Shown here in pieces: positions 1 to 32,000 of a stretch of DNA of 32,000 bases (its first letter is position 1; the number at the start of each line of letters is the position of its first letter). This stretch comes from Flavobacteriaceae bacterium. Lineage in GTDB: Bacteria; Bacteroidota; Bacteroidia; Flavobacteriales; Flavobacteriaceae. The notes under the pieces are model-generated. The model was not told the origin of the DNA, ran no database searches, and saw nothing but the letters and a program-made list of their open reading frames with translations. The position numbers were made by a program, and so were the translations under genes. The stretch spans positions 2,940,001 through 2,972,000 of the forward strand of contig OZ245049.1 of the NCBI GenBank assembly GCA_965224465.1, given 5' to 3'.

Positions 1-404
1 TCACACAGCATCATGGAAAATCGACATTTAAACATCGATTTCGTTTAGAACAACGATTTATAGACCAAGTTATCAAACAAGCAGACAATAGCTATGGAAT
101 CGGGAGTACAGATTTTAAAATGCGATTGAGATATCGATTTACTTGGGGCATCCCATTATTTAAAGTGAGTGAAAATAAACATGTTTCATTTACAGCATTT
201 GACGAGGTTTGGTTAAACACAAATAAAGGCATCAAACCAAAATCTTTAAATCAGAATTGGTTTTATGTTGGGTTATCCTATCCAATATTTAAAAACGCAT
301 CCATCGGTATGGGGTATTTAAACACTTACGCACCAAAAGGAGCCAATATATTCTCATGTAATAACGTATTACAAACAACATTTAAGTACCATTTTAACAA
401 ATAA
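1..404 (+). CDS. C-terminal part of a conserved hypothetical protein, possibly DUF2490-like outer-membrane family; 5' end lies outside the window
   Basis: The frame of the 120..404 ORF stays open back to base 3 (TQHHGKSTFKHRFRLEQRF...), so the gene enters from upstream. It has alternating aromatic/basic beta-strand-like repeats (RFRLEQRF, RLRYRFTW) and an aromatic-rich C-terminus. The family assignment is from memory only. Confidence 0.4.
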   Translation, partial: TQHHGKSTFKHRFRLEQRFIDQVIKQADNSYGIGSTDFKMRLRYRFTWGIPLFKVSENKHVSFTAFDEVWLNTNKGIKPKSLNQNWFYVGLSYPIFKNASIGMGYLNTYAPKGANIFSCNNVLQTTFKYHFNK

Positions 405-409
405 AAAAA

Positions 410-1228
410 ATGAATATTAAAACAATAATTACAGTAGTAGCATTATCAACAATGATATTTGCTTGTAAAAGCGAAAAAAACAAAACTTCTAAAAAACAAG
501 AAATTGCTGAAGCTACCATTAAGGCTCCAGAACATAAAGAAGCAAAACATTGGAGTTATGAAGGAGAAACAGGACCAGAACATTGGGCAGAATTTGTAAA
601 AAACTCTCAATGTGGAGGAGAATTTCAATCACCTATAAACATTATTAGCTTAAAAAGTGATGTAGACAATACATTAAAAGCATTGGATTTACATTATGCT
701 AAAAGCACAAAAATCCATAATGTAACAAACAACGGTCATTCTGTACAGTACAATTTTGAAGCTGGGAATTACATAAACTATAAAGGTGAGAAATATGCCT
801 TAAAGCAAATTCATTTCCATGAATCAGCAGAACATACTATTGATGGTGTACGTTACCCAATGGTTATTCACATGGTACATGTAAGTGCCAAAGGTAAATA
901 TGTAGTACTTGCAACTATGGTAAAAGAAGGAGAAACCAGTGCTCCTTTCACCTTTTTAGAACAATACTTACCTGTACAAAAAGGAGAAACAAAAACAATC
1001 GATCAAGGATTTGATTTGAACTTAAATTTACCAAAAGACAAAGGGTATTATAACTATGTTGGTTCTTTAACAACACCTCCATGTACAGAAGGTGTAAATT
1101 GGTTTATCTTTAAAAACCCAATTTCTATAACAACAGCACAGTTAAAAGAAATTCAAAAATTAATGCCTAAAAACAATTACAGAAACGAGAAACCATTACA
1201 TGGTAGAAAAGTTAAACAAACAAAATAA
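410..1228 (+). CDS. alpha-class carbonic anhydrase, probable lipoprotein
   Basis: Lipobox-like N-terminus (MIFAC). Alpha-CA hallmarks are present: HWSYEGETGPEHW, QSPINI, the zinc-ligand motif HFHESAEH, plus VIHMVH and SLTTPPCTEGVNW. Confidence 0.9.
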   Translation: MNIKTIITVVALSTMIFACKSEKNKTSKKQEIAEATIKAPEHKEAKHWSYEGETGPEHWAEFVKNSQCGGEFQSPINIISLKSDVDNTLKALDLHYAKSTKIHNVTNNGHSVQYNFEAGNYINYKGEKYALKQIHFHESAEHTIDGVRYPMVIHMVHVSAKGKYVVLATMVKEGETSAPFTFLEQYLPVQKGETKTIDQGFDLNLNLPKDKGYYNYVGSLTTPPCTEGVNWFIFKNPISITTAQLKEIQKLMPKNNYRNEKPLHGRKVKQTK

Positions 1229-1270
1229 CATATAAAGTTTAAGCTGATTTAAATAATATATTTATCTTTG

Positions 1271-1313
1271 ATAACTGTGAATAAGCATCAATAGCTTATT
1301 CACAGTTATTTTT
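1271..1313 (+). terminator. rho-independent terminator after the carbonic anhydrase gene
   Basis: Perfect 16-bp inverted repeat: ataactgtgaataagc (1271-1286) and gcttattcacagttat (1294-1309), with a 7-nt loop, followed by a T-run that ends one base before the next ATG. Confidence 0.75.
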
Positions 1314-2441
1314 ATGAATATAGATTATAATTTTATCAGCTTTTTAGATACTCTAGCCATTATTCAAGGTCTTTTTTTTGGGATTATCCTTACGTATTTA
1401 AGTTTTAAAACCAATATTTCGAGGCTATATCTCGGGATTTTTGTGATTCTTTTCTCATTAGAACCGATTCCAAATATATTGGAAGAGTTAGAAATCTTAA
1501 AAAATTATCCGTTTTTAGAACTCCTTCCTACTCATTTTCATTTTTTAGCCTATCCCCTATTTTTTATATACATTCAAAAAATAACCATTCCTAAAATTAA
1601 AAAAATAAAGTATTGGATTTTAATCCCTGGTGGCATCGAATTATTAATGGGACTAATTATTTTCTTTCTTCCTTTAGAAATTAAATTAAAAATAAAAGGG
1701 TCTTTCTTTGCCAATCTATACTTTGTGCTTGGTATGTTTTACTCTATTTTTATTGGTATTGTAGTTATTCGTAAGGTTTTACGACATCAAAAAGAAATAA
1801 ATAAGCAATTTTCTCAAACGCATTATAAGAATTTAGATTGGGCTAAAACCTTTATTTACGTCAGTATATTCTTTCAAATATTATTACTCCTAAACTTTTT
1901 TATAGGTTCACAACCTATTAATTATTTTCTCTCTATTTTAAATGTTTTATTAATTTACGGAGTATCCTATAAAGGAATTATTCAAGAAAAAACAGTGTCT
2001 ATCTTCGAAGGTTTAGATTTTAAACCTGAAGAATTAATTCATAATAACAGTCCTGATATTGTGAATAATACGCAAAAAAACGAGTTCATGAACAGTACGG
2101 AGATGATAAAAACTTTTACATTACTAGATCAATATATAAACAACTCAAAATGTTATAAATTAGAGAATATTACGATTGTAGATATTGCAAATTCTATTCA
2201 GATACACCCAAAACGTATTTCTCACACGCTCAATAACTTAAAAAAAACAAATTTTAATTCTTATATCAATAAATACAGAATTGAGTATGCTAAGGAGTTA
2301 TTAACAAACAGAAAAAGTGCAAGTTTATCCATTGAAGGTATTGGAATAAATGCTGGTTTCCATTCAAAAGCTACTTTTTATAATGCTTTTAAAAAGTTTG
2401 AATTATGCACTCCCAATCAATATAAAAAAGTCACACAATAA
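1314..2441 (+). CDS. AraC-family HTH regulator with a multi-pass membrane N-terminal domain
   Basis: About 220 aa of hydrophobic helices, followed by a C-terminal HTH_18-like region (ITIVDIANSIQIHPKRISHTLN ... GFHSKATFYNAFKK). Confidence 0.8.
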   Translation: MNIDYNFISFLDTLAIIQGLFFGIILTYLSFKTNISRLYLGIFVILFSLEPIPNILEELEILKNYPFLELLPTHFHFLAYPLFFIYIQKITIPKIKKIKYWILIPGGIELLMGLIIFFLPLEIKLKIKGSFFANLYFVLGMFYSIFIGIVVIRKVLRHQKEINKQFSQTHYKNLDWAKTFIYVSIFFQILLLLNFFIGSQPINYFLSILNVLLIYGVSYKGIIQEKTVSIFEGLDFKPEELIHNNSPDIVNNTQKNEFMNSTEMIKTFTLLDQYINNSKCYKLENITIVDIANSIQIHPKRISHTLNNLKKTNFNSYINKYRIEYAKELLTNRKSASLSIEGIGINAGFHSKATFYNAFKKFELCTPNQYKKVTQ

Positions 2442-2732
2442 TTGGTTTAAGCTTACAGATACTCACAATTCCCCCATTCACATCCATTTTATCGACTCCT
2501 TAGAGCATCCATCAGTTCTTATAAGCGCTAACGGTTTCTTTTTAGGTGCAAACACGCCCTGTGCTATGGTTGTTAAGATAACTTAAGAACACAAGTACAT
2601 CATATCCAAATAAGCGAAAAACAACGCTATACCTTTTGTTTTTTTTAGAACATGATACAAGATGTGTCATTCCCCTAAAAAAGCGAATAGGTGACCGCAC
2701 ACAGGGCAATGATATGCGTTTGAAATCAACAT

Positions 2733-2780
2733 AAATAATTCCATTTCTAAACCATCACTTGAAAAATGTTTTTAGTGATA
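2733..2780 (+). repeat. copy of the dispersed intergenic box (aaataattccatttctaaaccatcacttgaaaaatg...)
   Basis: Aligns by eye with the boxes at 10677-10722, 12045-12090, 12465-12510, 12880-12925, 13295-13340 and 13690-13735, and with the inverted copy at 30305-30350. Confidence 0.55.
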
Positions 2781-2810
2781 CAAGCAACATATCAAGTTGA
2801 TAAAAACGAT

Positions 2811-2843
2811 AAAAAAAAGCCTCAAAGTTTAAAACTTCAAGGC
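2811..2843 (-). terminator. rho-independent terminator downstream of purD
   Basis: On the minus strand: stem gcct..aagttt / aaactt..aggc (2819-2843), followed by a T8 run (A8 at 2811-2818 on the plus strand). Confidence 0.6.
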
Positions 2844-2984
2844 TTTACAATACGGTAAAAACAATATCTAAATACTGTTCTAAGTTGACTCCTATTTCCA
2901 AGCAACAGCGATCCTGATTTTTTTATATCAAACAGAGATTTTACGAATCCCAATCACCGTTAGAAAGAAAGAATATGACACCAA

Positions 2985-4256
2985 TTACAAGTCAAACCCT
3001 ATATCTGATCTAAAATTTACTCCATCGAAGCAGATTTTATCAATATTTTTATAAGACTGTTTTAAAGCCGATTTAAAATCGTCTCCAAAGGAAGTAATTG
3101 CAATTACACGACCTCCGTTGGTTACAATGGTATCGTCTTTTTGAATTGTTCCAGCATGAAAAACAATAGAATCCTCAACTTTATCGAGACCTTCAATGGT
3201 TTTTCCTTTTTCATAAGCTTCTGGATATCCACCAGAAACTAACATTACTGTAGCAGCACTTTCTTCTTTAAATTCTATTTTCTGATTGGCTAAATTTCCT
3301 TTACCCGTTTCAATTAACAAGTGCAAGAAATCACTTTTAATACGTGGGATTACTACTTCGCTTTCAGGATCTCCCATGCGGCAATTGTACTCTATTACCA
3401 TTGGTTCGTTATTTACTTTAATCAATCCAAAGAAAATAAATCCTTTGTACGAGATCCCATCCTTTTTAAGCCCTTCTACGGTCGGTTTAATCACCCGCTC
3501 CTCTATCTTGTCTAAATACACTTTATCAGCAAAGGAAACAGGCGAAATAGCACCCATACCTCCCGTGTTGAGTCCAGCATCACCTTCTCCAATCCTTTTA
3601 TAATCTTTTGCATTGGGTAAACTTACATAACTATCTCCATCTGTCAATACAAAACAGCTCATTTCTATACCGTCCAAAAACTCTTCAATAACGACTTTTG
3701 CGCTTGCTGCACCAAATTTCTGATGGGTAAGCATATCATTTAATTCTGACTTTGCTTGGTCTAAATCATTTAAAATAAGCACACCTTTTCCGGCAGCCAA
3801 TCCATCTGCTTTTAAAACATAAGGCTGCGTTAAAGAATCTAAAAAGGCATATCCTTCTTTCACATTTGCTACAGTAAAACTTTTATAAGCAGCGGTAGGA
3901 ATGTTGTGGCGGAACATAAATTTCTTAGCAAACTCTTTACTTCCCTCTAGCTGTGCAGCATATTTTTGTGGGCCAATTACGGCAACATTTTTTAAAGCAT
4001 CGTCTTCCAAAAAGAAATCGTGAATTCCTTGAACCAAAGGATCTTCTGGGCCTACGACTACCAATTGAATTTTATGTTGAATAACCGCAGCTTTTACGGC
4101 ATCAAAGTCGGTAGGGTTTACATCCAAATTAGTTCCTACTTGGGCTGTTCCTGCATTTCCTGGGGCTATAAATAACTGAGTTAATAATTTGCTTTGAGCA
4201 ATTTTCCATGCCATAGCATGTTCTCTACCTCCTGCACCTAAAATTAATGTGTTCAT
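2985..4256 (-). CDS. purD: phosphoribosylamine--glycine ligase
   Basis: 423 aa. N-terminal ILGAGGREHAMAWK, an ATP-grasp core (LKADGLAAGKGV, EEFLDGIE, NTGGMG) and a C-terminal GGRV motif. Confidence 0.95.
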   Translation of the reverse strand: MNTLILGAGGREHAMAWKIAQSKLLTQLFIAPGNAGTAQVGTNLDVNPTDFDAVKAAVIQHKIQLVVVGPEDPLVQGIHDFFLEDDALKNVAVIGPQKYAAQLEGSKEFAKKFMFRHNIPTAAYKSFTVANVKEGYAFLDSLTQPYVLKADGLAAGKGVLILNDLDQAKSELNDMLTHQKFGAASAKVVIEEFLDGIEMSCFVLTDGDSYVSLPNAKDYKRIGEGDAGLNTGGMGAISPVSFADKVYLDKIEERVIKPTVEGLKKDGISYKGFIFFGLIKVNNEPMVIEYNCRMGDPESEVVIPRIKSDFLHLLIETGKGNLANQKIEFKEESAATVMLVSGGYPEAYEKGKTIEGLDKVEDSIVFHAGTIQKDDTIVTNGGRVIAITSFGDDFKSALKQSYKNIDKICFDGVNFRSDIGFDL

Positions 4257-4281
4257 TGTATATATTAATTGTGTTGTTGTC

Positions 4282-5967
4282 TTAAAAAATTTGTTCTAGA
4301 ATTTTTTCTGTAATCACATAGGTTGGTAAAACGCCTGTGGTTCCAAGTCCACCGGAAGCAAGTGTACTTCCCGTTTCTAATGGATTGTCCGATGCATAAT
4401 AAGCATACCTAACATGCACTTTTTTTGAAATATTACCTCTAATTCTAGAAGCTGCTTGGATGGCTTTTTGATAGTGAGCTCCTTCCATTTCCAAACCAAT
4501 AACTTTCCACGTGGAACGGTGAAAAAATTTAAGAATGTCTTTATTTTGTAATGATGTTCCTAAAACGGTAACCATCGCACCACTCACCACATCTACGCCA
4601 CAGTTTTGAAACATACTTTTCTTGAGTTGATTTTTAAAGGGATAATTATCCGCAGTCCCTTCAAAAATATGTGCATTTGGAATCATAATATCACCTTTAC
4701 CACCTTCTAAAATCCCCGCTTTCCCCATGATAGAAACCGATTCTATATTCATAAAATACTTTTTCTTTCCTGCTGTTTTGTAAGGTTTCAATAGTTCGTC
4801 CATTGTTTCATACGCTTGTTCTCCAAAGGCATAATCCATAACAATTAATACCGGTTTTACGCCGTCCTTACTATAATTAATTTTATAATTGGTTTTAGAA
4901 AAATCTATTTTTTCAGTATCAATAATTTGAACATTGATATTTGTTCCAGAAGTATCTTTTACGTAGATCAATCCATTTTCAGCCGCAAAATTTTTCACTT
5001 TTTTACGTAGTAAATTATTTTTAGATTCGCTCAACATCTCAAACAATGCAATTCCTTTGAGATCTGCTGCTTCTTTTTTGAGTACCATTGGCGCGTAAAT
5101 AGAATTCATAACGCTATGCATATTAGCACTAATGATATGGACTGGGCGTTCAATTAAATTATTTTCAAATAGGGATTTTTTGATCGTTGTAGCCCAAACA
5201 TCCCCGTAAATATGATGTCCAATACGCTCCCTTAACACAGGAGAAAAGGTGATGGTTCTTTTTTGATTTTTACGACGTTCATTAATTGCCAAATATCCTA
5301 ACCAAAAAATAATTTGAAAAAATCTATTTGGATTTTCTTCGGATGAAAATGCATTATAAGCCTCCAAAACTTCGGCAAAAGTACGACCTAAAATATTCCC
5401 TACATGCGCCATTAGTACTTCGCGTTCTTCAATAGAAATATCTTTGTTATACACTACAATTTCTTCCAATCGTTTCCATTCACGAATGGTATCTTGATCC
5501 TTATTAATCAATACCGTATTCGCAATTTTATGTGACTCTATAAACAAAAAAGTAAGGTGCGTAAGGATGTCGTAAATTTCAGACCTACCCCTCGTTACCT
5601 CAATATTCATTTGATCTTTGTCTATTCTATAACAATTTCTGCGACGTTTAGGCGGCACAATTACTTTAAAACTAGCATTTGAATACCCTTCATCTGCAGT
5701 CAAATTTGTAAACTGGCACTCCTCTATCCCTTCTGGTAAACGCTCTATCACATAAATAAGTCCGTTTAATTCTACCTTTTCATCCGCAATAGATCCATAA
5801 ATTTCTGGTCGTAGTAACAACAATGCTTCTCGAAGAGCATCTCCCGAAACCCCCATTGGTTTATAAAAACCACGACTGAACAAATGGCGCATCGTAATAT
5901 ACAAACGTTCAATAGCACTCGAAGATTCCTGAGCACGTGTTCTATTAAGTGTAATTGATTTATGCAT
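4282..5967 (-). CDS. conserved hypothetical protein; the C-terminal ~200 aa resemble the nucleoside phosphorylase / AMP nucleosidase (PNP_UDP_1) fold
   Basis: Long uninterrupted 561-aa ORF. C-terminal motifs are VLIVMDYAFGEQA, GKAGIL.GGKGDIMIP, VTVLGTSL and GLEMEGAHYQKA (compare the EMEsaa motif of phosphorylase family 1). Coding status is secure; the function is inferred. Confidence 0.6.
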   Translation of the reverse strand: MHKSITLNRTRAQESSSAIERLYITMRHLFSRGFYKPMGVSGDALREALLLLRPEIYGSIADEKVELNGLIYVIERLPEGIEECQFTNLTADEGYSNASFKVIVPPKRRRNCYRIDKDQMNIEVTRGRSEIYDILTHLTFLFIESHKIANTVLINKDQDTIREWKRLEEIVVYNKDISIEEREVLMAHVGNILGRTFAEVLEAYNAFSSEENPNRFFQIIFWLGYLAINERRKNQKRTITFSPVLRERIGHHIYGDVWATTIKKSLFENNLIERPVHIISANMHSVMNSIYAPMVLKKEAADLKGIALFEMLSESKNNLLRKKVKNFAAENGLIYVKDTSGTNINVQIIDTEKIDFSKTNYKINYSKDGVKPVLIVMDYAFGEQAYETMDELLKPYKTAGKKKYFMNIESVSIMGKAGILEGGKGDIMIPNAHIFEGTADNYPFKNQLKKSMFQNCGVDVVSGAMVTVLGTSLQNKDILKFFHRSTWKVIGLEMEGAHYQKAIQAASRIRGNISKKVHVRYAYYASDNPLETGSTLASGGLGTTGVLPTYVITEKILEQIF

Positions 5968-6259
5968 GGTTTTTTATTTAAAGGCAAAGATACAATTTTT
6001 ATGGCTTCGTATACAGAGTAGGCTAATACAGTCCAATAGCACGTATAGCAAGTACATTTCTATAAAAATCATATGTAAATCAATGCGTGAATCCAATGAA
6101 TTCAACTGGTATTCCACCTTATTTACCAGAAAAATTAATGTGCTACCTTCTTGTTTTCAGCACTGGAATGCAAAAATAATCCATCATAACTTAAGGGATC
6201 CCTACAAACAAATTTATTCGCAATAAAAACAGCATAATAAATAAGCAATACAAAACCAA

Positions 6260-7582
6260 CTAAGCGGTTACGCAACCAAAAACATAAGAATTTAAAAGTT
6301 GCAAGGTTCTAATTTTATCATCGGAATGCACCAAAATAGAGATGTTGTTATTGCTTCCTCCATAAGAAATCATACGTACTGATATATCCTGTAACACTTT
6401 AAAAAACTTATAGGTATTTTTGTGATGTACAATTTGATTCCCAACCAAACAAATAATACTCTGATGTTCATCTATTTCTACGGTTGAAAATTTCTCCAAT
6501 TCAGAAACAATTTCTTGGAGATATTTGGTAGCATCAATTGTCAAGGAAATGGCAATTTCTGAGGTTGTAATCATATCAATAGACGTTTCATATTTCTCGA
6601 AAATTTCGAATACTTTTTTCAAAAAACCATGAGCCTGTAACATGCGTGCAGATTTTATTTTAATCGCCGTAATAGCATCCTTTGCAGCCATCGCCTTAAT
6701 TCCAACCTCACTTGCATTTTTATTGATCAATGTCCCATACGAAAGAGGTTGCATTGTGTTTTTTAAACGTACAGGTATATTTGCTTTTCGTGCAGGCATC
6801 ACCGTTTGAGGGTGCAGAATTTTAGCGCCAAAATAGGCCAATTCCGCAGCTTCATCAAAAGACAAATTTGAAATGGCATGTGTGTCTGATACAAAACGTG
6901 GATCATTGGTGTGTAAACCATCAATATCTGTCCATATCTGAACTTCATCGGCATCCAATGCTGCCCCAATTATTGTAGCGGAATAATCACTTCCACCACG
7001 TTCTAAATTAGAAATATTACCCTCGTTATCCAGGCAAATAAAACCCTGGGTTACATATATATCTGCCGTAATTCCCTCTTTTATAAGTCGATTTAAATTT
7101 TGTTTGATATAAAAATTATCAGGTTCACCATCTTTATCCACTCGCATAAATTCCAAGGCAGGTAACAAACGGGTCTTTATGTGTTGGCTCTTTAAAAAAT
7201 GAGTAAACATAAAGGTAGAAAGCAACTCTCCTTTGGAGACTATATTATTATACAAAAATGATTGTAAAGGATTGGAAATTAACAGTGTTAATTCTAAAAA
7301 AACAGCATCTACATAATTAAATACCAACTGTTTACATTCAGATCTTTCAAACAATTCGTCCAATACATTTATATAATGCTGTTGCAACTCCTTTAAATTT
7401 TGCAAGGCCAATTGTTGTTGATTGTCAATTGCTAACCTATATAATTCTACCAAGGCATTGGTTGTACCAGACATCGCAGAAAGTACCACTATCTTAGTCG
7501 TTCCATCCACAATAATATCCTTTACCATGTGCATGTTTATAACTGATCCTACAGATGTTCCTCCAAATTTTAATACGTTCAT
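6260..7582 (-). CDS. lysC: aspartate kinase
   Basis: MNVLKFGGTSVG start, VVLSAMSGTTN, a GGSDYSA-type motif (ERGGSDYSATIIGA), LHPQTV, and a C-terminal ACT-like repeat region. 440 aa. Confidence 0.9.
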   Translation of the reverse strand: MNVLKFGGTSVGSVINMHMVKDIIVDGTTKIVVLSAMSGTTNALVELYRLAIDNQQQLALQNLKELQQHYINVLDELFERSECKQLVFNYVDAVFLELTLLISNPLQSFLYNNIVSKGELLSTFMFTHFLKSQHIKTRLLPALEFMRVDKDGEPDNFYIKQNLNRLIKEGITADIYVTQGFICLDNEGNISNLERGGSDYSATIIGAALDADEVQIWTDIDGLHTNDPRFVSDTHAISNLSFDEAAELAYFGAKILHPQTVMPARKANIPVRLKNTMQPLSYGTLINKNASEVGIKAMAAKDAITAIKIKSARMLQAHGFLKKVFEIFEKYETSIDMITTSEIAISLTIDATKYLQEIVSELEKFSTVEIDEHQSIICLVGNQIVHHKNTYKFFKVLQDISVRMISYGGSNNNISILVHSDDKIRTLQLLNSYVFGCVTA

Positions 7583-7749
7583 TTCTATTAATTTTACACA
7601 AACTTATATTTATTTATACTTTTAGTAAATTTTTTAAATTATTATATCTAATTTTGTACTAGATGTTAATTATTTAACATTCTACCTTAGGTTATACTTA
7701 ATTATTTGATTTTAAGTAAGATCTAAAAGAAATACATAAAACACAACTC

Positions 7750-8409
7750 ATGAAAACAATTGCACATTGTGTAGAAGAAATATTGATCACTCAGCCATTT
7801 CTAGAAGAAGCAATTAACAGAAATATTGTGAATTACAGCGCACTAGCAGAAGAACTAAGAGAACCTATAGGGAAAATTTTAAGAAAACCTGTAAAAGCTG
7901 GAGCCATAATGATGGCTTTGAGAAGATATTCTCCACCTAAAGAACTAGGAAATAAAGTAAAATTACAACAAGTATTAAAGAATTTAGGAGACATTACGGT
8001 ACGATCAGATTTATCGGATTATACCTTTAAAAATTCTGATAATTTAATTCGAAGTCATTCAAATATCATAGAACTCCTAAAAAAAGACCCTCAAATATTT
8101 TACACATTTACCCGGGGAATACATGAAAGTAATATTTTAATAACCAGTAAGTTTAAGCACCATGTAAAGGAGAGTTACAAACATGAATTGTGTACTTCTG
8201 TGCAACATAATCTATCTGCCATTACCATCGGATTACCACAAATGAACACAAAGATTTCTGGTCTATATTATCAGTTTTTTAAACGATTGGCATGGGAGGG
8301 AATTGCGCTTTATGAAGTGATTTCTACCACCAATGAATTCACCATTATTGTAGAAGATGATGTCGTAGACAAGGCATTCTCGGTGATTAAAAAATTAAAA
8401 CTAAGCTAA
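7750..8409 (+). CDS. hypothetical protein, possibly with a C-terminal ACT-like domain
   Basis: 219-aa ORF with normal composition, divergent from lysC. The C-terminal segment (LAWEGIALYEVISTTNEFTIIVEDDVVDKAFSVI) is reminiscent of ACT domains. Confidence 0.55.
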   Translation: MKTIAHCVEEILITQPFLEEAINRNIVNYSALAEELREPIGKILRKPVKAGAIMMALRRYSPPKELGNKVKLQQVLKNLGDITVRSDLSDYTFKNSDNLIRSHSNIIELLKKDPQIFYTFTRGIHESNILITSKFKHHVKESYKHELCTSVQHNLSAITIGLPQMNTKISGLYYQFFKRLAWEGIALYEVISTTNEFTIIVEDDVVDKAFSVIKKLKLS

Positions 8410-8507
8410 AAAAAACCAACAAAAACAGGGTCTACGGAAAACCACATGTAACGTGTAATACCCCAACTGTTTTCTGAATTTATATTTCATATGTTTCTAA
8501 AAAAAAC

Positions 8508-9047
8508 ATGAAAAGAAGATTATTATTTAAGGAAATTGCAGCACTGGTATTTTTAACTGTACTAATAGGTTGTGAAAAAGAGGAAATACAGGCTCCGAAA
8601 GCCAACAATGCCAACATTGTAGGAGAATGGATGTTAGAGAATTTAAATTACAAAGGATCTTCAACGGTTACAGTCCTCGGGAAAGAATATAAAACTAATT
8701 ATATAGGACAATCCGTTGACTCCGATTTTAGTGTTAACTATAAAGAAAACAAAGAAGTTCGAACTTCAGGAAGTTATAAAATTAAATTAACGACCACAAT
8801 TATGGGGCAGACAACAACAACTACAGAGTCAACTGAAGGGATACTCAAACCAGGACTTATAGGAAAATGGGAAATAAAAGGAGATTCGTTATATACAATT
8901 TACGATGGAGATAAGACAGTTTCTTACATCGAAACACTTACCAAAAACAAACTAAAAACAGTAACAATAGATAAACGAACTGCATTAACAGATGGTGTTA
9001 AAACAACCATTGATACTAAAGTCACAACAGCATATATAAGGAAATAA
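8508..9047 (+). CDS. lipocalin-like lipoprotein (paralog A)
   Basis: Signal peptide plus lipobox (LIGCEK). The T/K-rich beta-strand pattern is shared with the 10939..11469 paralog (IVGEW..., G.WEIKG..L). Confidence 0.75.
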   Translation: MKRRLLFKEIAALVFLTVLIGCEKEEIQAPKANNANIVGEWMLENLNYKGSSTVTVLGKEYKTNYIGQSVDSDFSVNYKENKEVRTSGSYKIKLTTTIMGQTTTTTESTEGILKPGLIGKWEIKGDSLYTIYDGDKTVSYIETLTKNKLKTVTIDKRTALTDGVKTTIDTKVTTAYIRK

Positions 9048-9142
9048 CTAGGTGAAAAAAAGAAACATTTCCCCTTTTATTTAAAATTGACGCTCCATAT
9101 CACGGTATTTTTACAATCTTGCAACATACAAAATTGAAATAC

Positions 9143-10006
9143 ATGAAACCTGCGTCTATCAAACATTTTATAGAAATAAACATCGCCATTTTATTGATAT
9201 CCACCTCTGGTGCATTAGGTAAATATATACACTTGCCTCCGCCTGTAATCATTTGGATGCGCAGTCTATTGGCCGTGTTTTTTTTAGGTCTATATTGTTG
9301 GTACAAAGGGATAAATTTTAAAATTAAAGACACAAAAAACAGAAAAACCATCTTTTTAAGTGGTGTGTTTATGGGAATTCACTGGGTGACCTATTTTTAC
9401 GCACTGCACCTTTCAAATGTAGCCATCGGAATGCTTTCATTATTTACGTACCCCGTAATCACTACATTTCTAGAACCCCTCTTTTTAAAATCAAAAATAA
9501 ATATACGTCACGTATTTCTAGGTATAATGGTACTGATTGGCATCCAATACTTAGTGCCAGATTTTGACATTAAAAACGACCAAACATTGGGTATTATTTC
9601 TGGTTTAGTATCGGCAATATTTTATGCAATGCGGAATATTTTAATGAAAAAAATGGTAAATAACCACCATGGTTCACTCTTAATGTTTTACCAAATGCTG
9701 GTTATATCAATCTTTTTATGGCCCGTATTATTCTATTTTGATTTCACAGTAAACACAAATGATATTACTGCATTATTAGTCTTAGCATTAGTGACAACCA
9801 CCATAGGACATACCTTGTTTGTAATGAGTTTTAAAAATTTCACAGTAGGCACAGCTAGTATAATGAGTAGTATTCAACCTGTATATGGAATTATTTTCGC
9901 CTACTTTTTATTATCAGAAACACCTAATACCAACACCATTATAGGAGGTTCAATCATCGTGTGTACGGTAATTATTGAAGCTGTTTTTCATAAGAAAAAA
10001 GCTTAA
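9143..10006 (+). CDS. EamA/DMT-family transporter
   Basis: About 10 hydrophobic helices in two EamA-like halves. The tracked ORF begins at a TTG (9119); the first ATG is at 9143. Confidence 0.85.
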   Translation: MKPASIKHFIEINIAILLISTSGALGKYIHLPPPVIIWMRSLLAVFFLGLYCWYKGINFKIKDTKNRKTIFLSGVFMGIHWVTYFYALHLSNVAIGMLSLFTYPVITTFLEPLFLKSKINIRHVFLGIMVLIGIQYLVPDFDIKNDQTLGIISGLVSAIFYAMRNILMKKMVNNHHGSLLMFYQMLVISIFLWPVLFYFDFTVNTNDITALLVLALVTTTIGHTLFVMSFKNFTVGTASIMSSIQPVYGIIFAYFLLSETPNTNTIIGGSIIVCTVIIEAVFHKKKA

Positions 10007-10313
10007 ATTCATAGAAGTACCAACAACTTTACCCCCAGTTAATCGGGAAGATAGTACCAAGTAAGCTACCACCACAACTACGAAAAGATATGTTGCTGCA
10101 GAAACTTAACATATGTTAACTTCTCTAATTGGAAGATGTCTTTTTATAAGAAAGCAGATAAGACCCAAACGATGCTAGTATTAATAAATGAACTTACATC
10201 TAAAATGACCTGTATAAATAATCTGCTTTACATTGTATAGAGTTAAAGAACAAAACGATAGTTAAGGATTTTCTTAGATTTTACGCCGAGATCAAACAAA
10301 AGATAATTTGATA

Positions 10314-10722
10314 TAGAAACCGATTGTCGCTTGGAAATGTATTTGGTATAACTCATAAAATAAGAATAGATCACAGGTAAAACAACATGTATGAGGCTGG
10401 TAAAACTAGGTTTTAAATTGCATCATAATGATATCCGCAAGGGAAACGTTGTAAAAAGATATTACGTAGCTAAAACACTATAAAAAGCACACAAGAAGCA
10501 TAGCGCAAATCATAATTCCTAACAATAATAAAGCAATCCTAGTAAAGACTGTTAGCTAATATATCAATTACAATCCGAAATAACCGAGATAAGTAGTTTA
10601 TTTTACGCGCTAGCGTTGATAAAAAATAGAACGAAAGCTATGGCTATACTCCCATTTTTCGCCTAGCTAAAACAGAAAATAATTCCATTTCTAAACAGTC
10701 AATTGGAAGTAAATTTGGTATT
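10314..10722 (+). repeat. diverged single unit of the ~412-bp repeat family, bounded by two promoter-like boxes
   Basis: ttggaaatgtatttggtata at 10331-10350 is identical to 13717-13736. The stretch 10575-10722 (aaataaccgaga...hairpin...box) aligns with every unit of the 11935-13750 array. Confidence 0.7.
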
Positions 10723-10938
10723 ACACCCAGAACGTATAAACCTAAAAAACAGTTATTTTATAGGTGGTTTTCCCCTTAATGAACATCCCCTTTTTGTATT
10801 AAAATGATAGAGCAGGCAAGGCTTCTCGGTGATAAAATGTTAAATTAGGCTTAAAAAAACATTAATGTTTCCCAAAAAACAGATGTGTATATGCATATAA
10901 ACTACATTTGGCAGAAATTAATAAACAAATTAAATATT

Positions 10939-11469
10939 ATGAAAACAAATTTTTTAAAAAAAGCAATTGTATTGACAGCTATTATCACCGTATTGGTAAG
11001 TTGTGGAAAAAAAGATGATGACGTTAAAAATAAAGCGGATATTGTTGGAGAATGGACAATGAAAAGTTTAAAAAGTACTACTACAATAAACTCAACAGTA
11101 AAAGGAAAGACCTTTGAAACAAAAATTACTGCAAATACGAATCAAACAAAGGTTATTTTTGCATTTAATAAAAACAAAGAAATTCATGCCAATGGAACTT
11201 ACAACCTTAAAATAACGGCTGTAGTCAATGGAAAAACTTCAACCAGTGAGATGAAAGACCAAAAAATAGTAGGTATGGAAGGTACTTGGAAAATAAAAGG
11301 TAATAAACTTAACATCACTGGTAAAGACAAAAAAGTACAGGAATACGTGATTAATTTACTAACTAAAAAAGAGTTAAAATTATCACTTGTAAAAAATAAA
11401 ACTAACACTATCTCTGGTGTAACAACGAAAGAAAAAACGTCAACTATCATTGAGTTAACAAGAAAATAA
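10939..11469 (+). CDS. lipocalin-like lipoprotein (paralog B)
   Basis: MKTNFLKKAIVLTAIITVLVSCGKKDD signal/lipobox. Homologous to 8508..9047. The tracked ORF starts at an upstream GTG (10885); the ATG at 10939 is the likelier start. Confidence 0.75.
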   Translation: MKTNFLKKAIVLTAIITVLVSCGKKDDDVKNKADIVGEWTMKSLKSTTTINSTVKGKTFETKITANTNQTKVIFAFNKNKEIHANGTYNLKITAVVNGKTSTSEMKDQKIVGMEGTWKIKGNKLNITGKDKKVQEYVINLLTKKELKLSLVKNKTNTISGVTTKEKTSTIIELTRK

Positions 11470-11477
11470 CAAAAAGT

Positions 11478-11506
11478 GGGGAATTATAACTAATTCCCCT
11501 TTTTTT
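11478..11506 (+). terminator. rho-independent terminator
   Basis: ggggaatt (11478-11485) and aattcccc (11492-11499) form the stem, followed by T7. Confidence 0.75.
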
Positions 11507-11564
11507 ATGCATTTTCCATCGATTTCTTAGTACAAGAAAACTCCCCATAAAGTAATAAACCACC

Positions 11565-11900
11565 ATGAAATAAACTTAATATTAAATATTTTATAGAACT
11601 AAACATCGCACTTTTTCTAATCTCCAACTTTGGTATATAAGGTAAATACATACAGTTACCTCCACCAGAAATTATTTGGATATGTAGTTATAATAGCAGT
11701 GCTAATTTAAGACCTTTATTATTAGTATAAAGGGTTATATTTCAAATTAAAGACACAAAAACTATCTTTTTAAGTGGTGTATTTATGGGGATCCACTAGG
11801 TCACCAATTTTTACACGTTACATCATTGCAATGTAGCCATCGGAACACTTTTATTATCCACATATCCAGTCAAAACCTTTCTAGAATCCCTTATTTTTCA
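11565..11900 (+). pseudogene. degraded copy of the 5' third of the EamA transporter gene
   Basis: Aligns with 9143-9490 at roughly 75-80% nucleotide identity by eye (for example aaattaaagacacaaaaa, ctttttaagtggtgt.tttatggg, aatgtagccatcggaa). It is riddled with stops and frameshifts and truncated after about codon 115. Confidence 0.8.
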
Positions 11901-11934
11901 CCTCACATGGTTCTCTGTATAATTATACATATAC

Positions 11935-13750
11935 CAAGACAAAACAACCAATATAATTAGTTTTTGTACGTTCTAGCGTTCTTGAAAAACAGAACGATAG
12001 CTAAGGAGAGCCTTCCATTTTTCACCTAAATAAAACAACAAATAATTACATACATATCTAAACCGTCACTTAGAAATATATTTGCTATTACTGGCTTCAA
12101 AAGTAACACCAGATTATGAGAGTAAGTACGGCAAAACATTGGATGAAATTTTAAGTTTAGGAACAGTTATCACGTATAAAATCGAAAATATGTTAACACA
12201 ATATATGGTACATAAATACTGATTTTTTACTCTTTATTTGTTAGCAAATGATAGTTATATTGCTCTTTTTATAGCTCGATCTATTCTACCTTGATTCCAT
12301 TATAAACACAAATAACAGCACTACTTTATCGCTACTTATATACCAATTACATGCCAAAATAACCGATAAAAATAGTATATATAACGTTCTATAGTTGTTG
12401 AAAACAGAAGGATCGCTGAGACTAGTCTTCCATTTTTAGACTAGCTAAAACAATAATTAAATACATACCTAAACTAATCATTTAGAAATATATTTAGTAT
12501 TACTGGCTTCAATAATAACACCAAATAATGAGAGTAATACGATCAAATATTGGATGGAATTTTAAGTATAGCCACCGTAATCGTGTCTAAAATTAGAATT
12601 ATTTTAGCACCAAAAACGGTACATAAACACTGTTTTTTCCTCTTTATTTTTAGCAAATGATAGTTATATTGCTCTTTTTATAGCTCAATCTATGCTACCC
12701 TGATTCCATTATAAACACAAATAACAGCACTACTTTATCGCTACTTCTATACCAACTACAAGCCAAAATAACCGATAAAAATAGTATATATAACGTTATT
12801 TAGTTGTTGAAAAACAGAACGATCGCTGGGACTAGTCTTCCATTTTTAGACTAGCTAAAACAACAAATAATTACATACATATCTAAACCATCACTTAGAA
12901 ATAAATTTGCTATTACTGGCTTCAATAATAACACCAAATAATGAGAGTAATACGATCAAATATTGGATGGAATTTCAAGTTTAGCCACCGTAATCGTGTC
13001 TAAAATTAGAATTATTTGAGCACAAAAAACGGTACATAAACACTGTTGTTCCCTCTTTATTTTTAGCAAATGATAGTTATATTGCTCTTTTTATAGCACG
13101 ATCTATGTCTACCCTGATTCCACAATAAACACAAAGAACAGCACTACTTTATCGCTACTTCTATACCAACTACAAGCCAAAATAACCGATAAAAATAGTA
13201 TATATAACGTTATTTAGTTGTTGAAAAACAGAACGATCGCTGGGACTAGTCTTCCATTTTTAGACTAGCTAAAACAACAAATAATTACATACATATCTAA
13301 ACCATCACTTAGAAATAAATTTGCTATTACTGGCTTCAATAATAACACCAAATAATGAGAGTAATACGATCAAATATTGGATGGAATTTCAAGTTTAGCC
13401 ACCGTAATCGTGTCTAAAATTAGAATTATTTTAGCACAAAAAACGATACATAAACACTGTTTTTTACTCTTTAATTATTAGAAAACGATAGTTATATTGC
13501 TCTTTTATAGCTCGATCTATGCTACCCTAATTGCATTATAAACACAAATAACAGCACTACTTAACGCTACATACATACCAATTACATGCCAAAATAACCG
13601 ATAAAAATAGTATATATAAGGTCCTAGCGGCATTGAAAAACAGAACGATAGCTGAGCCTGTCCTTCCATTTTTCACCTAATTAAAACAAAAAATAACAAC
13701 ATTTATAAACCGTCAATTGGAAATGTATTTGGTATATACGTCTCTGAAAA
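11935..13750 (+). repeat. tandem array of ~412-bp units, about 4.4 copies, non-coding
   Basis: The anchor acgtt.t..g occurs at 11968, 12384, 12793, 13207 and 13619 (spacings 416, 409, 414, 412). Units 3 and 4 are identical over their first ~240 nt. No ORF of 60 aa or more on either strand. Confidence 0.92.
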
Positions 13751-13820
13751 TTAAACGTAAGAACAAAAATTATGAGTAATAAAACAACAGTTGATTCAAG
13801 CTGTTTTGACACAATTAAAC

Positions 13821-13851
13821 AAAAAAAATCAGCCTTTTAAGACTGATTTTT
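13821..13851 (-). terminator. rho-independent terminator downstream of the skp-like gene
   Basis: aaaatcag (13825-13832) and ctgatttt (13843-13850). On the minus strand the hairpin is followed by a T8 run. Confidence 0.6.
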
Positions 13852-13876
13852 AATATATAATAGAAATAAATACGTC

Positions 13877-14392
13877 CTATTTTTTGTATTGAGCATTCAT
13901 TATTGTCAACATATCTTTGGTAACGCTCAAGGTTGAATCACCATACATTACAGTACCTTTTCCAGTAGTTCCCATAATTAAATGGTAGCCATTTTTTGTA
14001 GCAAAAATAGTCACTAAACTATCTAATAATTGAGTGATTTCTGCTGTACTATCTCTACCCATTTTTTGTAGATCCATGGTAGCTTGCTGTTGTTTTCCTT
14101 GTAACATTTGTTGTTCCATTTGTAAGGAAGCTTCCATTTCTTGTCTTTTCTTAGCATTCAATTTACTAGCTTTAGAATAATAGTTTTTCACTTTATTCTG
14201 AAAAATTGAAGATAAACTATCTAAACTTTTCGCCATTGTTTCTTGTTTTGCTTTGATGTCCAATTCAAGGTCTTTCATCCCCTCATATCCAGTCATCACT
14301 TTTTCTACATCCATGTAACCAATCTTTGTTTGATTACAAGAAGAAATCATTATTGCTAGTACAACAATGCTAATTACGTTTTTAATGTTCAT
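13877..14392 (-). CDS. OmpH/Skp-family periplasmic chaperone
   Basis: 171 aa with a signal peptide and a Q/K/E-rich coiled-coil core (QMEQQMLQGKQQQA), the typical size and composition for OmpH. Confidence 0.8.
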   Translation of the reverse strand: MNIKNVISIVVLAIMISSCNQTKIGYMDVEKVMTGYEGMKDLELDIKAKQETMAKSLDSLSSIFQNKVKNYYSKASKLNAKKRQEMEASLQMEQQMLQGKQQQATMDLQKMGRDSTAEITQLLDSLVTIFATKNGYHLIMGTTGKGTVMYGDSTLSVTKDMLTIMNAQYKK

Positions 14393-14599
14393 TATAAATA
14401 TTATTATTTCAAGCGAAGATAAAAATTACACGTTACAAATAACAACTAACGGATATAAAAAAATATAAAAGTTTAAAATACACGTAAATAAAATTGAGTT
14501 TGTCTTAAAAAACAAAAAAAAGAAGAAAACCGACAAAAAACAGCCTGTTTTAAGCCTTGTTTAAGAAGGTATCAAAATATTCTCGACACAGAAGACCTA

Positions 14600-17500
14600 A
14601 TTAAAGTAAAGCTTTAAATAACGAGCATCTAAATCAATTTTAATATAAAAAATAGCTGTTTTAGATAAAAAAGACAACGTTTAGAACAAAAAAGGACTTA
14701 AAATAGAATATTTCTACAAAATTGAGAACAACTCTAATTCGTTTTAATAATTAAAAAACCTATATATAAAAAACAGCACCTAATCAAGGTGAAGATTTCA
14801 AAGCATGTTTATACATCCTTCTAATAAAAACGAATTAAATGAAATATTAAAACAGGTTCTTATGTACAGAGTATAATACATTCCGTAAAAATTAAATTCA
14901 TAGATGACACACAATTATAAAGAATCAAACAATCATAAAGCAATTCTCTTTGCCCACAGGCAACAATAATCAGTAAGAATTCGCTTAGTAAATCAAGGAA
15001 ACAAACATAAACAATGAGTGATAAACACTTAAAAAACCAGTTGTAGAACCAAAAGAAAGTAGCAATTAGTCCTAAAAAAGAAGATTTCAAAAGAATTAAC
15101 AGGGCTTCGTAGCCAAAAAGAAGTCGTATTCCGTGTAAACACGAATAAAAAAGAACCAAAAAAAAGCCAACATAAACGGCTCAAACAATAGAAAAGCGGC
15201 TTCGCCTAGCTCACAAGTAACATTAATAGCAAAAATTAACGAAGAAAATGAAGGAAACAAACACAAATAACGAGGTAAACACACTTAAAAAATTGCTTTT
15301 AGAACCAAAAACAACCAACAATCAGTCCTAAAAAAGAGGATTTGAAAAGTATCAACAGAGCTTCGCAGCCTAAAAAACGTCATATTCCGTGTAAATACGA
15401 ATAAAAAAGAAGGAAAATAGCGAACATAATCAGACCAAACAATCGAAAAGTGACTTCCCCTAGCCTACAAGTATCATTAATAGCAAGAATTAACGAAGAA
15501 AATGAAAGAAACAAACACAAATAACGAGGCAAACACTCTAAAAAAATCAGTTGTAGAACCAAAAACAACCAACAAACAGTCCTAAAAAACAGGATTTGAA
15601 AAGCATTAACAGGGATTCGTAGCCTAAAAGGCATCCTGTTCCGTGTAAATACGAATAAAAAAAGAACCAAAAACAGCGAACATAAACAGCCCAAACAATA
15701 GAAAAGCGGCTTCGCCTAGATCACAAGTAACATTAATAGCAAAAATTAACGAAGAAAATGAAGGAAACAAACACAAATAACGAGGCAAACACACTTAAAA
15801 AATTGCTATTAGAACCAAAAACAACCAACAATCAGTCCTAAAAAAGAAGATTTGAAAAGTATCAACAGAGCTTCGCAGCCTAAAAAACGTCATATTCCGT
15901 GTAAATACGAATAAAAAAGAAGGAAAATAGCGAACATAATCAGACCAAACAATCGAAAAGTGACTTCCCCTAGCCTACAAGTATCATTAATAGCAAGAAT
16001 TCACGCAGAAAATAAAGGAAACAAATACAAATAACGAGGCAAACACACTGAAAAATTGCTTTTAGAACCAAAAGCAAGTACCAATTCATCATAAAAAAGA
16101 GGATTTGAAAAGCATCAAAAGGAATTCTCAGCCTAAAAGGCATCATATTCCGTATAAATACGGTTAAAAAAAGACCAAAAACAGCCAATACAAACAGCTC
16201 AAACAATAGAAAATCGGCTTCCCCTAGCCTACAAGTAACATTAATAGCGAAAATTTACACTAAAAACCAAGGGAACAATCTTAAATAACGAGGCAAACAC
16301 TCTAAAAAAATCAGTTGTAGAACCAAAAACAAGTACCAATTCATCATAAAAAAGAAGAATTCAAAAGCATTAACAGGGATTCGTAGTATAAAACGCATCC
16401 TGTTCCGTGTAAATACGAATAAAAAAAGAACCAAAAACAGCGAACATAAACAGCCCAAACAATAGAAAAGCGGCTTCGCCTAGCTCACAAGCAAGATTAA
16501 CAGCAAAAATTCACGCAGAAAATGAAGGAAACAATCATAAATAACGAGGCAAACAAACTTAAAAAATCAGTTTTAGAACCAAAAACAACCAACAACCAGT
16601 CCTAAAAAAGAGGATTTCAAAAGAATTAACAGGGATTCGTAGCCTAAAAAACGTCATATTTCGTGTAAATACGAATAAAAAAGAACCAAAAACAGCCAAC
16701 ACAAACATCTCAAACAATAGAAAAGCGGCTTCGCCTAGCTCACAAGTAACATTAATAGCAAAATTAACGAAGAAAATGAAGGAAACAAACACAAATAACG
16801 AGGCAAACACACTTAAAAAATTGCTATTAGAACCAAAAACAACCAACAATCAGTCCTAAAAAAGAGGATTTAAAAAGTATCAACAGAGCTTCGCAGCCTA
16901 AAAAACGTCATATTCCGTGTAAATACGAATAAAAAAGAAGGAAAATAGCGAACATAATCAGACCAAAAAATCGAAAAGTGACTTCCCCTAGCCTACAAGT
17001 ATCATTAATAGCAAGAATTCACGCAGAAAATAAAGGAAACAAATACAAATAACGAGGCAAACACACTGAAAAATTGCTTTTAGAACCAAAAGCAAGTACC
17101 AATTCATCATAAAAAAGAGGATTTGAAAAGCATCAAAAGGAATTCAGCCTAAAAGGCATCATATTCCGTATAAATACGGTTAAAAAAAGACCAAAAACAG
17201 CCAATACAAACAGCTCAAACAATAGAAAATCGGCTTCCCCTAGCCTACAAGTAACATTAATAGCGAAAATTTACACTAAAAACCAAGGGAACAATCTTAA
17301 ATAACGAGGCAAACACTCTAAAAAAATCAGTTGTAGAACCAAAAACAAGTACCAATTCATCATAAAAAAGAAGAATTCAAAAGCATTAACAGGGATTCGT
17401 AGTATAAAACGCATCCTGTTCCGTGTAAATACGAATAAAAAAAGAACCAAAAACAGCGAACATAAACAGCCCAAACAATAGAAAAGCGGCTTCGCCTAGC

Positions 17501-18540
17501 TCACAAGCAACATTAACAGCAAAAATTCACGCAGAAAATGAAGGAAACAATCATAAATAACGAGGCAAACAAACTTAAAAAATCAGTTTTAGAACCAAAA
17601 ACAACCAACAACCAGTCCTAAAAAAGAGGATTTGAAAAGCATTAACAAGGGTTCTCAGCCTAAAAGACGTCATATTCCGTGTAAATACGAATAAAAAAGA
17701 ACCAAAAACAGCCAATACAAACAGCTCAAACAATAGAAAAGCGGCTTCCCCTAGCCCACAAGTAACATTAATAGCAAAAATTTACACAGAAAATAAAGGA
17801 AACAAACACAAATAACGAGGCAAACACACTTAAAAAATTGCTTTTAGAACCAAAAGCAAGTAGCAATCAGTCCTAAAAAAGAGGATTTGAAAAGCATTAA
17901 CAGGGATCCGTAGCCTAAAAGGCATCCTGTTCCGTGTAAATACGGTTAAAAAAAGACCAAAAACAGCCAACACAAACAGCTCAAACAATAGAAAAGCGGC
18001 TTCCCCTAGCCCACAAGTAACATTAATAGCAAGAATTCACACTAAAAACCAAGGGAACAATCATAAATAACGAGGCAATCCCTCAAATAATATCGCTTTT
18101 AGAACCAAAAACAAGTAGCAATCAGTCCTAAAAAAGAGGATTTCAAAAGAATTAACAGGGATTCGTAGCCTAAAAGGCATCCTGTTCCGTGTAAATACGA
18201 GTAAAAAAGAAGCAAAAATAGCCAATACAAACGGCTCAAACAACAGAAAAGCGGCTTCCCCTAGCCTACAAGTAACATTAATAGCAAAAATTTACACAGA
18301 AAATAAAGGGAACAATCATAAATAACGAGGCAATCCCTCAAATAATATCGCTTTTAGAACCAAAAACAAGTAACAATCAGTCCTAAAAAAGAGGATTTGA
18401 AAAGCATCAAAAGAAATTCGTAGCCTAAAAGGCATCCTGTTCCGTGTAAATACGAGTAAAAAAGAAGCAAAAACAGCCAATACAAACGGCTCAAACAACA
18501 GAAAAGCGGCTTCCCCTAGCCTACAAGTAATACTAAACAG
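14600..18540. repeat. satellite-like tandem array of ~254-bp units
   Basis: The anchor aaataacgagg occurs at 15265, 15519, 15775, 16029, 16283, 16539, 16793, 17047, 17299, 17555, 17810, 18065 and 18320 (spacings 252-256). A degenerate unit sits at ~15008 and decayed units reach back to ~14600. The period is not a multiple of 3. Confidence 0.95.
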
Positions 18541-18668
18541 AAATAATTAACACAGAAATTCAAGAAAACAACAATATTCTGTATCTATTATCACTTAGAA
18601 ATCGTCATGAAATCAAAAACTAAAGAGAAATAAAACACATCTTAACACAAAAAAACCACGAATTCTAT

Positions 18669-18684
18669 AGTTCCACGTGGAACA
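18669..18684. other. parS-like ParB-binding palindrome (15/16 to the local consensus)
   Basis: AGTTCCACGTGGAACA. The local consensus TGTTCCACGTGGAACA differs from the classical parS TGTTNCACGTGAAACA at one base. Confidence 0.65.
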
Positions 18685-18755
18685 TAAGGCAATAAATATC
18701 CTGTTTCTAGATAAAAAACATCAACAAAGTAATAAAAGAAATAAAATACACGTAC

Positions 18756-18781
18756 AAAAAAGAGGCTAAAAAGCCTCTTTT
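18756..18781 (-). terminator. rho-independent (bidirectional) terminator after the methyltransferase gene
   Basis: agaggc (18761-18766) and gcctct (18773-18778), flanked by an A-run and a T-run. The minus-strand reading gives the hairpin followed by T6. Confidence 0.75.
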
Positions 18782-18812
18782 GTAGTGTTTACTATATAAA
18801 AAATCAAAGAAA

Positions 18813-19691
18813 TCAATGCTCTTTTCTTAAAATATAGCAATGAGAAGAGACTTCCTTGGTAAATAAACCCTTAAAATTCGAGTATAAACCGATAAAAAAG
18901 GCACGTATATGACTAGATCTACCTCTTTTATAACCTTCACTCAGCATAGAAACATAGAAAGAATCGAACCACATAGGACGTGTTTCGATTAATTTAAGAC
19001 CTTTATTCCCGAATATAACTGCAATAGCGCTTCTAGAAAAATGCCATAAATGTCTCGGAACATCAAAAGCAGCCCAAAAAGAACCATAATAACGAGCATC
19101 AAAAGACTTGAAATTAGGAACAGCAATGATTAAAACACCTGTTTCAGACAGTAAATTATAAAGTTGATTGACAGTTTCTTCTAAATTTGGAACATGTTCT
19201 AGTACATGCCACATGGTAATAACATCAAATTTAGCGTCGTTTTTACTAGATATAAGATCATCTAAGGAGTCAAAAACACTATTTTTACCTTCCATTTTAC
19301 GAGACATTAATGCTTTTGCGTCATCATTTGGCTCCACACCCACTACATTCCAACCATCATTTTTACAAGAAATCAGGAATTCTCCCGTTCCACAACCGAT
19401 ATCTAAGAGTCGTTTTGATGCGTTTTTATACTTAGAAATGGATTTTACTTTCCTTTTAACAGTGTGTTTCTTTACTTTCTGATACACTTTATCCATCAAA
19501 GAAGCAGTAGCATCTGTGTGAGAAATGTAATTTTCACTCAGATAATACCCTCCTAAATCATCATTTTTAGGTTTTGGAAAGGTAACAAGCATGTCATATG
19601 TATCATGAAATCTCAATTGAAACACCTTATTTGACACTGTATAATCTTTACATTTTAAGAATGAAGACATAAAAAAAGAAGAATTTAGCAC
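18813..19691 (-). CDS. class I SAM-dependent methyltransferase
   Basis: Motif I LLDIGCGTGEF, then DVITMWHVLEHV and GVLIIAVPN. Confidence 0.85.
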   Translation of the reverse strand: MLNSSFFMSSFLKCKDYTVSNKVFQLRFHDTYDMLVTFPKPKNDDLGGYYLSENYISHTDATASLMDKVYQKVKKHTVKRKVKSISKYKNASKRLLDIGCGTGEFLISCKNDGWNVVGVEPNDDAKALMSRKMEGKNSVFDSLDDLISSKNDAKFDVITMWHVLEHVPNLEETVNQLYNLLSETGVLIIAVPNFKSFDARYYGSFWAAFDVPRHLWHFSRSAIAVIFGNKGLKLIETRPMWFDSFYVSMLSEGYKRGRSSHIRAFFIGLYSNFKGLFTKEVSSHCYILRKEH

Positions 19692-19721
19692 TATTAAAAA
19701 TTAATAAACAACAAAAAAAGG

Positions 19722-19737
19722 AGTTCCACGTGGAACA
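19722..19737. other. parS-like palindrome (15/16)
   Basis: AGTTCCACGTGGAACA, ending directly before the mnmG stop codon (19739-19741), between mnmG and the methyltransferase gene. Confidence 0.65.
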
Positions 19738-19738
19738 A

Positions 19739-21616
19739 TTAACGTCCCATATAGACCAATAACACAGAAATATCACTTGGTGAAACACCAGAAATACGAC
19801 TTGCTTGTGAAATTGTGGTAGGTTGAATCTTAGATAATTTCTGTTTTGCCTCTATAGAAAGAGATTTAATCTTGAAATAATCGAAGTTTTCAGGGATAGA
19901 AACGTTCTCTAAACGATTTAATTTATCCGCATTATTCTTTTCTTTTAAGATATATCCAGCATATTTTACATGGATTTCTGTCTGTTCAACGATTTCATTA
20001 TCGATATTATTGGTTGAAATAAAATCTAAAACACCTGGGAATTTCTTGACATCATCAAAATTTAACTGGGGACGCGCCGCAATTTTAAGCATTTTCATCG
20101 CTTGAGAAATAGGTGCAGTCCCTTTTTCTTCTAAAATAGGGTTCACTTCAGACGGTTTTATACTGGACGTTTTTAAAAAATGAACGAATAAATCGGTCTT
20201 TTTTTGCTTCTCTTCCACCCTATCTAAACGTTCTTTTGACACCAATCCAAGGTCAAAAGCTCGAGGAGTAAGACGTAAATCTGCGTTATCTTGACGTAAC
20301 AAAGTACGATATTCAGCTCTTGAAGTAAACATTCTATAAGGTTCATCAGTCCCTTTTGTAATCAAATCATCGATCAAAACACCTATATAAGCTTCGTTCC
20401 TTTTCAATGTAAAAGGATCTTTCCCTTGTACTTTTAACGCTGCATTTATTCCTGCCATCAAACCTTGAGCCGCTGCTTCTTCATATCCAGTAGTTCCATT
20501 TATCTGTCCAGCGAAGTATAAATGATCAATATTTTTAGTTTCTAAGGTGTGCTTTAATTGTGTTGGAGGGAAGTAATCGTACTCGATAGCATAGCCAAAA
20601 CGAAAGAATTTAACATTTTCAAAGCCTGCAACCAAGCGCAAAGAACGGTCTTGAATATCCTCTGGAAGCGATGTCGAAAATCCATTAACATAGATTTCGT
20701 TGGTTTTCCAACCCTCTGGTTCGATAAACAATTGATGTCTCTCCTTACTTGAAAACCGATCAATCTTATCTTCAATAGATGGACAATACCGTGGCCCTGT
20801 ACTTTTGATACGTCCATTAAACATTGGAGAGCGATCAAAACCTTCACGCAACATATCATGTACATCTAAACTTGTATAAGTCATATGGCAAGGCAACTGT
20901 ACTTTCAAAGGTGCTGTTTCACTTGAATAAGAAAACTTTTCTGGTTTCAAATCTCCAGGCTGCACAATCATTTTAGAAAAATCTAAAGACCTTGCATCCA
21001 CTCTAGGAGGTGTTCCAGTTTTCATTCTACCAGATTCAAATCCTAAAGCGTTCAGCTCTTCGGTAATACCATAAGAAGCACTTTCTCCAGCTCTACCACC
21101 ACCGAAACTTTTATCTCCAATATGAATTTTACCATTCAAAAATGTACCCGCAGTAATCACCACAGCCTTAGATTTAATTTTTAAACCAAGTGCTGTTTTA
21201 ACACCAACCACTTTACCCTGATCCGTAAGAAGACCTACAACCGAATCTTGAAACAAATCTAAATGCTCCGTATTCTCCAATCGAAAGCGCCACTCTTCTG
21301 CAAACCTCATACGGTCTGACTGAGCACGAGGACTCCACATAGCAGGCCCTTTGGACTTATTCAACATCTTAAACTGAACAGCCGTCAAATCGGTTACGAT
21401 CCCGCTATACCCACCTAAGGCATCAATCTCTCTTACTATCTGCCCCTTTGCAATACCACCCATAGCAGGATTACAGCTCATCTGAGCAATGTTCTGAAGC
21501 GACATAGTAATAAGTAAGGTGTGACTCCCAAGATTAGCGCTTGCAGCAGCTGCTTCACTTCCAGCGTGACCAGCCCCTACAACTATCACATCGTATGTTG
21601 TATTAAATAAACTCAT
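19739..21616 (-). CDS. mnmG: tRNA uridine-5-carboxymethylaminomethyl synthesis enzyme MnmG (GidA)
   Basis: 625 aa. YDVIVVGAGHAGSEAA FAD motif, NPAMGGIAKG, GPRYCPSIEDK, FAGQINGTTGYEEAAAQG. Confidence 0.95.
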   Translation of the reverse strand: MSLFNTTYDVIVVGAGHAGSEAAAASANLGSHTLLITMSLQNIAQMSCNPAMGGIAKGQIVREIDALGGYSGIVTDLTAVQFKMLNKSKGPAMWSPRAQSDRMRFAEEWRFRLENTEHLDLFQDSVVGLLTDQGKVVGVKTALGLKIKSKAVVITAGTFLNGKIHIGDKSFGGGRAGESASYGITEELNALGFESGRMKTGTPPRVDARSLDFSKMIVQPGDLKPEKFSYSSETAPLKVQLPCHMTYTSLDVHDMLREGFDRSPMFNGRIKSTGPRYCPSIEDKIDRFSSKERHQLFIEPEGWKTNEIYVNGFSTSLPEDIQDRSLRLVAGFENVKFFRFGYAIEYDYFPPTQLKHTLETKNIDHLYFAGQINGTTGYEEAAAQGLMAGINAALKVQGKDPFTLKRNEAYIGVLIDDLITKGTDEPYRMFTSRAEYRTLLRQDNADLRLTPRAFDLGLVSKERLDRVEEKQKKTDLFVHFLKTSSIKPSEVNPILEEKGTAPISQAMKMLKIAARPQLNFDDVKKFPGVLDFISTNNIDNEIVEQTEIHVKYAGYILKEKNNADKLNRLENVSIPENFDYFKIKSLSIEAKQKLSKIQPTTISQASRISGVSPSDISVLLVYMGR

Positions 21617-21625
21617 AGTATAGTT

Positions 21626-21641
21626 TGTTCCACGTGGAACA
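21626..21641. other. parS-like palindrome (16/16; 20-bp perfect palindrome at 21624-21643)
   Basis: TTTGTTCCACGTGGAACAAA, in the ybeY-mnmG intergenic region. Confidence 0.75.
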
Positions 21642-21660
21642 AATGTTTTTGATTAAATAT

Positions 21661-21676
21661 TGTTCCACGTGGAACA
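21661..21676. other. parS-like palindrome (16/16; 20-bp perfect palindrome at 21659-21678)
   Basis: ATTGTTCCACGTGGAACAAT, abutting the ybeY stop codon and 35 bp from the previous copy. Confidence 0.75.
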
Positions 21677-21677
21677 A

Positions 21678-22091
21678 TTAAATTTTTCGCAAAGATAAGT
21701 AATAATCTTCTTTCTCTCTCATCACCTTTTTATCGGCTTCCGTTTTATCATTATAACCACAATAGTGCAAAACTCCATGTGCCATCACCCGATGCAATTC
21801 GTCTAAAAAAGAAACTTCAAAATTCTTAGAATTCTCAAGCACCCTTTCTACAGAAATAAATATATCACCAGAAATTAGTTTCCCCATTGTGTAATCAAAA
21901 CTGATAATATCTGTCAAGGTATCGTGTTTTAAAAACTCAATATTTCTTTTTAGTAATTGTTCGTCAGAGCAAAAAATATAACTCAGTGCATCCAACCTAA
22001 AAGTTTCTTCTTCGATCAAACTACATATCCATTTATTTAGCCCATCCAAATCAGGAATTGCAACTTCTTTTTCAAAATGAAATTCTATCAT
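21678..22091 (-). CDS. ybeY: rRNA maturation endoribonuclease YbeY
   Basis: 137 aa with the metal-binding motif HGVLHYCGYND (H..H.....H). Confidence 0.9.
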   Translation of the reverse strand: MIEFHFEKEVAIPDLDGLNKWICSLIEEETFRLDALSYIFCSDEQLLKRNIEFLKHDTLTDIISFDYTMGKLISGDIFISVERVLENSKNFEVSFLDELHRVMAHGVLHYCGYNDKTEADKKVMREKEDYYLSLRKI

Positions 22092-25000
22092 TTATTTGTT
22101 TTAAAATAATTAATTACTTTTATTTTATAATCCGGTTGCAAAGGTAAACTTTGACGTAGCAATAATTCGTCTTTTGTTTTAAAATACTTTTTGAGAACTA
22201 TAGAATCTAATACAGGTTTTGAAAAAAGTAAAGAATTTTCAATAGATTCCCTTTCCTCCTTTTCTCCCTGCTCCTTAAAAGCAGTTTGTAATTTTAATAA
22301 TTCATACGTAAGAGTTGTCATTTTATTAAGATTAACATCCGTAAATCCATGTTCAATAATATCCTCTAATAATTGATCCATTTTTTTCGAAACGCCTTCA
22401 CCAGATTTAGAACCACCTTTCTTTTTTGCAAGTGCATCAAACATTTCTTTGATTCTAGTTTGCTCCTGAAACAAGCGATACAATTCTCCTTCATTACCCG
22501 ATTCCCCTTTTTTACCTGATTTTCCATTTTTAGGAATTCCTTTAGATCCAGGTTTCATTCCCTTCTTCATTTGTTCTAACAACTCAGATTGTTTTTGAAT
22601 AATATCAGGTAGACTTATCCCCTTCCCTTTTCCCGATCCAGGCATCGGCATTGCATTCATCATACCATCCAATAAATTACTTAACATCACTGCAAGGTTA
22701 TTTACGGCGGTCATAACATATCTTTGTGATTTTACACCATCCCTAAATTTAGCATCAGAAAAATAATCCAAACTGGTTCCTAAAAAATAATGAGCATCAC
22801 TTAATTCAGTGTCTATTTTAGAAGACATTTTTTCGATACGTAAAGACAATACATACAAACTATCATCGATATGCTCAAAATACGTTTTTAACTCATGTTG
22901 TTTTTTAACATTATCTGGCAAAGTTGAATGATCTGAAGGCAAGCCATCCATTGCATTCATAACCGCTTCTTGTTGAAAAGAAAAATAAATTAAATTTTCT
23001 ACAATTGCCCGAAGAGATTCCATATCCTCCTCTATCATTTCTAGTTCTCCATTTTGCATTTGAGCTTGCATTTTCATCGCCATTTCCATCATTTCCATTG
23101 CAGCCTTTTTCTGATTCTTTTCGGATGATTTTTGTTGCTCTTGCTTTTCTACTGATTTTTGCATTTCCTCTTCAATGGTTTTTTCTTCTGATTCCGTATC
23201 CGGAATATCCATTGGCTTTTTCAACGCTTGGTTGTCCTTTTTAACAGCATCTAATTCCTTTTTTAAATCATCAAATTCTTTGCTGAGTTTTTTCTGCTCT
23301 TCCAAAGATTCTTTCTTCTTAGACAATGCATCTTGCTTTTTTGATAACTCTTTTAAATCTTCTTGAATTTTCAATGCCTTTTGTTCAACATAAAATCTTT
23401 TAGTCATTTCTACCAAGCGCTCCAACGATCTTTCTTTCTGTTTATTTTGACTACTTAATTTATCTAACTTTTTAACCAAGTCCTCTTTATTTAATTTCTT
23501 AGCCAATGCTTTTAATTCCTCTAATAATTTATTTTTTTTACTCATTGCTAAAGACTCTTTTAAACGCTTCTCTAATTCAGCCTTTTTTTCAAGCATAGAA
23601 GGAGCAACTTTACTTTTCGAAATTGTTTTTAATAAGGACTCTTTATTTCTATTTAAAATGGCCTCGTGTTTTTTTTGTTGTTGTAAAAAATTACTAAAAT
23701 TTGTCTTGTCTTTAAAACTCAAGTTTCTTTTAGAATTCATTTCGTTCTTAAATGCTTCCAATTCTTTGTTCGATAATTTTTGATCAAAGCGCTCGCTATT
23801 TATTTTTTTGATAACCTCCTTCTGCTCTTTTAAAATAGCTTCCTTTTTTTCTGACGCTGTTTGTTTATAAAAAGAAAATAATTTTGACTTAGAAAATTTA
23901 GGACCTAAAACAGCATCGTTGTCCCAAACCTCAAAATAGTATTGATATTTTTTACCATCAATAAAATTGATACTATCAGAAAAGTGATACATAAAACTAT
24001 GAAATTGTTTTTTAGGCCTTAAAATCGACCTTTTAAGAAGGGTGTTTACTTGATTTTCTATAAAAAAACATAGTACGATATCAGATACTAGATAATCGTC
24101 GCTTACATCTATTAAAAATCGATTTTGACCTTTAAAATCTTCCGTAATATATTTCTCAACGGCTATTAATGGAAATTCGTCTGCAACACAGCGAACAGAA
24201 AAATTTAAGGGCTCAAAATTTTGAATATTTAGATTTTCGCTAGAAATTACATACTCAAACGATTTTGAAATAATTTTAGAAAAAGAAAAGGAATGCTCCT
24301 TGATTTTTGTAAAAGAAAAAAGAGTTGCGTTCGAATCTATCTTAAAATGTACACGAGCTACATTTTTACCAAAAACCTCCCAATTAATTTTTGTGCCACG
24401 TGGAACAATTAATTGACCCACATTTGAAATTTTTTCAGGACTGCGTTTTGTATAGCTTGGAAAATGCAACACCGCATCCAAAGATTCCAATACAGGAACT
24501 TTTAAACAATCCAATGTATAGGTTTTTGAAACAACATCATTTGCTACAAAATTAAAAGATACAGGCTGTATAATATTCATAAAAGAATACTGAAATAAAT
24601 TAGGCGACACCTGATCTAACAAATAAGCATTTCCATTAATTTCTACTTGAACATCATCTGGAACAAATGTACCTACGGTAGTTACTTGAAGTAGATAATC
24701 CTGATGTTCAAAAGTACTCATCTCATCATTTAAAATAAGAAAAGAAAACAAGGCAGGTTTTTCATAGACCACAGACGGATTCACCACACGGTTCAAAGAA
24801 TTAGAAAACATGGAACCACTATTTGTAAAAAAAATACCAACTAAAACAAAAAGAACAGGCAACAAATATTTGAGGTACGCTGAATTAGCTTTTAAATTAA
24901 TGGCATGTAAAAAAGGAATAGGACGTAAATTACGAGCATGCTGATCTATACTTGCCAATAACAAATCAGAATCACCAGAAGAATTACTTAACTGGATTAC

Positions 25001-25405
25001 ATTCAATAGTTTATCGTCTATTTCAGGGAAATATTTACCAATAAAAACAGCACCATCTGCTACAGAAATACCTTTAGAAATCCCCATTAATTTAAACAAA
25101 GGCATTCCTATAAATTTAATCAATAAAAATAATTCTATCAACAAAAATAAGCCAAATAAAATCCACCGTTTAAAAGGAGCCAACCAAAGCCAAGATTCTA
25201 TAAGTAATGTCAATAAAAAATAACCGACACCAAATGCTGTAAATAAAATAACACCACGTATCAATTCGTTGATATAAAACTTTCGTTGAAATTGTTTTAC
25301 TTTTTCTAGTATAACTTGTATATTTTCCAAAATAGCAATCGTATTAAATCTATAAAATTTCTTAAAAAGAACCAATTTCATGAAAAAATACGGTTTTAAG
25401 ATCAT
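22088..25405 (-). CDS. large membrane-anchored protein with a long K/E-rich coiled coil (DUF4175-like)
   Basis: 1105-aa ORF. N-terminal TM helices, a beta-rich middle region and a ~350-aa charged coiled coil. Its TGA stop overlaps the ybeY start (ATGA). The family name is from memory. Confidence 0.75.
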   Translation of the reverse strand: MILKPYFFMKLVLFKKFYRFNTIAILENIQVILEKVKQFQRKFYINELIRGVILFTAFGVGYFLLTLLIESWLWLAPFKRWILFGLFLLIELFLLIKFIGMPLFKLMGISKGISVADGAVFIGKYFPEIDDKLLNVIQLSNSSGDSDLLLASIDQHARNLRPIPFLHAINLKANSAYLKYLLPVLFVLVGIFFTNSGSMFSNSLNRVVNPSVVYEKPALFSFLILNDEMSTFEHQDYLLQVTTVGTFVPDDVQVEINGNAYLLDQVSPNLFQYSFMNIIQPVSFNFVANDVVSKTYTLDCLKVPVLESLDAVLHFPSYTKRSPEKISNVGQLIVPRGTKINWEVFGKNVARVHFKIDSNATLFSFTKIKEHSFSFSKIISKSFEYVISSENLNIQNFEPLNFSVRCVADEFPLIAVEKYITEDFKGQNRFLIDVSDDYLVSDIVLCFFIENQVNTLLKRSILRPKKQFHSFMYHFSDSINFIDGKKYQYYFEVWDNDAVLGPKFSKSKLFSFYKQTASEKKEAILKEQKEVIKKINSERFDQKLSNKELEAFKNEMNSKRNLSFKDKTNFSNFLQQQKKHEAILNRNKESLLKTISKSKVAPSMLEKKAELEKRLKESLAMSKKNKLLEELKALAKKLNKEDLVKKLDKLSSQNKQKERSLERLVEMTKRFYVEQKALKIQEDLKELSKKQDALSKKKESLEEQKKLSKEFDDLKKELDAVKKDNQALKKPMDIPDTESEEKTIEEEMQKSVEKQEQQKSSEKNQKKAAMEMMEMAMKMQAQMQNGELEMIEEDMESLRAIVENLIYFSFQQEAVMNAMDGLPSDHSTLPDNVKKQHELKTYFEHIDDSLYVLSLRIEKMSSKIDTELSDAHYFLGTSLDYFSDAKFRDGVKSQRYVMTAVNNLAVMLSNLLDGMMNAMPMPGSGKGKGISLPDIIQKQSELLEQMKKGMKPGSKGIPKNGKSGKKGESGNEGELYRLFQEQTRIKEMFDALAKKKGGSKSGEGVSKKMDQLLEDIIEHGFTDVNLNKMTTLTYELLKLQTAFKEQGEKEERESIENSLLFSKPVLDSIVLKKYFKTKDELLLRQSLPLQPDYKIKVINYFKTNK
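24392..24407. other. parS-like site embedded in a CDS (15/16)
   Basis: TGTGCCACGTGGAACA inside the 1105-aa gene (encodes VPRGT). It shares the flank ...GGAACAATTAA with the 19722 and 21661 copies. Confidence 0.45.
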
Positions 25406-25479
25406 TAAGGAACAATAATTGTAGAATTAACTGCTAATTAGGAACACAAAGAAAAAATAAATGATAATATTGTAGCATT

Positions 25480-26130
25480 ATGAAAAATACATTTTTACTA
25501 ATATTCACGCTATTCTATACGCTACACTCCTTTGCTCAGTACGATGATCATACAAAGGGGTCAGGATCCTTAAACATCCAAGCTAAGGCCACAAAAACAA
25601 GGATAAAAGCTACCAAGGAATACACGATAGAGAATACAAAAAAAAATAAAATCGTTAGCCTGAACAATACAGCTGCAAAATATTTAAAAAACAAGAACAA
25701 TAGCAAAAGTGCAGTTATGATTCCCAAGCCTGAAAGAGGCGTTTATACAAAAAAAATATTTCAAGGAAAAGACTTAACATTTGCTAAACGGAAAACAACA
25801 AGCGAACTTGGAACTATTTCTACAAAAAGTAAAAAAATAGTCATAGAATGTAGAGATCATAGCTTGGTGGATGGGGACATTATTAGTGTCTTTGTCAACG
25901 ATGTCCTCTACAGGAGCAATATTATTCTAAAAAATAATTTCTTTGTAATAGATGTTGACTTAAATATGGGATACAATAAAATAGACTTTCTTGCTAAAAA
26001 CCAAGGTTATTCTGGACCTAATACGGCAGAATTTGTAGTCTATGACATACACGGAAACTTAATTTTTAAACAAGGATGGAATATAAATACCGGAGAAAGT
26101 GCCACTTTTGGTGTAATCCGTACTCAATAA
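25480..26130 (+). CDS. secreted hypothetical protein
   Basis: Signal peptide (LFYTLHSFAQ). 216 aa, with no motif I recognise. Confidence 0.65.
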   Translation: MKNTFLLIFTLFYTLHSFAQYDDHTKGSGSLNIQAKATKTRIKATKEYTIENTKKNKIVSLNNTAAKYLKNKNNSKSAVMIPKPERGVYTKKIFQGKDLTFAKRKTTSELGTISTKSKKIVIECRDHSLVDGDIISVFVNDVLYRSNIILKNNFFVIDVDLNMGYNKIDFLAKNQGYSGPNTAEFVVYDIHGNLIFKQGWNINTGESATFGVIRTQ

Positions 26131-26133
26131 AAA

Positions 26134-26163
26134 AATGGCTTAAAACACATGTTCTAAGCCATT
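26134..26163. terminator. bidirectional terminator between convergent genes
   Basis: aatggctta (26134-26142) and taagccatt (26155-26163), flanked by A5 and T-rich runs. Confidence 0.65.
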
Positions 26164-26184
26164 TTACATATCTAATAAAAAAAT

Positions 26185-27195
26185 CTATTCGTCTTCAGAA
26201 TTAATTTTATCAATAATTTTACCTTCCAATTCTTCTGCCAATTCTGGATTGTCTTTAATCAACAATTTAACAGCATCACGTCCTTGTCCAAGCTTGGTAT
26301 CACCATAACTAAACCAAGAACCACTTTTCTTAACAATACCATATTCAACGGCTAAATCTAGAATCTCTCCAACTTTAGAAATTCCTTGTCCGTACATAAT
26401 ATCGAATTCAGCAATTTGAAATGGCGGTGCCACTTTATTCTTTACAACTTTTACTTTTGTACTATTACCAACCACTCTATCACCATCTTTAATTTGGGTT
26501 CTTCTACGAATATCCAAACGAACAGAAGCATAAAATTTTAATGCATTTCCACCAGTAGTAGTTTCTGGATTTCCGAACATAACACCAATTTTCTCACGCA
26601 ATTGATTGATAAATATAACCGTACAATTAGTTTTATGAATAGTACCTGTTAATTTACGCATGGCTTGAGACATTAAACGTGCATGTAGACCCATTTTAGA
26701 ATCTCCCATTTCACCTTCAATCTCACTTTTTGGAACCAAAGCCGCAACAGAATCAATAACAATAATATCGATAGCTCCAGAACTAATTAGATGATCTGCA
26801 ATTTCCAATGCCTGCTCCCCATAATCTGGTTGAGAAATAATTAAATTATCTATATCTATACCAAGATTGGCAGCATAAAAACGATCAAAAGCATGTTCTG
26901 CATCAATAAATGCAGCAATACCACCCGCTTTTTGAGCTTCTGCAATAGCATGTATTGCCAAGGTAGTTTTACCAGAAGATTCAGGTCCAAAGATTTCAAT
27001 AATTCTACCTCTTGGATAACCACCAACTCCCAATGCTAAATCCAATCCTAAGGATCCAGTAGAAATAACTTCAATATCCTTTGAGGGAATATCCCCCATC
27101 TTCATCACAGCACCTTTACCATAAGATTTATCTAATTTATCTAAGGTTAATTGTAATGCTTTAAGCTTTGCCGCTTTTTCTTTATCTTCAGCCAT
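26185..27195 (-). CDS. recA: recombinase RecA
   Basis: [10 protein letters not shown] Walker [10 protein letters not shown], and [37 protein letters not shown]. Confidence 0.97.
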
Positions 27196-27279
27196 AATTA
27201 AAAATTCTGTTTAAAAAGCTAAAATACGAAAGACTTAATAAAACCATTGCTACAATTTATAGCAAAATATAAAATAAGA

Positions 27280-27717
27280 TTATATCTTCATGGAGATATG
27301 TTCTATTCCATCTTCCAAATACACCTTACCTACCTTTTTAAAACCGTGACTTTGGTAAAATTTCTTTAAATATAATTGTGCAGAAATCTGAATATCCTCA
27401 GTATTAAAAAGAGTGTAAATAGTTTTTATACAAGTATTTAACAACATGGTTCCATAATTTATTTTCCTAAAATCAGGATGCACCACTACCCTACCAATAC
27501 TCGCATATTTAAAATAATCTCCCGCTTTAAAAATTCGAGCATAGGCACAAATTTTTTCATCCTCTTTATAAAAAATATGATGGGCAATCGCATCTTTTCC
27601 ATCTAAATCTTGATATACACAATCTTGCTCTACTACAAAAACCTGCGCACGTAACTGTAAAATTTCATACAGTTCAATAACATTTAATTGACTAAATTCC
27701 TTTACAAATAAATCCAT
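27280..27717 (-). CDS. GNAT-family N-acetyltransferase (ElaA-like)
   Basis: 145 aa. LRAQVFVVEQDCVYQDLDGKD and the R/Q-x-x-G-x-G/A-like segment VVVHPDFRKINYGTMLL. Confidence 0.8.
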   Translation of the reverse strand: MDLFVKEFSQLNVIELYEILQLRAQVFVVEQDCVYQDLDGKDAIAHHIFYKEDEKICAYARIFKAGDYFKYASIGRVVVHPDFRKINYGTMLLNTCIKTIYTLFNTEDIQISAQLYLKKFYQSHGFKKVGKVYLEDGIEHISMKI

Positions 27718-27722
27718 TTATT

Positions 27723-28634
27723 CTAATCTTGTAATATGTATTCTTTTATATCATCTCTCTTAAACTCGGGTTGGAAATTAGCATGACTAATCCCAAATTT
27801 ATCATGTAGTAATTTTTCTATCTCTTCACAATAAACATCAAATTCTGACAATCTAATATCCTTATGAAATTCAATATGAGCCTCAAAATGACAATCGTGA
27901 TCGTTCAATTGCCAAATATGTACATGATGTATATTTTTAACTGCCGAAATGCTTAAAATCGCCTTTTCTATGTCCTCTATCACCAAATGATCTGGAGCAA
28001 ATAACATCAAAATTTTCAACGTTTCTACCACAATTCCCCAACTCATATACACCAAATAAATGGCTATAAAAATGGTTAACAATGCATCTATCCAATACAC
28101 CTGATAAAAATAAATAAGCCCCCCTCCTATCAACACCACAATAGAGGTCAACATATCGGTTAATAAATGCAAATAAGCCGACTTCATATTCAAATTATGA
28201 TCTGCATCACCTTTGAGTAACAACACGCTAAAACCATTGACTAAAATACCTAAAAAAGCCATCCACATTACAATGCTTCCATTAATCTCCTGAGGATTAG
28301 AAAAACGTTCAACCGCTTTAATAGCCAACCAAATCCCAATAACAATTAAGGTAGCCGAATTGATAAAAGCTGCAATAATTTCTGCACGTTTAAAACCAAA
28401 TGTTTGTTTAGTTGTCTGTTTTTTATGGAGAGACAATCTATTAGCTACATAACTTAAAATAAGTGAGATAACATCAGAAAAATTATGAATGGCATCCGAA
28501 ATTAATGCCAAACTACCTGAAATAAATCCAAAAACTAACTGTGCAATTGTAATGATGCTGTTCAATACAATAGACAGCAACAATTTTTTACCAGACAACA
28601 CCGGATGGTGGTGATGCGAATGATGACTTCCCAT
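27723..28634 (-). CDS. cation diffusion facilitator (CzcD/ZitB-like) metal efflux transporter
   Basis: His-rich N-terminus (GSHHSHHHH), six TM helices, SLALISDAIHNFSD and HLLTDMLTS motifs, and a C-terminal cytoplasmic domain. Confidence 0.9.
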   Translation of the reverse strand: MGSHHSHHHHPVLSGKKLLLSIVLNSIITIAQLVFGFISGSLALISDAIHNFSDVISLILSYVANRLSLHKKQTTKQTFGFKRAEIIAAFINSATLIVIGIWLAIKAVERFSNPQEINGSIVMWMAFLGILVNGFSVLLLKGDADHNLNMKSAYLHLLTDMLTSIVVLIGGGLIYFYQVYWIDALLTIFIAIYLVYMSWGIVVETLKILMLFAPDHLVIEDIEKAILSISAVKNIHHVHIWQLNDHDCHFEAHIEFHKDIRLSEFDVYCEEIEKLLHDKFGISHANFQPEFKRDDIKEYILQD

Positions 28635-28665
28635 AAAAAAATCTATTTAAAATATAAGGAACAAC

Positions 28666-29094
28666 TTAACAACTTACTTTATCCACACGTGTTTGATGTC
28701 TACCACCTTCAAATTCTGTATTCAAGAAAATAGTAACAAAACCAACAGCCTGTTGTACAGATACAAAGCGCGCAGGGATTGCCAAAATATTAGCATCATT
28801 ATGCAACCTTGTCAATTCAACCAACTCGTTATTCCAACACAAACCAGCTCTAATACCTTGATGTTTATTCGCTGTCATTTGAGCCCCATTCCCACTTCCA
28901 CATATTATAATACCAAAAGTAGCCTTCCCACTTTCTACGGCATCAGCAACAGGATGAATAGCATCTGGGTAATCCATACTCTCAGATGTATCAGTTCCAA
29001 AATTTAAAACTGTATAGTTATTTTTTTCCAAATATTTGATAATTTCGAACTTATATTCAGTACCCGCATGATCGTTCCCAATTGCTATTGTCAT
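28666..29094 (-). CDS. rpiB: ribose-5-phosphate isomerase B
   Basis: MTIAIGNDHAG start, with GIIICGSGNGAQMTANK and RLHNDANILAIPARF. The tracked ORF's 41-aa N-terminal extension is hydrophobic junk upstream of the canonical start. Confidence 0.9.
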   Translation of the reverse strand: MTIAIGNDHAGTEYKFEIIKYLEKNNYTVLNFGTDTSESMDYPDAIHPVADAVESGKATFGIIICGSGNGAQMTANKHQGIRAGLCWNNELVELTRLHNDANILAIPARFVSVQQAVGFVTIFLNTEFEGGRHQTRVDKVSC

Positions 29095-29139
29095 ATTGTT
29101 TATTATTAAGTAATTAATAGTCCTACAAAAGTACAAATT

Positions 29140-29850
29140 CAGAGTTATCCACAGCCAAAAAAAGACATTGTTAATTAAAAACGTCAAGTCAATGATTAAT
29201 AGTAGGTTATAACACATGGTGAAATGTTAATAAATTAACAACTACTAATGATAAATAAACTTTGAAAATTCAATCTTTTTTACAATACAGCGAACACCCC
29301 ATACAAACCTAATTTATTTATAAAATGCAATCCTAAAGTTATCCACAGGTTTTATTAAGGTTATGAACAATCAAAAACGCTATTGTTATAAAAACAAGTG
29401 CTTGCTAACTTTGTTGACACACTGTTGATAAGTACAAATAATTATTGATTTACAAAGTATTACCACGTTGATAAGTCACCACAAATTGTTAATGCTTCTA
29501 ATAATTCGAAAATCAAAATAATAAAGCAACAATTTATGCTAGCTATCAACACACAATATAGCATCATTAATAATTTTTTAATTTTTTAAAAAGTCTTCTA
29601 TTATATATATATATGTTTATAACATAAAAATAAAAAGGAGTTTCTATAAATTAGAAAACTGAAAATGTAAAAATCCTGCTTAAACAAAAACCAATACCAA
29701 TTTAACAATCCACCTTAATAAAAATTAATTGGACAACTTCCAATGAACATACAAACCAAAATACCTTTGTAAAAATAATGAATACTTAAAATACTTTAAA
29801 AAATAGATATTCACAGGATGTAAATAAGCAGCAGTTATACACAATTAAGA
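29140..29850. other. candidate chromosomal replication origin (DnaA-box cluster plus AT-rich unwinding tract)
   Basis: Perfect TTATCCACA at 29145-29153 and 29339-29347. One-mismatch boxes at 29423-29431 (tgttgataa, reverse orientation) and 29835-29843 (ttatacaca), plus several two-mismatch boxes. AT tract at 29565-29640 with a tandem aatttttta motif. The strand-composition switch lies just to the right. Confidence 0.55.
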
Positions 29851-29920
29851 ACCTGTTTAAAAATCATTTTAAGCCTTTTTAAAGGCAAAACTCTTTAGCA
29901 ATACTAGTTATATTAATTAT

Positions 29921-30020
29921 AAGTTGGGCGTTCCCTACGGTCGGGCTATACGTTGCTACGCTTCACTTTTTTAGAAGGAAAAAAAGTTGCAGGGTATTCA
30001 CTGCTATCCCTAACGCGGTG
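29921..30020. repeat. isolated GC-rich island, probably a copy of a short dispersed Bacteroidota element
   Basis: gttgggcgttccctacggtcgggctatacgttgctacgc ... gcagggtattcactgctatccctaacgcggtg. The termini gcgtt / aacgc are inverted, and there are two related half-sites (gggctatacgttgcta and gggtattcactgcta). Only one copy is present, so the family assignment is unverified. Confidence 0.3.
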
Positions 30021-30304
30021 ATCTTAGTTAAAAACTATATAATCAATTAACTATCAACTAATTATATTTTATAGGTGTTTTTTTTACATGCAATTCAATC
30101 TAAGTACAGGCTACCTTTCTCCAATACTTGTGCTTGTTTAGAGGTTAAATACGGGGTATCTTTTTATAAGAAGTCGTTTTTAATGAGTTTATACAATACA
30201 AAGCTACATAGATGTTAAAATTTTATAAAAAAACAAAATGCTAGTATGCTTTAGGGGTATCTTTTATACATTTGAATAGTATTGTGAGCTACATAGTTTG
30301 TAAT

Positions 30305-30403
30305 AAGACTGTTTATACCAAAATTCTTTTCCAAGTTTCGCTTTAGAAATAGAATTATATTTTGTTTTAACAAGGCTAAAAATGGAAGGATAGCCTTAGT
30401 TAA
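30305..30403 (-). repeat. inverted-orientation copy of the dispersed hairpin-plus-box module
   Basis: The reverse complement reads ctaaggctatccttccatttttagccttgttaaaacaaaatataattctatttctaaagcgaaacttggaaaagaattttggtata. This aligns with 10637-10722 and with each 412-bp unit. Confidence 0.7.
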
Positions 30404-30727
30404 CGTCCTGGGTGTTCATATTTTGTAAACTGGGTAATAGAAAAATCAAATAATAAAGGAACCAAAAGCGCAAGGTCTTTAGATTGGTTAATTTGAGGCA
30501 AAAAGATATCTGAGCCAGTATACGGTGCAATTGCTGTTAAAACTAGAAAAGGAGGAGGTTATGTTGGATTTGTTTTTGCTAAAAAGGGAAATAATGGGAT
30601 TATAATTTTGGGAGGAAACCAAACGGATGAACTAAAAAAATCTTCATATAAAAATAAATCAATATTCACTTATTTTGTACCTCTTAATTACAATATTGAT
30701 AACACCAATCAAAAAAAAGATAAATAA
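30404..30727 (+). pseudogene. 5'-truncated TIGR02594 / NlpC-P60-like peptidoglycan hydrolase fragment with a nonsense codon
   Basis: The frame-2 translation is RPGCSYFVNWVIEKSNNKGTKSARSLDWLI*GKKISEPVYGAIAVKTRKGGGYVGFVFAKKGNNGIIILGGNQTDEL.... The catalytic-Cys motif is retained. The TGA at 30494-30496 sits where the family has a conserved Trp (W-G). No start codon; the fragment begins at the repeat boundary. Confidence 0.7.
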
Positions 30728-31421
30728 GATACTAAAAACAGGTGAAATTCAAAACAAAAAAATTGAACTTTCCAAAATTGACTATGAAGATTTACCTGCT
30801 AAAATTAAACCTAGTAAAAATTTTATAAGTGCTTTAAAATGGAAAGATTTAAATGGTGAGAATTATCTTATTATTTATAGAGTTGGTCCAACTGTTGAAA
30901 CTGATATTATTGACACGGACGATGAAAAGTATGCTGAGCTTCATGTTAAACAATACGTTTTTCAAAATAAAAATTATACTAAGATATGGGAAGTAATTGA
31001 TTTTGTTCGGAATTGTGCTTATGATTTATGGATTGGACCCGCTTCAAAGGATGCTTTTTATGTCACAGATTTAAATAATAATGGAATAACAGAAACTAGT
31101 TTTATTTATTATTTATCATGTAGAAGCGACGCATCTCCTTCTATAATGAAATTAATAATGAGAGAAGGAAATCAAAAATTTGCTTTGCGAGGAACTTCTA
31201 TTTTAAATAGATATTTAATCGATATAGACTTAGAAAATTTCAATCCCAAATTAAATAAAAATTTGGTAGGGAATAATAATGGTTCGACTTCATTTTTATT
31301 AAAAACTATGGGTAAATATGAAAATGATGAAGATTTTTGTAAGAATCCTAAATTGTTAGAGTTTGCTAAAGAAAAATGGATTGAAAATATGATAGAAAAA
31401 GAGATGAAACAATTTAAATAA
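30675..31421 (+). CDS. hypothetical protein; by position a candidate immunity protein for the neighbouring amidase cassettes
   Basis: Intact 248-aa ORF (TTG start in the track; the true start is uncertain) between the two amidase fragments. It contains a DLNNNGITE...C.SDASPSIMKLIMREGNQKFALRG segment. No family recognised with confidence. Confidence 0.6.
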   Translation: MYLLITILITPIKKKINKILKTGEIQNKKIELSKIDYEDLPAKIKPSKNFISALKWKDLNGENYLIIYRVGPTVETDIIDTDDEKYAELHVKQYVFQNKNYTKIWEVIDFVRNCAYDLWIGPASKDAFYVTDLNNNGITETSFIYYLSCRSDASPSIMKLIMREGNQKFALRGTSILNRYLIDIDLENFNPKLNKNLVGNNNGSTSFLLKTMGKYENDEDFCKNPKLLEFAKEKWIENMIEKEMKQFK

Positions 31422-32000
31422 AAAAGGTCTGTTTTTGGGATAAAATCCATTCAGGAGATTTAGTAGCAGCATCCAAACGCAGACAATCGTATGTTGATAC
31501 CAACCGAAAATATACACCTATTTTCAGATTTACAGATATCAAAACCGATGAAGAAATAGCATTAGGAAAAAAGATTGATGCCGCAGAAGTAAAACGAATT
31601 AAAAGGAAGTTCCCCAAAGATTCTAATGTATATCATTTTTATCCGATTTTATTTTTAGAACAGATGAAGATGATATGTGGTAATGGTCGTGCTCCTTGGA
31701 TGTAAACAGCTATTGAGGAGTCTAAAAAAGTAAAAGGTTGTGTAGAAAGTTTAGAGCCTATGTATTCAATGGTAAAAAAATATTTAAGATTTGTAGGAAA
31801 TAAATCTGAGCCAACGGATGGAATTTATGGTCCGTGGTGTGCTTCTTTTATGAATTGGTGTCTAAATGAAAGTGGATATAAATATACGAAAAGCGCAAGT
31901 TCTTTAGTACCTGTTTATCAGAATTACAAAGCTCTGTTTAAAAAAATATTGAACCTATTTATGGTTGTATTGTTGTTTATAAGCATAAAACTAAATGGAA
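31418..32000 (+). pseudogene. disrupted TIGR02594 / NlpC-P60-like hydrolase gene (no start, one nonsense codon, one frameshift); runs off the window
   Basis: Frame 2 reads ...VYHFYPILFLEQMKMICGNGRAPWM*TAIEESKKVKGC...GIYGPWCASFMNWCLNESGYKYTKSASSL.... The TAA at 31703-31705 replaces the family's usual Lys. After an A7 run near 31935-31945 the homologous frame shifts (KNIEPIYGCIVVYKHKTKW). Confidence 0.7.

Follow-up and report, generated by a model that had tools for sequence, protein, structure and literature searches.

The window (the whole 32,000-nucleotide stretch of DNA that was analysed) carries a genuine tandem array of ~3.6 kb, in which 255-bp noncoding repeats lie head-to-tail in the spacer that separates a methyltransferase gene from an OmpH-like gene on a Flavobacteriaceae chromosome (Table 1). 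The genes neighbouring the array are housekeeping genes, and a search for tRNA and tmRNA found none. The array lies ~11 kb from an oriC-like region, with DnaA boxes clustered at 28.7-29.8 kb of the window, and parS-like sites are far more frequent in the window than expected (six found versus 0.07 expected). A second, unrelated tandem array is present 1.3 kb away, and a noncoding element upstream of the OmpH-like gene is conserved at 64-70% identity in four relatives (L201, L205, L210, and L214).

Table 1. Coordinates of features at the array locus, numbered from the first base of the window.
Feature	Position	Strand	Basis or remark
OmpH-like gene	13877-14392	-	Pfam OmpH, E = 1.3e-20; gene order and spacer lengths; left flank of spacer
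Conserved noncoding element upstream of OmpH-like gene	14507-14677	-	Outside array; alignment with invariant core
Second tandem array, unrelated to the first (4.3 units, 409-414 bp each)	11940-13737	+	Tandem Repeats Finder (TRF); profile matches
Left diverged partial unit, ~60 bp	14924-14984		Matches unit profile positions 197-253
14 full units (u1-u14)	14985-18548		TRF, unit alignment, identity matrix, profile matches, composition
Higher-order repeat copy 1 (u4-u7)	15749-16766		Alignment to copy 2
Higher-order repeat copy 2 (u8-u11)	16767-17783		Alignment to copy 1
Example of sub-repeat AGAACCAAAAACA	17591-17603	+	Second copy in same unit at 17698-17710
Right partial (15th) unit, ~37 bp	18549-18585		TRF end at 18571; sequence read against unit start
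parS-like palindrome AGTTCCACGTGGAACA	18669-18684		~84 bp beyond array end; one of six such sites in window
Terminator hairpin of methyltransferase gene, strong, bidirectional	18758-18781		Between array and methyltransferase gene
Methyltransferase gene	18813-19691	-	Pfam Methyltransf_23, E = 1.8e-32; conserved gene order; right flank of expanded spacer

Tandem Repeats Finder placed the array at 14990-18571, with a period of 255, 14.1 copies, and 84% matches, in agreement with our own phasing, which resolved 14 full units with contiguous boundaries and lengths of 252-256 bp (254, 254, 256, 254, 254, 256, 254, 254, 252, 256, 255, 255, 255, and 255 bp for u1 to u14). A profile of the unit matched 14/14 units (E = 1e-68 to 1e-79). 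Several copies of one unit thus follow one another with no unique sequence between them, as an earlier note on this DNA had described for a satellite-like noncoding array with a 252-256 bp period. That note listed 13 well-preserved units and a degenerate one, together with several decayed units and a gradual decay towards the left end (14600-15000). The 14 full units stand; the decayed ones on the left are absent, given that only 14924-14980 resembles a unit end, and weakly (nhmmer E = 0.013-0.07), that there are no units at 14600-14920, part of which is occupied by the conserved element upstream of the OmpH-like gene, and that TRF and a direct-repeat search left of 14924 found nothing unit-like. 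At the right end, the note correctly placed a parS-like neighbour, but the sharp end that it put at ~18540 is instead a partial unit, in which the start of the unit matches before the sequence diverges, reaching about 18571-18585.

Within the array, four units (1018 bp) have undergone a recent higher-order duplication: the two copies are 98.0% identical (17 mismatches and 3 gap columns in 1019 columns), with corresponding units at 98% (u4/u8), 99% (u5/u9), 99% (u6/u10), and 94% (u7/u11). Units u2, u4, and u8 are mutually 98% identical. Other unit pairs share 75-90% identity; the most divergent units are those at the array edges (75-85% identity to most others), with u13 and u14 92% alike.

Each unit contains the sub-repeat AGAACCAAAAACA twice at a spacing of ~108 bp, as reported earlier; allowing up to two mismatches, it occurs 32 times in the window, ~25 of them inside the array, versus 4.0 ± 2.3 in shuffled sequences. 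One of the two copies is invariant across 10/10 aligned units. The likeness between the two copies within a unit spans only ~35 nt, and 4/500 shuffles score equally high, which makes it doubtful that the unit itself was born of an older duplication, as the earlier note proposed. The longest invariant run in the aligned units is 11 nt (chance p ~0.16 by rough estimate). No inverted repeats of at least 14 nt were found in the units, and a spectral search for phased A-tracts or curved DNA returned only harmonics of 255 bp, with no dominant 10.5-bp signal.

The base fractions of the whole array on the + strand are A 0.49, C 0.20, G 0.14, and T 0.17, and an earlier hand count for the unit at 15519-15774 (A128 C50 G39 T39) proved exactly right. 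This A-richness is partly a general trait of noncoding DNA on the replichore, on which the + strand of other spacers has A 0.35-0.54 and T 0.23-0.46; the depletion of T in the array nevertheless exceeds that of other local noncoding DNA. The flanking spacer at 18549-18812 (A 0.50, T 0.23) has a composition near that of the unit itself.

The array lies outside protein-coding sequence. The unit length is not divisible by three and the frames are interrupted, with 49-83 stops per frame across the six frames and a longest open stretch of 111 codons, which rules out a repeat protein, in line with the earlier note. Most units carry, on the - strand, an F/L-rich, hydrophobic ORF of 52-67 aa that starts with TTG. 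However, one-base indels shift its N-terminal frame between units, and the three codon positions vary equally (0.155, 0.135, and 0.126), without an excess at the third. A 96-aa ORF had no homologue in a word search of 5.8 billion proteins; a HMMER profile built from six unit ORFs and run against all 1.84 billion protein representatives found none either, and blastx against the proteins of the window was also negative. On this evidence there is almost no prospect that the array descends from a repetitive protein gene or that each unit specifies a small hydrophobic peptide. Open stretches as long as the recurring ORF are expected by chance on a strand with 49% T.

A structured RNA is likewise rejected on both strands, and the unit belongs to no Rfam family, in agreement with the earlier failure to assign it to a described RNA. 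Rfam gave no match in the whole window at gathering thresholds; at E <= 10 over 11400-19000, there were six weak matches, none of which falls within either array and each of which scores far under its gathering threshold. Folding of a single unit showed no excess stability over shuffles (z = +0.67 for the - strand, -0.69 for the + strand). Alignment folding gave -15.5 kcal/mol (- strand) and -6.1 kcal/mol (+ strand), with two-sided changes in 2/36 and 0/10 pairs, respectively, a comparison of limited power among paralogous units of one array. The helix predicted on both strands includes no pair with a two-sided compensatory change. Both the folding and the ORF tests are based on 10 non-redundant paralogous units, which limits their power.

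The 255-bp unit is, as judged from sequence comparison, species-specific: the search for relatives recommended in the earlier note recovered it from none of them. With the unit as query, nhmmer found no match in 80 syntenic loci, 120 metagenome loci, and 15 loci from closer relatives, and blastn found none among plasmids and phages. A conserved 22-nt block of the unit had 0 matches in metagenome and viral contigs, and searches with the sub-repeat pair as a pattern returned only chance matches. The analysis recovered no sequence from which the unit could have been derived. Derivation from the ancestral spacer of ~250 bp was considered on account of the matching length and rejected, given the lack of significant similarity to Lutibacter spacers; we treat the agreement in length as coincidence.

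The methyltransferase/OmpH-like spacer measures 236-265 bp (~250 bp) in Lutibacter and other genera of Flavobacteriaceae, and most members of the family retain it at about this length. In the clade of the window it is expanded to 4420 bp in the window, 3140 bp in the sister species L201, and 1793 bp in L210. The L201 spacer contains an array of 393 bp x 4.4 copies (87%), the units of which copy the 3' end of the methyltransferase gene together with its terminator, and the L210 spacer contains an old duplication of ~500 bp (60% identity). These repeats are non-homologous and differ in age. A parS site is present within the expanded spacer of L201 (at 8925) and L210 (141 bp after the methyltransferase gene) as well, with the arrays of the window and L201 on opposite sides of it. 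The gene-sense strand is T-rich in 3/3 expanded spacers, yet no k-mers of at least 9 nt are enriched in all three, the words that they share being generically T-rich. Aquimarina L018 has an array of 125 bp x 3.6 copies, 25 bp from parS; the array of L042 is not adjacent to parS, and nor is the 414-bp array of the window. Each unit of the latter consists of a dispersed element of ~150 bp followed by a decayed fragment of an EamA gene (aligned to the EamA gene at 9536-9775). A hairpin in the dispersed element was rejected, as stem registers differ between copies and alignment folding gave no consensus structure. With L201 units copied from the methyltransferase gene end and the 414-bp units carrying an EamA fragment, arrays at this locus arise from whatever local DNA duplicates.

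We consider that the array is probably (with a probability of roughly 0.6) lineage-specific bacterial satellite DNA generated by local tandem duplication, without an RNA or protein product. By analogy with the other arrays, a piece of ~255 bp from the methyltransferase/OmpH-like spacer would have been duplicated in tandem, after which unequal homologous recombination or replication slippage would have multiplied the copies and made them partly uniform. Blocks of several units that are far more alike than their neighbours, combined with divergent edges, are typical of unequal crossing-over, a pattern with which the 98% identical higher-order repeat and the divergent edge units agree; a further expected sign of such turnover would be a copy number that varies between strains. 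No specific RNA or protein would be made from the array, which would persist because an origin-proximal spacer tolerates extra DNA, and which would serve at most as inert spacer DNA beside parS. The lack of a source sequence for the unit and the depletion of T on the + strand, stronger than in other noncoding DNA nearby, weigh against this reading. The second array and the arrays of sister species, two of which originated from fragments of neighbouring genes, indicate a by-product of duplication rather than a dedicated element.

The occurrence of repeats in the parS-bearing spacer of three lineages, together with the Aquimarina array, could instead mean that the array is not neutral but is under selection or generated by a process specific to the site. 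In this view the array would be a cis-acting DNA element belonging to the partition region near the origin, in one of two versions. In the first, an untranscribed, repeat-filled spacer beside parS would be selected, for instance because it offers sliding ParB clamps or SMC loading a runway or an insulator, or because it is an array of binding sites such as AGAACCAAAAACA; in the second, the spacer would be a mutational hot spot at which the ParB-parS complex causes fork stalling and tandem duplication. The short distance from the array end to one of six clustered parS sites, the proximity to the oriC-like region, the filling of the same spacer with repeats in L201 and L210, the Aquimarina array, the shared T-richness, and the invariant sub-repeat copy are all compatible with such an element, which we nevertheless regard as unlikely. 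Units are non-homologous between species and share no enriched k-mer, their position relative to parS is reversed in L201, and they contain neither a parS-like sequence at up to three mismatches nor a DnaA box (TTATCCACA, up to one mismatch, 14985-18548), the latter also ruling out DnaA-box origin repeats. The invariant run of 11 nt does not clearly exceed chance, two arrays lie away from parS, and most Flavobacteriaceae manage with a spacer of ~250 bp. Furthermore, the expansions in the three lineages may go back to a single ancestral event and hence not be independent, and co-occurrence is confounded by the confinement of both parS and arrays to intergenic DNA. A broader version, that the one free intergenic spacer bearing a chromosomal parS in this clade is a recurrent birthplace of long arrays (induced by ParB-parS, or selected because inert DNA beside parS gives ParB room to slide or SMC a place to load), seems to us a slim possibility; the array would then be a structural part of the partition region, independent of its sequence, rather than junk.

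Transcription of the array, either as one long A-rich/U-rich noncoding RNA or as small RNAs from a promoter and weak terminator in each unit, is similarly improbable. On the - strand, a TAAGT(T/G)TG box with TTTG ~18 nt upstream has a fixed position in several units, and 10 terminator-like hairpins with T-runs are present in the array, all on that strand; satellites of Bacillus coagulans are also reported as transcribed (PMC8625621). However, the box is imperfect in most units and not above the expectation for T-rich composition, and perfect Bacteroidetes-type boxes (TAnnTTTG) number five against ~8 expected. The terminator-like stems are only 3-6 bp long and are a single chance motif copied by repetition. 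The strong terminator beside the methyltransferase gene separates the array from that upstream gene. The unit is conserved in no relative, matches no Rfam family, and folds no better than shuffles on either strand, with covariation essentially absent. It is very unlikely, too, that the copy number or unit order is partly an assembly artefact arising from collapse or expansion of near-identical blocks. The 98% identity of the 1018-bp blocks, and of u2, u4, and u8, makes an error of about one block conceivable, and short-read contigs of relatives break at or near this spacer: that of L001 ends inside its array, and those of L002, L003, and L010 end within ~0.25-0.5 kb of the methyltransferase stop. 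Against this, most units differ by 10-25% and can be distinguished individually, independent metagenome scaffolds of a sister species run across their own array, and the OmpH protein is on a single contig of 5,241,564 bp, which implies a finished long-read assembly.

Read as satellite DNA, the locus is of interest because compact bacterial genomes seldom carry long noncoding satellites, which are also poorly studied. It provides a natural series in which one spacer, in three related lineages, carries repeats of differing ages, and in which two arrays can be traced to pieces of adjacent genes; the series would trace the birth of a bacterial satellite by local duplication, its amplification with a eukaryote-like higher-order structure, and its subsequent decay. 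Such arrays disrupt short-read assemblies, as seen in the four relatives above, and their open frames (up to ~100 codons here) could mislead gene callers. If the association with parS, at present weakly supported, were causal, it might connect partition complexes with instability of the surrounding genome or with selection acting on the spacer.

Among known systems, CRISPR arrays likewise consist of noncoding repeats at regular intervals; here, the repeat takes in all 255 bp and leaves no unique spacers, short palindromic repeats are absent, and the neighbours are housekeeping genes, so a CRISPR array is ruled out, as the earlier note had argued. The tandem small-RNA array NsiR1 of Anabaena, in which every repeat has a regulated promoter and a terminator and which is conserved among cyanobacteria, also consists of some twelve direct repeats lying between genes. 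In the array, by comparison, weak promoter- and terminator-like motifs recur at fixed unit positions on the - strand but are no more frequent than composition predicts, and there is no conservation across species. The sopC locus of the F plasmid (12 x 43 bp) is, like this array, a tandem array associated with a ParB-type partition locus, and contains a SopB-binding inverted repeat in every unit. A ParB-binding array of this type is ruled out here: there are 0 parS-like sequences in the units even at three mismatches, and no inverted repeat of at least 14 nt. Alpha-satellite DNA of eukaryotic centromeres is AT-rich and organised in units of ~171 bp, by the thousand, with higher-order repeats. 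The array resembles it in base composition, unit scale, near-identical multi-unit blocks, and divergent edges, but has 14 units rather than thousands, no centromere protein-binding box was identified, and parS lies outside the units. The closest counterparts are the noncoding satellites and long tandem repeats surveyed in prokaryotic genomes (Subirana and Messeguer, 2019; PMC6749651), an already known but rare kind to which the array probably belongs as a new example. Most long-unit satellites in that survey are coding, with lengths in multiples of three, although some long units are not. The earlier view that arrays of this size are unusual in bacteria is borne out, in that only 2.7% of the bacterial satellites surveyed exceed 1.5 kb (PMC6749651), but is tempered by the second array in the window and the unrelated arrays in sister species. 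As in prokaryotic satellites generally, the repeats are head-to-tail, intergenic, spacer-free, and species-specific; with its length of 3.6 kb, 255-bp units, higher-order repeat, and adjoining parS, the array stands at the rare end of those surveyed (PMC6749651).

The tandem array claimed in the earlier note is real, as both Tandem Repeats Finder (TRF) and phasing on the anchor AATAACGAGG resolve it (see table), and a profile HMM made from these units finds each of the 14 again (E = 1e-68 to 1e-79). The + strand of the whole array is rich in A (A 0.49, C 0.20, G 0.14, T 0.17), and the hand count given previously for 15519-15774 (A 128, C 50, G 39, T 39) is exact. The sub-repeat AGAACCAAAAACA is likewise present in two copies per unit, ~108 bp apart; at two or fewer mismatches it has 32 matches in the window, ~25 of them inside the array, vs 4.0 ± 2.3 in shuffles. 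The likeness of the two copies spans only ~35 nt and was equalled in score by 4 of 500 shuffles; therefore, the proposed origin of the unit from an older duplication is only weakly suggested. The edges differ from those first described. The decayed units placed at 14600-14920 are absent: only 14924-14980 resembles a unit end, weakly (E = 0.013-0.07), and a low-threshold TRF and direct-repeat search left of 14924 yielded no further repeat. Part of that stretch belongs instead to the conserved noncoding element upstream of the OmpH-like gene (14507-14677), which relatives have as well. Rather than ending sharply on the right, the array continues as a truncated 15th unit to ~18571-18585; the parS-like palindrome reported beside it was found at 18669-18684.

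Identity between pairs of units is mostly 75-90%. It reaches 98.0% between two 1018-bp blocks, one made up of u4-u7 and the other of u8-u11 (17 mismatches, 3 gap columns); u2 matches both u4 and u8 at 98%, and divergence is greatest at the edge units u1 and u14. Unequal crossing-over would be expected to leave such a pattern, in which a higher-order repeat and homogenised blocks are combined with divergent edges.

Coordinates and dimensions of features in the window and in loci from relatives (L-numbers)
Feature	Position	Strand	Details
255-bp array (TRF)	14990-18571		Period 255, 14.1 copies, 84% matches
Units u1-u14 (phased on anchor)	14985-18548		14 contiguous units, each 252-256 bp
Second tandem array	11940-13737		4.3 units of 409-414 bp; no sequence kinship to first array
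Dispersed ~150-bp noncoding element	10202-10353, 10575-10724, 30315-30411 (-), first ~154 bp of every 414-bp unit
Conserved noncoding element upstream of OmpH-like gene	Window 14507-14677 (-); L201 9572-9742; L210 ~3661-3848; L205 352-535
OmpH-like gene	13877-14392	-	Left flank of array
Methyltransf_23 gene	18813-19691	-	Right flank of array
parS-like sites TGTTCCACGTGGAACA	4503, 18669, 19722, 21626, 21661, 24392		Motif search, 0-3 mismatches
Probable oriC	~29300-29900		DnaA boxes, AT-rich stretch, cumulative GC-skew minimum
Methyltransferase-OmpH spacer, window			4420 bp; 255-bp array
Methyltransferase-OmpH spacer, L201/L202			3140 and 3007 bp; 393-bp x 4.4 array, 87% identity
Methyltransferase-OmpH spacer, L210/L211			1793 bp; sole repeat an old ~500-bp duplication, 60% identity

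The window is part of a Flavobacteriaceae chromosome, and its OmpH-like protein is on record in one 5,241,564-bp contig. Past the methyltransferase gene lie mnmG, ybeY, a gene of 1105 aa and recA. The window holds six parS-like sites against 0.07 expected, several in short spacers around mnmG, where their positions are conserved in relatives, one within the 1105-aa gene and one within a DUF6909 gene. Perfect or near-perfect DnaA boxes (29339, 29423, 29835, and also 28679 and 29145 inside rpiB) accompany an AT-rich stretch (~29570-29650) and a cumulative GC-skew minimum near 30 kb. From the parS cluster and these oriC-like signals, we infer that the array sits in the origin-proximal partition region, ~11 kb from the putative origin. 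The leading strand is the T-rich strand of the array. Other noncoding DNA on this replichore has A 0.35-0.54 and T 0.23-0.46 on the + strand, and A is the commoner of the two in 11 of the 14 other spacers (e.g., 18549-18812, A 0.50, T 0.23; 27196-27279, A 0.54, T 0.27); the skew of the array is the extreme of a local trend and no unique property. The A/T asymmetry of noncoding DNA here far exceeds the GC skew.

On the other side of the OmpH-like gene, the second array has three complete inner units that are 90-94% identical and a more divergent first unit. Each 414-bp unit begins with the dispersed ~150-bp element, after which comes a decayed copy of an internal piece of the neighbouring EamA gene (source piece 9536-9775; copies ~60-65% identical, E = 3e-20). 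OmpH is directly followed by EamA in relatives, so this whole block was inserted or duplicated in the window's lineage only. The dispersed element, one copy of which lies in the oriC-adjacent intergenic region, has the conserved core ...CCATTTTT..CTAAAACA..AATAATT...TTGGAAAT..ATTTGGTAT, and some copies form a hairpin around the CCATTTTT loop with stems in differing registers; alignment folding gave no consensus structure, and Rfam gave no match. The separate element that precedes the OmpH-like gene by 115-285 bp is 64-70% identical in all clade lineages, with an invariant core TTATTTAAAGnTTTACTTTAA (inverted repeat TTAAAG-N5-CTTTAA, then GTnTTCTGTGT); it, too, lacks an Rfam match, and may act as an operator or a leader or encode a small RNA.

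Across Flavobacteriaceae, the genes keep the order 1105-aa gene, ybeY, mnmG, methyltransferase, OmpH. The spacer between the last two measures only 236-265 bp in Lutibacter, Croceitalea and other genera, where it lacks a strong strand skew and yielded no match to the parS core motif; expansion is limited to the window's own clade. Besides the window, expanded spacers occur in metagenome scaffolds of a NORP129-type species (L201/L202; OmpH 78% identical) and in L210/L211 (OmpH 73% identical). All three are T-rich on the gene-sense strand and carry parS, with the arrays of the window and L201 on opposite sides of it. The repeat units of different species are not homologous, and no k-mer of at least 9 nt shows enrichment in every one of the three spacers. 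Units of the L201 array reproduce the 3' end of the methyltransferase gene together with its terminator (at 61-64% identity to the gene end in the window), and the 414-bp units of the window contain a piece of EamA, so arrays at this locus are made from whichever local DNA gets duplicated. The 255-bp unit is specific to its species: homologues were found neither in 80 syntenic loci and 15 further loci from closer relatives, nor in pattern scans of metagenome and viral contigs, nor in searches of plasmids and phages. Derivation from the ancestral 236-265-bp spacer (Lutibacter, L005-L021) was considered, as the lengths are close to 255 bp; there is no detectable similarity, and we treat the match in length as coincidence.

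Several contigs end in or near this spacer. That of NORP129 (L001), the closest GenBank relative, ends inside its 393-bp array (L001 10750-11865; L201 6678-8399), and three others (L002, L003, L010) stop 250-480 bp past the methyltransferase gene, consistent with spacer arrays breaking short-read assemblies, MAG contigs being short anyway. In Aquimarina celericrescens, the mnmG-methyltransferase spacer holds an array of its own (L018 9261-9757); this is another anecdotal example, from a different genus, of a tandem array immediately next to parS. In Flavivirga aquatica (L075), 72-nt direct repeats (10881-10952 and 11923-11994; 86% identical, 1042 bp apart) bracket an expanded methyltransferase-downstream spacer, which also contains a parS-like site (11123); the arrangement has the look of one duplication or insertion and not of an array.

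Tests for a product or DNA signal of the array were negative. Rfam gave no match at gathering thresholds, and relaxing the cut-off to E ≤ 10 produced none inside either array. Folded singly, a unit is no more stable than its dinucleotide shuffles (z = +0.67 and -0.69 for the two strands); alignment folding of 10 non-redundant units gave -15.5 kcal/mol on the - strand, with two-sided changes in 2 of 36 predicted pairs, and -6.1 kcal/mol on the + strand, with such changes in 0 of 10. The Bacteroidetes-type -7 box TAnnTTTG is not enriched (five perfect on the T-rich strand vs ~8 expected from composition), the recurring -7-like box is imperfect in most units, and terminator-like matches are 3-6-bp stems plus ubiquitous T-runs, multiplied by repetition. 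A repeat protein was correctly excluded, given 49-83 stops in each frame and a unit length that is no multiple of 3. An F/L-rich ORF of 52-67 aa recurs on the - strand and was rejected as coding on every test: its N-terminal frame is shifted between units by one-base indels, its variability is even across codon positions 1, 2 and 3 (0.155, 0.135, 0.126), a search of 5.8 billion proteins gave no homologue, and a profile of six unit ORFs had no match when 1.84 billion representatives were scanned in full with HMMER. Within the units, searches for DnaA boxes, parS-like sequences and inverted repeats of at least 14 nt found none, and 10.5-bp A-tract phasing showed no dominant signal.

The best-supported explanation, to which we assign a probability of about 0.6, is that the array is lineage-specific satellite DNA without a dedicated product. 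Spacer DNA, probably of local origin, would have been duplicated in tandem, then amplified and partly homogenised via unequal recombination or slippage, presumably neutrally. Transcription of the array into RNA is improbable and has no positive support. In the main rival, expansion of the sole free parS-bearing spacer would be no accident and could reflect either a mutational hot spot that ParB-parS creates or selection for inert DNA beside parS. That rival draws on the recurrence of repeats in the methyltransferase-OmpH spacer of three lineages, and on the 125-bp x 3.6 array that starts 25 bp past parS in A. celericrescens. However, a single ancestral expansion may lie behind all three lineages, which would then not be independent, parS and arrays are both restricted to intergenic DNA, which confounds their co-occurrence, neither the 414-bp array nor that of L042 adjoins parS, and most relatives lack the expansion; we regard this rival as unlikely. 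Only the 98%-identical blocks leave room for a copy-number error.

The locus is of value as a comparative series, within one spacer, that shows the birth, amplification and decay of satellite arrays, and further for the candidate link between array and parS. By the test that defines each, the array is distinct from CRISPR (as the earlier note held), repeat-protein genes, Rfam RNAs, sopC-type centromere arrays and DnaA-box clusters. It falls within the definition of prokaryotic noncoding satellites, and is most simply explained as bacterial satellite DNA. Its size is unusual, as first remarked: in the survey by Subirana and Messeguer (PMC6749651), satellites longer than 1.5 kb make up only 2.7% of those in bacteria, and those with long units are mostly coding, with unit lengths that are multiples of 3. 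At 3.6 kb, with noncoding 255-bp units and a higher-order repeat, this array thus belongs at the rare end of a known kind.
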